Assembly (NCBI GenBank): GCA_963704885.1
Contig: CAVPIB010000001.1
Coordinates: forward strand, 416,001 to 480,000
Direction: 5' to 3'
DNA: 64,000 nucleotides
From: an uncultured Actinomycetes bacterium
GTDB lineage: Bacteria; Actinomycetota; UBA4738; HRBIN12
Shown here: piece by piece, positions 1-64,000 of the stretch
Layout: each line of letters opens with the position of its first letter
How positions within the stretch are numbered: position 1 is the stretch's first letter
Program-made: the position numbers and the translations under genes
The notes under the pieces: model-generated
Seen by the model: only the letters and a program-made list of their open reading frames with translations
What the model was told of the DNA's origin: nothing
Database searches by the model: none

Positions 1-705
1 GGTAGGCACAGTCGCTTGCGCACAGTGTGGATCGCGTCCTCGCGTCGCTCGTAGCCCCCGACCCCATGTTGCTCCGACACCAGGCGCTCCTCACGTTCGA
101 CCTGGAGTCCCATCTCGTGAAGCACCGCCTCGGCGTCGTCGGCAGTCGGACCCACCGGGCGCTCGAGGGCGTGGAATCGCTGCCACAGATCGCGCATCCA
201 AGCCAACGGATGCTCCCTCGTGAGCTCCACGACCACCCGGTGGCGCGCGTGTTCGTCCAACGCGCGCGCGAACGGCTCGAGCTCGGACGTGTTGTAGACG
301 ACGTGACCCGAGACAACTACGTCCAGCCTGCTCGACGTCCGCGGCGTCATCCGGCCACGACCCGGCCACGGCGCGCGCTTGCACTCCCGCGCGTACCGCG
401 TTGGCCAGGAACCCCTGGAGCATGTCCGCTTGCGCGTCGAAGCCCACGATCAGCCCCGCGCGTGCCGCGAGCGGAAGCGACGTGGCCCCACCACCCACGC
501 CGACGTCGAGCACCGTTCCGCCCTCGGGCAGAACCTCGAGCGCGCGCCTGGTGGTCGGCGTTGGCTCGTGATCCGCGGCGGCCTCGCCGCGTCTCCGGAA
601 GCACTCAGCGGCGAGCCCCCACGGTGACTCGGGCGCCGCGGCCACGATCTCATCGGGGATGGCCAGGTCCGCCATCCCCGAACGCCAGCGGTCGGCCGCG
701 GTCAC
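1..705 (-). CDS. Class I SAM-dependent methyltransferase (3'-partial; apparent frameshift near 324)
   Basis: VLDVGVGGGATS motif I. Removing one G near 324 gives ADVVVSGHVVYN...RVVVELT continuing toward the window edge. GTG start overlaps the upstream TGA. Confidence 0.8.
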
Positions 706-1871
706 GGGCGGTCCTCCCACGTGGCGCCGTCGTGCTCGCCCAACCGCGGTGGAGGCATCCGCGTGGACGGCGCCACGCCGTCGAACCTGATCGGGTTGGC
801 GACCAGACGCAACATTCCGCGCACGGGGTCGGGCACGTCTTGCACCGATGCCGCGCCGTCGGCTGAGGCGAACACCTCGTCCATGCGCATGATCGGCGAG
901 CACGGAACCGCTGCGTTCTCGAGCGCGCGCAGCCATGATGCGGCGTCACGCTCCGCGAATGCTTCGGACAACAAGGGGATCAGCTCCTCTCGATGCTCCA
1001 CCCGTGCCTCGTTCGTGGTGAATCGCGGATCGGCTTCCCACTCCGGATGCCCCACCACCTCGCACGTCCGCGCGAACAACCGGTCGTTGCCGGCCGCCAG
1101 GATGAATGGGCGGTCGCTCGCTTGGAACAGTTGGTACGGCACGATGTTCGGGTGCTCGGTGCCCATAGGACCCGGCACCACGCCGCCGATCAGGTGGTTC
1201 GCGGCCTGGTTCACCATGGCGGCCACGCTGGCGTCGTAGAGCGCCACGCTCACGTGCCTGCCGCTACCCGTCAGATCGCGCTCGCGGAGCCCGGCGAGCA
1301 CCCCGATCGTGGCGTCCAGGCCGGCGATGACGTCCAACAGGGCCACACCGGCCTTGACCGGCTGACCGTGACGCTCGCCGGTCACGCTCATCAGTCCGGA
1401 CAGTGCCTGCACGATGATGTCGTAGCCGGGGCGGCTTGCGGCCTGGGGCGCGTCGTCGCCGAACGCTGTCAGCGAGCACGTGACCAGCCGCGGATTCGTG
1501 GCGCGGAGTGCGTCCAACCCCAAACCGAATCGCTCCATCAACCCCGGGCGGAAGTTCTCGATCAACACATCGGCGCCCGCGGACAAACCGCGAACCATCT
1601 CCGCGCCGGTCGGCGACCCAAGATCCGCCGTCACCGACCGCTTGTTGCGGTTGAGCGACAGGAAGTAGGCGGCGTCGTCCCCGGCGAACGGAGGTCCCCA
1701 GTGCCGAGTGTCATCGCCCTCGCCGGGGCGCTCGACCTTGATCACATCGGCGCCCAGATCGGCCAACATCATGGTGCAGAGCGGGCCGGCCAGGATGCGG
1801 GACAGATCCAGCACACGAACGCCGGCCAGCGGAGCGGGGGGAGGAGCGGGAGGCGGGGTCGGGTTCGCCAT
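702..1871 (-). CDS. CoA-transferase family III (CaiB/BaiF)
   Basis: PLAGVRVLDLSRILAGP, LGADVIKVERPGEGDDTR, NRNKRS, ENFRPG and RPGYD motifs. Confidence 0.95.
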   Translation of the reverse strand: MANPTPPPAPPPAPLAGVRVLDLSRILAGPLCTMMLADLGADVIKVERPGEGDDTRHWGPPFAGDDAAYFLSLNRNKRSVTADLGSPTGAEMVRGLSAGADVLIENFRPGLMERFGLGLDALRATNPRLVTCSLTAFGDDAPQAASRPGYDIIVQALSGLMSVTGERHGQPVKAGVALLDVIAGLDATIGVLAGLRERDLTGSGRHVSVALYDASVAAMVNQAANHLIGGVVPGPMGTEHPNIVPYQLFQASDRPFILAAGNDRLFARTCEVVGHPEWEADPRFTTNEARVEHREELIPLLSEAFAERDAASWLRALENAAVPCSPIMRMDEVFASADGAASVQDVPDPVRGMLRLVANPIRFDGVAPSTRMPPPRLGEHDGATWEDRP

Positions 1872-2064
1872 GGGTGACTCGGCAGAGGCTACACGAGGGA
1901 CCCCAGAAAGAGCGGAAGCGCCGAAACCCGAGGGCTCCAGCGCTTCCAAGTGGATTTGTACAATGACCCCTCCTCGGAGGTCAACCTGGAAAGTGGGTTC
2001 TGTCACTCTTTCTGTCGGATGGCCCACTAGCGATGCAGTGCTTGATTGGGCATGATTGTCCCCT

Positions 2065-2730
2065 ATGAACCCCCAGAGCCTGGATCGGGCGAACGCGTTC
2101 CTGGCCGCGGTGGCCCGCCGAACCGAGGTGAACGGCGTCTTGCCCGGGACCCCGGCAGACATCGGCCACGAGCTCACCTTCCCCGATCCTTTGGCGACGG
2201 CGCGGGCCGTCCGCGCGCTGATCGCGCGACGCCGGCTGGAGCCGGCGGAGGGGTCGTACCGGCTACTCGATGACCGTCCGATCGCGGCCGGCGAGAAAGA
2301 GGTGATCGGGCGGCGGCCGAGGAAGCCGCGCAAGACCAAAGCGACGGGTCGTTCGGTGTCGTCCGAGGGTGGTGGTCCTCGCTACTCGGACATGGGCAGA
2401 GCGGCGGTCGACCGGCTGGTGGAGCTCGGCCGGGAGGTGGGAACCCTCCGCGCTGCGTTGAAGACGGCGCGGGAGGAAGCGCGGGAGTCGCGTGAGGCTC
2501 GGATAGAGGCGGAGCGCCGAGCGCAGTCCCTGGGCGCCAGGCTGCATGAGCTGGAGGCTCGTGCCGATATGGCCGAGTCCAACCTGCGGACGCTCCTAGC
2601 TTCGGTCAAGGGTCGCGAGGGCGGCCAGCGTGACGCAGCCGTGGGCGATAACGAGATGGAGGCCATCCTCGGTGTGCTGAAGGGGGCCGAGGAGCCGGAG
2701 GGGGAGCCCGTCCCTGCCCCCGAGTTCTAG
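2065..2730 (+). CDS. Hypothetical protein: possible N-terminal winged-helix-like region, basic linker and coiled coil
   Basis: GC3-biased ORF in an otherwise empty gap. RRPRKPRKTK patch. Heptad-rich LRAALKTAREEARE...LHELEARADMAESNLR. Confidence 0.7.
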   Translation: MNPQSLDRANAFLAAVARRTEVNGVLPGTPADIGHELTFPDPLATARAVRALIARRRLEPAEGSYRLLDDRPIAAGEKEVIGRRPRKPRKTKATGRSVSSEGGGPRYSDMGRAAVDRLVELGREVGTLRAALKTAREEARESREARIEAERRAQSLGARLHELEARADMAESNLRTLLASVKGREGGQRDAAVGDNEMEAILGVLKGAEEPEGEPVPAPEF

Positions 2731-3749
2731 GAACGCTTGAGGTTCGCGGCGTGGCACGCCGCGAAGTGATCGTTCCCAAGCTCCAGCGGACCTAGGTCCT
2801 CGCCGGTGCACTTGGCTTCGATCCCGAGCGTGACGGCCTCGCCCGAGGCGACGATCGGACACCGCGGATGGAACCGGCATCCTTGGGGGATCCGGGTGGG
2901 GTCCGGCGGCTCTCCCGCCAGGATGGGACGATCGATGCCGCCGGCCTCGGGCACCACATCCAGCAGCGCCTTCGTGTAGGGGTGCTTCGGCCGAAGCAGG
3001 ACCTCTTCGGTGGGTCCGATCTCAACGATGCGGCCGAGATACATCACGGCGACGCGGTCGGCCACGGTCCACGCGAGTCCCAGGTCGTGGGTGACGATGA
3101 TGATCGACAGGCCCAGGTCCGCCCGGAGCTGCATCAGCAGCTGCAGGATCTCGCCCCGCACCGACGCGTCCAGGTTGGAAACGGGCTCGTCGGCCACGAT
3201 GATCTCGGGGTCCAGCGCCAGGGCGCCGGCGATAACCACCCGCTGCCGTTGCCCGCCCGACAGCTCGTGGGGGTACGAGAGGTAGAAGCGCTCCGGCGGC
3301 CGAAGGCCCGAGCGAGAGAGGGCGCGAGCCACCAGCTGCTCCTCGGTCTCGCCGTTGGGCCCCCGCGTGATGCTGTGGATCCGAAGGCCCTCCGCGATGA
3401 TCTCGTAGATGGTCTGGCGAGGGTTCAGGCTGCCGGTGGGGTCCTGGAAAACCATCTGCACCCGGCGCCGGTAGGCCTGAAGCTTCCTGCCGATCGGCTT
3501 GCCCTCGAACACGATCTGTCCCGCGTTGGGCAGCTGCAGGCCCATGATGGCCCGAGCGGTGGTGGTCTTGCCGCACCCGGATTCGCCGGCGAGGGCCAGC
3601 ACCTCGCCTCGCCGGAGCTCGAACGTGATGCCGTCCACCGCCCTAGCCTCGAAGCCCTTCTGACCCCGCAGCCCGGCGATCAGCCCGACATGGCCCGCGA
3701 AAGTCACGTGCAGATCCTGCACCTCGATCGCGTTCTCGACCGTGCTCAC
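2727..3749 (-). CDS. Oligopeptide/dipeptide ABC ATP-binding protein (OppF/DppF-like)
   Basis: GESGCGKT, LSGGQRQR, ADEP, HPYT and GCRFHPRCP motifs. Confidence 0.95.
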   Translation of the reverse strand: MSTVENAIEVQDLHVTFAGHVGLIAGLRGQKGFEARAVDGITFELRRGEVLALAGESGCGKTTTARAIMGLQLPNAGQIVFEGKPIGRKLQAYRRRVQMVFQDPTGSLNPRQTIYEIIAEGLRIHSITRGPNGETEEQLVARALSRSGLRPPERFYLSYPHELSGGQRQRVVIAGALALDPEIIVADEPVSNLDASVRGEILQLLMQLRADLGLSIIIVTHDLGLAWTVADRVAVMYLGRIVEIGPTEEVLLRPKHPYTKALLDVVPEAGGIDRPILAGEPPDPTRIPQGCRFHPRCPIVASGEAVTLGIEAKCTGEDLGPLELGNDHFAACHAANLKRS

Positions 3750-4735
3750 GGCTCCTCCGTTGCCGCGGCGACCTTGGCCGGCTCCATCAGCAGGCAGGCG
3801 GCGGTTCGGTTCGGCCCCGCCGGGAAGAGCTCGGGTTCGCGGGTGGGGCATTCGTCGAAGGCCACGGGGCATCTCGGGTGGAACGAACAGCCGGAAGGGA
3901 CCTGCTGCGGATCTGGAGGATCGCCGCCCAGACCGGTGGGGTTCCTGCGGAACCGCTGGTCGCCGATCTCCGGGAACGCCGCCGCGAGCGCCTCGGTGTA
4001 GGGATGCTTGGCGTCATGGAAGACCTCGTTGGCCGGGCCCTGCTCCACGATCTTTCCCGCGTACATGATCGCCAGGATGTCGGAGATCTCGACCAGCACC
4101 GACAGGTCGTGCGTGATGAAGATCATGGAGAGACCCAGGTCGCGCTGGAGTTCCTTCATCAACCGGAGCACCTGTGCCTGCACCATGACGTCGAGCGCGG
4201 TGGTCGGCTCGTCCGCGATCACGAGCGACGGGCTGCATGCCAGCGCCATGGCGATCATCACGCGCTGCTTCTGGCCGCCCGACAACTCGTGCGGATAGTC
4301 GTTGATGCGTCGCGGCGGCAGACCAACCTGCTCGAAGAGCGCCCCTACACGCACCCTGGCCTGCTTCTCGCCGGCCTGGCCATGCACTACGATCGCCTCG
4401 GCTATCTGGTCTGAGACCCGCTGGACGGGATTCAACGCGTGCTGCGCTCCCTGGAACACGATCGACGCTCCGGCCCAACGTAGCGCGCGCAGCCGCCCGG
4501 GCGTCATGGCCAAGATATCGTCGCCGTCGAGGGCCACGCGCCCTTCGACCTTGGTCGTGGACGGCAGCAGCCGGAGGATGGCTCCGGCGATCGTTGACTT
4601 GCCGCAGCCAGATTCGCCGGCCAGGCCCAGCACCTGGCCCTTCTCGATGGTCAGATCGACGCCGCGGACAGCCGGCACCGGACCGCCCTTCGTCTGATAG
4701 GTGACCCGGAGATCCTCGATCTCGAGCAGGCTCAT
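3746..4735 (-). CDS. Oligopeptide/dipeptide ABC ATP-binding protein (OppD/DppD-like)
   Basis: GESGCGKS, YPHELSGGQKQR, ADEPTTALDV and GCSFHPRCP motifs. Confidence 0.95.
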   Translation of the reverse strand: MSLLEIEDLRVTYQTKGGPVPAVRGVDLTIEKGQVLGLAGESGCGKSTIAGAILRLLPSTTKVEGRVALDGDDILAMTPGRLRALRWAGASIVFQGAQHALNPVQRVSDQIAEAIVVHGQAGEKQARVRVGALFEQVGLPPRRINDYPHELSGGQKQRVMIAMALACSPSLVIADEPTTALDVMVQAQVLRLMKELQRDLGLSMIFITHDLSVLVEISDILAIMYAGKIVEQGPANEVFHDAKHPYTEALAAAFPEIGDQRFRRNPTGLGGDPPDPQQVPSGCSFHPRCPVAFDECPTREPELFPAGPNRTAACLLMEPAKVAAATEEP

Positions 4736-5679
4736 CGCGACCTCAGTTTCGGGTTGAGTATGTCGTCCAGTGCGTAGCCGATCATGGTGAAGGAAAGGAC
4801 CAGCAGCACGATCGCCACGCCTGGCGGGATGATCCACCACCAGTAGCCGGAGAACGCCGCTCCCTGCCCGAACGCCTGCTCCAAGATCGTGCCCCAAGAG
4901 ATGCTCGTGATGGGGTCCGGGCCGAGCCCCAGGAACGAGAGCGTGGTCTCGGTCAAGATCGCTATCGCCACGATCAGGATCGTGTTGGCGAAGATCAGCG
5001 GCCCCACGTTAGGGAGGATGTGGCGCGCAACCAGATGAAAGTCACCGGAGCCCAGGGCGCGGGAGCGCTCCACGTAACCCCTGGTCTTGAGCGAGAGCAC
5101 CTGAGCGCGGATCACGCGCGCCGTGCTGGGCCACGAGGTGATCCCGATGACGAAGATCACCGTGTAGAGCGAGGGCTTCAGGATCACCGACAGCACGATC
5201 GCGAGCGGGAGGAACGGGATGACCAGGAACCAGTCGGTCAGGCGCATGAGGCCGGTTTCGCGCCAGCCGCCGTAGTAGCCGGCGATGAGTCCGATGCTTG
5301 CTCCGATGAAGACCGTGATCAAGGTGGCGGCCAGGCCCACGATGAGCGAGATCCTGGCTCCCCAGATGACCAGCGAGAGCACCGATCGCGCCTGGGCGTC
5401 GGTGCCGAACCAGAACTCCGCGCTTGGGGGAGACAGGGCCGGATTGTCCGGATGGCAGATGGGGGAAAGGTCGCATCTGCTGACCAGGACCGGCGCGAAG
5501 ATCGCTATCGCTATGAAGAACAGCAGGATGGCAAGGCCCGCCATGCCCATGGTGTTCTGCCGGTACTGCCTCCACACGCGCCTGAGGGAGTCCTTCCGGC
5601 GTTGCCGAGCGATCGCCCTGGGGCTGGTGGGACCCTCGGGAGACGCTTGCTCGACAGGATCGACCTGAGTGGTCGCCAT
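4732..5679 (-). CDS. Peptide ABC permease (OppC/DppC-like)
   Basis: FGTD..RSVLSLVIWGARISL, EAA-loop region, HILPN, WWWIIPPG. Confidence 0.95.
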   Translation of the reverse strand: MATTQVDPVEQASPEGPTSPRAIARQRRKDSLRRVWRQYRQNTMGMAGLAILLFFIAIAIFAPVLVSRCDLSPICHPDNPALSPPSAEFWFGTDAQARSVLSLVIWGARISLIVGLAATLITVFIGASIGLIAGYYGGWRETGLMRLTDWFLVIPFLPLAIVLSVILKPSLYTVIFVIGITSWPSTARVIRAQVLSLKTRGYVERSRALGSGDFHLVARHILPNVGPLIFANTILIVAIAILTETTLSFLGLGPDPITSISWGTILEQAFGQGAAFSGYWWWIIPPGVAIVLLVLSFTMIGYALDDILNPKLRSR

Positions 5680-5680
5680 C

Positions 5681-6649
5681 TCAGGCCGCCCTCACACGCG
5701 GGTCGAGGTAGGAGTAGAGCAGGTCGGCAACCAGGTTCGCCACGATGACCGCCGCGCTGAACAGCAGGAAGAGTCCCTGCAGCAGCGCGTAGTCCTGGTT
5801 GCCGATCGCCTCATAGGTGAGGCGGCCCAGGCCGGGCCAGGAGAAGATCGTCTCGATCACGATGGCGCCGCCTACCACGTAGCCGAGCGACAGGATGGTG
5901 ACCGTCATCGTGGGCAGCAGGGCGTTGGGCACCGCGTGACGTTTGCGGACCATGCGTTCGCGCACACCCTTCGCTCGAGCCACCAAGATGAAGTCCTCGC
6001 CCAGAACCTCCATCAGCGACGACCGCATGATCAATGAGTACTCCGCCAAGTACGACACCGTGAGGACGATGAACGGCAGCGCCAAGTGGTTCAAGACGTC
6101 GGCCACGTGCGCGAGTCCCGTCAGGCCCGAGGCGGGAGTCTGCATGCCACCCGACGGGAAGATGGGCCAAGTCACCGAGAAGAGCATGATCATCAGCAAG
6201 CCGAACCAGAACTCGGGCATGGAATACAGCACCAGCGTGGTGCCCAGCATGGACCTGTCGAACCTAGACCCCCATCTCCACCCTTGCTTTATGCCGATCC
6301 AGATCCCGAGGAGGATCGAGGCGATCGTGGACGTGCCGATCAACAGGACGGTCGGCCACACCGCGCCCGCGATCTCCGAAGACACCGGTTGGTTGTCGAA
6401 CGTCAACCCTAGGTTTCCGTTGATGCTCTGCTGGAGGTAGTTCACGAACTGCTCGGGGAGCGGCAGGTCAAGTCCCAGCTGGGACTTCAGGTCGGCGAGC
6501 GCAGAAGTGGTGAGGGAGCCGCGCTGTTTCGCCAGGAGCTGTGTCGGATCCCCCAACCCTCGGAAGAGGAAGAAGTTGAACGCCAGGACGAACAGCAGGG
6601 TGAGCACCGCCTGCAGGATCTTGGAAAGCAGATATCGACGGGAACCCAC
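5681..6649 (-). CDS. Peptide ABC permease (OppB/DppB-like)
   Basis: GLDLPLPEQF, ARAKG, HAVPNALLP, IETIFSWPGLG. Confidence 0.95.
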   Translation of the reverse strand: MGSRRYLLSKILQAVLTLLFVLAFNFFLFRGLGDPTQLLAKQRGSLTTSALADLKSQLGLDLPLPEQFVNYLQQSINGNLGLTFDNQPVSSEIAGAVWPTVLLIGTSTIASILLGIWIGIKQGWRWGSRFDRSMLGTTLVLYSMPEFWFGLLMIMLFSVTWPIFPSGGMQTPASGLTGLAHVADVLNHLALPFIVLTVSYLAEYSLIMRSSLMEVLGEDFILVARAKGVRERMVRKRHAVPNALLPTMTVTILSLGYVVGGAIVIETIFSWPGLGRLTYEAIGNQDYALLQGLFLLFSAAVIVANLVADLLYSYLDPRVRAA

Positions 6650-6676
6650 CCTGCTCGTCCTCTCTCCGCGATCCGA

Positions 6677-8575
6677 CTAGGCGTCGTCCTCGCCGGACTC
6701 GCGTCGCCTGCGAGCGAGCACGAACGCGCCCACGATCACGACCGCGGCCGCCAGGATCCCGATCCACAGTCCGGCCGAGATACCGCTAGAGCTGCTACTA
6801 CCGCCCTCACCAGCGGCGGTGCCGCTGACGGGCCGGATGTTCATGAACGACAGTGGTCCGTAGGTGGCCAGCAGATCGCCGTCGGGATCCGGCTGAGGCA
6901 AGAACCCCTCCCAGTCCGAGCTGTGAGCCTGGAGCGACGCGCCGTTCCACAGCATGATGTAGGGCTGATCGCGATAGAGGATCGCCTGCATCTGATGGAT
7001 GATGTCCACCCGCGCCGCCGGGTCGGTGACTGCGCCCTGTTGACTGTTGAGCTCGTCGTAGTCGGGGTTGCAGTAGTAGCTATCGGAGTTGCGATAGGTG
7101 TCGGCGTCCGGAGGACGCGCCGCGCACGTGAAGATGTCCACGATGTAGTTCGGGTCGGGGTTCGGGTACCAACCCCACACGAACATGTCGTAGTCGCCAG
7201 CCAAGATCAAGTTGCCCAGCTTGCTGCTGTTGATCGTCTGGGGCTCGAGCTTGATCCCGATCTGTTCCAGCCAGCCGGACACGTAAGGGACGATGTCGAT
7301 CGAGTTCTGGTCCGAGTTCCTGCTTAGGAAGCGGAACACGAGCGGCCTTCCGGACTTGGGGTCCACCCTCACCCCGTCCGATCCCATCTCGTAACCGGCG
7401 TCGTCAAGCATCTGGTTGGCCGCCTCGATGTTGAACGAGAGGTCGGGGTCGTCGGGCCCGGGCTCCCACGGCCCGGTGGTCGCTCCCGGCTGGACGGGCG
7501 AGATCCCGGCCGTGCCGTATCCCAGCAGCACCTTGTCCACGAGCGTCTGGCTGTCCACGGCTCGCCTGATGGCCTGTCGTAACACCACGTCGGTCAACGC
7601 CGGGTGCCCGTCGCCGTGAGGCTTGAAGCCCCCGGCCGGATCCGTCTGATAGGGAGAGCCTGTGTTGATCCCGATCTCGTCGAAGCTGGGGATGGCCGCT
7701 CCACGTGTCTCCATCCCACGGGACTCGAGCGTGTTCAGGATGTTCGCCGACGTGAAGTAGCCGAAGTCGATCTCACCGGACTGCAGCGCGGCTGCCTCGG
7801 CGTCCTGGTTGCCGTAGATCCTGTAGATGATCTGATCGACGTTGGGAGTCAGGCCCGCGTCGAGCCCCCAGAAGTTCGGGTTGCGGTCCATCTGAACGTA
7901 CTGGTTCTTCACGTAGTCGGTGATGATGAACGGACCGGTTCCCACCGACGGGAATCCCGTCTGCTGCTTGGCAGCCTTGTAGTCATCTTCGTACTTACCC
8001 CAGATGTGCTCGGCCAGGATGAAGTCGTAGAGGAAGACTGAGGCCCCTGAGTAGAACGAAGTCGGCTTCTTGCTGGTAAGCACCATAGTGGTGTCGTCCG
8101 GCGCCGAGGCTGACTCCATGAGGGCCAGGTCGGAGCTGTAGTTGGGGACGTTGTTGTCCTTGTAGAAGTTGTAGGTCCACGCGGCGTCCGAGGCGCTGAA
8201 CGGCTCGCCGTCGGACCATTTGACGCCGTCGCGGAAGTGGTACGTGAACGTCATGCCGTCGGAGCTGGTGTCGACGCTTGTCACGATCGAATGCTCGAAG
8301 TCGGGGCTGAAGTCCGTGGTGGCGAAGTTGATCGGGATGTCGTAAGCCAGGGACCACATCACGTAGTCGGTTACCAGATAACCGACCAATGGGTTCAGTG
8401 AACTGGGTTCGGCAACGTCGGCGTACGTGAAGACGACCTTCTCGGGCTCACCGGATGCCGACGATGACGCGTCCTGCGCGAACGCGTAGTTCGCCGCAGC
8501 CGTAGTGGCTACCAAGGTCGCCGCGATGATGACTGAGAGATCGATCGTGCGTCTTGCCCTGATACCCCTAGACAT
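6677..8575 (-). CDS. Family 5 solute-binding protein with signal peptide and C-terminal membrane anchor
   Basis: GVKWSDGEPFSASD, VGTGPF, ALQSGEID. C-terminal hydrophobic helix followed by RRRR. Confidence 0.93.
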   Translation of the reverse strand: MSRGIRARRTIDLSVIIAATLVATTAAANYAFAQDASSSASGEPEKVVFTYADVAEPSSLNPLVGYLVTDYVMWSLAYDIPINFATTDFSPDFEHSIVTSVDTSSDGMTFTYHFRDGVKWSDGEPFSASDAAWTYNFYKDNNVPNYSSDLALMESASAPDDTTMVLTSKKPTSFYSGASVFLYDFILAEHIWGKYEDDYKAAKQQTGFPSVGTGPFIITDYVKNQYVQMDRNPNFWGLDAGLTPNVDQIIYRIYGNQDAEAAALQSGEIDFGYFTSANILNTLESRGMETRGAAIPSFDEIGINTGSPYQTDPAGGFKPHGDGHPALTDVVLRQAIRRAVDSQTLVDKVLLGYGTAGISPVQPGATTGPWEPGPDDPDLSFNIEAANQMLDDAGYEMGSDGVRVDPKSGRPLVFRFLSRNSDQNSIDIVPYVSGWLEQIGIKLEPQTINSSKLGNLILAGDYDMFVWGWYPNPDPNYIVDIFTCAARPPDADTYRNSDSYYCNPDYDELNSQQGAVTDPAARVDIIHQMQAILYRDQPYIMLWNGASLQAHSSDWEGFLPQPDPDGDLLATYGPLSFMNIRPVSGTAAGEGGSSSSSGISAGLWIGILAAAVVIVGAFVLARRRRESGEDDA

Positions 8576-8704
8576 GCCGTTCCCCTTTCAAGCTCTTGCC
8601 CTCTCTTACGCGCCAGGCTCCACGCCCGGTTGACCGGTCGTCGGAGGCGGGGCGCAAGGCGCCTTGTATAGCATCGCCGCACCCGATGGCGCTAGGGCTC
8701 CAGA

Positions 8705-9816
8705 CTATCGGCGGAGCTCCGCCAGGTCGATCTCGGCGTACTCGGACTCGCAGGGATTCCCTGCTGTCACCCACATCCGTCTTGGCTGCCGCGTCGGTCA
8801 CCATGGAGAACATCACCGTCGACGCCTCTTCACCCTCTTCGGGGTCGGGGTGCAGGCAGATCGACTGCGGAGATGACTCGTGGTCACGCATGATCTCCAT
8901 CAGATCCTCCGGCGTGGTGGGATCCCGCTCTATCGAGCAGCTCCCGGAGCCGTTCCAGACGGCCGCGGCTGCCGTCCGACGGCGGCGGTGCCAGCGCCGC
9001 CAGGCCGGGGTCCAGGTAATGGTTGGTGTGTGGTCCCGCCTGATCCAGTACGACGTGTTCGCGCCCGGTCGTCTCCACGGTGAACGCGTCGTCGGCGAAC
9101 CCGTAGACGTGTCCGTAACCACCTGCGCGCCCCGGCATGGCCGCCCGCGCGATCGCGTCGGCTCGGTTCCGCGCCTCCAGCGAGCTCCGCGACACCAGGA
9201 CGCGGGGCACTCCCACGCCGTCGTCTAGGGCGGTGAGCGACCCGATGCCCTGGGCGCAGCCGTGTGCGTTCGTTCCGACCGCCGGCAGACAACACACGAC
9301 CGTTGGTGAGGCCACGGGCACGCGACCCCCCTCGGGGACATCGATGATGACAGCGACGTTGCCCACGTCGCCAGTCAGCCAGTGCTCGTTATGTGCCAGC
9401 AGCGTGGTGTCAGGAAGCCGAACCGAGACGCTGGAGCATCGCTCGACGATCGGGGGCTTGACGTAGCCCTCCTTCTTCTGCAGGAAGAGGAGTTCGCCAT
9501 CGGGCGACTCGAGCAGCGGCTCGAGCTCCTCGAAGGCGTTGATCGCGAACAGCTCAAGGATCGGAACCATGGCGCCGATCGACATGCCCTTCAGCACCGC
9601 CAGCGATTCCGGATAGGCGGTTTCGCCCGCCAACAGGTACGGGGTGAGGACATCCTGCAGGGTCTCTGAAGAGGCCCCACGCCGGGAGAGGTACCGATGG
9701 TAGAACTCGATCGAGGGCTGGATCAGGTCGGCGAGCTCCTTGCCGATGTGGGTACCACGCTCGAACGCGTTCCCCTGTGCGCGGACCACCCGGATCTCAG
9801 CCACCGGCGGCATCAT
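8705..9816 (-). CDS. C45 family Ntn-hydrolase/acyltransferase (two apparent frameshifts near 8930 and 8782)
   Basis: RCSSV nucleophile, LAHNEHW, HTNHYL. Continues in other frames as RDHESSPQSICLHP and RMWVTAGNPCESEY to a TAG at 8705-8707. Confidence 0.82.
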
Positions 9817-9851
9817 CCCAGCGGGGAGGCTGTGGCGCTAGTCAGTTCGAG

Positions 9852-11145
9852 CTAGGCGTCGGCAAGAGCCTGCTCCTCGATCTCCACCACGAACCGCGCC
9901 TTCCCATCGATGTATGCCTGTACGTCGCGCGGGTGTTCGGCAGCCAAACGTCGCTTCAGAGCTGCGTAAGCGGCGGCGGCGGCGTCGTGTGTGCGGAGGT
10001 AGTCGCGGAAGGCCAGGTGGCGCCATTCCCACTCGCTCCTCGCTTGGCAGAGGTGGACGTGAACCTTCCGCGGTTCGTTGGGTTCGTATCCTGAGCTCAG
10101 GAACTCGTGCTCGGGTTCGATCGGGTCGATGGCATGCTTGAAGCCCATCCGCGCGAGACGGTCGACGATCGGCGCACGTGGAGTGATCGACGCCACCGAT
10201 ACCTGGATGTCGATGACGGGTTTGGCGGCGAGACCCGGCACAGAGGTCGAGCCGACATGCTCGATGCTCAGGGCGAGGTCACCCAAGACGTTCCGGATGG
10301 CCGCCGCCTCGATCTCGAACATCTCCGGCCAGGTGGGGTCGTAGTCCACGATCGAGTATTCGCGACCACGACCTTCGGCCTCACCGGGCTTGGCCCGCGT
10401 TCCGCGCCAATGGGCAGCAGACCGACCGTCGAACAGAGCCTGTTGCGCCCGGTCGGTGGGAGCCGTGTCCTCGGGGTGCCATTGGACTCCAACCATCCAG
10501 GAGTCTCGTCGTAGGAGTCGCCGACCGCAGCTCGATGGCCTCGACCAGTCCGTCGTGGCTCCAGCCGGTAGCGGCGAGGTCGCTCGCCGATGCGATCGAC
10601 TCCCTGATGGTGGTGGGATGAACAGGTCAACTCGTCGACTCCGGAGGTTGCCAGTAGCCGGCTCCTGGCGTGATCTTCACGTCGTGCGTCGTGACGGAGT
10701 CGGCCGTTGGGACACCATGCTCCCGCAGGCCGGGGATGTCGGGTAGATGCTGGTGGAGCGTTCCGCCGAACGTCACGTTCATGATCTGCATCCCCCGGCA
10801 GATCGCGAGGGTGGGGACGTTCAGCTCGTCAGCCGCCAGTAGTAGGCCGATCTCCAGCTCGTCTCGGTCCTCCTCGACGCCGTAGTTGTGCTCGGTGTCG
10901 GGCGCGGCGCCGTAGCGCGCCGGGTCCACATCGCCGCCGCCTACGAGCACCAGCCCGTCGAACGGCTCGAGGATCTCTTCGGGGTCACCGGTCTCGCCCG
11001 GGCTCACGATCAGCGTGCGTGCTCCGGCCCGGCGGAGCGCATCGATGTAAGGACCGGGGACGCCGTAACCGCCGTCGGGCCAGCGGGTCACCCTGCCGGG
11101 CTCGAGGTGGTAGCCGGCTATCGCGATGAGCGGCCGGTGGTCCAT
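9852..11145 (-). CDS. PuuD-like (peptidase C26) glutamine amidotransferase fused to a GrpB/UPF0157 domain (several frameshifts in 10490-10670)
   Basis: GGGDVDP, LAICRGMQ, SHHHQGVD and GVQWHPE motifs. GVQWHPE is in frame with DYDPTWP...EHVGSTSVPGLAAKPVIDI...LAFRDYLR...YAALKRRLA. Confidence 0.8.
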
Positions 11146-11190
11146 CGAGCGAGTGTACGGGGGCACGGCAGGGAGAGCGGGCCTGCGAGT

Positions 11191-11219
11191 TTGACGCCTT
11201 TTGTCAGACAATCTAGCCT
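11191..11219 (+). promoter_or_regulatory. Sigma-70-type promoter of gntR (probably leaderless) containing the palindrome TTGTCAGACAA
   Basis: TTGACG (11191)-N17-TAGCCT (11214), 6 nt before the ATG at 11226. 5-1-5 inverted repeat at 11201-11211. Confidence 0.7.
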
Positions 11220-11225
11220 GCTGCG

Positions 11226-11957
11226 ATGAAGCGACGACTGTCGATCTCGGTGCGCGATACGCTCGCATCTCGGATCACGACGGGCGACATCCCGGCGGGC
11301 AGCCGTCTTCCGCCCGAACCGGAGCTCGCCGTCGAGCTCGGGGTGTCGCGTGCCACTCTCCGCGAGGCACTCCGGTCGCTCGAAGAGGATGGTTTCGTGA
11401 CCCGAACGCGTGGTGCCGGCACCTACGCCTCGCACCGGCCCAGGCTGCGGAACAACCTGGACGTCAATTTCGGTGTGACCGAGGCGATCCGGGCCGCGGG
11501 TATGAGGGCCGGGACGGTGCAGAGCGAGATCCTTAGCGTTCGGGCGGACGTGGAGGAGGCGCGGTCGCTGGATCTGGCGCCCGGCGATCCCATCTTGGTC
11601 CTGGAGCGTGTCAGGTCGGCGGACGATCGGCCAGTGGTGTTCTCCCGCGACGTGGTGGCGGCCACGTTGCTCCCTGCGGACGCGCTCGAAAGACTCCGCG
11701 ACGGATCGGTCTACGACCTCATCGAACAGAAGGCCGGCGCGACGGTCCAACACGGCGTGGTGACCCTGGAGCCGATGAAGGCCGATCGAACGTTGGCCCA
11801 GCGGCTCGACGTGGAGCCAGGCGAGCTACTCCTCTACCTCCGGCAGGTCGACTACGACCGGACCGGAGGTCCCATCTTGCTGTCACACGAGTACCACCTG
11901 GCGAGCGCGTTCGAATTCAGCGTGGTTCGCCGCGGACCCGGAAGGAGACCCGGATGA
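11226..11957 (+). CDS. GntR-family (HutC/UTRA) transcriptional regulator
   Basis: GSRLPPEPELAVELGVSRATLREAL HTH, TRGAGTY, UTRA-like C-terminus. Confidence 0.95.
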   Translation: MKRRLSISVRDTLASRITTGDIPAGSRLPPEPELAVELGVSRATLREALRSLEEDGFVTRTRGAGTYASHRPRLRNNLDVNFGVTEAIRAAGMRAGTVQSEILSVRADVEEARSLDLAPGDPILVLERVRSADDRPVVFSRDVVAATLLPADALERLRDGSVYDLIEQKAGATVQHGVVTLEPMKADRTLAQRLDVEPGELLLYLRQVDYDRTGGPILLSHEYHLASAFEFSVVRRGPGRRPG

Positions 11958-12778
11958 ACATAGGGAAGTCCATGCGCTTGAAGAGAGTGATAGATCCGGC
12001 CGGCGTGTCGATCATCTGCGCGCTCGACCATGGCATGACGTCGCCGAGGTTCCTGGAACCGCTCGCCGACATCACGTCGCGAGCCGCGGAGACCGTGGCC
12101 GGCGGTGCCAACGTGATCATGATGAGCAAGGGGATGATCCGGATCGCGCATCCGGCGTTCTCGAGGGAGACGTCGCTCGCCATGTTGCTCTCGGCGTCAG
12201 CCAACCCCGACGGCGATCGGCCCCAGATCGTCCAGATCGGAGAGGTGGAGGAGGCTCTCCGTCTGGGCGCCGACGCGGTCGTGTTGTTCACGGCGCTCGG
12301 CGGCGACACCGAGGCGGGGATGATCGACATCCTGGCCGACGTCGGCCGCGAGTGCGAGATCCTGGGTATGCCTTTCATCGCCGAGGCCGAGTTCCCCACG
12401 ACCTACGCCTCCGTCGAAGAGCTCAAGCAGCAGTACGGGTTCGAATACCTGCTTAGGAGCGTGCGTCTGTGTGCCGAGCTCGGCGCCGACATAGTGAAGA
12501 CGAACTGGCCGGGCGATGCGGAGTCGTTCGCGAAGCTGGTGGAGGCCACGTCGGGGATACCGATGGTGCTCGCCGGCGGATCGCGACTGGAGGACAAGGA
12601 GCTCTTGACCCGCATGGAGCAGGCGATGGCGGCGGGCGCCATCGGCTGCTCGGTGGGGCGGAACATCTTCATGCACAGCTCTCCGGAGGCCATCTCGAGA
12701 GCGTTGTCACGCGTGATCCGCGAACGGTGGACCGCCGAGAAGGCGCACGATGCCCTCAAGGAGGAGATGGCGTCATGA
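11954..12778 (+). CDS. Class I (DhnA/LsrF-type) aldolase
   Basis: ALDHG, VEEALRLGADAV, ELGADIVKTN (Schiff-base Lys), VGRNIF. Confidence 0.9.
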   Translation: MNIGKSMRLKRVIDPAGVSIICALDHGMTSPRFLEPLADITSRAAETVAGGANVIMMSKGMIRIAHPAFSRETSLAMLLSASANPDGDRPQIVQIGEVEEALRLGADAVVLFTALGGDTEAGMIDILADVGRECEILGMPFIAEAEFPTTYASVEELKQQYGFEYLLRSVRLCAELGADIVKTNWPGDAESFAKLVEATSGIPMVLAGGSRLEDKELLTRMEQAMAAGAIGCSVGRNIFMHSSPEAISRALSRVIRERWTAEKAHDALKEEMAS

Positions 12779-13827
12779 GGGCCGCGTTCATGACCGACGT
12801 GAACGCTGTTGCGGTGGGCGAGGCTGAGGAGCCGAAGCTGGATCCCCGCGGCGCGATCTTGAAGGTCGAGGCGTGCGGGATCTGCGGCACCGACGCACGG
12901 ACCTTCTTCAACGGCGACCCGAAGGCGCCTGCTCCGTGGGTCCTCGGTCATGAGCCGGTCGGGACGCTCGCGGAGGTCGGCCCCGAGGCCGAGCTGCCCC
13001 CCGGCGTGTCTGCGGGCGACCGGGTCTTCCTGGGGTCGATCCTCACGTGCGGGGAGTGCCGCTGGTGCACGGAGGGGTTCCAGAACCTCTGCGAACACCA
13101 CCTGCTGTACGGCTACGACCCCTACCCCGGCGCGTACGCCGAGTACGCCGCCGTGCCGCCGATCGCCATGAAGAACCTGATCCCGCTGCCCGAGGATCTG
13201 CCATCGGACCTGGCCACGGTGGCCGATCCGTTCGCGTGCGCGCTGAACGGGATGGAGGTCTTGGACGTGCAGCTCGGCGACACCGTCATGATCTTGGGCA
13301 CGGGGCCGATCGGGTGCTGGCAGGCGGTCATGGCTCGCGACCGTGGTGCGAGCCGCGTGTGGATGACGGATGTCAGCCGGGACCGGTTGGACCTGGCGCT
13401 CAGCGTCGTGGGGCGGTTCATCGACGACGCTTGGGTGGCCGGTGAGGACAACGGCGTCGAAGAGGTGCTATCGCGTACCGATGGCGTGGGGGTCGAACGG
13501 GTGAGCGTTGCTGCGCCGGCGAAGCCGGCGCAGCAAGCCGCGCTCGAGATGGCCGCCAAGCGCGCGCGGGTCGTGTACTTCGCCGGGCTGCCGAAGCACG
13601 ACCCGGTCAGCCCGCTCGACATGAACCAGCTCCACTACAAGGAGCTATCCATCCTGGGGGCCTACGGGGCGACCCACCGCCAATACCGGATCACGATGGA
13701 CTACCTGAACCGCCGTCGCGAGGACCTGGAAGGCGTGGTGACGCACCGGTTCCCGCTCGAGAAGATCGCCGACGCGTTCGAGACCATCCGGTCCGGCTCG
13801 GGGCTGAAGATGGTGATCGTGCCGTGA
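12775..13827 (+). CDS. Zn-dependent polyol/alcohol dehydrogenase (MDR)
   Basis: CGICGTD, LGHE, CGECRWCTEGFQNLC, GTGPIG. Confidence 0.93.
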   Translation: MRAAFMTDVNAVAVGEAEEPKLDPRGAILKVEACGICGTDARTFFNGDPKAPAPWVLGHEPVGTLAEVGPEAELPPGVSAGDRVFLGSILTCGECRWCTEGFQNLCEHHLLYGYDPYPGAYAEYAAVPPIAMKNLIPLPEDLPSDLATVADPFACALNGMEVLDVQLGDTVMILGTGPIGCWQAVMARDRGASRVWMTDVSRDRLDLALSVVGRFIDDAWVAGEDNGVEEVLSRTDGVGVERVSVAAPAKPAQQAALEMAAKRARVVYFAGLPKHDPVSPLDMNQLHYKELSILGAYGATHRQYRITMDYLNRRREDLEGVVTHRFPLEKIADAFETIRSGSGLKMVIVP

Positions 13828-15351
13828 CGGGGGGTCCGTACGTCATCGGCTGCGACGTCGGGAGCCAAGGGACGAACGCCGCGCTCTACGCCGCCGACGG
13901 CACGCTGGTCGCATCGGCATACGAGGCTTATGACCTTGTCCTTCCCGCAGCCGTCCTGGGCCGAGCAGGATCCGGATCTGTGGGTTCGGGCCACCGAACG
14001 GACAGTGGCGACGTTGGTCGTGGGTCTGGACGAGGACCCGAGCGCGATCAAGGGGTTGTCGTTCGGCTCGCAGCTGGACGGGATGGTCGTCTGCGACGCG
14101 AAGGGCCGGCCGCTCCGTCCGGCCATGATCTGGATGGACCGCCGGGCCGAGGATCAGTCGGCAGAACTGGCGAAGGTGATGACACCTCGAGAGTTCTACC
14201 GCCACGTTGGCGCCAACCTGGACTCGTCGCATGCGGTCTTCAAGGCGTTGTGGGTCCGCGACGAGGAACCCGAGCTATGGAAGGACGCGGCGATCTTGAT
14301 GTCGCCGGGGACGTACGCGCTCCGCGCGGCGACCGGCGTCACCGCGGTCGACTACTCGAATGCGTCGTCGTTCGCGCTGCTAGATCCGCGAACGCGCGAC
14401 TGGTCGCCGGAGGTCTTGGCGGCCGTTGGTATCGACGCGTCGATGCTCCCGGAGCTCGCGGCCGGGACCCAGTCCGTCGGCACCGTGACGGCGGCGTTCG
14501 TCGGTGCGACCGGACTGTCGCCCGACACCGTGGTCGCGGTCGGCTGCGGCGACGAGATGGCTGCCACCCTCGGCGCCGGCGTGTTCGCGCCCGGCGAAGT
14601 ATGCGACGTGGTGGGCACAGCCGAGCCGGTCTGCGCCGCGTCGGCCGAGCCGCGCGAGGACCCCACCATGCTCGTGGAGTGCCATCCGCACGCCGACCCC
14701 GACGTGTGGCTGTTGGAGAACCCGGGGTTCGTGTCGGGCGGGAACCTGCGCTGGTGGCGTGACCAGTTCGCGCCGATCGAGCGCTCCGCCGAGGCCGAAG
14801 GTTTGGGCGACGCGTACGACTTCTTGTCTCAGGAGGCCTCGACCGTGCCGGCCGGAGCGGAAGGGCTGGTGTTCCTGCCGTGCATGCAGGGGGCCATGGC
14901 GCCCGAGTGGAACGGGGCGGCGCGCGGCACGTTCTACGGTCTGACGCTCGCGCACAGCCGCGCGCACATGACGCGTGCCGTGCTCGAAGGGAGCGCGTTC
15001 GGCCTGCGCGACATCCTCGAGGCGATGGTGAACGCCGGCCTGGACGTCAGACGCCTGACGATCGTCGGCGGCGGGGCCAAGGGCCCCCTCTGGCGCCAGA
15101 TCAAGGCCGATGTGACCGGTCTGCCGGTTCGCGTGCCAGCGAGCGTCGAGACCACGGCCACGGGCGCCGCGATCCTGGCCGCGGTCGGCTCTGGCGTGCA
15201 TCCCACCGTAGCCGAGGCGGTGGACGCGTTCGTCGCGTTCCAGCCGGACGAGCATCAACCAGACCCTGAGCGTCGCGAGGCATATGACGAGGCGTACCGG
15301 CGTTACCGGGACGTCTATTTCGCGTTGAAGCCGGTGTTCGAGGCCGGATAG
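13824..15351 (+). CDS. FGGY-family carbohydrate kinase, xylulokinase-like (frameshift near 13938)
   Basis: IGCDVGSQGT, then WAEQDP in a shifted frame, IWMDRR, GDEMAATLGAG, TRAVLEG, GGGAK..LWRQIKADV. Confidence 0.9.
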
Positions 15352-15357
15352 TCGGCG

Positions 15358-16638
15358 CTACACCCCACGCTCGTAGCGTTCGCGCTCCCAGTCGGTGACC
15401 GTCTCGCGCCAGGCCTTCAGCTCCCAAGCGCGGGATGTCGCGTAGTAGTCGCTGAAGCGTTCCCCGAGGGCCTGCCTGAGCACCGGATCGTCCTCGAACG
15501 CCCTGAGGGCGGACTCGAGGGACCCGGGCAACTCCGCCAGGTCGACGAGCGCGTAGGCATCCCCCTCGACGGGCGCCGGCGGAACGAGCTTTCGCCGGAT
15601 GCCGTCGGCCATAGAGGCGGCGATCACCCCGAGCGCCAGATACGGGTTGGCGTCGGCCCCGGGCCTGCGGCATTCGAACCGCCACAGATCCGCCTGGGTT
15701 GAACGGATCGCGCGTACGGCGCAGGAGCGGTTCTCGTAACCCCAGGTTGCGTTGATCGGCGCGAACCAGCCCGGGACGAGACGCTTGTAGGAGTTCACCG
15801 TCGGGTTCAGCAGCAACGAGGCGGCCGGCAGGTGTTGGACCACACCGGCGATGGCAGCGGCGAACACGGGTGGTAAGTCGTCCGCCGGGTCTGGCGCGGC
15901 GAACATGTTCGTCTCGTTGTTCCAGCACGACATGTGGACGTGCCCGCTCGAGCCTTCTTCGCCGGGCACGGTCTTCGCCAGGAAGCTCGCCCGCATGTCC
16001 ATCGACGCGGCCAACTGCTTGACCCCGAACTTCACGAGGGCGGCGTCGTCGGCGGCTGCGAGCCCACGGCGCGGTCCGATGTTGAGCTCGAGCAATCCGG
16101 GTCCGGCCTCCGTGTGCACGGCTGACAGCTCCACCCCGAGTCCCTCGAGCGCCGGCACGAGTTCGTCGAGGAACCGCTCGTATCGCCCGATCTCGACCAG
16201 GCTGTAGCTGATCCCGCTCGACATGGGATCCCCCTGCGGATCCCAGAGCCGGATCTCGTACTCGAGCGCGGACATGACCTCGTAGCCCAGGTCTGAGACA
16301 TCCCCCAGCACGGTTCGCAGGACCTCTCGCGAGGCGAACTCGCAGGGAGAGCCGTCGGGCCAGCTGGGGGTCGCCAGACAGATGCGCCAACCCGGCCGCC
16401 AGCTCAGGTCGCGGAGCGTGTCCGGATCCGGGCGCAGGATCAGGTCTGCGGCTCCCGAGCGGATGCCGAACCGCTCGTAGTCGGCGATCGGCGCGTCGAC
16501 GGGGTCAAGACCCAATATGAGGTCGGTCATCACGGTTCCATCCCGCAGCGCCGCCTCGAACGCTTTCGGCCGTAACGCCTTGCCGCGGAGCGAACCATTG
16601 ACGTCGGGAAGACCTAGGAGGACGAACTCCTCGCTCAT
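15358..16638 (-). CDS. Glutamine synthetase-like gamma-glutamyl ligase
   Basis: LRGK, EYE, HTEAGPGLLE, SSGHVHMS, NSYKRL, WGYENRS, ECRRPGADANPYL. Confidence 0.92.
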   Translation of the reverse strand: MSEEFVLLGLPDVNGSLRGKALRPKAFEAALRDGTVMTDLILGLDPVDAPIADYERFGIRSGAADLILRPDPDTLRDLSWRPGWRICLATPSWPDGSPCEFASREVLRTVLGDVSDLGYEVMSALEYEIRLWDPQGDPMSSGISYSLVEIGRYERFLDELVPALEGLGVELSAVHTEAGPGLLELNIGPRRGLAAADDAALVKFGVKQLAASMDMRASFLAKTVPGEEGSSGHVHMSCWNNETNMFAAPDPADDLPPVFAAAIAGVVQHLPAASLLLNPTVNSYKRLVPGWFAPINATWGYENRSCAVRAIRSTQADLWRFECRRPGADANPYLALGVIAASMADGIRRKLVPPAPVEGDAYALVDLAELPGSLESALRAFEDDPVLRQALGERFSDYYATSRAWELKAWRETVTDWERERYERGV

Positions 16639-18714
16639 CGAGTCACCCGTGCGTTCGCGGAACCCGACAGAGCGTCCTTGATCGTGAGCTCCACGTCCTG
16701 GATCGTGCTCGTGAAGCGATCGATCATCTCAGCCAGCTCCTCGTCCGTGCTGACGTACGCCGGCGCCAAGAGCGTCTGGTCACCGGCGTATCCGTCGGCC
16801 TGTGGATGAGAGGACGTAACGAGCAGTCCGTGCTCGAGGGCCGTGTCGTCTACGAGCGATGCGACGTCGAGCTCGACGGGAAGGAACGACTCCCCATCGC
16901 TAGGATCGACGAGCTCCACGCCGAGGAGGAAACCCCTGCCGCGAACCTCTCGCACGATCTCAGAACCCTCGAGCGCGGCTTCCAGTTCGTTTCGCAGGCC
17001 CGGTCCCCGGTCTCGGACCCGATCCACCCAACCCCCGCTCGACCAGCAGGTCGAGGACCGCGAGGCCGACGGCCGCGGAGAGCGGAGCACCGTCCCACGT
17101 GTGGCCCAGGTCGAACTCGCGCGAGCCCTGGTCGATGGCGTCGTACACGTGCTGCCGGCAGAGCACGGCCCCGAGCGGCGCGTAACCCGCGCCGAGCCCC
17201 TTCCCCACGGCCACGATGTCCGGCTCGATCGGTAGCTGATGGGCCGCGAGCCAGCTCCCGACGCGACCCATCCCGGAGACCACCTCGTCGAAGCAGATCA
17301 GGAAGCCGTGCTCCTTCCGGCGCTCATCCAGTCCCTTCCAGAAGCGCTCCGGCGGGGAGTACCCGGGCAGGGCGGCCGCGCTCACCGGCTCGCAGAAGAA
17401 TGCCGCGACCGTCTCCGCCCCGGCCTCCTCGAGCAGGCGATCCAGTTCCTGAAGCGCTGCCTCGCCACTGGGGTCGAACCTCCACGTCGACGGTTCGATG
17501 TGGAGGTGGGACGCCAGGTACGGCGAGTACGGCTCCTGGAGCGTTCTTCGGCCGGAGAGGGCGAGCGTCGCCATCGTGGAGCCGTGGTAGGCCTGGGCCG
17601 GGGAGATCACCCGCCAGCGCTCGGGCCGGCCCTGCTCCACGTGGTACAGGCGAGCCAGCTGGAGGGCCGTCTCGTTGGCCTCCGATCCTCCCGACACGAA
17701 CCGGACCCGCGCCATCTCAGGTGTCGCCACTTCCAGCAGGCGGTCCGCCAGGCGCTCCTGAGGTTCGCTCGTGAAGTGGTGGTTGTAGAAGTAGGAGATG
17801 CGCGCGGCCTGGTCTGCGGCCGCGGCGACGATCTCGGGAACGCCGTGCCCCAGACACGAGGCCATCGCCCCGCCCGAGCAGGCGTCGAGGATGCGCCGGC
17901 CGTCGCTCGTGAAGAGCCAGACGCCCTCGCCGCGCTCGATGCTCGTGTACTCGAGGTCGAGGAACCGGGGGAAGACACCCGACTCGCTCCGCGAGCCCCG
18001 CTGTCCGCCCGGCGAGCTCAGCCGAGCGATGTCGCTCAGGTACCGTTCCAACAGCTGCCACGACATCCCCCGGCTATCCGATGCGCGCCGCTTCGTCTCC
18101 TCCAACAACCCGTCTGGATCGACACCGTCGGCGTCGAGCTCGTGGCGGTACACGCGCACCCAATCGTCCATGATCTCGGGCGTCACCTCGGGGTGGAACT
18201 GGAGCCCGAGGCTGCGTCCGGCGACGAACGCCTGCGGGCCGAGGTCGGACTCGGCGATCAGGGTCGCTCCCGGCGGGAGGGTGAACGCGTCGAAGTGCCA
18301 CTGGAACCAAGGTCCCTCGGGCACCAGATCCGGCTCGGTACTTCGTACGGGCAGCCATCCGATCTCCGATTCGGTGCTTCGGTACACGTCGCCGCCGAGG
18401 ACCCGTGCCAGCATCTGGCCGCCGAAGCACAGACCGAGCACGGGGACGTCGGCGTCTACGGCTCGGCGCATGAGACGCGCCTCACGCGGCACGAACGGTT
18501 GCGAGTCGTCGAACGCCGCACCCTCGGCGCCGAGCGAAACGATGAGGTCGTATCCGGAGGGATCGATCTCGCGGTCGTCGATATCGATCCGGAACGTCTC
18601 GACGCTCGCTCCGTGCTCATCGAGCCACTCGGTGACGAGCCCCGGGGGGGTGGGCTCCTCATGCTGGATGATCAACGCTCGCAAGGGTGCCGCGTTCTCG
18701 CCCGCGGGCCTCAT
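16635..18714 (-). CDS. Type 1 GATase plus class III aminotransferase in one apparent frame (frameshift near 17030)
   Basis: VLGLCFGGQ, QWHFD and LQFHPE, followed in frame by LDACSGG, QAYHG, FDEVVSGMGR, PDIVAVGKGL. C-terminus VRGRGFLLGVE lies in ORF 16635..17090. Confidence 0.8.
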
Positions 18715-20087
18715 CGCGGGCCCCCGACGCTCGCTCGCGCGGAAAGCTCCGGCTCCACAACCTCCGCCACGTGACGGACGGCGTCTGCGAACCGGGAGAC
18801 CATCTCCGCGAGCTCGTCGTCGGTCGCGGTGAAAGCGGGCGCGAACAGCGACTGGTCGCCCGCGTAGCCGTCGCGGGTCGGCTGCGTGGACAGCGTGATG
18901 AGATCTCTTTCGAACGCGGCTTCGTCGATCCTGCCGGCCACTCGCATCTCCGGCGGTAGGAACGATGTCCCGTCGCGCGGATCCACGTACTCCACCCCGA
19001 GTAGGTACCCGTGGCCCCGGACCTCGCGCACCAGCGGGACGTCGGAGAGGGCGCTCGCGAGCTCGTCCCGCAGGCGCGGCCCCCGGTCCCTGACCCGCTC
19101 GATCAGCCGCTCCGACCGCATAGCCTCCAAGACGGCGAGCCCCACCGCGCAGGCGAGGGGAGCCCCGTCCCAGGTGTGTCCCAGGGGGAAACGCCGCGAT
19201 CCGCTCGCCACCGCCTGGTACACGTGATCGCGGCAGAGCATCGCGCCGATGGCCACGTAGCCGGCGCCGAGCCCCTTCGCGGTCGCGATGATGTCCGGCG
19301 CGCATGCCGTCTCGGCGCCTGCGAACCAGCTCCCGGTGCGACCCACACCGGTCACGACCTCGTCGAAGCACACCAGGAAACCGTGGCGCTCTCGCCGTTC
19401 GGCCAGGCCCTCCCAGAACCGCCGGGGCGGGGTGTAGGCGGGCAGGGCGGCCGCGCTGATCGCCTCGCAGAAGTACGCCGACACGGTTCCTGGGCCCGCC
19501 TCCTCGAGCGCGCGGTCCAGAGCCTCGAGAGCGGCCTCGCCCGTCGGATCGAAGCGCCAGGTGCTGGGCGGGATATGAAGGTGGTCGGGCATATAGGGCC
19601 CGAATGGGCCATGCAGCCCGGGCCTGCCGGTCAGCGCGAGCGTCTCCATGGTCGGACCGTGATAGGCCTGAGCGGGAGAGATCACCTGCCACCGCTCTGT
19701 CTCGCCACGTTCGACGTGGTAGCTGCGCGCCAGCTGGATCGCCATCTCGTTCGCGTCGGACCCGCTGATCGTGAACCGAACCCGGCTGAAGCCCTCGGGC
19801 GCCACCTCGATCAGCTCGTGCGCCAGTTGCTCTTGGGGCGGGTTCGTGAGCCGTTCGTTATGCACGTAGGCGAGGGTTTCCGCCTGGGCCTTTGCGGCGG
19901 CGGCGATGTCCTTGCGGCCGTGTCCGAGCGTCGCGGCCATCGATCCTCCGCTCATGGCGTCCAGGTACCGATGACCCGCCGCGTCCTCTACCCAGACGCC
20001 TTCGCCACGAACGATGACCGGCATGGCTCTGCCCAGCTCGAGGGGGAGCACGTGGGTCCTCTGGCTCTCGACGAACGCCTCGGCCAT
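18711..20087 (-). CDS. Class III PLP aminotransferase
   Basis: YLDAMSGG, SGSDANE, AYHG, FDEVVTGVGRTG, PDIIATAKGL. Confidence 0.95.
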   Translation of the reverse strand: MAEAFVESQRTHVLPLELGRAMPVIVRGEGVWVEDAAGHRYLDAMSGGSMAATLGHGRKDIAAAAKAQAETLAYVHNERLTNPPQEQLAHELIEVAPEGFSRVRFTISGSDANEMAIQLARSYHVERGETERWQVISPAQAYHGPTMETLALTGRPGLHGPFGPYMPDHLHIPPSTWRFDPTGEAALEALDRALEEAGPGTVSAYFCEAISAAALPAYTPPRRFWEGLAERRERHGFLVCFDEVVTGVGRTGSWFAGAETACAPDIIATAKGLGAGYVAIGAMLCRDHVYQAVASGSRRFPLGHTWDGAPLACAVGLAVLEAMRSERLIERVRDRGPRLRDELASALSDVPLVREVRGHGYLLGVEYVDPRDGTSFLPPEMRVAGRIDEAAFERDLITLSTQPTRDGYAGDQSLFAPAFTATDDELAEMVSRFADAVRHVAEVVEPELSARASVGGPR

Positions 20088-20180
20088 CCGGCCTCCTCAC
20101 ACGGCTGAGCAGTTGACCCCGGAGTCTAGGGTCTGGGTTCCTACCTCATCCACCGACCCACGAGCGAGCTCAGGGCGGGT

Positions 20181-20900
20181 CTAGCCAACTCCTCCGACAA
20201 CGTCGGCGAACCGGCGGAAGATCTCGCGACCGCGGTCTTGCTGAGCCGCCATGTGGAGCTGCGACTCGGCTCGGATCTGCGTGGCGGACTTCCCCCAAGC
20301 GGCCTTCAGGTCGACCTGGGCGTCGGCCACTTCGAGCCACCAGTCGAGCTCCCACATGTCGACCTCCAGGTGGAACTGGATCCCCCAGGTCCGGTCTCCG
20401 ATCCGGTACCCCTGCATGGGGATCCGATCGCCCGTCATGAGGAGCGTCGCTCCTGCCGGCAGGTCGTGGGTGTCCTCGTGCCACTGGAAGGCCATCTCGC
20501 GATCGCCGAGGAACGACAGGAGGGGATCATCGCTCGCCTCCGGCGTCGGGTGCACCGGCTCGAAGCCGACCTCCCGGACGGGGCCTGGAACCACATCCAT
20601 CCCGGATGCCCGCGCGAGGATCTGCGATCCGAGGCAGATCCCGAGGTAGGGGATGCCTCGTTCCATCGCCTCGCTGGTGTACGCGAGGACCCGCCCGAGA
20701 TAGGGGTACTCATGGACCTGGTCCACGTTCACCGTGCCGCCGAAGACCACGACGCCCGCGACCTGCTCGAGCGGCGGCAGCTCCGTGCCGTCCGACGTGG
20801 CGTCGACCGTGACGATGTCGATCCCCGCGCGGGCGAACGCCCCCGGTGCGACACCGAAGGCCTCGTATGGATCGTTGCGCACCAAGAGCACCGGCTTCAT
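20181..20900 (-). CDS. Type 1 glutamine amidotransferase (standalone)
   Basis: PYLGICLGSQIL, FQWHED, GIQFHLE. TAGCAT -10-like box 7 nt upstream of the ATG. Confidence 0.92.
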   Translation of the reverse strand: MKPVLLVRNDPYEAFGVAPGAFARAGIDIVTVDATSDGTELPPLEQVAGVVVFGGTVNVDQVHEYPYLGRVLAYTSEAMERGIPYLGICLGSQILARASGMDVVPGPVREVGFEPVHPTPEASDDPLLSFLGDREMAFQWHEDTHDLPAGATLLMTGDRIPMQGYRIGDRTWGIQFHLEVDMWELDWWLEVADAQVDLKAAWGKSATQIRAESQLHMAAQQDRGREIFRRFADVVGGVG

Positions 20901-20944
20901 CCGGCCGATGCTATCGAGCCCGCGGCTTTCCTGCCGCACTCGCC

Positions 20945-22324
20945 TCAGCCGCGCTCGAAGTATCTCGCCATCTCCCAGTCGGTGACCGTCGTGTTGTCGA
21001 AGATCACCTGCTCCTGCACGGCCGTGTTCAGCAGGTGCTCGAAGACGAAGTCGCCGAACGCCTCACGCGCGACCTTGCTCTTGCGGAACGTCTCGACGGC
21101 CTCGTGCAGCGAGTAAGGGACGCGCGGGACCTTCTTGGCCTCGTAGGCGTTGCCCTTGAACATCTCCGGCGGCTCGACCTTGTTCCTTATCCCGTGAAGG
21201 CCGCCCGCGATGGTTGCGGCCAGGCCGAGGTATGGGTTCATGTCGCCGCCCGGGATGCGACTCTCGACCCGCGCGCCGGTGTGCTCGCCCACCGTCCGGA
21301 ACCCGCACGTACGGTTGTCGCGACTCCAGACGATCGCGGTCGGGGCCCACGAGCCGAGCTGATACCGCTTGTAGGAGTTCACGAACGGCGCGAACATGAA
21401 CGACATCTCTCGCGCGGTCGCCATCAACCCACCCATGTAGTGGCGGTAGGTCTCCGAGAGATGGTGCGGCGCCTTTGCGTCGTACATCAGTGACTTCTTC
21501 CCCGTCTTGTCCCATGCGCTCGAGTGCACGTGGCACGAGGATCCGGCCTCGTCCATGGTCCACTTCGCCATGAACGTGGCGGCGACACCGTTCGCCGCGC
21601 AGATCTCCTTCACGCCGTGCTTGTAGAACGCGTGATAGTCGGCCGTGGTGAGGGCATCCGCGTACGTGATGTTGATCTCGTGCTGGCCCTTCCCGAACTC
21701 GCCCTTGCTGAACTCCACCGGGATCCCCGCGCCCAACATCCCGTTGCGGATCTGCCGGATGATCCACTCGTCCTTGGTGGTCTGGAGCATGTGGTAATCC
21801 ATGATGTACGTCGAGGTCGGACGCAGGTTCCGATACCCGCCTTCGGCGATGTCGTCGTAGGAGTCGCGGAAGAGGTAGAACTCGAGCTCCGTCCCGGTCT
21901 TGATCGTGAGGTCCATCTTCTTCGCGCGTTCGATCTGACGCTTGAGGATCTGCCTTGGAGCGACCTCGACAGGCTCGCCCGTCTCTTCGTCGGCGATGTC
22001 GCAGATCACCATCGCGGTCTTCTCGAGCCACGGGCACCACCGCATCGTGGACATGTCCGGGACCATCCGGAAGTCGCCGTAGCCCGTCTCCCAGCTCGCG
22101 TACTTGTAGCCCGGGAGCGGCTCCATCTCCATGTCGATCGCCAGCAGGTAGAGGCAGGCGTGCAGGCCCTCCTCTCCCAAGATCTCCTCGAAGAAGAAGT
22201 GCGGGACCACGCGCTTGCCCATGAACCGGCCCTGCAGGTCGGTGAACATGCAGAGCACGGTGTCGACCTCGCCCGCGTCCGCCGCTGCCTGCAACTGCTT
22301 AACGTCGAGCATCCCTTGGTTCAT
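20945..22324 (-). CDS. GlnA4-like glutamine synthetase family gamma-glutamyl ligase
   Basis: DLQGRFMGKR, SWETGYGDF, ELEFYLF, SKGEFGKGQHEIN, GSSCHVH, NSYKRY..GSWAPT, ESRIPGGDMNPYL. Confidence 0.93.
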   Translation of the reverse strand: MNQGMLDVKQLQAAADAGEVDTVLCMFTDLQGRFMGKRVVPHFFFEEILGEEGLHACLYLLAIDMEMEPLPGYKYASWETGYGDFRMVPDMSTMRWCPWLEKTAMVICDIADEETGEPVEVAPRQILKRQIERAKKMDLTIKTGTELEFYLFRDSYDDIAEGGYRNLRPTSTYIMDYHMLQTTKDEWIIRQIRNGMLGAGIPVEFSKGEFGKGQHEINITYADALTTADYHAFYKHGVKEICAANGVAATFMAKWTMDEAGSSCHVHSSAWDKTGKKSLMYDAKAPHHLSETYRHYMGGLMATAREMSFMFAPFVNSYKRYQLGSWAPTAIVWSRDNRTCGFRTVGEHTGARVESRIPGGDMNPYLGLAATIAGGLHGIRNKVEPPEMFKGNAYEAKKVPRVPYSLHEAVETFRKSKVAREAFGDFVFEHLLNTAVQEQVIFDNTTVTDWEMARYFERG

Positions 22325-22347
22325 GTCGCCTCCCCCTCACGAACGAA

Positions 22348-22378
22348 CGAGCGCGGCGGCCTCCGGCCGCCGCGCTCG
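22348..22378. terminator. Perfect 14-bp GC hairpin between the permease and the glnA4-like gene (attenuator, terminator or stabiliser)
   Basis: CGAGCGCGGCGGCC-TCC-GGCCGCCGCGCTCG, followed on the minus strand by TTCGTTCGT. Confidence 0.55.
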
Positions 22379-22401
22379 AGCGTCAACTCTGAGCCTTATC
22401 G

Positions 22402-24018
22402 CTAGCCCGTCGGCGCAGCCGGCGGCGTTGGGCCCCCGCCTCCGCCCAGGATCGATTCCTGTTCCTCCTTCGAGCTCGAGTAGCCCTCTTGCTCGGGGAT
22501 GCCGCGCTCACCACTCGTTAGGGCGAACTCCTCTTCGGGTGAGAGCACCAGGCGATGCCTCCCAGCGATCGCGAAGTAGATCACGCCGAGGACGTAGTAG
22601 ACAGCCACCCCGTAGACCCCGGGCCGGTAGGCCTCATTCAAGAAGATCGACGCCAGCGAGACCACGGCGATGATGCCGGCGATCATGGCGCCGGCGTTAC
22701 CCCATGGGCTCAAGTAGGGGCGATCGATGTTCGGGAGCCTCTGTCGAAGCAGAACGAACGAGATGCACTGCAGCGTGTAAGAGATCACAGCCGCGAATAC
22801 GGCCATGTTCAACACCGCCGCAACGATCTGACCCGCGGCGTCGCCGCCCTTGCGTCCCAGGTACCAGACGAGCCAGACGACGATATAGCCGACGATCGCG
22901 CCGGCGATCAGGGCCACGTGCGGCGTCTTCCGCTTCCCGCCCGTCTTCGACAGGAACGCCGGGAAATACCCAGCACGGGAGAGCGAGTATGTATTACGGC
23001 CGTAGGCGTAGATGATCGTGAAGAAGCTCGCGATCAGCCCAAGGAGACCGATCAGGCCCAGCAGCTCCGCCGCCGTCCCATCTCCGAACACGCCCTTGAA
23101 ACCATCGAACAACGGTGTGCCCGAAGCTCCGATGGCCGAGGCGCCCCCCCCGATGCCACTGTTGATGAACAGCGTGAGGACGCTAGCGATCAGCAGGGTG
23201 TGCATCCCCCAGATCGTTCCCTTCGGAACGTCCCGCCTCGGGTCCATCGACTCTTCGGCGGCCAGAGGCACTTCCTCGATCGCCAGATAGAACCAGATGG
23301 CGAACGGCAACGACTTGAAGATCCCACTGATGCCGAACGGGAGCCAGGGGCCTCCCCCGTTCGGGAGCGGATCGCCGCCACCGTCCGGGATGTTGAACAA
23401 CAGGCTCGGCTTGAACTTCCCGCCCACCAACGCGGAGACCCAGAACAGCGCGAGGATCCCGAGTGCCACGATGGTGATCCCCACGGTGAACCGCATCGTC
23501 GCCTCGATGCCGATGATGTTGATCCCCACGAAGATCACGTAGAAGACGGCCCACCAGAACGGCTCGCTGTTCCAGAAGGGATCGCCGGTGATATCCAATA
23601 GCCCCGCCATGATGTCGTGCATCAAGACACCCATGGCGGCTACGACCACCGCCGGTGTGATGACGTATTCCGCGTTCTCGGCTAACCCGGTGAGGAATCC
23701 ACCCCACGGCCCCATCGCCGAGCGGGCGAACGAGTACGCGCCACCGGTGTGCGGCAGCGCCGGTGACATCTCTGCGATGGAATAGCAGAGGCCGTAGTAC
23801 ATGACGGCGATGACGGCCGTCGCGATCAGCAGTCCACCGAAGCCCCCGGTGGCCAGCCCGGCGTTCCAGCCGTAGAAGTCGCCCGATATGACGGCTCCGA
23901 CGCCGAGCGCCCAGAGCGACCACACACCTGCGTGACGTCTGAGTCCCCGCTCCTTGAAGTACTCCTCGTCCACCTCCTTGTAGGTGACGGAGCCAACCTT
24001 TCGCTCTCTTTCAGACAC
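22402..24018 (-). CDS. APC-family amine permease, ethanolamine permease (Eat)-like
   Basis: LWALGVGAVISGDFYGWN, PHTGGAYSFAR, PFAIWFYLAIE, LSPEEEFA. Confidence 0.9.
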   Translation of the reverse strand: MSERERKVGSVTYKEVDEEYFKERGLRRHAGVWSLWALGVGAVISGDFYGWNAGLATGGFGGLLIATAVIAVMYYGLCYSIAEMSPALPHTGGAYSFARSAMGPWGGFLTGLAENAEYVITPAVVVAAMGVLMHDIMAGLLDITGDPFWNSEPFWWAVFYVIFVGINIIGIEATMRFTVGITIVALGILALFWVSALVGGKFKPSLLFNIPDGGGDPLPNGGGPWLPFGISGIFKSLPFAIWFYLAIEEVPLAAEESMDPRRDVPKGTIWGMHTLLIASVLTLFINSGIGGGASAIGASGTPLFDGFKGVFGDGTAAELLGLIGLLGLIASFFTIIYAYGRNTYSLSRAGYFPAFLSKTGGKRKTPHVALIAGAIVGYIVVWLVWYLGRKGGDAAGQIVAAVLNMAVFAAVISYTLQCISFVLLRQRLPNIDRPYLSPWGNAGAMIAGIIAVVSLASIFLNEAYRPGVYGVAVYYVLGVIYFAIAGRHRLVLSPEEEFALTSGERGIPEQEGYSSSKEEQESILGGGGGPTPPAAPTG

Positions 24019-24081
24019 GCGGGATTCCCCCTCCCGATCGACGACGCGGCTTTTCCCTGCGTATCTAGCACCAGAAGCCGC

Positions 24082-24092
24082 TTGTCTGTCAA
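24082..24092 (-). promoter_or_regulatory. Candidate second operator overlapping a TTGACA -35-like box upstream of the eat-like permease
   Basis: Minus strand TTGACAGACAA is a 10/11 match to TTGTCAGACAA at 11201. Confidence 0.5.
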
Positions 24093-24123
24093 ACGCGCTC
24101 GCGTCGGCGTTCCTCGGGGCGAT

Positions 24124-24399
24124 TCAGCGCGGGTATGGGGTGATTCGCGTCAATCGAGCCAAGAGGGCGACTCCCATCCCGAGTCCCAGACCGGTCGAGA
24201 TGCCCCAGGCGTCAACGACCGATGCGAAGATCGTTCCCAGGAGCAGGCAAGCAAGGACCAGGGGCCACCGAAGTTGCACGTCAACCACGTATCGCAGCAG
24301 CAGTAGGCAGCCGATGAAACCGACCATCGGCCAGTAGTCCCATCCGGAGGAGGGCCCCCCCAGCGGCAAGGGAACGCCTATCGCGATCGAACGCAGCAT
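24124..24399 (-). CDS. Small hypothetical membrane protein
   Basis: About 3 hydrophobic segments. TAACAT 6 nt before the ATG at 24399. Confidence 0.55.
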   Translation of the reverse strand: MLRSIAIGVPLPLGGPSSGWDYWPMVGFIGCLLLLRYVVDVQLRWPLVLACLLLGTIFASVVDAWGISTGLGLGMGVALLARLTRITPYPR

Positions 24400-24435
24400 C
24401 CCCACGATGTTACGGCGGTTGCCCGATAGCGGTAC

Positions 24436-25212
24436 TCAGTCCTCCGGCGTGACGTAGGCCGCCGTGATGCCTCCGTCCACGATCAGCGAGGTCCCGGTCA
24501 TGTAGCTGGAGTCGTCGCTCGCCAGGAAGAGCGCCGCCTTCGCGAGCTCCTCGGCCTGGCCCAGGCGACCCATGGGGATGTGGACCAAACGCCGCTGTCG
24601 GCGGGCGGGATCGGACAGCAGCTCCGCCAAGAGCGGAGTGTCTATCGGTCCCGGACAGAGCGCGTTGCAGCGGATGCCCTTGCGTGCATACTCCACGGCG
24701 ATCTCGCGTGTCATGGCCAGCACGGCACCTTTCGACGCCGTGTACGCGGTCTGCGAGGTGGCTGCCCCCAGCCAGGCTACGAACGAGGCCACGTTGATGA
24801 TCGAGCCTCCACCCGAGGCGATCATGGCCGGCACGCCGAACTTGCAGCCGAAAGCCACGCCCTTCACGTTGATGGCGAGCGTTGTATCCCAGACCGACTC
24901 GTCGGTGGAGTGGACCGATCCGTCCGCGCCCATCATCACGCCCGCGTTGTTGTAGAGCACGTCCAGCCGTTCGAACCGCTCGACCGCGGCGCCCACCATC
25001 GCCTCGGCGTCTGCTTCCTTCGAGACATCGGCGTGAACGAACATCGCCTCGCCGCCCTCGGCCACGATCTCGGCCACCACGGCCTCGCCAGCATGGTCGG
25101 CCACGTCGGTCACCACGACCTTCGCGCCCTCGTTCGCGAACAAGCGGGACGCAACCATGCCCATGCCGCTGCCTCCACCCGTTATCAGCGCGACCTTGCC
25201 ATCCAGACGCAT
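24436..25212 (-). CDS. Short-chain dehydrogenase/reductase
   Basis: [36 protein letters not shown]. Confidence 0.95.
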
Positions 25213-25351
25213 CTTGTCCAACCTCCGTGTCGTGTGCGCGGGTGAAGGGTACGCCGGTGGCGCTACCATCGCCGGGTGGGGGACCCCTCGGTCGCGTCGG
25301 CCGGGATGGTCACCGTGCGGCTGCTCGTTGACGCGAGGAAGGGGTTCGCAG

Positions 25352-26782
25352 ATGGCGGAGATGTTGCTCGTCGGCGGTGAGCGTGTGGCCGCGGCGGAGG
25401 GCAAGACGTTCGAGGTCGTGGAGCCGGCCACCGCTGCGCCGATGGCCGAGGTGTCCGAGGCCGGTCCCGAGGACGCCCGCCGAGCGGTCGACGTGGCCGT
25501 GCGGGCGTTCGAAGAGGGCCCCTGGCCTCGAACCAGCGCGCGCGAACGCGGTCGCGTCCTCACCAAGGCGTCGTTCCTGATCCGCGAGCGCCTGGAGGAG
25601 CTGGCCCAGCTCGAGGCCCGCAACGGTGGAAAACCCATCAGCGCCGCTCGCGGCGAGATCGACATCGTGGCAAACACGTTCGAGTACTGGGGAGGCGCCG
25701 CTAACAAGATCTTCGGCGAATCCATCCCGATCATGCCGCCGGGTATCGACGTCACCATCCGCGAGCCGATGGGGGTCTGCGTCCTGATAACGCCGTGGAA
25801 CTTCCCGGCTGCCATCACGTCCTGGAAGGTGGCGCCGGCGCTCGCCTGCGGGAACACCGCGATCGTGAAGCCCGCTTCCCAGACACCGCTGACCGCCCTG
25901 GTCATGGCCGAGATCTTGGCCGAGGCAGGTCTGCCTGACGGCGCGCTCAACGTGCTGCCGGGTCCCGGCTCGACCATGGCCGGCGCGCTGATCGCGGATC
26001 CGCGGGTCTCGAAGATCAGCTTCACTGGGTCGACCGAGGTCGGAACGAGGGTCATGCAGGAGGCCGCCAATAACATCACGCGCGTCTCGCTGGAGCTGGG
26101 CGGAAAGTCGGCCAACGTGATCTTCGCCGACGCCGACCTGGAGCTATGCGTCGAGAAGTCGATCTGGTCGGTGTTCGACAATGCGGGCCAGGACTGCTGT
26201 GCTCGGTCCCGAGCCTTCGTGGAACGCCCGATCTACGAGGAGTTCATCGAGCGCTTCGCCAAGCGCACCGACTCGATCGCGGTTGGGGAGCCGCTCGACG
26301 AGGCCACGGAGATGGGCCCGCTAATCTCGAAGGGGCAGAGGCAGACCGCGCTCGACTACATCCAGATCGGCGTGGACGAAGGCGCCCGCCGTGTCACGGG
26401 CGGTGAGGTCCCCGATCGCCCGGGGTTCTTCATGCGTCCCACCGTCCTGGCAGACGTCCACAACGACATGCGGGTCGCCCGGGAAGAGATCTTCGGCCCG
26501 GTTGCCTCGATCCTGCCGTTCGACACCGAGGAGGAAGCGATCCGCCAGGCGAACGACTCGCCGTACGGGCTTTCGGGCTCGGTGTGGACCCGAGACATCG
26601 GGCGTGCGATCCGCGTCGCCAAGGGCATCCGCACCGGTGTGATCAGCGTGAACTCCTCGTCGAGCGTGTTCACAGAGGCCCCGTTCGGCGGATACAAGCA
26701 GAGCGGGATGGGGCGTGAGATGGGGATGCACGCCGCTGAGCTCTACACCGAGCTCAAGAACATCTACCTCAGCGAGGTCTAG
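25352..26782 (+). CDS. Aldehyde dehydrogenase
   Basis: [36 protein letters not shown]. Confidence 0.95.
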
Positions 26783-26817
26783 ACGGCCCCTCCGGGACCG
26801 CGGATACACTCGGAGCC

Positions 26818-27357
26818 ATGGTGGAACTCCCCGAAGAGCTGCAAGATCGGCCGCCTCGCCAACCTGGGCATGAGCCTACGGCCAGGCTTACGCTGGATGC
26901 CTACCTCCGTCTGAAGGCTGAGCTCGAGGAGTTCATGACATCGGGTCGGACGCACATCTCTGCGCGGATCAAGGTCGCCCGCGAACACGGCGACATCCGA
27001 GAGAACTCGGAGTACGACGCCGCCAAGAACGAGCAGGGTCTCATGGAGTCGAAGATCCGCAAGCTGCAACACATGCTGCGGGACCCAGAGATCGTCGAGG
27101 CTCCCTTGGACAGCGATGCGGTCGGCCCCGGCATGCTCGTCACCGTGCGCCCGCTCGACGACGACGATCCCGAGGACGAGACCTACCTGCTGGCTGAGCA
27201 CGCGGAGGAGAGGGCGAAGGGTGCCCGCACCGTTACCACGACATCGCCGTTCGGGTCGGCGCTCATGGGTGCCGCCGACGGGCAGGAGATCGTGTACGAG
27301 GCGCCGGGCGGCAACTTCCGCTACGTGGTCGTCGGGTTCGAACCTCATACCGGATAG
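26818..27357 (+). CDS. greA: Transcription elongation factor GreA/GreB family
   Basis: AREHGDIRENSEYDAAK, SPFGSALMG. Confidence 0.88.
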   Translation: MVELPEELQDRPPRQPGHEPTARLTLDAYLRLKAELEEFMTSGRTHISARIKVAREHGDIRENSEYDAAKNEQGLMESKIRKLQHMLRDPEIVEAPLDSDAVGPGMLVTVRPLDDDDPEDETYLLAEHAEERAKGARTVTTTSPFGSALMGAADGQEIVYEAPGGNFRYVVVGFEPHTG

Positions 27358-27375
27358 CTAGTCTGTGATGGACTA

Positions 27376-28032
27376 GTGACCTCCAAGCAGCCGAACCCCG
27401 GCCACGAAGCCCCCCGGGTCCGGGATATGCCCGCGCCGCGCAAGAGCGAGGGCGCGGCCGGCGGCGCGATGCAGCGCATCTTCGCCTGGCCGTATCGGGG
27501 GATCCTCGCGTTCCTGCTCTGGACAGGCATCTATCCGTGGCAGCTGTCGCTGTTGTCGCTTTCCCTGAACGTGGTGGTTGGCGCGCTCATCATCACCGGC
27601 GACTGGCTCGTGGCGGGCGTGCTTCTGGTCGTTGCCGGCCTGAGCGATGTGTTCGACGGCTCGGTCGCCAGACAGCGCGGAGTGGAGTCGCGATCAGGGG
27701 CGTTCCTCGATTCGGTGCTGGATCGTGTCTCCGACATGATCCTGTTCTCGTGCCTGTTCTGGGCATTGGCCGCTGAGGGCGAGACAACCCAAGCAGCTCT
27801 GGCCCTGGTGACCCTAGTGGTGAGTCTGTCGGTGAGCCACGTCCGGGCCGAGGCCGAAGCTGTAGGGGTGTCGCTTACAGAAGGGTTCTTCCAGCGGCTC
27901 GAGAGGTTCCTCGCGCTGATAGTCGGACTGGTGGTTCCCGGCGCGATGCCCGTGGTTCTGATCCTCCTCACCGTCCTCGGAGGCGTGACGCTGTTGCAGC
28001 GCGGATGGTCGGCGGTTCGCGAGGCGCGGTGA
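27376..28032 (+). CDS. CDP-alcohol phosphatidyltransferase (PgsA/PIP synthase-like)
   Basis: DVFDGSVAR...GAFLDSVLDRVSD signature. Confidence 0.92.
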   Translation: MTSKQPNPGHEAPRVRDMPAPRKSEGAAGGAMQRIFAWPYRGILAFLLWTGIYPWQLSLLSLSLNVVVGALIITGDWLVAGVLLVVAGLSDVFDGSVARQRGVESRSGAFLDSVLDRVSDMILFSCLFWALAAEGETTQAALALVTLVVSLSVSHVRAEAEAVGVSLTEGFFQRLERFLALIVGLVVPGAMPVVLILLTVLGGVTLLQRGWSAVREAR

Positions 28033-28083
28033 TCGTGCCAGGCCGGTAGTGTTCCACCGACCGATCGATGGGAGGTTGGCCTG

Positions 28084-28419
28084 GTGGAATACATCCGGGT
28101 GGCCGGGATCGCCGAGATACCGGAGGGCGAGATGCGCGCTTACGACATCTCCGCCGGACGCGTCGCGATCACGCATGTCGAGCACCGTCTGTTCGCGTTC
28201 GGCGATGAATGCACGCATGCAGGATGCTCGCTCGCCGATGGGGAGTTCGACGATCGCGGGGCCACCGTGGAGTGTCCCTGCCACGGCAGCGTCTTCGACG
28301 TGGAGACCGGCGAACCGATCGAGGGGCCGGCCCAGGACCCGGTGCCTATCTTCCCGGCGCGACTGACCGATGACGGTTGGGTCGAGATCGCGACACAGCC
28401 CGCAGGTGACACCGACTGA
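28084..28419 (+). CDS. Rieske [2Fe-2S] ferredoxin
   Basis: CTHAGCSL and CPCHGSVF motifs. Confidence 0.93.
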   Translation: MEYIRVAGIAEIPEGEMRAYDISAGRVAITHVEHRLFAFGDECTHAGCSLADGEFDDRGATVECPCHGSVFDVETGEPIEGPAQDPVPIFPARLTDDGWVEIATQPAGDTD

Positions 28420-28469
28420 AGCGGGGGGTAGTGGAGGCCCTCATCACGGCCCGAACGTGGCGCGTGACT

Positions 28470-30035
28470 TCAGAAGGGGGATGACTCGGCGGGCGGGATC
28501 GGCCCGCCTCCGCCGCCACCACCACCGCCCCCGAACGGGCCCTCCGTGTCGATCCCGTGCCATGGGGGAACCTCAACCGAGCGGTGCCCCCGGACCCCGC
28601 CCAGGATCACCTGTCGCAGCTCGATGTTGTTCGCCGTGGTCACCTCTGTCAGCAGGCCATCGGGGTTCGCCTGGACGGCGATGTAGTACGCGCCGTTCGG
28701 CAGGTGGGTGATGTCGAAGGACTGGCCGGGCAGGCCTTGGAAGTACGTGTCGCCCCAACCGGCCGGCAAGACCTCTCGGGTCCACAGGCTGGCGCGACCG
28801 CCGCAGGCCGTCCCCAGGCCGATCGAGTAAGGGTTCCATTCGGCGCCGGGGGCGGTCATGTCGATGGCATCCGTGGGCGCTAGGCAGAAGCCGGTCTTCT
28901 CGCTGCGCACGATCTGTGTTTGATCTTCGGCAAGCAGCGAGTACCTGGCGAACTGCTCGAAGTGCCAGTGCTGGTGACCGGGGCGAGTGTCGTACATGAG
29001 GTCTCCCGCCTGGATCCGTCCGACCGCGACACCGTTGGAGTAGAAGAACTCCCACGCGTCCATGATCGGCTCGCCTTGGCGCCGGAACCCCTCCACGACC
29101 ATAGGAGAAGGTCCCCTGTCCCACACGGTTGCGCCGAAGTTCAGATAGTCGCGATGCAGGCGTCTCTGGTGATCGATCGTGATGCCCCAGGCTGGGAGCG
29201 CTACCAGGTCGGGCATCACGCTCGGATCGGGGTCCGTCATGATCGGCACCGCGGCCATGCGCGCCCGGGCGTCGGCCGCCGAGCCCCGGTCGTGCCCGCC
29301 ACCGTCGCCCTCGCCGGGACAGTAAGGGACGCAGAAGCCGTGCTTGCGGGTCTTGAGTCGGATCGAGATCGCCACCGACGCGTCAGAGGCCGACACGCCG
29401 AAGAGGTTCTGATACTCGGGGGTGATGGAGACGGTGGCTGTGTAGTGACCGTCCGGGCCCTTGAACGTTCCACCGCCGTAGTAGCCGAACGCGTTCGATG
29501 CCCAACCTTCGTCTATGCCCCAGACCGCGCCGAGGGTGAAGGGGTTGCTGCCGCAGAACTGTGGGTAGGTGGGGATGGCCGGACCGTCGACGCTGAGTCG
29601 TGCGAGCTCACCCGAGCCTGGGCAGAACCTCCGGTAGCGATCCACCACCACCGCGCCTGAGTCGTCGGTGATCGTCACGCGGAAGAACCGAGCCAGTCCG
29701 AGCCAGTCCTGCCCGGCGCTGGGCGTGAACGGGTACTTCTTGATGGCGCCGTTCTCGCGTACCACCTGCCAAACCTGAACCGGATGGTCGTAGTCGGGTC
29801 GGGCGGCCCAGATCTCGAATGCGCCGCCCACGGCGGCCACGTATGTGCTCAGGTCCAGGTACGCGCGCCGACCCTCGTCTCGCTTCAGGGTGACCTTCTC
29901 GGAGCCCGCAACCAGCCGGAGCGAGGGAACCGCCGGTGAAGCGCTCGCGGAGAGTGGAAGCGGACCTGTCGCGATCATGGCGACGCAGAGCGCGACCCCG
30001 ATGGCGCCCAGACGGAAACGGCGTGGAGTTGACAT
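28470..30035 (-). CDS. Secreted lysyl oxidase-like copper protein
   Basis: Signal peptide, PDLV, GHQHWHFEQFARYSL, EKTGFCL, GWGDTY, ANPDG..TE...NN. Confidence 0.85.
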   Translation of the reverse strand: MSTPRRFRLGAIGVALCVAMIATGPLPLSASASPAVPSLRLVAGSEKVTLKRDEGRRAYLDLSTYVAAVGGAFEIWAARPDYDHPVQVWQVVRENGAIKKYPFTPSAGQDWLGLARFFRVTITDDSGAVVVDRYRRFCPGSGELARLSVDGPAIPTYPQFCGSNPFTLGAVWGIDEGWASNAFGYYGGGTFKGPDGHYTATVSITPEYQNLFGVSASDASVAISIRLKTRKHGFCVPYCPGEGDGGGHDRGSAADARARMAAVPIMTDPDPSVMPDLVALPAWGITIDHQRRLHRDYLNFGATVWDRGPSPMVVEGFRRQGEPIMDAWEFFYSNGVAVGRIQAGDLMYDTRPGHQHWHFEQFARYSLLAEDQTQIVRSEKTGFCLAPTDAIDMTAPGAEWNPYSIGLGTACGGRASLWTREVLPAGWGDTYFQGLPGQSFDITHLPNGAYYIAVQANPDGLLTEVTTANNIELRQVILGGVRGHRSVEVPPWHGIDTEGPFGGGGGGGGGGPIPPAESSPF

Positions 30036-30221
30036 CCTTCCTCCCGACTGACTTGACGTTGGGGCGTATGCCCCGCCCTGCGACGCGCGGAACGGCCGTG
30101 AGGTTTCACCGCCGCGGACATATTCCCATGGCGTCACGCGGCGGATGCTGAAGCGGCCTAGCCACCATCGAGACGACACGCTAGGCTCGCGCCTCTGGCG
30201 CAGGCACGAGGAGGCTTCCCC

Positions 30222-31604
30222 ATGAGCGACGAGCGCACCCGTTTCGACCTTCGGCCCGAAGACATACCGACCGCGTGGTTCAACATCATGCCCGACCTGG
30301 CTCAGAAGATCGCCCCGCTCCCGCCGCTCAACCCGCAGACGAAGGAGCCGATCGGCCCGGCGGATCTGCTCCCGCTCTTCCCGGAAGCGCTGATCATGCA
30401 GGAGGTGTCCACCGACCAGTGGGTCGACATCCCCGGACCCGTGATCGACATCTACAGGCTGTGGAGGCCGAGCCCGCTGTTCCGCGCGACGCGCTTGGAG
30501 CAGGAGTTGCAGACACCGGCCCGCATCTACTTCAAGTACGAGGGCGTCTCGCCGGCCGGGTCGCACAAGCCGAACACGGCTGTCCCACAGGCCTACTACA
30601 ACAAGGAAGCGGGGATCCGCCGCATCGCGACCGAGACGGGCGCCGGTCAGTGGGGCTCGGCCATGGCCATGGCCTGCAGCATCTTCGGGCTCGAGTGCAC
30701 CGTGTACATGGTGCGGGCCTCGTACGACCAGAAACCGTACCGCCGCATCTTCATGGAGACGTTCGGGGCCGACGTGCTGGCGTCGCCCTCGAAGGAGACC
30801 AACTCCGGCCGCGCCATACTCGAGGGGCATCCGGACTCCACCGGATCGCTAGGGATCGCGATCAGCGAGGCCGTCGAGGACGCCGCGACCCACGACGACA
30901 CGAACTACGCTCTCGGCAGCGTGCTCGGCCACGTGCTTCTCCACCAGACGGTGATCGGCCTGGAGGCGCAGAAGCAGATGGAGATGGCGGGGGAGCAGCC
31001 TGACGTCATCGTCGGGTGCGTGGGTGGCGGCTCCAACTACGCGGGCATCTCGTATCCGTTCATGGCGGGCAAGCTGCGGGGCGAGACGCCGGACCTCAGG
31101 TTCGTGGCGACGGAGCCTGCCGCGTGTCCCACCCTCACCAAGGGGAGGTTCGCGTACGACTACGGCGACACGGCGCAGATCGCGCCGATCGTCCCGATGT
31201 ACACGCTGGGTCACGACTTCGTGCCGGCGCCTGTGCACGCGGGCGGACTTCGGTATCACGGGGACTCGCCGTCGCTGTCGCTCCTGGTCCGTGAGGGATA
31301 CATGGAGGCCAAGGCCTACACGCAGAACGAGATCTTCGGCGCGGCGGTGCGGTTCGCCAAGGCTCAGGGGATCATCCCGGCACCGGAGCCTGCGCACGCG
31401 ATCATGGGCGCGATCGACGAGGCCATCGCCGCGCGCGAGGCCGGCGAGGAGCGCGTGATCCTGTTCAACCTCTGCGGTCACGGGCACTTCGACATGCAGG
31501 CCTACGACGACTACCTCAACGGCCGGCTGCCCGAGGTGGAGTTCGATCCGGCCGACGAAGAGGCCGCGCTCGCGAACCTGCCCGAGGTGCCGATCCAGGT
31601 GTGA
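30222..31604 (+). CDS. trpB2: TrpB2 (TrpB-like PLP enzyme)
   Basis: [56 protein letters not shown]. Confidence 0.93.
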
Positions 31605-31677
31605 GCTCCGGCGGGTATCGATGTCCGGTTGTGCCGTGATGATCTACCTGGTCAAAGAGCTGGACTGAGCCACGTGC

Positions 31678-32733
31678 TCAGTCGGCGATGACCTTCGGCG
31701 CGAGCGCGAACTCCGTCAGCGCCAGGCCCACCGCGGCGCGGGCGAGCAGGTCGTAGCCCGCGTTGTTGAAGTGGAGGCCGTCGGTCTCTCGGATCAGCTG
31801 CACGCCGCCCTCGCTTCGGTAGTACGCGGTGTAGCCTCCATCGGGCGCCGAGAAGAGATCCCACGTGTCCAGGAACGCGACGTTCTGCACGCCTAGTGCC
31901 GCTCGTTCGAAGATGTCGTTCTGACGCTCGACGATGCCCCACCGGCCCTCGTCACGGACGACCGGCAACCCTACCCAGACCAGTCGAGAGCCCTTCGCTG
32001 TGATCAGCTCCATGAAGTCACGCACGCGCTCCTCGTAGGCTCCCGGCCACTCGAACGTGCCCACGGAGGTCTCCTCGCGCCCCCCCGGTGTGCGGAGCGC
32101 CTGGTTGTCGTTCTCGCCGAGCATCACCAGGACGAGGTCTGGCTCGAAGTTGTCGACGATCAGTTCTATGGCCGCCGGCCAGTCGAAGTAGTCGGGCCGG
32201 GCCAGGCCGGTGGAGATCCGTCCCTGCCGCGAGACGCGAACCAGGGAGGGCTTCAGCACCCGCTCCAGGTTGATGCCGAGTCCTGCCGCGAGCGAGTCCC
32301 CGACCACGACGACCCTGAGTTTGTCCTGGCCGGTCGGCTTGCGGATCGGTCCACTGACATCGGGCTCAGGATCGTCGCCGTCGCCGCCGGTCGACGTGGG
32401 GATCGGCTCCGGCGGCAGGACGATCTGACCTCCCGGGGCGGCCTCGGGGTCGCGACCGAGGGCCTCCTCCACCGCGTCGGTGAGCTTGGTGATCTGCAGC
32501 GCTCCGCTGATCGACGCGAACGGCCCCAACACGGCCAGCGCGGCCGACCGTCGCGCGCCCTCTGGTGAGGCCTCGGCGGCGCGCTTCAATGTGGGCGAGA
32601 ACAAGAACGTCCAGAGCACCAGGCACACGAGCATCACCACGAAGACCCGGCCCGCAGGCATGGTCTGGCGAGCGGCCCGGGCAGGCCGTTCCGGTCCCTC
32701 GGTCGCGGGTGCGGGTCGATCGGCGGCAGTCAT
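31678..32733 (-). CDS. DUF459/SGNH-family membrane-anchored putative O-acyltransferase (PatB/AlgJ-like partner)
   Basis: VVGDSLA, STGLARPDYFDW, LGEND, WVGLP, RETDGLHF. Confidence 0.88.
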   Translation of the reverse strand: MTAADRPAPATEGPERPARAARQTMPAGRVFVVMLVCLVLWTFLFSPTLKRAAEASPEGARRSAALAVLGPFASISGALQITKLTDAVEEALGRDPEAAPGGQIVLPPEPIPTSTGGDGDDPEPDVSGPIRKPTGQDKLRVVVVGDSLAAGLGINLERVLKPSLVRVSRQGRISTGLARPDYFDWPAAIELIVDNFEPDLVLVMLGENDNQALRTPGGREETSVGTFEWPGAYEERVRDFMELITAKGSRLVWVGLPVVRDEGRWGIVERQNDIFERAALGVQNVAFLDTWDLFSAPDGGYTAYYRSEGGVQLIRETDGLHFNNAGYDLLARAAVGLALTEFALAPKVIAD

Positions 32734-32737
32734 GGCC

Positions 32738-34165
32738 TCAGAACTGGAAGTAGATGAACGGCGCCACGCCTTGTGGGCCGAGCGTCGAGATCGCGAAGAG
32801 GACGAAGGCGAACATCGCGCCCATGGCGACAGGCTGCAGCGAGGCCACCCGGTCCATGATCCGATCCGCCGTATCGTGCGGCAGCTGCTGCAAGGACAAC
32901 ATCAAGGCGATCGCGACGATCACGAGCGGAGTCACCAACAGGTTCCGCGCCCCCCAGCCTGTAAGGAGCCTTTCGAGCAGCGCGAACGCGGTGGAGATCG
33001 AGTCCGCCCGGAAGAAGACCCAGCCCACGCACACCAGTTGGAACGTGACGACTCGCTGTCCCCATACCCGCGCGGGAGTGTCGGGCGGCTCGGGAAGGCC
33101 GAGCTTCGTTCGCCGGGTCCGGCGCGCGGCGCCCAGCACCTGCCCGACGCCGTGGTACGCACCCCAGAGCACGAACGTCCAGGCGGCTCCGTGCCACAGG
33201 CCTCCCAAGACCATCGTGATCAGGATGTTGATGTACGTGCGTCGTTCGCCCTTCTTCGACCCTCCGAGCGGGATGTAGAGGTAGTCGCGGAGCCATCGGG
33301 AGAGCGTCATGTGCCATCGTCGCCAGAAGTCCCGTAGCGAACGCGCGCTGTACGGCCGGTCGAAGTTCAGCGGGAACCGGAAGCCGAGGAGCTTCGCCAC
33401 CCCGATCGCGATGTCGGTGTACCCGCTGAAGTCGGCGTAGATCACCACCGCGTATCCCCAGATCGCGAACAGGGTCTCGAGCGCGCTGTGCCGTGCCGGA
33501 TCGCCGAACACCGGATCCACGATCGCCGACGCCAAGAAGCTCGAGATGACGACCTTCTTGAACAAGCCGCCAAAGATGAGCCACGCTGCGCCCGCCACGT
33601 CGATGTCGCGTGGATCGCGCCGGACGTCCAGTTGCGGGATCAGCTCGTTGGGTCGCACTATCGGTCCGGCCACCAGGTGCGGGAACAACGAGAGGTAGAG
33701 GAACGTGTCGACCCAGGTGGCCGGCTCCGTCTGTCGTCTGTAGATGTCCACGATGTAGGCGACGGCCATGAACGTGAAGAAGGAGACTCCGATCGGCAGC
33801 ACCACCTGGATGAGAGGCGGCCCGGCGTGGATGCCCAGCTTCGCCAGTCCGTTCGTCACGTTCACGGCGAAGAACCCGTAGTACTTGAAGTAAGCGAGTG
33901 GCAGCAGCGTGGCCGCAACCGCCGCGGCCATCACGGCCTGCCGACGCTTCGGGTCCTGTTGGCGTGCGACCGCGAGTCCGCCCACCTGCGCCAACGCGCT
34001 CACGCCGGCGAGCAGCCACACGAAATGCCAGTCCCACCAGGCGTAGAAGACGTAGCTCGCGCCGATCATGAAGAGCTTCCACGGCAATGGGCGCGGGTTC
34101 AGGAGCCAATGGCCCAGGAAGACCAGGCAGAAGAAGATCGCGAAGTCGATCGTGGGGAAGAGCAT
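32738..34165 (-). CDS. MBOAT O-acyltransferase (AlgI/DltB/PatA-like)
   Basis: LPIGVSFFTF, FPHLVAGPI, IYADFSGYTDIA, FWRRWHMTLSRWLRDYLYIPLGG, GLWHGA, FIYFQF. Confidence 0.95.
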   Translation of the reverse strand: MLFPTIDFAIFFCLVFLGHWLLNPRPLPWKLFMIGASYVFYAWWDWHFVWLLAGVSALAQVGGLAVARQQDPKRRQAVMAAAVAATLLPLAYFKYYGFFAVNVTNGLAKLGIHAGPPLIQVVLPIGVSFFTFMAVAYIVDIYRRQTEPATWVDTFLYLSLFPHLVAGPIVRPNELIPQLDVRRDPRDIDVAGAAWLIFGGLFKKVVISSFLASAIVDPVFGDPARHSALETLFAIWGYAVVIYADFSGYTDIAIGVAKLLGFRFPLNFDRPYSARSLRDFWRRWHMTLSRWLRDYLYIPLGGSKKGERRTYINILITMVLGGLWHGAAWTFVLWGAYHGVGQVLGAARRTRRTKLGLPEPPDTPARVWGQRVVTFQLVCVGWVFFRADSISTAFALLERLLTGWGARNLLVTPLVIVAIALMLSLQQLPHDTADRIMDRVASLQPVAMGAMFAFVLFAISTLGPQGVAPFIYFQF

Positions 34166-34177
34166 GGCGGGGCAACT

Positions 34178-35407
34178 CTATGGCACGTCTCCGACTTCGC
34201 GAAGACGACGCTCCAGGAACGTCCGTTCGTGCGGGTTCATGGGCAGATCCAGCGCGCGTCGATAGGCGGCGGCGGCCTCTTCGGGCCGGTCTAGGCGTCG
34301 CAGCAGATCGGCCCGGGTCGCGTGGAACAAGTGATAGCCGCCGAGCTCCTCGCCCAGGGCGTCCACGAGCGGGAGGGCCGCCGCCGGTCCATCCGCCATT
34401 GCGATCGCCACGGTCCGGTTCAGCTCGATGATCGGTGACGGAGCCATCCGGGAGAGCGCGCCGTAGAGCGCGGAGATCTGCGGCCAGTCGGTGTCCTCGG
34501 GGCGAGGAGCCTGCGCGTGCAGGGCCGCGATAGCCGCCTGGGCCTGATAGGTCCCGGGGGATCCGAGCTCCATGGCGTCGTCGAGCACGGTGACCCCTTC
34601 GTCGATCATGTCGTGGTCCCACCGCGATCGGTCCTGGTCTTCGAGCAGCACCAGCTCGCCCACCGGATCGACGCGCGTGTCCCGACGGGAGTGCTGCAGG
34701 AGCATGAGTGCGAGCAACCCCAGCGCCTCGGGCTCTTGAGGCATCAGCTGGGTCAGCACGCGAGTGAGCCAGATCGCCTCGTCGCATAGCTCCGTACGAA
34801 GGAGCGGTCCCTCGGTGGCGGCATACCCCTCGTTGAAGATCAGATAGAGCACGGCGAGCACTCCGGGGAACCGCTCGGGGAGCAGTTCGCGGGGCGGGAC
34901 GCGATAGGGGATGGCGGCATCGCGGATCTTCCTCTTCGCCCGGACCAGGCGCTGCTGGATGGCGGGCTCGGAAAGGATGAATGCCCGAGCGATCTCGCGA
35001 GTGGATAGCCCGCCGACCGTTCGCAGCGTCAAGGCCACCCGGGCGTCCATCGGCAGCGCCGGGTGGCAGCACGTGAATATCAACCGGAGCCGGTCGTCGG
35101 GGATCTCGTGCATGTCGTCGCCCAGGGCCTCCAGGTCGCGGACGCGCTGCGCGTCCTCCTTCTTTCCTCGACCAAGCTGTTCCCGGCGGAGGCGATCGAT
35201 CGCACGGTGACGTGCGGTCGTCGTGATCCAGGCTCCGGGGTTGTCGGGAACCCCGTCCGTAGGCCATCGCTCGAGCGCGACCGCGAACGCCTCCTGCACA
35301 GCTTCTTCGGCCAGGTCGAAATCGCCGAGCACGCGGATGAGCGTCGCAACCGCCCGCCCCGATTCGTGGCGGAAGAGGCGGTCGACGACCTCGGACGCAT
35401 CGCTCAC
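34178..35407 (-). CDS. ECF sigma factor with C-terminal extension (ECF42-type)
   Basis: [46 protein letters not shown]. Adjacent DGPF gene. Confidence 0.93.
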
Positions 35408-35754
35408 ATGTCGAGGATCGGCCTGACCTCGACGCTCCCACCGTGGCTCGCGGCCGGGAGCCGGGTGGCGGCCTCGATCGCCTCATCCAGGTTCGCGCAC
35501 TCGACGATGTAGTAGCCGCCCAGTTGCTCCTTGGTCTCCGCGAAGGGCCCGTCGGTGGTGAGCGTCTGCCCGTCGCGCATCCGGACGGTGGTGGCCTTGT
35601 CGGTGTCCGCGAGAGGATCGCCAGCGCGCATCCAATCCTTCTCAACCAGCCAGGCGGAGTACTTCTCGTATTCCTGCATGGTCGCCGACATCTCCGTCGG
35701 GTCCATGTCGGCGAACGCCGCCTCGTCTCCGTAGATGAGCAACATGTAGCGCAT
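35404..35754 (-). CDS. YCII/DGPF-domain protein
   Basis: [21 protein letters not shown]. Confidence 0.93.
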
Positions 35755-35859
35755 GCCCGACCCCTTTCGCTCACAGCGGCCATCGGCCGCACCCAACATT
35801 ACCGACGAACGAGCACGCGCGGAATCGACATCGTGGCGGCTCAGGAGGAAGAGTCCGGG

Positions 35860-36978
35860 TCAGCCGTGGAGGTCCGCGTATCGGTCGAAGTAGGACCGGA
35901 CGGTCGGGATCAACTCGGTCACGTAGCCGCCGTTCGAGCAGCCGCGGCACCAAGCTGATGCACGGATCGCCTCCGCCGTGGCGATGTCCCGCGCACACCG
36001 GTGCAGGGCGTCCAGGATGGCCGCGTAGCCGTAGGAGGCCGCACCGCCCGTGAGCGTCTCGGCCGATGCGCGCAACCCTTGGGTCAGAGAGAGGTAGTTC
36101 TGCACGCCGACGGCGTTGAAGCTGGTGGATCTCTTCATGCGATGAGTCGTGGCGAGCGGGTTCCACCGGGCCTCCGTGAACTCGTTCGCCTGCCAAGCCA
36201 CGACCACGATCAGGTTGTCGCGGCACGCCGGGGCGCCGATGTGCCCCAGGAACCGCGCGGCCCAGTCCCCGAAGGGGAGCGCACCTGCGCGTCGGGCCAT
36301 CCGTCGCTCCAGGCGACCGACCTGGCGGGTCGCGTCGTGGCGCTCACCAACAAGCTGTTCCAGCGCGGACTGCTGTTCGGCGAACGCCCCCAACAGCTCG
36401 ACACGCCGCGACTCGATGCGCGCCAGCAGTCGCCCCCGCTCCGAGGCGTTCCACTCCAGCGTGGCGCTCGTCGCGGCCAGCTGGATCGTACGAGCCTGCA
36501 CCTCCGCGGCCAGAGAAGCGTCGGACTCCTGCAGGCTGTCCAGCATCACGGTTCGATCCATCAGGTCGGCGAACGAGTCGGCGCCGAGCAGGTACGAGGC
36601 CGAGGCACCCGGACCTAGGGCTTGGAACGCCTGGCGAGCCCGAGAGTCCAATCGAGCCTGGACCTCTGCCAGGGTCTCGCGGGCCGCAGCGAGCGCGTGT
36701 TGCGCCGCGACCAGTCGCGCCTGTACGTGGTCGAGCGAACGCCGGGCCGAGCTCATGTCCGTTGCGAGCGCGAGTATCTGAGCCTGAAGCTCTGCCGCCT
36801 GCGCACGTGCGTCGCTCACCTCGCGTTCGAGCGATGCCGACCGGTGACGCGCGGACTCGATCGGGGTTCGCGCATCCGCCGTCGACGCGGCGCCGAGCAG
36901 CGCGGTGAGCGCCAAGATGAGAGCTGCCGGTCGACGGCCGCTGGAACTGCGTCTCGTTCGCGTCGTGGCTCCCCCCAC
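35860..36978 (-). CDS. Secreted coiled-coil protein (PcsB/CwlO-like stalk) with an uncharacterised C-terminal domain
   Basis: Signal peptide, long heptad region with YLLGADSFADLMDR, C-terminal AWQANE...WNPLATT...GVQNY. Confidence 0.75.
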   Translation of the reverse strand: MGGATTRTRRSSSGRRPAALILALTALLGAASTADARTPIESARHRSASLEREVSDARAQAAELQAQILALATDMSSARRSLDHVQARLVAAQHALAAARETLAEVQARLDSRARQAFQALGPGASASYLLGADSFADLMDRTVMLDSLQESDASLAAEVQARTIQLAATSATLEWNASERGRLLARIESRRVELLGAFAEQQSALEQLVGERHDATRQVGRLERRMARRAGALPFGDWAARFLGHIGAPACRDNLIVVVAWQANEFTEARWNPLATTHRMKRSTSFNAVGVQNYLSLTQGLRASAETLTGGAASYGYAAILDALHRCARDIATAEAIRASAWCRGCSNGGYVTELIPTVRSYFDRYADLHG

Positions 36979-37043
36979 ATCTCTCCTTCGGCCCGCATAC
37001 CGCCCCGCTTGACGCTTGGACGGCGCGTTAGGCTACCTGGACG

Positions 37044-38210
37044 ATGGAGGCTCCCGACCCGCTCGACTTCCTAGATATCGATCACTTGTTGTCCGCCGAA
37101 GAACGTCAGATCCGCGACCTCGTCCAGGAGTGGGTGCGCGACAAGGTCCTGCCGGGGATCGAGGGCTGGTTCGAGGCGGGTGAGTTCCCGAAAGAGGTCG
37201 CGGTCGAGCTGGGTCGGCTCGGCCTGCTCGGCATGCACCTGGAGGGCTTCGGCTGTCTGGGCGCCAACGCGGTCTCCTACGGCCTGGCGTGTCTGGAGCT
37301 CGAGGCCGGGGACTCAGGCTTCCGGTCGTTCGTCAGCGTCCAGGGCTCGCTCTGCATGTTCCCGATATGGAGGTTCGGGTCCGAAGAGCAGAAAGAGCGC
37401 TGGCTGCCGAGGATGACTTCGGGCGAGGTGATCGGGTGCTTCGGGCTGACAGAGCCGGACTTCGGCAGCGATCCCAACAACATGCGGACGAACGCCAAGC
37501 GCGACGGCGACGACTGGGTCCTCAACGGCACGAAGATGTGGATCACGAACGGCTCGATCGCCGACGTGGCGATCATCTGGGCGCAAACCGACGATGGGAT
37601 CCGAGGGTTCATCGTTGCCACGGACACGCCGGGCTTCTCGGCGAGCGACATCCACCGAAAGCTCTCCCTCCGCGCGAGCGTGACCTCGGAGTTGGTGCTG
37701 GACGAGGTCAGGTTGCCCAACGACGCGGTGCTGCCGGGGGTCACCGGCTTGAAGGGCCCGCTCTCGTGTCTCACGGAAGCGCGGTTCGGGATCGTCTGGG
37801 GAGCGATGGGCGCCGCGCGCGCATGCTTCGCATGCGCGCTCGAGTACTCGAAGAGCCGCGTCCAATGGGGCCGGCCGATCGCCGGGTTCCAGCTCACGCA
37901 GGAGAAGCTCGCGAACATGGCGACCGAGCTGAACAAAGGCACGCTCCTGGCGCTGCACCTGGGCCGCATGAAGGACGAGGGGCGTCTCCGCCCCGAGCAC
38001 GTGAGCATGGGCAAGCTCAACAACGTCCGGGAGGCTCTGGAGATCGCGCGGACCGCGCGCACCATCCTGGGCGCCTCCGGCATCACGCTCGAGTACCCGG
38101 TGATCCGCCACGCGAACAACCTAGAGTCGGTCCTCACCTACGAGGGAACCAGCGAGATCCACACGCTGATCCTGGGCCAGGCGCTCAGCGGCGAGCGCGC
38201 GTTCGATTGA
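37044..38210 (+). CDS. Acyl-CoA dehydrogenase, glutaryl-CoA dehydrogenase-like
   Basis: DSGFRSFVSVQGSL, GCFGLTEPDFGSDP, TKMWITNG, NLESVLTYEGT. Upstream TTGACG and TAGGCT promoter-like boxes. Confidence 0.93.
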   Translation: MEAPDPLDFLDIDHLLSAEERQIRDLVQEWVRDKVLPGIEGWFEAGEFPKEVAVELGRLGLLGMHLEGFGCLGANAVSYGLACLELEAGDSGFRSFVSVQGSLCMFPIWRFGSEEQKERWLPRMTSGEVIGCFGLTEPDFGSDPNNMRTNAKRDGDDWVLNGTKMWITNGSIADVAIIWAQTDDGIRGFIVATDTPGFSASDIHRKLSLRASVTSELVLDEVRLPNDAVLPGVTGLKGPLSCLTEARFGIVWGAMGAARACFACALEYSKSRVQWGRPIAGFQLTQEKLANMATELNKGTLLALHLGRMKDEGRLRPEHVSMGKLNNVREALEIARTARTILGASGITLEYPVIRHANNLESVLTYEGTSEIHTLILGQALSGERAFD

Positions 38211-38279
38211 GGCCGCGTTCGCGGGCACTCATGTAGCCTGTCGACGCAGTCCTTCCTAAGGAGTCCGATGGAGGTACCT

Positions 38280-38465
38280 ATGTCGCGTGATACCGATTGG
38301 ATGGTGTTCGAGAAGGCCGTCGAGGTGACCGCGTCGGCCGTGCGCGGGACAGCAGGTGGTGCCCAGGCGGCATCGTACGTGGGCGACGTGTTCCGCGAGA
38401 TCCACAAGGCGCTCAAGGAGACCACGGACGCCATGCAGCCGAAGGAGTCGAAGGCGGGCTTCTAG
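38280..38465 (+). CDS. Small hypothetical helical protein (61 aa)
   Basis: GGAGG RBS, GC3-biased codons, upstream TAGCCT. Confidence 0.7.
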   Translation: MSRDTDWMVFEKAVEVTASAVRGTAGGAQAASYVGDVFREIHKALKETTDAMQPKESKAGF

Positions 38466-38481
38466 CTTCGCTGCTTCGGCG

Positions 38482-38847
38482 TCAGTCGCGCGGCGTGACG
38501 TCGCGGAGCGACACGATCCCCAACACACGGCCGTCCTCCACCACCGGCACGTGACGGAACCCCCGGTCGAGCATCAGATCCAGGGCCTCGCCGGCGTTTG
38601 ACCCAGGCGTCAAGGTGAAGGGGTCGGGCGTCATCCAGTGAGAGACCAGATGGCCCGCCGCGTCGAAGTCCGAGGCCAGGGCCCGCAGGATGTCGCGCTC
38701 AGTGAAGATCCCAGCCAGTCGTTCACCATCCATGATGAGCGCGGCCCCTACCTTCCCGGTGCCCATCACGGTGGCCGCCTCGGCGACGGTGGCGCCCGGC
38801 GTCACGCTGACCAATTCGGTGCTCATGACGTCCCGGATCGTGTTCAT
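38482..38847 (-). CDS. CBS-domain pair protein
   Basis: GIFTERDIL, WMTPDP, GFRHVPVV..GIVSLRD. Confidence 0.93.
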   Translation of the reverse strand: MNTIRDVMSTELVSVTPGATVAEAATVMGTGKVGAALIMDGERLAGIFTERDILRALASDFDAAGHLVSHWMTPDPFTLTPGSNAGEALDLMLDRGFRHVPVVEDGRVLGIVSLRDVTPRD

Positions 38848-38925
38848 GACCCCTCCCGCCGCGAGCCTAGTCGTCGCGACGCGGCCCGGGAAGCCCTACC
38901 CGGTGGGTTCCGGGCCAGCGGAGTA

Positions 38926-38981
38926 TTGACAACCCGCCACCAACCCGCGTAGGCTCGGTTCCAGTTATGAGAATCATTCTC
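38926..38981 (+). promoter_or_regulatory. znuC promoter with a Fur/Zur-type box
   Basis: TTGACA (38926)-N18-TAGGCT (38950). Palindrome GAGAAT-C-ATTCTC at 38969-38981, upstream of an operon encoding a Fur-family regulator. Confidence 0.8.
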
Positions 38982-39011
38982 GACTACTCGAGACGTTCCG
39001 AGGTGAACTGA

Positions 39012-39788
39012 GTGGAGGCCGTCGATCGTCGCAACGAGTCGACCTCGACCCTGCTCGAGGCGCGGAACGTGACCTTCGCCTACGGGCGCACTGACGTTCT
39101 CCAGGACGTGAGCCTCTCGATCGGACCGGGTGAGTTCGTGGCGCTGGTGGGGCCGAACGGTTCGGGGAAGTCCACCCTCCTGCGGATCCTCCTCGGCGTG
39201 CTGGCACCACGAGCGGGGTCCGTGTCGCTCTTCGGGACCACGCCACGGCATCTCCGTGATCGATCGCGACTCGGTTACGTCCCGCAGCGGCCCTCGCTCG
39301 CGTCCGAGGTCCCGGCGACCGTCGCCGAGATCGTGTCTGCGGGACGGCTCGAGCGAGGCCGTTGGTGGCGGCGGCTGGGCGATGCCGATGGGCAAGCGGT
39401 CCAGCATGCTCTGGAATCGGTCGGCCTGGTCCCGGACGCTGAGCGGCCGCTGAACGAGCTCTCGGGCGGACAGCAGCAGCGTGTATTCATCGCACGGGCG
39501 CTGGCGAGCGAGCCGCAACTCTTGGTGCTGGACGAGCCGATCGCCGGCGTCGACGCCGAGTCCCAGCGCCGGTTCCGCGACTCCTTGGTTCATCTCATCC
39601 AGGAGCACGGCGCCGGCGTGCTCCTCGTGTCGCACGAGCTGTCGGCCGTTGCTCACGACCTGGATCGTGTGATCGTCCTGAAAGGCCGGGTGCTCTTCGA
39701 TGGACCGCCGGCCCAGCTGGCAGCCTCCGGCGTGTCCCTCGGAGTGCACGCGGAGGATCTTCCTCTATGGCTGGAAGGGCTCCGATGA
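39012..39788 (+). CDS. znuC: Zn/Mn ABC ATP-binding protein (ZnuC-like)
   Basis: GPNGSGKST, GYVPQR, LSGGQQQRVFIARAL, LDEP. Confidence 0.88.
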   Translation: MEAVDRRNESTSTLLEARNVTFAYGRTDVLQDVSLSIGPGEFVALVGPNGSGKSTLLRILLGVLAPRAGSVSLFGTTPRHLRDRSRLGYVPQRPSLASEVPATVAEIVSAGRLERGRWWRRLGDADGQAVQHALESVGLVPDAERPLNELSGGQQQRVFIARALASEPQLLVLDEPIAGVDAESQRRFRDSLVHLIQEHGAGVLLVSHELSAVAHDLDRVIVLKGRVLFDGPPAQLAASGVSLGVHAEDLPLWLEGLR

Positions 39789-40633
39789 TCGCCGCACTGC
39801 CACTTCCGTATCCGTTCGACACGACCGCGATGCAGACCGCGTTGGTCGCATGCGTCGCCGTCGGCACGGTCGCTCCCATGATCGGAACGTTCCTGGTCCA
39901 GAAGCGCCTGTCGTTGATCGGCGACGGCGTCGGACACGTTGCGTTCGCGGGCGTGGGCGCAGGGTTGCTTCTCGGCGTCTGGCCCGTCTGGACGGCGCTG
40001 GTGTTCGCGGTGATAGGGGCCGTCGGTGTCGAGTTCCTGCGGATACGCCGCAAGGCGTCCGGAGATCTGGCGCTCGCCCTCTTCTTCTATACGGGTATCG
40101 CGCTGGGCGTCGTGTTCGCCAGCCGCGCCGGCAACCTGGACTTCGAGACGCTCCCGTACCTGTTCGGGGATCCGTTCACGGTGACCCGCACCGGCCTCGC
40201 CACGCTCCTGGCCCTCGGCGTCGTCGTCATGGCCGGCGCCGGCGCCCTGCGGCGCGTCCTGTTCGCCGTCGTTACCGATGAAGACTGGTCCCGGGTGGCG
40301 GGGCTCCCAGTCGAGGGACTCAGCATCGTCCTGGCGGCGCTGACCGCGGCCGTCATCGTCGCCGGGATGCGGGTGGTAGGGATCCTCCTGGTGGCGGCGA
40401 TGACGGTCCTCCCGGTGGCTTCTGCCCAGCTGCTCGCGCGCTCGTTCCGGAACACGCTGCGACTCGCCGTGGCGATCGGAGGGATGTCATCCGTCCTCGG
40501 CCTTGCCCTCGGCCGGATCCTGCATGTCGCCCCGGGCGGTGCGATCGTCCTGGTAGCGGCGGCGTTCTTCGCGGGCGTTGCGCTGGTGAAGGGTGGAGCG
40601 CTCAAGGTGTTCGAGATCGAGGCGCACCGGTGA
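39785..40633 (+). CDS. znuB: Zn/Mn ABC permease (ZnuB-like)
   Basis: SLIGDGVGHVAFAG, YLFGD, VVGILLVAA. Confidence 0.88.
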   Translation: MIAALPLPYPFDTTAMQTALVACVAVGTVAPMIGTFLVQKRLSLIGDGVGHVAFAGVGAGLLLGVWPVWTALVFAVIGAVGVEFLRIRRKASGDLALALFFYTGIALGVVFASRAGNLDFETLPYLFGDPFTVTRTGLATLLALGVVVMAGAGALRRVLFAVVTDEDWSRVAGLPVEGLSIVLAALTAAVIVAGMRVVGILLVAAMTVLPVASAQLLARSFRNTLRLAVAIGGMSSVLGLALGRILHVAPGGAIVLVAAAFFAGVALVKGGALKVFEIEAHR

Positions 40634-41061
40634 CCGAGACCGTTCACCAGACGACCGACATCCGGCTACGGGAGGCCGGACAGCGCTACACGGATCAGCG
40701 TCGCGAGCTGGTGGAGTTGCTAGCGAACCATGGCCCGCTCTCTATCCCCGAGGTGATGAGCGGCCATCGAGGGCTGAAGCAGAGCTCTGTCTACCGCAAC
40801 CTCGCTGTGCTGGAGCACGCAGGCGTGGTGCGGCGAGTCGTCACGGACGAGGAGTTCGGACGTTACGAGCTGGCCGAGGACCTGACCGGGCATCACCACC
40901 ATCTGATCTGCTCGACTTGCGGCCGTGTCGAGGACGTGACCGTCCCTCCTACGCTTGAGGGAACTCTGGATCGCACCCTCGACCGCCTGGCGAGGCGCGC
41001 AGGCTTCGCCGACGTCGATCACCGGCTGGACCTGATCGGCACGTGTGGCACCTGCGCCTGA
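40630..41061 (+). CDS. zur: Fur-family regulator, probably Zur
   Basis: SSVYRNL, HHHHLICSTCG, CGTC. Adjacent znuCB. Confidence 0.82.
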   Translation: MTETVHQTTDIRLREAGQRYTDQRRELVELLANHGPLSIPEVMSGHRGLKQSSVYRNLAVLEHAGVVRRVVTDEEFGRYELAEDLTGHHHHLICSTCGRVEDVTVPPTLEGTLDRTLDRLARRAGFADVDHRLDLIGTCGTCA

Positions 41062-41066
41062 GACCG

Positions 41067-41774
41067 TTACGGGGTCAGGTACGGCCGCCGCGGCTGGGGG
41101 ATGCCGGTCACCCGGCTCGCATCGACGATGATCTGGTTTCCGAGCGGGTAGATGCGGCCCGTGACGCTCACCCAGTCGTCGGCCTGGAATCGTCCCGGTG
41201 GGACGTTCACCACCAGGACCTGTGCGCTGGTGGCATCGGCCACACAGCACGTGATCACGTAGCGGGTGAGCAGGATCTCGTCGGCCGCGGTGCCGGTCTC
41301 ACGCCAGACGAATCCCTCCAGCGCCACCTGCTCGCCGGCACGCGAGCGAAGGGCGACCATCCCCGCCTTCGACGTCTGCGCGGCAGCCACGTCGATGAAG
41401 GACAACTCTCCCGAGGCGATGTCGTCGGCCGAAACGCTCACGCCGGATCCCACGAACCCGGCGCGTCGGCCGAGCGCATAGCCGGAGAGCGTGGCGGGGG
41501 GCAGGGCCACGATCAGTGCCACGGGGATCGCGATCACGGCGAGCGTCCAGGAAGTGGTGGGAAGCAAGGGGTCCCGGTTCACGGTCCTGGCGCTGGCAAG
41601 CCGCAGCACGGCGGCGATCGTCAGCAGTGCCGCGCCGGTCGGTACGACCCAAAACGTCCTGGTCGACAGATAAAGCGACCAGCGCCCAGTGACCAGGAGG
41701 AACCAGAACAAGCCGGCCCAGGCCACCAGGACAAGTCCTGCCGCCACGCGAGATGCGTTCCATGACCGGTTCAA
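41067..41774 (-). CDS. TIGR03943/YcgQ-like (DUF1980) permease partner
   Basis: N-terminal TM helices, LEGFV, RYVITCCVADA, DDWVSVTG, PRRPYL. Confidence 0.88.
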   Translation of the reverse strand: MNRSWNASRVAAGLVLVAWAGLFWFLLVTGRWSLYLSTRTFWVVPTGAALLTIAAVLRLASARTVNRDPLLPTTSWTLAVIAIPVALIVALPPATLSGYALGRRAGFVGSGVSVSADDIASGELSFIDVAAAQTSKAGMVALRSRAGEQVALEGFVWRETGTAADEILLTRYVITCCVADATSAQVLVVNVPPGRFQADDWVSVTGRIYPLGNQIIVDASRVTGIPQPRRPYLTP

Positions 41775-42784
41775 CCGAACACCACCTGCATCCACATCGT
41801 CCCGACGAGCGTGACCGAGAACACCACCCCGGTGACGGTCCACAGGAACGTCTTGCTGAAGGTCCCCACGTAGAGCGCGGCTAGCTTCAGGTCGATCATG
41901 GGACCGGCTACCAGGAACGCCAGCTGCGCGGAGGGGCCGAACAGCGTGAACGACGACGCGACGAACGCGTCCGACTCCGAGCAGAGCGACATCAGGAACG
42001 CGAGCACCATCATGGCCACCAGCGAGAGGATCGGGAGGTCCGCGACCTTGCCGACGAGCGCCTGGGGAACGAACGTCTGGACCGCCGCCGCGATGGCCGC
42101 TCCCATCACCAGGAAGCGGCCCATGAACACCACGTCGCCCGTGAGATGGGAAGCGAACCGCGCCCAACGCCGTTGGTCGGGCTCCTGCTCCTCCGCGACA
42201 TCGTCGTGCCGCGGACGCAGCAGATCCTCTTTGCGGGTGTTGCCCACCACCCATCCGACCGCGACGGCCACTAGGAAGCCCAGGGCAATCCGTCCGAGCA
42301 CCATCGTCCAGAGCGTGTCCCGACCGCGGTAGGCGACGAACGTCGACGCTACGACCACGGGATTCAGGATGGGTGCGGCGAGCATGAACGTGACGGCGGC
42401 CGCAGGTGCCAGCCCTTTCTGGGCCAGCCGTCGCGCAACCGGCACCGAGCCGCACTCGCAGACCGGGAAGGCCACCCCTGCGAGCGCGGCGGCGGGGAGC
42501 TGCAACGGACGGGGTAGGTGTCCCAGCCGTGCGAACACCGAGGTGGGGACGAACACTTCGATCGCCGCGGATACGAATGCCCCAAGCAGGACGAACGGCA
42601 TCGCCTCGACCAGCAACGAACCGAACACGATCAGGAAGTTCTGGAGCCACGCGATGCGCTCGGGGTCGGCCACGCGGACGACTAACGCGAGCACGGCGAG
42701 CGTTGCGATCACCAGGAGCGCGGGCCGTCGCGACGATCTCGACTGAGGTGGCGAGACGGGAGGGCGCGCCACGTCCACGGCCAT
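41771..42784 (-). CDS. DUF318/YcgR-like predicted permease
   Basis: EAMPFVLLG, FPVCECGSVPVARRL, LAAPILNP, SLCSESDAF, GPMIDLK. Confidence 0.9.
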   Translation of the reverse strand: MAVDVARPPVSPPQSRSSRRPALLVIATLAVLALVVRVADPERIAWLQNFLIVFGSLLVEAMPFVLLGAFVSAAIEVFVPTSVFARLGHLPRPLQLPAAALAGVAFPVCECGSVPVARRLAQKGLAPAAAVTFMLAAPILNPVVVASTFVAYRGRDTLWTMVLGRIALGFLVAVAVGWVVGNTRKEDLLRPRHDDVAEEQEPDQRRWARFASHLTGDVVFMGRFLVMGAAIAAAVQTFVPQALVGKVADLPILSLVAMMVLAFLMSLCSESDAFVASSFTLFGPSAQLAFLVAGPMIDLKLAALYVGTFSKTFLWTVTGVVFSVTLVGTMWMQVVFG

Positions 42785-44085
42785 CAGCAGTACCTCGAGA
42801 ACCCGACCGCGAACCCCGGATACGCGTCCGCGAACAGGGGAGTGCCGAAGGATGGCGAGGTCGATGTCTTCATCACCCCGACGACCGAATCGGACGTCGT
42901 TCCGCTCGCGACCATCACGTCCTCGTCCAGGAAGAGGCCTCCGGCTACGCTCGCCGCGACGACCGGAGCGCCCAGCGCGTCGTTCACCGACGTGGCAACG
43001 TCGGGCGGATCGTCTAGAGCGCCGTACGCGGTTCCCGTCGTTGTGAGGACGAACGTGGCGTCGGCGACCTGCCTCTGCACAGCGGCGACCATCGCTTCCG
43101 TTCGGCGCTCCAGCCGCTTCAAGGGACCGCTCACCACCACTCCCAGGATGTCGGTGATGCCGTCGGAGCCGTAGCCGGATCCGAGCAACCGGGAGATCTG
43201 CGGAACGAGGTCGCTCGCGCCCAACGCGAGATCGTCGCGATCGCTATCCACGTACCACGTCCCTCCGATCAACCCCCGTTCGGTCTCGTCGTCGGCGATG
43301 AGGCCGATCAGGGCGCGTTGTTCGTTCGCGCGATCCCAGTCGTCGGGGAAGGTGGCGATGATCGAAGTGGGCGCGTCGGAGCTCCACGCCCGAACCGCCG
43401 CTCCGTCTGGATCCCGGATGATGGTTCCGGTGACGCCGTGCTGGGACGGAAGACCGCCGCTACCGATCGTGGTGAGGATGGCGGCCGGATCTACCGGCAA
43501 CGAACCCGTCGTCCCGTCCAATGTCCAAGCACCCTCTCGGCGCAGCGCCTTGACCCAAGGTGTTCGGGCGTGTCTGAACTGGATGCTCCCGACTGCCTTC
43601 CAGACGATCTCGACCACGAGCGGGGATCCTGTTCCCGGTTGGACGACGTCCTCTATGGGCGTGCCACTCCTCACTTCCGGATGTGGGCGGTCGAAGCCGA
43701 TCAGTTCGGCCAGGGTCGGGGCGATCCGATCGACGGCGATCCCATCGGCCAGTTGGCCCGGGACGATGCCTCGTCCGAAGAAGATGATCGGAACGGCGTT
43801 CCTCGATGGGGCGTACGGGACCTGAGGCCATGGGACGCCGTCGTCCTCGGCCAGACCCGGACCTGGCGGCGTCGCACCCATCACTTCCGGGGAGCGACCC
43901 TGCCGGTAGCCGGCCGCGATCTGGTCCCTGAGCGTCGCTGGGAGCGAACAGAACGGGAGCGGACCCGCCGACTCCTCCTGCGGCGCGCAGCTGTTGCCCA
44001 CGCAGAGCGCACGCATCGCAACGGCGGGGGCTCCCACCAGCGCCAACGCGACGACCAGCACGGTGAGACGTCGCCCGGGTGCCAT
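42784..44085 (-). CDS. Secreted alkaline phosphatase-superfamily-like protein, permuted and lacking catalytic residues
   Basis: VPIIFFG...RIAPTLAELIG...GTP precedes LVVEIVWK...TIGSGGLPSQHGVTG. Paralogous to the gene at 44146. Confidence 0.7.
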   Translation of the reverse strand: MAPGRRLTVLVVALALVGAPAVAMRALCVGNSCAPQEESAGPLPFCSLPATLRDQIAAGYRQGRSPEVMGATPPGPGLAEDDGVPWPQVPYAPSRNAVPIIFFGRGIVPGQLADGIAVDRIAPTLAELIGFDRPHPEVRSGTPIEDVVQPGTGSPLVVEIVWKAVGSIQFRHARTPWVKALRREGAWTLDGTTGSLPVDPAAILTTIGSGGLPSQHGVTGTIIRDPDGAAVRAWSSDAPTSIIATFPDDWDRANEQRALIGLIADDETERGLIGGTWYVDSDRDDLALGASDLVPQISRLLGSGYGSDGITDILGVVVSGPLKRLERRTEAMVAAVQRQVADATFVLTTTGTAYGALDDPPDVATSVNDALGAPVVAASVAGGLFLDEDVMVASGTTSDSVVGVMKTSTSPSFGTPLFADAYPGFAVGFSRYC

Positions 44086-44145
44086 GTGTTCGAGGCTACC
44101 GCTTGGGTTGTCGTTACGGGCGTGGTCGGGGACCCTAGTCGGCCA

Positions 44146-45796
44146 GTGACCCCCAAACGCTTGGTCTTATTCCTGCTCGCCCTTGGGCTCGTCGCGTCCT
44201 CCGCCGTCGCGCTTCCCAGGGCGCCGGCCCGCGCGCAGTCCTCTGATCAGGACTTGGCTGATCTGGCTTGCTCGCTGCCGCACGACTTCTTGCTTAGAAC
44301 CTGGCGAGGGTGGCGCCTGGACCGAGGCGCTCAACTCTCCTACATCCCGCAGGAGCCGAACTTCGTGGGCGCGGGACTGCCTCATGTGGGTCCGTGGGAC
44401 TACGTCCAAGACGTGCCGATGCTCTGGTACGGCCCGCCGTTCGTTCCCGCGAGAGGGAGCGTGTCGAGGCCTGTAACCGTTGCGGGCATCGCGCCCACGG
44501 TCGGCGAACTCCTGCACTTCGGCGGGTTCCGGGCGATCGATGGCCGGCCCATGACCGAGGCCATAGAGCCGAATGACCGGGTGCCGAGACTTATCGTCAC
44601 GATGATCTGGGACGCGGGTGGCGTCAACGTCCTGGACGAATGGCCCGACGCGCACCCCTATCTGGATCAACTGATCGCGAAGGGCACATGGTACGAGGAC
44701 ACGTCCGTGGGTTCGTCGCCGACGAGCACCGCCCAGGTCCACGCCACGATCGGCACGGGCGCGTTCCCGAACCACCACGGGATCACCGGCCACCATCTGA
44801 TCATCGGCGACCGGCTGACCAGCCCATGGAACGCCGGCCCCGCGTTCATGATCGAGCCCACGATCGGGGACCTCTACGACGTCGCCATGGACAACGAGCC
44901 CGTCGTGGGCATCGTGGGCACGGTCGACATCCACTTCGGGATGCTGGGGCACGGGTCGTTCTTCACAGGTGGTGACCGCGACATCGCACTCACTCGATCG
45001 GTGATCGGGGGCGAGACCCTCACCGACGAGGGGTTCGAGTGGAACCTGCCGCCGCGCGACGCCGCGTACTACAAGCTCGCGAAGTACGCGAACGACGTGC
45101 CCGGGTTCGACGATGACGTGCGCCGTGTCGACCAGGCCGACGGCAAGCTCGATGGCCTGTGGCGCGACAACGCCATCGACCAGCTCCTGAAGGGATTCGA
45201 CACGCCCGCGCGCACGCCATACCAGGAACGCGTGATCGAAACGGTCATCCAGAAGGAGGGGTTCGGCGAGGACGAGATCCCCGATCTGCTGTACCTGAAC
45301 TTCAAGGAGATCGACTACGTCAGCCACGTCTGGTCCATGAACTCACTCGAGATGCGCGATGCAGTAGTCGTGCAGGATCAGGCGCTCAAGCGGTTCGTCT
45401 CGTTCCTCAACGAGCAGGTCGGGAAAGGGACCTGGGTGCTCGCGCTCACCGCGGATCACGGCGCCATGCCCGACCCCGAGTTCTCGGGCGGTTTCCAGAT
45501 CTCGACGGGACCGATAGGGACGGGGATAGATGAGAGCTTCGATACGGACGGCGACGACATACCGGTCGTGGATCTGGTCCAGCCCTCGCAGGTCTTCCTT
45601 AACGTGGATGAGCTCGAGGAGAACGGCTTCACGATCGGCGACGTTTCGCGATACATCATGACGCTGACGCAGGCGCAGACGGCGGGCCCGGGTCAAACGG
45701 TCGATCCCGGCGACCGCCAACGATACCGTGTTCCAGGCGGCGTTCCCATCCCAGCTGATGGAGAGCCTGCCCTGTCTGCCCGAGGCTCGCCGGTAG
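44146..45796 (+). CDS. Secreted PafA/NPP-like alkaline phosphatase-superfamily enzyme, apparently circularly permuted (frameshift near 45708)
   Basis: IWD, PTSTAQVHATIGTG..P..HGI, DYVSH and LTADHG motifs. Removing one base near 45708 gives VFQAAFPSQLMESLPCLPEARR-stop. Confidence 0.85.
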
Positions 45797-45809
45797 GATT
45801 CGACCTCGG

Positions 45810-48800
45810 ATGACGCAAACCGACGGCTCGCTTCGACCGACGCACGCGGACGTTTCCGTCGGTGGCAGTGGCCGGCTGGGCTCCTGGTGGGCCATCGGTG
45901 GGTTCACTGTCTTGATGCTGTTGGCGCTCAGCTGGCCCTTCTTGCGCGATCCCTCGCTGTCCGCCCCCACTCGCGACCCGGCCTGGTACACGTGGCGTGC
46001 GAACGTGATCATGGAGTCCGATCCCGCGTCGGTGGTCGGTGAGTGGGGGCCCGAGGGGCTGTTCTCAGGCGGGTACAGGGTCACCACGCCACTCGCAGGC
46101 GCACTGCTCCAGCGCGTGGCCGGGATCGACACGTACTCATTCAGCGCCTTCCTCATGATCGGCATCCCGGTGCTGACCGGCTTGGCGCTCGGTGTCGGCG
46201 CGCTCAGGAGCCGAGGCGATCCGCTGGCGATGCTCTTGACCATGCTCGCCACGGTCGCCTTGTTCCTGACCACCCCGTACGTCGGCTATCTGGACAACAT
46301 CACGGTCCTGTTCCTGCTGTCGCTCACGCTCCCGTTCCTGCATGAAGCGCGAACCTCGTGGGGAGCGCGCTCAGCCCTGTTCCTGATCGGGATGGCGGCT
46401 GCATTCACGCATCCGACCACCTGCGTGGTCTTCGGCGTGGTGTTGATGGCCGTCTTCGGCTGGCACTTCCTGACCAGCCGCTTCTCGCTGGGGTCGGCGC
46501 TCAAGGCCGACGGACCGATGCTGATGGCAGCAGGGTTCGGGATGATCGGCGGCCTCGCGATGTGGATGGTCGGGATCTGGGGACAGACCGCGAGTCTCGC
46601 GGAGGCGGCGCTACCGCCGCCGTACACGAAGGAGTTCTTCACCGCCCGCCTGGTCGAGTGGGTCGGGTCGCTTCAGCCGATCGTGATCGTTCCGTTCATC
46701 GTGACAGCGATCGTCTCCACGGTCTTGCTGGCACGGCGGGAACGTCGACCTGCTCACACCTACGACCTGGCTTCCATCGGCTGGATGCTCGCCTTCGTCG
46801 GTGTTCTGACGGTGTTCACGTCAACGGTGGTCCCCTACTACCGATTCATGAACGCGTCGGCCGCGCCGATGGCTCTCACCGGTCTCGGCGCCTTCGCGGC
46901 GATCCGCTGGTTCCTGCGCCTGGACGGGAGGGCTCGGATCGCGGGGGTCGCCGGCGCGTTGTTGGTGGTGGGCTCGCTCGGTTGGGTGCTCGTCGACGGT
47001 TTGCAGCATCGATGGGTGACCGAGAAGAACCAATGGGCCAACCAGGGCGTGCGGACCTCGCTCGCCGCCGTGCATGAGGTGGTCAACGACTCGGGTCCGC
47101 GACCGATCGTCTTGGTCATGAACTACAACGACACCGACGATGCGACGGGCACGAACACCGCGTACGGATGGGCCAAGACCTTCACGAACGTGTTCCGCAC
47201 CGGGCTCGACGGGGACTCGGCCGGTTACCAGACGACATTCCTGGGGACCGTGGACGATCTCCGTGCCGGGCGGGCGACGGTCGGCGCCAGCGAGGGCTAC
47301 ACAGAGGCGGCGTCGCAGCACTTCGACGAGCTCCAGACGCGCATGTCCTCGTATCCGGAGGACCCACTCGTCTTCTTGATCGGCCAGTACTACCGAGGGC
47401 TCTGCAACGGGGTCGAAGCCTGTGATGAGACGACCGAGCAGCGGCTCTTCGAGGAGGCGATCGCCGGCGCGATCGAGGTGGGTCCGGACACTTACGCGTT
47501 GACGGGGGATGGGTTCTTCACGCCGCCGACCGATGCGGTAGAGCTCGCTCGTGATGCCGCCACGACCGAGGCCGATCGGTTGGAGAACCATCCCGGCGCG
47601 TTCGGTGACCCTCTGCACACGCTCAGGGTGCTCTTCGGCCTGGCGTTCCTCCTGGTCCTGCCTGGCATGATCGCGGCGCCATGGTTCGGCCTGCGTGACA
47701 CCGCCGGCCGGATCGCACTCGTCCCCGCGATGTCGATCGTGCTCACCCTCCTGTCCGGCATCGCGGTGCTCGCCATCTGGCGAGGGCCGCTCACCACTCC
47801 GAAGGCCTGGGTGGTGGTGGCCGCCTCGGCGACGGTGGCGGCAGGTCTCCGGCTGGGGGCGCCAGCTCTGCTCCGTGTCCTGAACTCGTTCGGTGGGTTC
47901 TTCAACGACCTGTTCGGCGTCTTTTCCAACAAGGCGTTCGCCACGCTGATGGGTGTGCAGTTCTTGGTGCAGGCCGGACAGGGCGTGATCCAGGGGGCGA
48001 TCGCGAAATCGATCGCGTTCGGCGGCGAGAAGGGCTTCGACGTCACGGTGGTGCCTTCGGCGCAATACCTGTTGAAGGTGGTGCTGGCGCTGTACGTGCC
48101 GTACACGCTGGTGAGCCCGTTCATCGGCGTGGTCATCGACCGGACCGAACGGCGCCGGATCCTCACGTGGTCCAACATCGTGGTCGCGGGCGTGGTCGCC
48201 GTGGTCGCGGTCGCGTTCATGTTGCCGCTCGGGAGCGAAACCTCCGAGGGCAACGTGGGCGCGACGGTGGCGTTGATCGTCGGGCTACTCTTCATCCAGG
48301 GTTGCGTGCGCGTGGCTCTCGCGGTGAAGAGCGCCGCCATCCCCGACGTGCTGTCGGGGATCGACCTGCTTCAGGGGAACGGCCTTTCGCAGGCAGGTGG
48401 AGCGCTCTTCCAGGTGATCGGGATCGGCTTCGCGTTCGGCGCGGCGGCGGCATTCCCCACGTGGATCGTGGTGGTCCTGGGTGCCGGAGTCCTGGTCGTG
48501 GCGTCGGTGGTCGCCCGAAGGCTCGAGCGGATGGAGCTGCATCCGAAGCAGACCAGCTTCGGCGCGGAGGCCAAGCAGGTGATCGCGAACATCGTGGCCG
48601 GCTTGAAGGAGGTCGCCTCGCGCCCGCCGGCCGCGCTCGGGTTGTTCTCGTTCCAGATGCTGCGCTACCAGTTCTGGGGTTTCTGCCTGTTCACGTTCGG
48701 CCTGTACGCGAAGAACCTCGTGGAGAGCGGTGCCGACAACCTCGGGCTGGCGCTCGTCGGCGGTGGCGGGTTCTTGGGTGGCGCGCTCGGCCTAGTGCTC

Positions 48801-49226
48801 GCGCAGAAGTGGAAGGATCGCGTGCCGCCCATCCGGTTGTTGCTTGGCGCCATGTTCGCGCTCGGCGCCGGGGCTTTGGTGTTCGGCTCTCTCGTGTCAC
48901 TGGCCGGGTTCGCCGCCCTCTTGTTCGTGGGGTTCTTCACGTTCTTCCTGGGCAAGATCTCGGCCGACACGATCATGCAGCAGTCCATGCCCGACGACTT
49001 CCGCGGCCGCGCGTTCGCGCTGTTCGACATCGCCTATAACCTAGGATTCATCATCCCCGCGCTGATCTTGTCGTTCCTGTGGGTGGAGGGCGACGCCTTG
49101 CGGACCCGCGCGATCCTCATGGTGTCCGGTGCCGTGTTCCTTGCTCTCACCATGCTCATCTGGCGCTGGTCGATACGGATCCGCGACCAGTTCGCTCCCC
49201 AGGACGACCTGCTGGTCATCGAGTGA
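45810..49226 (+). CDS. 1138-aa polytopic membrane protein: GT-C-like N-terminal region fused to an MFS domain
   Basis: TM1 then RDPAWYTWRA, FTHPTT, PYYRF, soluble loop. C-terminal ~12 TM with PFIGVVIDRTERRRIL and MPDDFRGRAFALFD. Confidence 0.75.
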   Translation: MTQTDGSLRPTHADVSVGGSGRLGSWWAIGGFTVLMLLALSWPFLRDPSLSAPTRDPAWYTWRANVIMESDPASVVGEWGPEGLFSGGYRVTTPLAGALLQRVAGIDTYSFSAFLMIGIPVLTGLALGVGALRSRGDPLAMLLTMLATVALFLTTPYVGYLDNITVLFLLSLTLPFLHEARTSWGARSALFLIGMAAAFTHPTTCVVFGVVLMAVFGWHFLTSRFSLGSALKADGPMLMAAGFGMIGGLAMWMVGIWGQTASLAEAALPPPYTKEFFTARLVEWVGSLQPIVIVPFIVTAIVSTVLLARRERRPAHTYDLASIGWMLAFVGVLTVFTSTVVPYYRFMNASAAPMALTGLGAFAAIRWFLRLDGRARIAGVAGALLVVGSLGWVLVDGLQHRWVTEKNQWANQGVRTSLAAVHEVVNDSGPRPIVLVMNYNDTDDATGTNTAYGWAKTFTNVFRTGLDGDSAGYQTTFLGTVDDLRAGRATVGASEGYTEAASQHFDELQTRMSSYPEDPLVFLIGQYYRGLCNGVEACDETTEQRLFEEAIAGAIEVGPDTYALTGDGFFTPPTDAVELARDAATTEADRLENHPGAFGDPLHTLRVLFGLAFLLVLPGMIAAPWFGLRDTAGRIALVPAMSIVLTLLSGIAVLAIWRGPLTTPKAWVVVAASATVAAGLRLGAPALLRVLNSFGGFFNDLFGVFSNKAFATLMGVQFLVQAGQGVIQGAIAKSIAFGGEKGFDVTVVPSAQYLLKVVLALYVPYTLVSPFIGVVIDRTERRRILTWSNIVVAGVVAVVAVAFMLPLGSETSEGNVGATVALIVGLLFIQGCVRVALAVKSAAIPDVLSGIDLLQGNGLSQAGGALFQVIGIGFAFGAAAAFPTWIVVVLGAGVLVVASVVARRLERMELHPKQTSFGAEAKQVIANIVAGLKEVASRPPAALGLFSFQMLRYQFWGFCLFTFGLYAKNLVESGADNLGLALVGGGGFLGGALGLVLAQKWKDRVPPIRLLLGAMFALGAGALVFGSLVSLAGFAALLFVGFFTFFLGKISADTIMQQSMPDDFRGRAFALFDIAYNLGFIIPALILSFLWVEGDALRTRAILMVSGAVFLALTMLIWRWSIRIRDQFAPQDDLLVIE

Positions 49227-49287
49227 TACCCCTCGTCTTCCGAGCGTCACCGCCGTAGCGGCAGCCTTGGCTAGCCAGAGAGGTCTC

Positions 49288-49596
49288 TCATCGAGCGACG
49301 GCCAAGCCGTCGAGGACGAGCACGTCGATCGGTCCCTCGAGCAGCTCCTCGACCCGCCGCCGGTACTCGATGTAGTGGTCGGACGCACGGTGCTGCTCCA
49401 ACGCCTCTGTGTTGCGGTATCTCTCGAAGAGATGGAAGGTCCCGCCGTCGTCGTGCCGGCCATAGAGGTCGTAGACCTCACACCCCGGCTCCCTGCGAGT
49501 GTGCTCGACCATCCACGAGAGTAGGTCTTGGAGCTCGCGCTCCTTCCCGGCGATCGGTCGGAACGACGCGAAGACGATGACTACGTTGTCGTCCAT
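49288..49596 (-). CDS. Antibiotic biosynthesis monooxygenase (ABM) domain protein
   Basis: TRREPGCEVYDL, FHLFERY..TEALEQHRASDH. Confidence 0.9.
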   Translation of the reverse strand: MDDNVVIVFASFRPIAGKERELQDLLSWMVEHTRREPGCEVYDLYGRHDDGGTFHLFERYRNTEALEQHRASDHYIEYRRRVEELLEGPIDVLVLDGLAVAR

Positions 49597-49734
49597 GAGT
49601 GGCACCTCGCGCTTCGAGTTAGGAACCAGCCGGATGGGAGGGCGACTCGAAGCATCCCTCGACAGAGTTCCCGTAGTGTATCGAGGTCTCTGGGTCCGAT
49701 CGCCGGTGTTCCACGTGCTCGTGCGGGGAGAGTA

Positions 49735-50670
49735 ATGGCTCATCTTCTGGTCGTCGATCCTCTCCTGCTGACGGAGGAGTTCGGTATCGACGCAGGCTGG
49801 GTCGGTGACGACCACGAGGTGATGGTCCCGTCCGGTTTCGCGCTGGACGACCTGCGACCACACCTAGAGCTGGCGGAGGGCATCCTCACGGCGCACCGCC
49901 CTGTGACGGAGGACATGATGGCGTTGGCGCCGAGACTTCGCGTGATCGCCAAGCCGGGCGCGGGTGTGGACAACATCGACGTGGGTGCCGCAGCCGCCCG
50001 CGGGGTCGTGGTGACCAACGTCAGGGGTGTGCGGGGCCGAGCGGTCGCCGAGCATGCACTATTCATGATGCTGTACCTCGCGCGTCACGCGTGGATGCGG
50101 GACGACCCGGAGTGGCAAGGAACAACGTCGGTGCAGCTGGGCGGCAAGACACTCGGCATCGTCGGGCTCGGCGAGATCGGCCGTCATGTCGCCCACTTCG
50201 GTCATGGACTAGGGATGACTGTCGTCGCCCACACACGCACGCCCGCATCCGAACCGATCGCCGGCGTGCCCGTGGGATCCGTCGGACGGGACGACCTGAT
50301 CGCTCGGGCCGACTTCGTCGTGTTGTGTGTCCCACTGACAGAGGAGACGCATCGGATGATCGACCGTTCGACGCTCAGATCCATGAAGGACGACGCGTAC
50401 CTGATCAACGTCTCGCGCGGGCCGGTCGTGTGCACGGACGACTTGTCGGACGCGCTCCGCACCGGGCGGCTGGCCGGGGCGGGCCTCGACGTGACCGACC
50501 CCGAACCCCTCCCGCCCGACCACGAGCTGCGTCGGTTCCCGAACGTCCTGATCTCGCCGCACAACGCTGGTCGCACGTCCGAATCGCAGGCCGAGGCCCT
50601 CGCCCGGATGCGCGCCAATGTGCGGCTCGTGCTCTCGGGCAGCCCACCGATCGACCTCGTCCGACCATAG
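49735..50670 (+). CDS. D-isomer-specific 2-hydroxyacid dehydrogenase
   Basis: GAGVDNID, GIVGLGEIG, INVSRG, GLDVTDPEPLP, ISPHNAG. Confidence 0.93.
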   Translation: MAHLLVVDPLLLTEEFGIDAGWVGDDHEVMVPSGFALDDLRPHLELAEGILTAHRPVTEDMMALAPRLRVIAKPGAGVDNIDVGAAAARGVVVTNVRGVRGRAVAEHALFMMLYLARHAWMRDDPEWQGTTSVQLGGKTLGIVGLGEIGRHVAHFGHGLGMTVVAHTRTPASEPIAGVPVGSVGRDDLIARADFVVLCVPLTEETHRMIDRSTLRSMKDDAYLINVSRGPVVCTDDLSDALRTGRLAGAGLDVTDPEPLPPDHELRRFPNVLISPHNAGRTSESQAEALARMRANVRLVLSGSPPIDLVRP

Positions 50671-50705
50671 CCGCGGCGAACGGGCCCCTCATCGATGCCA
50701 GCAGT

Positions 50706-51218
50706 TCAGCAGGCTCCGCACGCGCTCATCGTGTAGCCAAGCATCGTGTAGTACCCGACGGTCAGAACGAGCTCGACCATCCCCGACGTGCCGACCAGAT
50801 CGCGCGCGGCGCGGAATCTCTCGTCCGATACGGCGCTCGTGTCACAGAGCTCGTTCACGAACGAGACGAGGGTTGCCTCGCGGGCCGCGAGACCTCTTCC
50901 GTCGTTCCCGAGCGCCGCGATCGTATCTGGCTCGATCCCGGCCGCCCGAGCGGCCTCGAGATGCGATTCCCACACGAAGGCACATCCGTGCGCGCGCCCC
51001 GTCGCCAGGGTAACGAGCTCTCGATCCGCGTCAGCGAGACCCGACTCGAACCTGACGACATGGCCGAGCTCCGCGACCTTGTCCGCCATCGCCGGAGCGT
51101 GGAGCAGCACCTCGAACGGGCGAAGCGTCGTGCCTCGGCTCTCGACGATCCGATCGAACACGACGCGTCCCTCGGTGTCGAGCTCGCTCCGTGCCTTGAT
51201 CAGCGGGATCCGACTCAC
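50706..51218 (-). CDS. Carboxymuconolactone decarboxylase/AhpD-family protein
   Basis: LLHAP, RELVTLATG...FVWESH...A..AG, VELVLTVGYY. GGAGG RBS. Confidence 0.85.
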   Translation of the reverse strand: MSRIPLIKARSELDTEGRVVFDRIVESRGTTLRPFEVLLHAPAMADKVAELGHVVRFESGLADADRELVTLATGRAHGCAFVWESHLEAARAAGIEPDTIAALGNDGRGLAAREATLVSFVNELCDTSAVSDERFRAARDLVGTSGMVELVLTVGYYTMLGYTMSACGAC

Positions 51219-51279
51219 GACTTGACCTCCTCTTCCTCGTTGACTTCCCATCGCGTTCTTCGAGCCCGAAGAGCTGGGG

Positions 51280-52269
51280 TCAATGCGAACCTTCGAGGGG
51301 ACGGATGGAGAGCAGCAGCTTGCCCGAGGTGGTCCCACTCTCCAGCTCGCGGTGCGCCTCATCGGCGCGTTCCAACGGGTGTCGGGCGTGTACGCGCACC
51401 TCCAGATCGCCACTGCCCACCATCGATAGCACCGCATCGGCGCGGCGGAGGAGCTCCTCGCGGGTCGCGGTGTAGTCGACCAGTCCGGGGCGCGTGAGGA
51501 ACACCGATCCCGCTCGTAGTAGCTTCCGGAGATCGAAAGGGGGGACGGGGCCGCTCGAATGCCCGAAGGCGACCAGGAACCCTCGCTTCGCGAGCGACCG
51601 TAGGCTGTCTTCGAAGGTGTCCCGCCCGACCGAGTCGAAGACGATGCGCGCACCGCTCCCGTCGCCGTATCCCCTCACGACCTCCGCCAGATCGCGCTCT
51701 CCACGGACGACGACGTCGGTGGCTCCCGCGCCTCGCGCCTGCTCGGCCTTCGCAGCGGTGGAGGTTGTGCCGACCACCAGGAGCCCGCGTGCCGACGCCA
51801 TCTGCGTGAGCAGGAGGCCGACCCCGCCGGCAGCGGCGTGGACGACGACGACGTCGCCTCGCTCGAGGGGGAGGATCGAATCCGTGAGGTAGTGAGCCGT
51901 CATCCCCTGGAGCAGGACGGCGGCAGCCGTATCTGTGGTCACGCTCGTCGGAAGCGGCACCACACGGTCGGCGGGGACCAAGATCGATTCCGCATAGGCA
52001 CCGGGCACGCCTGCGAACGCGACCCGATCACCGGGCGCGAACCTGTCCACGCCAGGTCCAACCTCCTGGACCTCCCCCGCTCCCTCGGTGCCCGGTGTGT
52101 AAGGCAACGACATCGGGTAGGCGCCGGAGCGCTGTTGCACGTCGATCATGTTGACGCCGGCGGCGTCGAGTCTGACCGACACCTGCCCCGCCGCCGGTCG
52201 CGGGGCCTCATGGTCCTCGAGGACAAGCACCTCCGGGCCACCGTGCTCCCGTACTCGGATCGCTCGCAT
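51280..52269 (-). CDS. qor: NADPH:quinone oxidoreductase (zeta-crystallin/Qor)
   Basis: GGPEVL, LLQGMTAHYL, HAAAGGVG, FDSVGRDTF, GSVFLTRP. Confidence 0.9.
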   Translation of the reverse strand: MRAIRVREHGGPEVLVLEDHEAPRPAAGQVSVRLDAAGVNMIDVQQRSGAYPMSLPYTPGTEGAGEVQEVGPGVDRFAPGDRVAFAGVPGAYAESILVPADRVVPLPTSVTTDTAAAVLLQGMTAHYLTDSILPLERGDVVVVHAAAGGVGLLLTQMASARGLLVVGTTSTAAKAEQARGAGATDVVVRGERDLAEVVRGYGDGSGARIVFDSVGRDTFEDSLRSLAKRGFLVAFGHSSGPVPPFDLRKLLRAGSVFLTRPGLVDYTATREELLRRADAVLSMVGSGDLEVRVHARHPLERADEAHRELESGTTSGKLLLSIRPLEGSH

Positions 52270-52431
52270 CTGCCTCCTTCACCCTCGGTCGAGCGAGGAA
52301 CCCCTTCCTCAGCGAACCTAGACAACCATGAAGATCCCTGCAGGCCAAGCCGTGGGCGGTGTCCTCGGCTGGGTTCGAACGTCCGCGGTCCGCAGAAACC
52401 CTGACCTCCGGGCCGAGGGGGGTGTTGGCCG

Positions 52432-52722
52432 CTACTCATCCTTGATCGTGGGGATGATCTCCCGATCGAACTCGGGGAAGTAGGTCGAGATCTGACTCAC
52501 GTTGAACGAACGCAGGATCGACTCCTTCGCTTCTCGCTCGAGCAAGAACGCGAAACAGGCCTGGATGAAGGCCTCGGGGCTCGGATAGCCTTCCCCCAGT
52601 CGAGCGTGATCGCCATGTGACAGGGTCACGTCGTGCTCGGAGGCGCTGCCGTCGTCATCTCTCACCCGCACGCTGAACCGGAGCAGTTCCTGGTCGATGC
52701 GGCTGACTTCGATCCCCGACAC
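52432..52722 (-). CDS. Small hypothetical protein
   Basis: HDVTLS...FAFLLEREAKESILRSF..SQISTYFPEF, a pattern I recall in small conserved proteins (not verified). Confidence 0.7.
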   Translation of the reverse strand: MSGIEVSRIDQELLRFSVRVRDDDGSASEHDVTLSHGDHARLGEGYPSPEAFIQACFAFLLEREAKESILRSFNVSQISTYFPEFDREIIPTIKDE

Positions 52723-52798
52723 CACGGCCCCCTCGGGCGCTGACGGCGCCGCGCCGCATCGTACGCTCTCCCGAACGCCCGAGGAGACCGTCCGACAC

Positions 52799-53593
52799 GT
52801 GCCCGACCTCAACACCGGAGACGCCACGCTGCACGTCGAGATCGATGGCAGCGGCGACCCCGTCACGGTCTTCGCGCACGGCCTTACCAACTCGAGTCAG
52901 GAGCTGGCCGCCTTCACTCCGTTCCTGACAGGAACCAAGGTGCGGTTCGACTTCCGGGGGCACGGCCGCTCGAGCGTGCCCGACGCGGGTGCCTACCGGT
53001 TCGCGGACTTCGCGCGTGACCTGGAGAACGTCGCCACCGAGTACGGGGCCACCCGCGCCGTGGGTACCTCGCTCGGTGCGGGCGCCATCACGAACCTGAT
53101 CGCGCGCGAGCCCGGGCGGTTCGAGCGGATGGTGTTCCTGCTCCCGGCCGCGCTCGACCGGCCTCTCGCCGACCACGACGACCTCGACCGAACGGCGGAG
53201 CTACTTGAGACCTTGCCCAGGGATCAAGCCATCGAGGCGATCTTGTCGTCCTCCGGCCGCGCGCAGGTCTACGAGAAGGCGCCGTGGCTCCGAGAGTTCG
53301 ACATGTTGCTCTGGCAGGACATGAACCCGGTTGGGGTGGCGCGAGCGATCCGCGAGGTGCTTCGTGACGTGGCCATCACGGACCGCGAGCTGCTCCGGCG
53401 GGTACAGACTCCGACCATGATCATCTGCCGCGAGGGCGACTCGATCCATCCCGCCGAGCTCGGCCGCGCCCTAGCGCAGATCATGCCGAACACCGAGCTG
53501 ATCGTGCTTCCGGGTGAGCAAGAGCTGATCGCCGCGATCCCCATGCTCGTCGGTCGCGTCAAGGCGTTCCTAGAAGAGGACGGGGACGCGTGA
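52799..53593 (+). CDS. Alpha/beta hydrolase
   Basis: FAHGL, DFRGHGRS, GTSLG, GDSIHP. Confidence 0.88.
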   Translation: MPDLNTGDATLHVEIDGSGDPVTVFAHGLTNSSQELAAFTPFLTGTKVRFDFRGHGRSSVPDAGAYRFADFARDLENVATEYGATRAVGTSLGAGAITNLIAREPGRFERMVFLLPAALDRPLADHDDLDRTAELLETLPRDQAIEAILSSSGRAQVYEKAPWLREFDMLLWQDMNPVGVARAIREVLRDVAITDRELLRRVQTPTMIICREGDSIHPAELGRALAQIMPNTELIVLPGEQELIAAIPMLVGRVKAFLEEDGDA

Positions 53594-54513
53594 GCGACGA
53601 CGCCATCGCCTCCCGTCGCGCGACCGACCCGCGCGGCGAGCTGATCGGCTCGCTCTCGAGCGTGACCATGGCGGTGCTATTCGCAGCGGTCGTGATCTTC
53701 GGCAAGCAGGTGGCCGCCGGGAACCTGCCGTTCGTCATGTTGGCGATCCGGTTCGGCGCGCAGTCGGTGCTTCTGTTCGGCGCGCTGGTGCTGCTGCGCA
53801 GACCCCTGATCCCGGTCAAGGGCGAGCGGCTTCCGCTCGTCATCGCCGGCACGATCGGCTACGGCTCCGAGGCGGCGCTCTACTTCAGCGCGCTGAACCA
53901 CGGGAGCGTGGCGGCGGTCACGCTTCTCTTCTACACGTACCCCGTATGGGTCATGCTGGTGACGATCGGTCTGGACCGGAAGGCGCCTCCGAGCACGCTG
54001 TTCGTCGCGCTCGCTCTCGCGCTGGGGGGAAGCGCCCTGGTCGTTCTTGGGGGAGGAGACGCGCAGGTCGCGACCGTCGGGATCGTTCTGGCGCTCTGCA
54101 CGTCGCTCGCCTACACGAGCTATCTGGTGGGGACCGACCGGCACGTCAAGTCGACCGATCCGCTCACGGCCGCCCTGTGGCTGGGCACCGGCGCCGCCGT
54201 GGCCAATGTCGTGTACGCCTTCGCGTTCAACGCGGTCGTTCTCCCGGACGCCGGCGATTGGTGGCGCTTAGCGGCCATGGCCGTCTTCTCGGCCGGCGCG
54301 TTCGCCGCCATGCTCGCGGGTTTGCAGCTGGTCGGCGCTGTTCGGAACGCGATCATCGGAGTCATGGAACCGCTGACGGTCGCCGTGCTCGCGTTCATCT
54401 TCCTGAGCGAACCCATCACTGCGTCTGTGGTCTTCGGCGGCGTGTTGATCCTCGGTGGAGCCATCCTCGCCATGTTGATCCGAACCACCAAGACCGCCGA
54501 ACCTCCGGTGTGA
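53590..54513 (+). CDS. EamA/DMT family transporter
   Basis: About 10 TM, LLFYTYPVWV, MEPLTVAVLAFIFLSE. Confidence 0.92.
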   Translation: MSDDAIASRRATDPRGELIGSLSSVTMAVLFAAVVIFGKQVAAGNLPFVMLAIRFGAQSVLLFGALVLLRRPLIPVKGERLPLVIAGTIGYGSEAALYFSALNHGSVAAVTLLFYTYPVWVMLVTIGLDRKAPPSTLFVALALALGGSALVVLGGGDAQVATVGIVLALCTSLAYTSYLVGTDRHVKSTDPLTAALWLGTGAAVANVVYAFAFNAVVLPDAGDWWRLAAMAVFSAGAFAAMLAGLQLVGAVRNAIIGVMEPLTVAVLAFIFLSEPITASVVFGGVLILGGAILAMLIRTTKTAEPPV

Positions 54514-54553
54514 TGAGGTCGGCGGGCCGTCCACCAAACGGGAAGGAGGCCAG

Positions 54554-55258
54554 ATGAAGGTCTTTCACGCGTTCGTCGTCAGCGTCGCGTTCGTCTCGCT
54601 GCTGTCTGCCTGCGAGGCTGCGGGGTCTCCGGCGGGTACGCCGTCGACCAGCCCTACGCCGCTGCCGTCCGCGTCGGCGAGTCCCGATCTGAGCCTCCCG
54701 CTACTCGCCGGGCCCTGCTGCTATGGCCTGCTGCTGGAATCCGGGCGATACGAGACGCCGTCCTGGTTCGAGCCGGGCTTCTCTCTCGACGTCGGTGATG
54801 GGTTCTTTGGCGTGGGGGCCGAGCGCGAACGTCTGATCCTCGTGGGTCGAGGTCAGAGCCAGGCCGGGAACCTGGAGCGATACGTGGGGTTCTTCGTGGC
54901 ACCCAAGGCCGACGCGTTGGTGCGTAAGCTCCGCGAAACCCCCCTCACGGTTCCGGAGGCCCTTCGGTCCATGGACGTGGACGGAGTCCCTGGGGTCGCG
55001 TTCGACGCTAGGGCGCTCCCGAACACCAACACGGCGGCCGACGATGAGATCACCCCGGGCGCGATCCGGATCCCGGCGATCGATCGGCTGGTCCCGCCCT
55101 TCTTCTACACAGAGAGCGGAGAGGCACGACTGCGGTTCATCGTCGTCGACTTCGGTGACCACGCTTTGCTCATCTACGTGGAGGCGCCCGGCGATAGGTT
55201 CGAGGCGTTCGCCGCGGAGGTCGACACGTTACTTGCGAGTCTCCGGTTCATCCCCTGA
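54554..55258 (+). CDS. Hypothetical lipoprotein
   Basis: AAGGAGG RBS, lipobox LLSAC, Pro/Ser/Thr linker. Confidence 0.78.
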   Translation: MKVFHAFVVSVAFVSLLSACEAAGSPAGTPSTSPTPLPSASASPDLSLPLLAGPCCYGLLLESGRYETPSWFEPGFSLDVGDGFFGVGAERERLILVGRGQSQAGNLERYVGFFVAPKADALVRKLRETPLTVPEALRSMDVDGVPGVAFDARALPNTNTAADDEITPGAIRIPAIDRLVPPFFYTESGEARLRFIVVDFGDHALLIYVEAPGDRFEAFAAEVDTLLASLRFIP

Positions 55259-55263
55259 ACCCG

Positions 55264-57223
<1,960 letters not shown>

Positions 57224-57226
57224 CGG

Positions 57227-59158
57227 TCAACCGCCGAACACCGCGGCCGCTGCGGCGATCACCACGTATACGAGCGCGCCGCCCAAAGTGAGCATGAGGC
57301 GCAGCTGTTTAGGGATCGGCGATCGGCCGAGCGCGAAGTACAGGATGGGTCCGAGCAGCGGCACCAGGATCACCACCGCCATCCATCTGGTGCGGAACGG
57401 GAGCGACACCGACTCCTGGCGGATCAGATCCCATAGAGCGATCGTGACCCACGCTGCGTAGAGGAACCCGGGCAACACGTACGCGTATAGACCCAAGATG
57501 AGGCCCCACCACGACGTGGCGAGCGGGATCCCGAACACGAGCACCTCCTTGCTCACCTGCGGCCCCGACGCTACAGATATGTCGGCGGGAGCGCGTATCC
57601 GATAGCTCTGTGGCAGCGCCGCGGGATCCGCGGGGAACGGCGGGGCCGTGAGTGGGCTCTCCATGCCTTCCTGGGGCGGCGGCTCGGGCTGTGTCCGCCA
57701 GTCGCCGTGCGGGAACTCGCCGTCCAGCGCATCCAGGAACTTGATGCCAAGGTTGACCGTGGGCGCCGGATCGCCGCCGCCGAACCATCGGAGCGACGGT
57801 CCAGAGCATCCGTACAGGGTCTGGATGCGCGGCGGCACGCTGCTCGAGGCGTCGTTCCCACTGAAGCAGTCGCCCCCCGAAGATGGCGCGCCGAGCGCCA
57901 GGTCCGCGTAGCCGCTCCGCCGCACCACGTTGTCGACAACCCTGTTGTCGCCGGTGGGCCACAGGTTGGCGTCCAGGTTGGGCAGGAGCGCGATCCCGTA
58001 GGTCGCTTGGTCCTCCACCAGGTTGTGGGTGACGGTGTTCTGGATACCGCCGGCGATCAGGATCCCCACCCCGAACGTCGGGTACTCCAGGTCCTTGGTG
58101 TCGGCGGTAGTGGAGTTGTTGTCGTGGACGTAGTTGCCGGCGATCACCACGGCGCGCTGCGGCGGATCGGCCTCGGAATCCAACGTGTTCGGCACGATGC
58201 CCGAGATGTTGTTGCGCCACTCGCTGTTCACGATCGCCAGGTCGCCGCCCGCGTTCGTCCCCGAGTAGCCGAGCGCGTTGTTCTCGGCCAGCGAATCCGT
58301 GATCAGCGCGTGGCACGGGTCGCATTGGCCGATGTAGAAGCCCGAGTCCGGCGAGCCGCTCGCGTATGAGTGATCGAACTGCCCGTACACGGAGTCGAAC
58401 GCGTAGATGCCGTAGTCACCGTTGTTGTACGCGGTCACGTACGAGGCTCGGTATCCGAAGACGCTCGACCAGTGCACGCCGTTCAAGGCGAAGTGACGCG
58501 TGGTCAGGTTCTCCACCGCCACACCGTCCGCCTCGATCACATGGATCCCGTTCGGCAGGGTGTCGTTGCCGTCCAGGATGGTTCGGTTGCGATCCTCGCC
58601 GCGGATCGTCACGAACGGTGTCGTGACGACGACCGCCTCGTCATAGACGCCGGGGGCGATCAACACCATGCCTCCCGGCTCCACCTGATCCACGGCCGCC
58701 TGGATCGTGTCGAAGTCCGAAGGCACGCGGATGGTCGGCGCGAACCCGGATGGGACCGGCTCGCGTCCTGGGCTAACGCCGCCACCGCCGGAGTTCGGGA
58801 TCTCGACGTCACCGACGGCGACGATCCCGATCATCCCGACCCCGGGTCCACCATGGAACCGACAGAAGTAGGCATACACACCCGGTTGCTCGAACGTCTC
58901 GGTGTAGGAGTCGCCCGGCTGGAGCTCGCCCGAGTCGAACGACCCGTCGTCCGCCGTCACCGTGTGCGGGCTGCGCCCGTCCATCCCCCACTCGACGGTC
59001 TGTCCGGGTTCGATCCGAACGATGCCTGGATCGAACGCGTTGTCTATGGCGCTCACCTCGGCGTCGAAGCCGCCGCCGCGAGCCGCCAGAGCCGGTCCCA
59101 GGGTCATGAGCACAAGGAACGCGACGGCTGCCAGGCGGCGCGCTGCCAGGCGGCGCAT
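57227..59158 (-). CDS. Secreted cupredoxin plus parallel beta-helix protein with a C-terminal PLDc_N-like membrane anchor
   Basis: PHTVT...YFCRFH.....MIG type-1 Cu site. Beta-helix repeats (NGDYGIYAF, GSPDSGFYIG). Terminal W..VVILVPLLGPILYF. Confidence 0.85.
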   Translation of the reverse strand: MRRLAARRLAAVAFLVLMTLGPALAARGGGFDAEVSAIDNAFDPGIVRIEPGQTVEWGMDGRSPHTVTADDGSFDSGELQPGDSYTETFEQPGVYAYFCRFHGGPGVGMIGIVAVGDVEIPNSGGGGVSPGREPVPSGFAPTIRVPSDFDTIQAAVDQVEPGGMVLIAPGVYDEAVVVTTPFVTIRGEDRNRTILDGNDTLPNGIHVIEADGVAVENLTTRHFALNGVHWSSVFGYRASYVTAYNNGDYGIYAFDSVYGQFDHSYASGSPDSGFYIGQCDPCHALITDSLAENNALGYSGTNAGGDLAIVNSEWRNNISGIVPNTLDSEADPPQRAVVIAGNYVHDNNSTTADTKDLEYPTFGVGILIAGGIQNTVTHNLVEDQATYGIALLPNLDANLWPTGDNRVVDNVVRRSGYADLALGAPSSGGDCFSGNDASSSVPPRIQTLYGCSGPSLRWFGGGDPAPTVNLGIKFLDALDGEFPHGDWRTQPEPPPQEGMESPLTAPPFPADPAALPQSYRIRAPADISVASGPQVSKEVLVFGIPLATSWWGLILGLYAYVLPGFLYAAWVTIALWDLIRQESVSLPFRTRWMAVVILVPLLGPILYFALGRSPIPKQLRLMLTLGGALVYVVIAAAAAVFGG

Positions 59159-59214
59159 CGTCGGCCGGCGGATCATCGGTCGGGACCCTAGCACTTCGGT
59201 ACCGTTTGACGGTC

Positions 59215-60597
59215 ATGTCTCCCGAGCGCCTATCCAGCCTGGACGCGAGCTTCCTGTATCTGGAGCGACCGGCCATGCACATGCACGTGGCGGGCGTGTC
59301 GGTGTTCGCCCCCCGCGAGGATGGACCGCTCACGTACGACGATGTCGCCCGCGTCGCGGAGGCTCGCCTGCATCTGGCGCCCCGTCTGCGTCAGCGGGTC
59401 CTCACGGTCCCGGGCGGCCTGGCGCGCCCGCTCTGGGTGGACGATGACCACTTCGACCTGGACTTCCACCTGCGGCGGGCGGCTATCCCTTCGCCCGGTG
59501 GCCGTCTACAGCTCGAGCGAGCCGTGGGAAGAGTGCTCTCTCGTCCGCTCGACCGCGCGAGGCCTCTCTGGGAGCTCTACGTGTTCGAGGGACTCGAGCA
59601 CGAGCGAACGGCGGTGTTGCTGAAGATGCACCACGCGCTCGCCGACGGGATCTCGGGCATGCTGATCGCGTCTGCGCTCTTCGACCTGTCGGCGGATGCC
59701 GAGTTGGGACCGCCGCAGAAGGAGTGGAGACCGGAGCCGCCGCCGACATCGTTGGATCTGGCTGTCGATGCGGTCCAGGACCTGCTGCTCCATCCCATCG
59801 AGGCGTTGTTGCGCGCAGCCGAAGCGCCCGCGCACGCGGCCGCCGTCGTCGGCGAGACCTTGGACGGTCTCCGATCGATCGTGGGGATGGGTGCCCCGCC
59901 ACAAGGTCCGTTCGACGCGCATGTCGGTCCCAACCGTCGGTTCGCGACCGCCGAGGTGGCGTTCGAACGACTACGCGAGGTGAAGCGAGCCTTAGGCGGC
60001 ACGATCAACGATGTGGTGCTCACCGGCGTGGCGGGCGGCCTCCATCGGCTCCTGACCGAGCGCGGGGAACCCACGCGCGGTCGCACGTTGCGCGTGATGG
60101 TCCCGGTCTCCGTGCGATCCAAGGCCGAGCAGGGCGACGTGGGCAACCGCGTGGCGCCGGCGTTCGTCGACGTCCCCGTGGGGAAGATGACACCGGGATC
60201 GCGGCTGAAGCGTGTTCGAGCTGCCACCCAAGCCCTCAAGGAGTCGACGATGGCGGTGAGTGCCGATTCGATCATCGGTCTAGGTGCCTACGCCCCTCCC
60301 GCCATCCACGCGATGGCCGCGCGGATGGTCTCCCGCGGACACTGGTTCAACTTGGTCGTTTCGAACATCCCCGCGCCGCAGGTTCCGATGTACCTGGCCG
60401 GCGCGCGGCTGGTGGCCAACTACCCGTCCATGCCGCTCGGCGAGAGCACGGGCCTGTCGGTCGCATGCACGAGCCTGGGCGGCACGATGGGGTTCGGCCT
60501 GACCGCCGACTGGGACGCCCTCCGTGACATAGATGTCCTGGCCCGAGGCATCGAGTCCTCGTTCGACGAGCTCGAACAAGCGGCTGAGCGAGGGTGA
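59215..60597 (+). CDS. Wax ester synthase/diacylglycerol acyltransferase
   Basis: RLSSLDASFL, PLDRARPLWE, HHALADG, TINDVVL, NLVVSNIP. Confidence 0.95.
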   Translation: MSPERLSSLDASFLYLERPAMHMHVAGVSVFAPREDGPLTYDDVARVAEARLHLAPRLRQRVLTVPGGLARPLWVDDDHFDLDFHLRRAAIPSPGGRLQLERAVGRVLSRPLDRARPLWELYVFEGLEHERTAVLLKMHHALADGISGMLIASALFDLSADAELGPPQKEWRPEPPPTSLDLAVDAVQDLLLHPIEALLRAAEAPAHAAAVVGETLDGLRSIVGMGAPPQGPFDAHVGPNRRFATAEVAFERLREVKRALGGTINDVVLTGVAGGLHRLLTERGEPTRGRTLRVMVPVSVRSKAEQGDVGNRVAPAFVDVPVGKMTPGSRLKRVRAATQALKESTMAVSADSIIGLGAYAPPAIHAMAARMVSRGHWFNLVVSNIPAPQVPMYLAGARLVANYPSMPLGESTGLSVACTSLGGTMGFGLTADWDALRDIDVLARGIESSFDELEQAAERG

Positions 60598-62510
60598 AAC
60601 GTCCGGGATGGATCACCGTGCTCGCGTTGACGGCGTGTTTGAGCACGGCGCTCGCGGTAGCACCGCGTTCGCTCGCCACCGATCGGGCGCCCGAAGCGCC
60701 AACGCTCCGGCCATGCCCATGGATCGAGGGCGCCGAGTGCGGAGGGATCGAGGTAGCGCTCGACCGGAGGTATCCGGAGCTCGGGACGACACACGTGGGG
60801 TTCATCCGCTATCCGCATCGGCGCGACGATCTCCCGTCGTTCGGCACGATCGTGGCGGTGGAGGGTGGCCCCGGCTACTCGAGCATCGCCAGCCGCTGGT
60901 GGTACAAGCACCTCTACAACCCGCTCCTGGGTCGCCGCGACCTCCTGCTGATCGACTTGCGGGGGACCGGTCGTTCCGACCCCGTCGACTGTCCCGAGCT
61001 CCAGTCCTACCGAGGACCTTGGAAGCAACTGGTGAAACGCTGTGGCCGCGATCTGGGACCGCTGGCGGAACGCTACGGGAGCGCGTTCGCCGCCGCCGAC
61101 CTCGTCGTGCTGCTCGACGCTTTGGGCATCGAACGCATCGATCTGTACGGCGACTCCTACGGCACGTTCTTCGGCCAGACGTTCGCGATCCGCTATCCCG
61201 AGCGCGTCCGCACGCTCACGCTTGATGCGGCCTATCCGGTGGCGGGGGAGGACGCCTGGTGGCGGGACACGAACCGAGCGATCGCGGTGGCTTTCAGGGC
61301 TGTCTGCGAGCGGGATCCGGTATGCGCAGCCACGGCCCCTGATCCCATGGCGACCATCGGTCGATTGGCAGAGCGACTCCGTCGCGGGGCGATCGTCGGC
61401 GACGCCGCCGATGCCGACGGACGGATCCGGTCGATACGGGGCAACATCGACGCTCTGATCGGGCTTGTCGTTTCTGCCGCAACGAACCCCACGATCTATC
61501 GCGAGCTCCAAGCCGCCGCTCGCTCGGCCTTGCGAGGGGCGCGCCCCGACCCCGCGCCGCTCCTTCGCCTCATGGCCGAGAGCGCTTGGCACTGGGGCGC
61601 CGGGAACATCCACACGTATTCCGAGGGACTGGCCCAGGCGACGGGGTGCAACGACTACCCTCAGCTGTGGGACATCACCGCGCCGCTCGACGAGCGGCCG
61701 GCCCAGTACGCCCAGGCGCGAGCTGCCCTCGGCCAGAGCGACCCGGAGGCGTTCGCACCGTTCGGAGTCAACGAGTGGACCAACTCGTCCTCGGTCCTGT
61801 ACACGTCCTGTATCCGCTGGCCGTCTCCCACCGAGCACGTCCCGGCCAAACCTGTCGATGCACCGTACCCCGGCATGCCGACGTTGGTTCTCGATGGAGA
61901 TCTGGACTCGCTCACGTCGCCCGAGGGCGCGCAGACCGTGGCCTCCACGTTCACGAACGCGACCTATGTGGAGGTGGCGAACATGACGCACGTCTCCGCC
62001 CTGGGCGATCTTCTGGATTGCACCTCCGCCATCGTCCTGAGGTTCGTGCGCACTCAGGATCCCGGCGACACCTCATGTGCTGCCGGCTACCCGCCGGTCC
62101 GGACCGTGCCGCGCTTCCCGATCTTCGCAGCCGGAGTCCATGGGTCTTCGACCGCGAAGCGCGCCGGCATCGTGGCGGCGGCCACGGCTGCCGACGTCAT
62201 GGCTCGCTGGTGGAACATGGGCGGGACGTCGGGCGTTGGCTTGCGTGGGGGATCGTTCCAGACCCACGGCTACCGAGCGCCCCGGTTCCACCTGGCGGCG
62301 ACCCGGTGGGTCGAGGACGTGGCTGTGACGGGGGACGTCTCTTGGGATCGAAGATCGGGCCGGGTCGTTGCCATCCTGGAGTTGAGCGGATCGGGTATCC
62401 CGACATCCACGCTCCGCGTTCGGTGGAACACAGTTCACCCTCTGCGTCCCGCCGTCGTGATCGGCTTCGTGGGTGGATCAGCCGTGCAGCTTCACGTCCC
62501 CACACCTTAG
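60594..62510 (+). CDS. Secreted alpha/beta hydrolase, tripeptidyl aminopeptidase (TAP)-like
   Basis: Signal peptide, EGGPG, DLRGTGRS, YGDSYGT, GDLDSLT, MTH. Confidence 0.88.
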   Translation: MKRPGWITVLALTACLSTALAVAPRSLATDRAPEAPTLRPCPWIEGAECGGIEVALDRRYPELGTTHVGFIRYPHRRDDLPSFGTIVAVEGGPGYSSIASRWWYKHLYNPLLGRRDLLLIDLRGTGRSDPVDCPELQSYRGPWKQLVKRCGRDLGPLAERYGSAFAAADLVVLLDALGIERIDLYGDSYGTFFGQTFAIRYPERVRTLTLDAAYPVAGEDAWWRDTNRAIAVAFRAVCERDPVCAATAPDPMATIGRLAERLRRGAIVGDAADADGRIRSIRGNIDALIGLVVSAATNPTIYRELQAAARSALRGARPDPAPLLRLMAESAWHWGAGNIHTYSEGLAQATGCNDYPQLWDITAPLDERPAQYAQARAALGQSDPEAFAPFGVNEWTNSSSVLYTSCIRWPSPTEHVPAKPVDAPYPGMPTLVLDGDLDSLTSPEGAQTVASTFTNATYVEVANMTHVSALGDLLDCTSAIVLRFVRTQDPGDTSCAAGYPPVRTVPRFPIFAAGVHGSSTAKRAGIVAAATAADVMARWWNMGGTSGVGLRGGSFQTHGYRAPRFHLAATRWVEDVAVTGDVSWDRRSGRVVAILELSGSGIPTSTLRVRWNTVHPLRPAVVIGFVGGSAVQLHVPTP

Positions 62511-63400
62511 GTCACGCGCTCCGCGTACCAATCCGCGACCTCCGTGAGCCATCGGCCGGGCGCCTCCATCTGCGGCGCGTGGCCAAGGTCGGGGAAGATC
62601 CGCCCGCGCCACGTCGGGTACCTCCGCAAGGTCGCCTCGGCGAACGCCGCGGGCACGAACCGATCGCGCCGGCCGTGCAGGAGGAGGACTGGGCAATGAA
62701 CCCCGCCCATCGCTCGCGCTACCACGTCCGGTCGCTTCCCCAGGCGGAGGATGGAGCGAGCGGCATCCAGGAACGCGGCCGGAGCGTCGGGGTCTTCCTT
62801 GCGCTCGCGAGCCAGCGCCACGTCCATCTGCACGATCTCTTCTGGGATCGACCGGGGATCCGTGGTGACCATCCGATAGCCCAGCCGGACCGTCCGCTCC
62901 GGATCGATCCCGTGCATCCGGGCGATGACGGCCCGATCTCCGATCGAGGGGATGTCGTAGACAGCGAACACGCCGACCACCGCCGGATGTGGCCACCGAC
63001 CCTTGACCCGTGGGAGCACCGACGATGTCAACACCAGTCCTGCCACAGAGTCCGGCTCGACGGCGGCCTGCAGGATCGCGATCCCTCCTCCCATCGAATT
63101 CCCACAGATCACGACGTGCCCCGTGCCAAGCTCGTGGATGAATCGAGAGAGCACCCGTCGTTCGTCCATCAGGCCCGAGCCACGCCCCGATCTCGGGGAT
63201 CGGCCGAACCCAGGCAGGTCCAGGGCCAGCACCCGCCCCAGTCCAGACAGGCCTGGGGCCACCTGAAGCCAGTTCAGATGAGAGCCGCCGAGTCCGTGAA
63301 CCAGAACGAACGTCGCCTCGGCCGGCCCCTCCCAGGCGCGGTACCGCACCGGTCCGTCCAGGTCGATCGTCGCGAGATCAGGAAGCTCGAGATCCACCAC
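62507..63400 (-). CDS. Alpha/beta hydrolase
   Basis: VHGLGGSHLNW, DLPGFGRS, GNSMGG, GRRDRFVP, GHAPQME. Confidence 0.92.
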   Translation of the reverse strand: MVDLELPDLATIDLDGPVRYRAWEGPAEATFVLVHGLGGSHLNWLQVAPGLSGLGRVLALDLPGFGRSPRSGRGSGLMDERRVLSRFIHELGTGHVVICGNSMGGGIAILQAAVEPDSVAGLVLTSSVLPRVKGRWPHPAVVGVFAVYDIPSIGDRAVIARMHGIDPERTVRLGYRMVTTDPRSIPEEIVQMDVALARERKEDPDAPAAFLDAARSILRLGKRPDVVARAMGGVHCPVLLLHGRRDRFVPAAFAEATLRRYPTWRGRIFPDLGHAPQMEAPGRWLTEVADWYAERVT

Positions 63401-63479
63401 GACAGCCTACCGGTGAGCCTCGGGTGGGCCGTTCGAGGTGTGGTGAGACGTCGTCACAAGACCTCCATGCCCTCTGAGC

Positions 63480-63509
63480 TTTACAAATGCGACCTTCGCC
63501 CCTTACCAT
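63480..63509 (+). promoter_or_regulatory. Putative promoter of the sigma factor gene
   Basis: TTTACA-N18-TACCAT. Confidence 0.5.
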
Positions 63510-63644
63510 ACGATTGAGCGGCTGCCAAGGCGTTTCTTCTTGCGCGCCTGCACCTCAGCCGCCACCCAGAGGAAACCGAGTTCCCGAGGACCGGGCACGC
63601 TGCCTCCCGCAGCCGACCGGCCTCGAGGAGGAGCGTGATACGGA

Positions 63645-64000
63645 GTGCCCGAACCAGCGCGTCCCCTAGGGACGGACGACGCAGACGATCTACGCCTCTA
63701 CCTGGAGGCAGCGGCTCGCGAGCCGCTGCTCACCAAGGAGGAAGAGGTGGAGCTCGCCATGACGATCGAGGCGGGCAAGGAGGCCGAGGATCGGCTCCGC
63801 GCCGGACGTCTGCGTTCAGAGAAGAGCATCGCGAAGGCCCGTCGTGCGGTCCGAGACGCCGAGGCCGCTCGCCAGCGTTTCATCATGGCCAACCTCCGGC
63901 TGGTCGTGTCCGTGGCCCGCAAGTACCAGGGCCAGGGACTTCCCCTCCTTGACCTGATCCAGGAAGGCAACATCGGCCTGATGCGCGCGGTCGAGTTGTT
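63645..64000 (+). CDS. Group 1/2 sigma-70 factor (RpoD/SigB-like), 3'-partial
   Basis: DDLRLYL...[12 protein letters not shown] (region 1.2), [29 protein letters not shown] (region 2). GGAGGAG upstream of the GTG. Confidence 0.93.

Follow-up and report, generated by a model that had tools for sequence, protein, structure and literature searches.

In a 64,000-nucleotide stretch of DNA from an uncultured Actinomycetes bacterium (contig CAVPIB010000001.1, positions 416,001 to 480,000; here called the window), two related genes for exported proteins lie head to head on either side of a short spacer (Table 1). One of them, the active-type gene, encodes a permuted PafA-like enzyme. The other, P0001, encodes a predicted exported protein with a single N-terminal hydrophobic segment, referred to below as the dead protein, and heads an operon that continues into an ArsP_1 permease gene and a DUF1980 gene. 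The coordinates, strand, quoted motifs and 60-bp head-to-head gap listed in a first-pass annotation are all present in the sequence. The names znuABC, zur, ycgR and ycgQ are our presumed labels, drawn from family matches and general background, and the palindromic box before the znu genes presumably belongs to Zur.

Table 1. Genes and sequence features around the dead gene (positions in the window)
Feature	Position	Strand	Remarks
Palindromic Fur/Zur-type box before the znu genes	38968..38982	+	sole match in the window
znuC-znuB-like ABC genes and Fur-family (Zur-like) regulator	39012..41061	+	convergent with the dead-gene operon
DUF1980/TIGR03943 membrane protein (YcgQ-, ScfB-like)	41067..41774	-	third operon gene; PF21537 and TIGR03943 above cut-off
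ArsP_1/DUF318 permease (YcgR-, ScfA-like)	41771..42784	-	second operon gene; PF03773 E 2.5e-56, above cut-off
Pseudoenzyme gene P0001, 433 aa	42784..44085	-	permuted PafA-like alkaline-phosphatase-superfamily fold (predicted) without nucleophile or metal ligands
C-terminal C433 and stop codon	42784..42789	-	invariant; stop overlaps arsP start by 1 nt
Vestigial active site	43486..43599	-	K163 replaces the metal Asp, P200 the Thr nucleophile
Permuted block, residues 46-148	43642..43950	-	equals PafA C-terminal ~100 residues; starts at invariant C46; without His Zn ligand
C28-x4-C33 motif	43987..44004	-	dead-family-specific, membrane-proximal end
N-terminal hydrophobic segment, residues 1-27	44005..44085	-	signal peptide or uncleaved anchor; conserved GRRL, GAPA, LRA
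Divergent spacer, 60 bp	44086..44145		with short conserved motifs; Zur-like box absent
Active-type permuted paralog, 549 aa in orthologs	44146..45796	+	seven catalytic/metal residues kept; C42/C543 pair
Membrane protein after the enzyme gene	45810..49226	+	N-terminal GT-C glycosyltransferase-like part (lead only) fused to an MFS domain

A genome scan with an enzyme profile returned 181 stretches, the best 80 of which gave 78 loci for comparison. These loci were baited with the enzyme and have flanks of at most 10 kb, and dead genes far from any enzyme lie outside this view. The hosts, all of them uncultured genome bins, are nearly all Actinomycetota; L035 and L053 are labelled otherwise but nest among them on the tree. 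The palindrome before the znu genes occurs at the matching place in 30 of the 78 loci. A znuA gene is found in 43/78 loci and is missing from the window, and several loci have znuCB without znuA. Zur control of the dead-gene operon was rejected, as none of 53 regions upstream of it contains a Zur-like box at up to three mismatches. The product of the gene after the enzyme matches MFS_1 (E 7.6e-21), its Atlas look-alikes are DUF6541, AftA and PMT_2, and its N-terminal part is present in 72/78 loci.

Two permuted relatives of PafA

The dead protein aligns with its divergent neighbour over 256 columns at 28% identity (BLASTP, E 2e-19), and the profiles of the two families align colinearly over 414 columns (hhalign, probability 99.9, E 9e-32). 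The first-pass annotation had called the proteins paralogs, to be given up if they had no significant homology; by both methods the homology is significant. A fold model of the dead protein (pLDDT 91.2, pTM 0.88) matches PafA best (5tj3; Z 16.7, rmsd 3.3, 271 residues aligned), followed by SPAP, PhnA and NPPs, and this predicted structure has the alpha/beta core of the alkaline phosphatase superfamily. The model of the enzyme matches PafA with Z 18.4 and rmsd 3.9 over 354 residues. For both paralogs, PafA (5tj3; NF042991) and SPAP/PhoK (3q3q, 5xwk) are the best sequence and fold matches. The dead protein scores 20.9 bits (E 3e-4) with Phosphodiest (PF01663), below the gathering score of 23, and neither protein passes the curated 650-bit cut-off of NF042991 (PafA), where the dead protein reaches 21.5 bits and the neighbour 104. 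The Atlas look-alikes of the dead protein are mostly unnamed Actinomycetota clusters. A search of the plasmid collection with the dead protein gave no match, and the enzyme gave six partial matches of low identity.

Neither paralog is colinear with PafA: in both, the equivalent of the C-terminal ~100 residues of PafA precedes the blocks that match its N-terminus. Residues 435-533 of 5tj3 correspond to residues 47-148 of the dead protein and 43-140 of the neighbour, and a profile of the active family (114 proteins) aligns with 5tj3 in three blocks, with residues 42-144, 145-218 and 365-509 on 434-537, 14-89 and 267-415, respectively. For the dead protein alone this order is weakly visible (47-148 on 435-533, E 0.31), and positions 503-553 of the NCBIfam PafA profile match it with E 7e-5. 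The first-pass annotation had argued that a permutation shared by both paralogs is no assembly artefact, and the same block order across the 78 fetched loci rules such an artefact out. The models of both paralogs superpose on PafA only from residue ~145 on, ending at PafA 448-453, as expected of an order-keeping aligner applied to a permutant. Allowing for an 11-residue offset between the chain and author numbering of 5tj3, which we derived from the T79S site, the cut falls near PafA residue 445. Compared with PafA, both paralogs are cut near this residue, with the old ends joined by almost no linker and a terminal cysteine pair added; in the dead protein the nucleophile, every metal ligand and ~80 residues are missing as well.

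The statistics of the dead family refer to 112 homologs of at least 400 aa, taken among the best 120 of 449 matches. C46 and C433 are each present in 112/112 of these close homologs, and C433 also in 83/83 members of a more distant set. The corresponding C42/C543 pair of the enzyme family is present in 98/101; of the other three, two have a shifted tail and one is truncated. Since in both families the two cysteines, one opening the moved block and one at the C-terminus, map to PafA about 445-448, a disulfide across the cut is the simplest reading, and C46-C433 probably closes the permutation cut like C42-C543 in the enzyme. A distant permuted relative (P0390, locus L022) has by inspection no cysteine at the pair positions, so the staple probably arose after the permutation. 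Compared with five orthologs, the enzyme gene of the window has a surplus base near 45709, so that the frame runs on to 45813 and the C-terminal cysteine is hidden; the shifted frame holds an ortholog-like end with the cysteine. Breaks of this kind are concentrated in one class of records, and for that reason we regard the base as a probable sequencing error.

Loss of the active site and selection on the dead family

The active-type family keeps H80, D156, T195, D390, H394, D437 and H438 in 101/101 intact ORFs. In the dead family, position 163, that of a metal Asp, is K in 60/112, R in 19/112 and D in 2/112, and position 200, that of the Thr nucleophile (PafA T79), is P in 110/112, with S and R once each; an acid at 163 together with S or T at 200 occurs in 0/112. 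The profile alignment indicates that the segment with the DxxxH motif (about 17 residues) and a cap segment of ~60 residues are deleted, and a DxxxH pattern anywhere in residues 312-335 is found in only 2/112. The DH metal pair is present in 0/112 and His at position 88, a Zn-ligand place, in 2/112. The dead family therefore does not retain the six PafA Zn ligands D38, D305, H309, D352, H353 and H486 (D305, H309 and H486 are numbered from the 5tj3 alignment and presumed to be ligands); the old ligand positions 88, 352 and 353 are variable. Most replacements read off by the first-pass annotation stand, namely VWK for IWD, PVDP for PTST and the missing DxxxH. Its pairing of ADH with TTG is two residues off, as the profile alignment puts TADH on TGTA (residues 350-353), and its N-terminal block without His does contain a conserved H135 (104/112), with none at the Zn-ligand position. 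Judged by these residues, the dead protein is predicted to be non-catalytic.

The enzyme family comprises three subtypes, which differ at substrate-contacting positions. The active paralog lacks the equivalents of PafA K162/R164 in both registers tried. A study of PafA found that removal of these two residues equalises its mono- and diesterase activities (10.1101/2020.11.24.383182). Read against that result, the lack of both residues points away from a monoesterase, and the active paralog may be a diesterase or pyrophosphatase.

By a simple method biased by high G+C, dN/dS of the dead gene is 0.15-0.48 in 16 hand-picked close pairs (16/16 below 0.5), two to three times that of the enzyme gene (0.09-0.18 in 13/14 pairs and 0.50 in one near-identical pair). 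We detected 23 invariant columns in the 112 homologs, and 214 clusters at 50% identity score E <1e-30 with the dead family. The mean distance within the dead family is 0.83 vs 0.45 for the enzyme, so the former evolves about twice as fast. In a quick tree of 32 rows, from which one row was dropped, the dead and active families stand on opposite sides of a long, fully supported branch. The dead gene is split in 9/63 loci, all within one class of 33 records where the enzyme is often split too; among the remaining 30 loci none is split and one is cut by a contig end. The confinement of the split copies to this class suggests sequencing errors. The dN/dS values indicate that the dead gene is under purifying selection, and the selection data rule out neutral decay. 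The first-pass annotation had allowed for orthologs that decay neutrally or are absent from relatives; what we found is a conserved pseudoenzyme paralog. Like pseudoenzymes in general, the protein is homologous to an enzyme, has lost the catalytic residues family-wide and is kept under selection; it is probably an ancient, non-catalytic offshoot of the permuted PafA-like enzyme family.

The N-terminus and the operon partners

The dead protein has one hydrophobic window (residues 9-27), followed by C28-x4-C33. No canonical lipobox was seen by eye at C28, and lipoprotein anchoring there was rejected; a Tat signal at the conserved GRRL was likewise rejected, as the residues that follow depart from the usual consensus. 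Of the N-terminal 29 columns, 9 are at least 90% conserved in the dead family vs 2 in the active family. Conservation of these columns vs the body is 0.75 vs 0.63 for the dead family and 0.47 vs 0.81 for the enzyme. A clear AxA site is present in 98% of the active family, and AxA in about two thirds of the dead rows. The strong conservation of the N-terminus in the dead family favours an anchor that is kept, or a surface with a function, over a signal that is discarded. The C28-x4-C33 motif is found in 112/112 close homologs and in 77/83 rows of the distant set, where five full-length rows lack both cysteines together and one row is truncated.

In two distant relatives, P0339 and P0348, the whole dead domain lies behind a five-helix MsrQ/ferric-reductase-like membrane domain (PF01794), which suggests that it can work tethered to a membrane protein. 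The two are 47% identical along their length, belong to one clade and score 25.9 and 24.7 bits with PF01663 (cut-off 23). Among 7999 candidates of 871-2485 residues, none was a longer, fused form; the two fusions themselves are shorter (643-661 aa).

The two genes behind the dead gene are an adjacent PF03773 and TIGR03943 pair (191.4 vs a cut-off of 32.3 bits and 101.4 vs 88.8 bits), that is, a pair of YcgR/YcgQ type, with which we take these families to be equivalent. The permease has invariant CEC and CSESD motifs (45 rows) and the DUF1980 protein an invariant TCC motif. In 40/46 triples the stop codon of the dead gene and the start codon of arsP share 1 nt, and arsP overlaps the DUF1980 gene by 4 nt in 41/44; two of the 46 triples were later left out of alignments for their short DUF1980. 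By sequence, DUF1980 matched no solved structure (best E 0.26). A complex prediction that combined the dead protein, ArsP (residues 18-337) and DUF1980 scored 0.10 vs a mark of 0.32 in a run whose controls were not folded, and it weighs neither for nor against a complex.

The co-occurrence check proposed in the first-pass annotation shows the dead gene in 63/78 enzyme-baited loci. It is followed by arsP in 60/63, the other three being two loci cut by contig ends and one where arsP is truly absent, and arsP is found without the dead gene in 0/60. Of the 15 loci without the dead gene, seven end too early upstream, three are solitary enzyme loci set elsewhere (L055, L058, L071), and five (L026, L034, L040, L073, L077) miss the dead gene, arsP and DUF1980 together at the locus, with an intact enzyme directly after zur. 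These five otherwise keep the usual znu-zur-enzyme-GT/MFS order, and on the enzyme tree each of them branches in a different place, amid block-bearing loci. In L063 the dead gene and arsP have moved together to the far side of znuCB-zur, and L005 lacks arsP and DUF1980 but has an intact dead gene next to the enzyme. In 6/7 informative rearrangements, the dead gene was thus lost or moved jointly with the ArsP_1/DUF1980 module.

Evolutionary distances of the dead gene correlate with those of DUF1980 at r 0.82 vs 0.62 for the enzyme (30 loci, whose pairs are not independent). Branch-rate covariation singles out no single partner: rho with arsP, DUF1980 and the enzyme is 0.56, 0.58 and 0.41 under a three-gene reference and 0.04, 0.07 and -0.17 under an all-gene reference.

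A candidate third subunit of a permease module

Our preferred reading, held tentatively, is that the dead protein may be a non-catalytic outer accessory subunit of the ArsP_1/DUF1980 module. An offshoot of the permuted PafA-like family would have been recruited as an extracytoplasmic, probably membrane-tethered third subunit of this YcgR/YcgQ-type module. The C46-C433 disulfide would hold the permutation cut closed, C28-C33 would form a separate pair at the membrane surface, and the protein, linked to the permease genes in the genomes, would also physically join their products. In the weakest step of the proposal, the module would supply the exported two-Zn enzymes encoded nearby with Zn or thiol-redox equivalents, with the dead copy as the docking surface; metal or thiol maturation is suggested by the zinc-uptake neighbours and the adjacent two-Zn enzymes. 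The strongest family-specific conservation lies in the N-terminal segment and C28-x4-C33, and the membrane partners have invariant cysteine motifs, as this reading would have it. The joint losses and the joint move, the 1-nt overlap, the closer distance correlation with DUF1980 and the fusions to a membrane domain also speak for it. Against it stands L005, with a dead gene and no permease pair. The joint losses may only reflect one shared operon, and co-deletion need not mean a complex; with flanks of at most 10 kb, the block may also sit elsewhere in the five block-less genomes. The lack of a Zur-like box ahead of the operon also counts against it. The enzyme is intact where the block is missing, and a maturation role would therefore not be obligatory at the locus. 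We consider it rather unlikely, though worth stating, that ArsP_1, DUF1980 and the dead, stapled adaptor form a three-part extracytoplasmic machine that loads zinc into the permuted phosphodiesterases or sets their thiols.

The same PF03773 and TIGR03943 two-gene arrangement is present in YcgR/YcgQ of Bacillus subtilis, ScfA/ScfB of Streptococcus pyogenes and SMU.746/747. Two things set the locus described here apart: its operon begins with a third gene, for an exported protein, whose end runs into the start of the permease gene, and the operon is flanked by a znu/zur cluster on one side and by genes for exported two-Zn enzymes on the other. In a 2017 report, ScfAB is equated with YcgRQ, its function is given as unknown, and the streptococcal homologs form a two-gene operon, which argues against a third subunit as a general component (PMC5584981).

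Alternatively, the dead paralog could serve the enzyme or enzymes, as the other half of a heterodimer, as a folding helper or as an allosteric regulator, with the permease genes merely co-transcribed. This would account for the direct divergence of the dead gene from an active-type gene in 62/63 loci, for L005, for L045, L074 and L076, where the operon stays beside the enzyme although znuCB-zur do not, and for the rate covariation with the enzyme under one reference. However, 8 loci that extend at least 3 kb upstream have an intact enzyme and no dead gene next to it, and the dead gene stands apart from the enzyme in L063. A single dead gene accompanies between 1 and 4 active paralogs, which belong to three subtypes; in L064, L068, L074 and L076 the only subtype beside it is a different one. 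The dead family also evolves faster, as described above. We regard such a partnership as unlikely.

A thiol-redox relay, in which C28-x4-C33 is a redox pair fed by a membrane electron carrier (the cysteines of ArsP/DUF1980 or an MsrQ-like domain) and the phosphatase fold is a client-binding body, would be consistent with the cysteine motifs in all three operon products and with the PF01794 fusions. PMC8238504 describes MsrQ-like proteins as membrane electron-transfer subunits, widespread in Actinobacteria and paired with ApbE and FMN-binding proteins; its main text has 0 occurrences of 'phosphodiesterase', 'alkaline phosphatase', 'DUF1980' or 'DUF318'. However, the two fusions form one clade and hence one event, P0348 has lost C28/C33, and the spacing is CxxxxC, not the CxxC of thioredoxin. 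A relay seems improbable.

We give an equally low probability to a solute-binding or sensor protein whose emptied site binds a phosphate ester, a metal or a wall fragment and passes it to the permease. A basic residue occupies the old metal position in 79/112 homologs, znuCB without znuA occurs in several loci including the window, and a conserved DRG could match PafA D163-R164 in one of two registers that lie two residues apart. That register sets the conserved R270 at R164 and the other a variable residue; the one that fits the predicted strand-loop-helix places the variable residues 265 and 267 at PafA K162/R164. Furthermore, many loci contain both znuA and the dead gene, and a proline at the nucleophile position removes one backbone NH. 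As most positions of the old active site are variable, ligand binding there is disfavoured. A decaying duplicate or a metal-independent new enzyme, finally, is very improbable: the raised dN/dS and the split copies stand against the purifying selection, the invariant columns, the breadth of the family and the confinement of the splits to one record class, and we recognised no new conserved catalytic constellation.

Among the functions offered by the first-pass annotation, the scaffold thus persists in altered form, as an accessory of the ArsP_1/DUF1980 module, whereas a heterodimer with the enzyme fits less well and ligand binding is disfavoured. Reuse of the superfamily fold on a membrane system is also seen in YejM/PbgA, whose periplasmic domain is a pseudo-hydrolase (6vat, rank 50 in the fold search, E 0.084). 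Unlike the dead protein, that domain is not permuted, belongs to another subfamily, is part of its own membrane protein and serves Gram-negative envelope control.

A permuted or dead PafA-like family was not found described in the literature searched, in which few subscription papers were within reach, and the dead family is apparently undescribed: a broad, old pseudoenzyme family of the superfamily, annotated merely as 'hypothetical protein'. Permuted by nature throughout a lineage and bearing two cysteines at the cut, this variant of the well-studied PafA fold offers a test case for fold topology. The tight link to a YcgR/YcgQ-type pair opens a way to study these widespread permease genes, whose role was reported as unknown in 2017 (PMC5584981). 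If the proposed machine exists, the YcgR/YcgQ/ScfAB pair would be an extracytoplasmic metalation or thiol-maturation system, with the pseudoenzyme as its client adaptor.

The dead protein and its divergent spacer

The N-terminus of the catalytically dead permuted PafA-like protein carries a GRRL motif (residues 4-6); across 45 rows of the dead protein and its homologs, its conservation is 90% or higher. The motif does not match the Tat consensus. In the spacer dividing this gene from the enzyme, and in matching spacers, the dead gene start has a conserved hexamer resembling TAGCNT a few bases 5' of it, and a leaderless transcript is likely. A conserved GGTTGTCG motif precedes the enzyme and is retained even in loci without the block (dead gene, arsP and DUF1980). 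GTCACAGACTCTCCA is common to longer spacers.

Two distant family members, P0339 (661 aa) and P0348 (643 aa), are natural fusions of the entire dead domain with an MsrQ/ferric-reductase-like membrane domain. The Cys motif C28/C33 is absent from P0348.

Active-type paralogs

Compared with five orthologs, the active-type gene in the window has one surplus base, which masks the C-terminal Cys of the protein and probably stems from a sequencing error. Sixteen loci contain tandem arrays of two to four active-type permuted paralogs of three subtypes. Their metal sites are all complete; residues at substrate-contacting positions differ. A more distant permuted relative in L022 has complete catalytic motifs and a twin-Arg-like stretch, and is without the terminal Cys pair.

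Positions of the features and loci with tandem arrays
Feature	Locus	Position
GRRL motif	window	44068-44076
Divergent spacer	window	44086-44145
Surplus base	window	45709
Region of the Zur-like box, znuA absent	window	38968-39012
GT-C-like multi-pass domain fused to MFS domain, 1138 aa	window	45810-49226
Tandem array (example)	L063	4774-11379
Tandem arrays, first eight	L032, L033, L043, L047, L053, L060, L063, L065	
Tandem arrays, other eight	L066, L069, L070, L072, L073, L075, L077, L078	
Permuted PafA-like protein, 620 aa	L022	15293-17155

Locus neighbourhood

Records L035 and L053 are titled as a Planctomycete and an Omnitrophota species. Their genes nest among Actinomycetota with identical gene order, and the labels likely reflect mislabelling or binning error.

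Among the 78 loci, drawn from the best 80 of 181 stretches matched by the enzyme profile, 43 contain znuA (znu and Zur names are labels based on family matches). In the window, and in L006, L007, L034, L036, L041, L064 and L077, znuA is absent and the Zur-like box lies immediately 5' of znuC. The gene looks to have been repeatedly lost from the locus.

The GT-C-like domain of the membrane fusion, an Atlas lead, has no Pfam match. Because the fusion, counted by its N-terminal part, comes after the enzyme in 72 of the 78 loci, an envelope-modifying role for the enzyme is suggested.

Follow-up and report, generated by a model that had tools for sequence, protein, structure and literature searches.

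A widespread circularly permuted PafA-branch family of the alkaline phosphatase superfamily

In canonical PafA-type enzymes of the alkaline phosphatase (AP) superfamily, the last histidine of the bimetal site lies in the C-terminal part of the chain. The 64,000-nucleotide stretch of DNA analyzed here, from an uncultured Actinomycetes bacterium and hereafter called the window, holds a gene in which the corresponding segment appears to come first. Does this reversed order reflect a natural circular permutation, is the catalytic site still complete, and which kind of phosphoester chemistry would it support? An initial annotation had proposed an active, naturally permuted enzyme, and the residues on which it relied (His80, Asp156, Thr195, Asp390/His394 and Asp437/His438) were all found at the positions it gave. 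The features of the locus are listed in Table 1.

Table 1 Features of the permuted-enzyme locus, in window coordinates.
Feature	Position	Strand	Remarks
ArsP_1-type permease + DUF1980 gene	41067..42784	-	overlaps and lies downstream of the dead paralogue
Divergent paralogue, predicted catalytically dead, 433 aa	42784..44085	-	permuted in the same way; four cysteines invariant, among them Cys46 and the terminal Cys433
Circularly permuted PafA-type enzyme gene	44146..45813	+	555 aa in the assembled frame, of which the final ~33 aa do not follow the frame of homologues
Putative Sec-type signal peptide, residues 1-30	44146..44235	+	basic start, hydrophobic helix, A-x-A site, no lipobox; pattern match
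Cys42, N-terminal partner of proposed disulfide	44269..44271	+	maps to PafA ~445
Block B, old C-terminal part, residues 43-140	44272..44565	+	PafA chain 435-533 = PDB 446-544; His80 at 44383-44385
Linker, old C-terminus to old N-terminus, 6 residues	44566..44583	+	
Block A, old N-terminal part, residues 147-520	44584..45705	+	PafA 24-~430
Block A residues, codon starts	Asp156 44611; Thr195 44728; Lys387 45304; Asp390 45313; His394 45325; Asp437/His438 45454-45459		
Extra base in C3G2 run, +1 frameshift	45706..45710	+	assembly error or recent mutation
Homologous C-terminal segment, +1 frame	45707..45796	+	Cys543 at 45773-45775; stop TAG 45794-45796
Membrane protein, 1138 aa, GT-C-like N-terminal part (lead only) fused to MFS domain	45810..49226	+	downstream of the enzyme

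The order of the two blocks was examined by sequence comparison with enzymes of solved structure. Residues 43-140, which include His80, match the C-terminal part of PafA and stand ahead of a block that matches PafA 24-452. A phmmer search against solved structures returned PafA (5tj3, E 7.3e-17) in three non-collinear pieces, with query residues 43-140 on chain positions 435-533, 179-216 on 52-89 and 362-507 on 266-415. PafA chain numbers plus 11 give PDB numbers, as set by the substitutions T79S, N100A, K162A and R164A of 5too. A profile built from 89 family members likewise placed residues 147-498 on PafA chain 16-414 (E 2.1e-45) and residues 45-142 on 435-533 (E 2.4e-14), and recovered the same two blocks on SPAP/PhoK with E-values of 1.1e-30 and 9.5e-09, values that chance cannot account for.

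Homologues share this arrangement. Among 8000 candidates scored, 1415 were relatives at E <= 0.001, and 523 proteins were gathered by three homologue searches restricted to near lengths and one profile search. Block B precedes block A in 453/453 proteins holding both, the remaining 70 of the 523 holding one block or none; since every set was collected with permuted queries, this count demonstrates that the order is widespread rather than that canonical kin are absent. As a control, block B comes last in 12/12 canonical PafA-like proteins borne on plasmids, and no permuted member was found among the plasmid records searched. The source genome encodes four permuted paralogues, namely the window gene, its divergent neighbour, a lipoprotein on contig C8 and one protein on contig C1 near 1.003 Mb. 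A misassembly, or a chance match, would have to recur in all of the 453 proteins, which come from several collections, as well as in 79 genomic loci and in the four paralogues of one genome, and we consider it vanishingly improbable; misassembly is rejected, as independent assemblies have the reversed order in common. The non-collinear matches, the predicted structure described below and the block order of the homologues together bear out a natural permutation.

The permuted paralogue on contig C1 (L001:7293-10064 on the minus strand; G000:C1 ~1001300-1004060) lacks the cysteine pair discussed below and contains an internal twin-arginine-like stretch. It is read as one 923-codon frame into a second gene, which presumably encodes a protein resembling the aconitase-X catalytic subunit, and represents either a real fusion or a lost stop.

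The reading frame of the window gene is disturbed near its 3' end. From its GTG start at 44146 (+), the assembled frame runs to a TGA at 45811-45813, and its last ~33 residues are non-homologous. Homologues, ~550 aa long, share a C-terminal tail that is conserved and contains a cysteine. The window protein departs from them after residue 522, and the shift affects the last 28 residues; the matching tail is instead encoded in the +1 frame, which ends at the TAG at 45794-45796 and is 89.7% identical over 29 residues to residues 521-549 of the homologue P0005. The gene end at 45796 in the initial annotation coincides with this TAG, but the frame as assembled continues to the TGA, and the frameshift itself had gone unmentioned, as had the cysteine pair and the dead paralogue described below.

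Within the C3G2 run at 45706-45710, the window has one base that its relatives are without. We regard an assembly error as the probable cause, because a single base in a homopolymer is concerned, no decay is seen behind it, and similar breaks occur in other assemblies. The alternative, in which the permuted family is real and the window copy is a recently damaged allele whose genuine extra base removes the last cap strand and Cys543, appears unlikely. It would agree with the identical shifted tail of the database protein P0004, which derives from the same contig and is not independent, and with the lack of any frame break in eight neighbouring genes compared. It sits poorly with a one-base shift in a homopolymer that leaves the +1 frame so close to its homologue, and with similar breaks of the permuted-enzyme gene in assemblies of relatives (L034, L051, G009, G010 and P0056). 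A look for reads over the site turned up one DNA run, sharing a small fraction of words with the window, and no RNA run; the only contig of this DNA run spans 42906-43227, away from the frameshift. Were the frameshift real, the window copy would be left without its last cap strand and without Cys543. For structural work we used the intact homologue P0005, which is 87% identical and has matching numbering.

At the other end, the protein begins with what resembles a cleavable Sec signal. The A-x-A pattern is present in 104/109 orthologues and a lipobox pattern in 2/109, and the structure model has a helix at residues 3-20, within the signal-peptide region. Neither a sigma-70 promoter match nor a terminator match was found. 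Between the divergently transcribed pair, the 60-base spacer at 44086-44145 keeps its length (58-62) and its sequence in six close relatives and probably contains overlapping promoters with leaderless starts.

To locate the cut, an AlphaFold2 model of P0005 (89 alignment rows; mean pLDDT 94.3, pTM 0.91) was compared with solved structures. Foldseek ranked PafA and SPAP first, and VIA-align superposed model residues 142-548 on PafA 24-452 over 360 residues (Z 27.2, rmsd 3.4). Structural aligners of this kind are sequential and leave residues 43-140 unplaced, so that the placement of block B rests on sequence, in which residue 43 aligns to PafA 446. Read together, the alignment of residue 43 and the end of the superposition at PafA 452 show that the new ends meet at PafA ~445-452, in a loop of the cap domain. 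The local profile alignment stops before the last ~40 residues on canonical sequences, and the C-terminal end of the cut is taken from structural alignments and reading by eye. Inspected by eye, this cap loop varies in length among canonical enzymes. Relative to PafA, the chain is thus cut within a cap-domain surface loop (PafA ~445-448) while a short linker connects the old termini, and the segment with the last zinc-binding histidine is the first to be made. The linker between the old termini measures 5-11 residues in 81/82 representatives (members under 60% identity).

Profile and structure comparisons agree on the closest relatives. The protein scores 80.2 bits with PF01663, well above the Pfam cut-off of 23, and the P0005 model has the alpha/beta core fold of the AP superfamily. 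PafA (PDB 5TJ3/5TOO; NF042991) is the best match both by sequence (profile E 2.5e-63) and by fold (Z 27.2), and the permuted enzyme shares with it the two-zinc ligand set, the Thr nucleophile, the cap domain and export. It differs from PafA in the cut at ~445-448, the cysteine pair at the cut, a new lysine (Lys387) at the position of Ala302 and the replacement of Lys162, Arg164 and Asn100. With the PafA equivalog model NF042991 it reaches 104.2 bits against a cut-off of 650, and it lacks the canonical chain order. From the residue set that defines PafA, T79, K162 and R164 (10.1101/2020.11.24.383182), the threonine is kept and the other two are Thr259 and Asp261.

SPAP/PhoK of Sphingomonas (PDB 3Q3Q, 5XWI, 5XWK) ranks second (E 1.2e-42, Z 24.4) and matches through the same two blocks, but is of canonical order and has a K-D-R motif that the permuted enzyme has not kept. 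NPP/ENPP diesterases and phosphonoacetate hydrolase (PF01663) rank well below PafA and SPAP by sequence and structure; they share the bimetal core (Z 15-17) and are also without K-D-R, but are more distant and are of canonical order; three residues before the zinc-binding Asp, ENPP5 has Glu and the permuted enzyme Lys. The accessible text of PMC7132281 describes a further actinobacterial PF01663 enzyme, the c-di-AMP phosphodiesterase AtaC of Streptomyces, with a D-T-D-H-D-H-H site. A fused membrane domain of the LtaS/EptA type is absent from the permuted enzyme. No solved relative with the permuted chain order turned up in structure searches. Literature searches on permutation, taxon, residue or DUF1980 terms, subscription papers and supplements aside, returned no description of a permuted PafA-type family, and the accessible portions of PMC12839542, PMC7132281, PMC8812569, PMC10629569 and PMC12594817 do not mention one; the permutation in PMC9487903 concerns, in its accessible portion, SGNH hydrolases. 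The family is real and widespread, and apparently unpublished.

The cut site coincides with a pair of cysteines. Cys543 maps to PafA ~447-448, next to the position of Cys42. For counting, 290 full-length members of the ligand-carrying type were kept from the 523 proteins, leaving out fragmentary sequences, dead paralogues and copies of the window gene itself. Both cysteines are present in 197 of these members, neither in 89, the N-terminal one only in 4 and the C-terminal one only in 0; among the 82 representatives the corresponding numbers are 49, 30, 3 and 0. These counts reflect dependent events, largely from one clade, and a Fisher p computed from them overstates the association. On the tree, the pair requires three changes, which fits one gain and two losses. 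In 48/49 representatives bearing the pair, the mature part has no cysteine besides these two. An analysis of mutual information with APC (82 rows) skipped Cys42-Cys543, as fewer than 80% of the rows were filled at column 543; among the 15 best of 109,746 pairs were the cross-block pairs A62-Q482, Q88-S191 and A113-G189 and also C42-D332, and we give this ranking little weight.

Because an exported protein with only two cysteines has both of them at the severed bond, a Cys42-Cys543 disulfide probably stands in for the lost backbone bond in the clade of the window gene. Deeper permuted members without the pair imply that it arose after the permutation. Further degenerate permuted members (P0260, P0264, P0269 and L093:3594-4964) have kept the cysteine pair and lost ligands or the nucleophile; they are separate from the divergent dead paralogue next to the window gene.

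We then considered the catalytic site. All expected metal ligands and the Thr nucleophile are present, as the initial annotation had held, and align to PafA D38, T79, D305, H309, D352, H353 and H486. They are conserved across the 82 representatives, His80, Asp437 and His438 in all 82, Asp156 in 80, His394 in 79, and Thr195 and Asp390 in 78 each. In PafA, we take D305, H309 and H486 to be zinc ligands. The same role of D38, D352 and H353 is given in the accessible part of 10.1101/2020.11.24.383182. His80, which aligns with H486, is inferred to lie at the zinc site. From what is known of the family, fold and bimetal site would be rebuilt as in PafA, with one zinc bound by Asp156, Asp437 and His438 and the other by Asp390, His394 and His80; Thr195 would attack phosphorus, and the resulting phosphothreonine would then be hydrolysed. 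Conservation of the ligands and of the Thr nucleophile across the family makes it likely that the permuted enzyme is catalytically active. We consider it probable that the protein is a Sec-exported two-zinc phosphoesterase of the AP superfamily, derived from a PafA/PhoK-like ancestor through one old circular permutation.

The phosphate-binding residues have changed. The initial annotation had seen no evident PafA K-D-R motif, and rightly so: the window protein reads T259-V260-D261 at this place, and PafA Asn100, Lys162 and Arg164 are replaced by His216, Thr259 and Asp261. K-D-R is found in 11/12 canonical enzymes and in 0/82 permuted representatives. Conversely, a lysine three residues before Asp390, at the position of PafA Ala302, occurs in 77/82 permuted and 0/12 canonical sequences (Lys387 in the window protein); no lysine stands three before the zinc-binding Asp in the five solved-enzyme alignments examined. 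At the position of PafA Arg164, arginine was seen by eye in about 18/21 of the deepest permuted rows. In the 61-row clade that contains the enzymes of the source genome it is almost always lost, and His263 is mostly found; overall, 47/82 representatives have His263. The position equivalent to N100 is highly variable across the permuted clade.

From the loss of K-D-R it had been concluded that the enzyme may be a diesterase or transferase. The loss itself stands, but the step from it is only partly supported, as Lys387 may replace Lys162. That Lys387 has assumed some of the function of Lys162 has, in our view, about an even chance. According to the accessible part of 10.1101/2020.11.24.383182, PafA without K162 and R164 is an equally potent mono- and diesterase. 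Alteromonas PafA reportedly differs in preference from Bacteroidota PafA (PMC12594817, accessible part). Based on these two precedents and on the replacement of Lys162, Arg164 and Asn100, we favour, at about an even chance, a diester-leaning or broad phosphoesterase that would scavenge extracellular organic phosphate.

A specialised PafA-like phosphomonoesterase, in which Lys387, aided by His263 and His216, takes over from Lys162, Arg164 and Asn100 all binding of the monoester's oxygens, is rather unlikely by comparison with that even chance. In its favour are the swap pattern of Lys387 and K-D-R between permuted and canonical enzymes and the arginine retained in most of the deepest permuted rows. 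However, the clade of the window gene has Asp261 in place of Arg164 and His216 in place of Asn100, and the N100 position, as noted, is highly variable.

Next to the enzyme, on the opposite strand, lies a divergent paralogue with 449 relatives among 8000 scored. It shares the permutation of the enzyme, as seen from profile-profile comparison (E 5.6e-48) and from its model, residues 149-433 of which superpose on PafA 24-448 (Z 16.6), with Cys433 at PafA 448. Both cysteines of the pair are invariant in 109/109 of these proteins. The residue equivalent to Thr195 is Pro in 107/109, Asp156 is mostly replaced by Lys or Arg, and the start of the Asp390/His394 helix is deleted together with about 70 lid residues. 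Lacking a canonical site, the neighbour is, as judged from these replacements, catalytically dead.

Gene neighbourhoods were compared in 79 related loci, some of which are shortened by contig ends. The dead paralogue is present in 71, ArsP in 67, DUF1980 in 65, the GT-C-like gene in 71, the MFS domain in 62 and znuC/znuB/fur in 54-58; several loci contain tandem copies of the permuted enzyme. The dead paralogue is loosely tied to the ArsP/DUF1980 permease, since dead gene, ArsP and DUF1980 are jointly absent from four loci that retain the enzyme (L010, L029, L046, L067), and in two others (L006, L065) the dead gene is present but no permease is seen in the sequence examined.

At window 38847-41061 lies a znuC-znuB-fur operon without znuA, and no PF01297 match was found in the source genome (97% complete, all but 16 kb of it searched). 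A role of the dead paralogue as a stand-in for the missing ZnuA was considered and rejected, as znuA (PF01297) is present in 36/41 genomes searched, often just upstream of znuC. A palindrome at window 38968-38982, ahead of znuC, resembles Fur/Zur sites, and we assume that it belongs to a Fur/Zur regulator; similar sites are found ahead of the znu genes in 13/79 related loci. Since such a site is absent between the enzyme and the dead paralogue, Zur control of the divergent pair is unsupported.

Transferases with a Thr nucleophile, such as LtaS and EptA, exist in the AP superfamily. The neighbourhood raises the question whether the permuted enzyme could be a cell-envelope phosphotransferase or trimming enzyme whose target would be a glycan or lipid of the cell surface and whose partner would be the GT-C-like/MFS fusion encoded downstream. 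The GT-C-like gene comes next in 71/79 related loci and in the window overlaps the assembled stop, and among Atlas look-alikes of the fusion protein some members have DUF6541, AftA_N or PMT_2. The membrane part of the fusion protein has no Pfam match, however, which weakens the GT-C call. The enzyme itself has one hydrophobic segment, the N-terminal signal, and no further membrane domain; its closest solved relatives are hydrolases, and two other ligand-complete paralogues of the source genome lie in unrelated contexts. Such an envelope function seems improbable.

By source names, the 79 loci come nearly all from uncultured Actinomycetota. The family profile matches 37/41 related genomes and 55/301 genomes drawn from the phylum (tallies that include the unpublished genomes G029, G041, G085 and G154, which enter no other result). 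Strong full-length matches in the phylum sample are confined to five families (f1, f2, f6, f8 and f9), mostly with 3-5 copies per genome. Deeper permuted members are assigned by source name to Ca. Sericytochromatia, Acidobacteria, Bacteroidota and a cyanobacterium, and look-alike clusters in the Atlas are commonest in Actinomycetota, Bacteroidota and Acidobacteriota. In a quick block A tree, a branch with SH-aLRT 100 separates all 82 permuted rows from the others; a single origin of the permutation is compatible with this tree, which has just 12 canonical rows, but unproven.

The weak matches of the family profile in the phylum belong to a second, NPP-like permuted type, found in other families of Actinomycetota (L089-L092 and L101-L103; genomes G222, G146, G185, G235, G132, G196 and G102). 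Among solved structures it is closest to NPPs. Its His segment lies ahead of the Asp/Thr block, about 35-40 residues follow the D-H-G motif before the catalytic part ends, and an equivalent of Lys387 is lacking. It is probably an independent permutation with a different cut site, so that the AP fold has seemingly undergone permutation on more than one occasion. Two AtaC-like proteins (L105:922-2070 and L106:721-2064) have the helix that ends the fold at their N-terminus and the last His still at the C-terminus (3.6 bits, a weak match); a third, smaller permutation is a possible reading of their sequences.

The AP superfamily is a model of enzyme evolution, and mutations have been made at nearly all positions of PafA. 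The permuted family offers a natural experiment on this background, with the same zinc site in altered connectivity, an apparent disulfide in place of a peptide bond and a lysine on another strand. The finding is less surprising in that proteins are often circularly permuted and the underlying chemistry probably follows a known type. A far-reaching and, in our judgement, doubtful reading holds that one ancient permutation founded a multi-phylum AP branch with a rebuilt phosphate site, the lysine moving from position 162 to 302, and that an actinobacterial sub-branch then added the disulfide, several exported paralogues of differing specificity and a pseudoenzyme serving as extracellular binding partner of the ArsP/DUF1980 permease. 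If true, the locus would encode a new uptake module for an organophosphate, made of a hydrolase and a pseudoenzyme receptor. As the family scores far below the cut-off of the curated PafA model, surveys of phosphorus cycling would probably overlook a multi-copy exported phosphoesterase of uncultured Actinomycetota.
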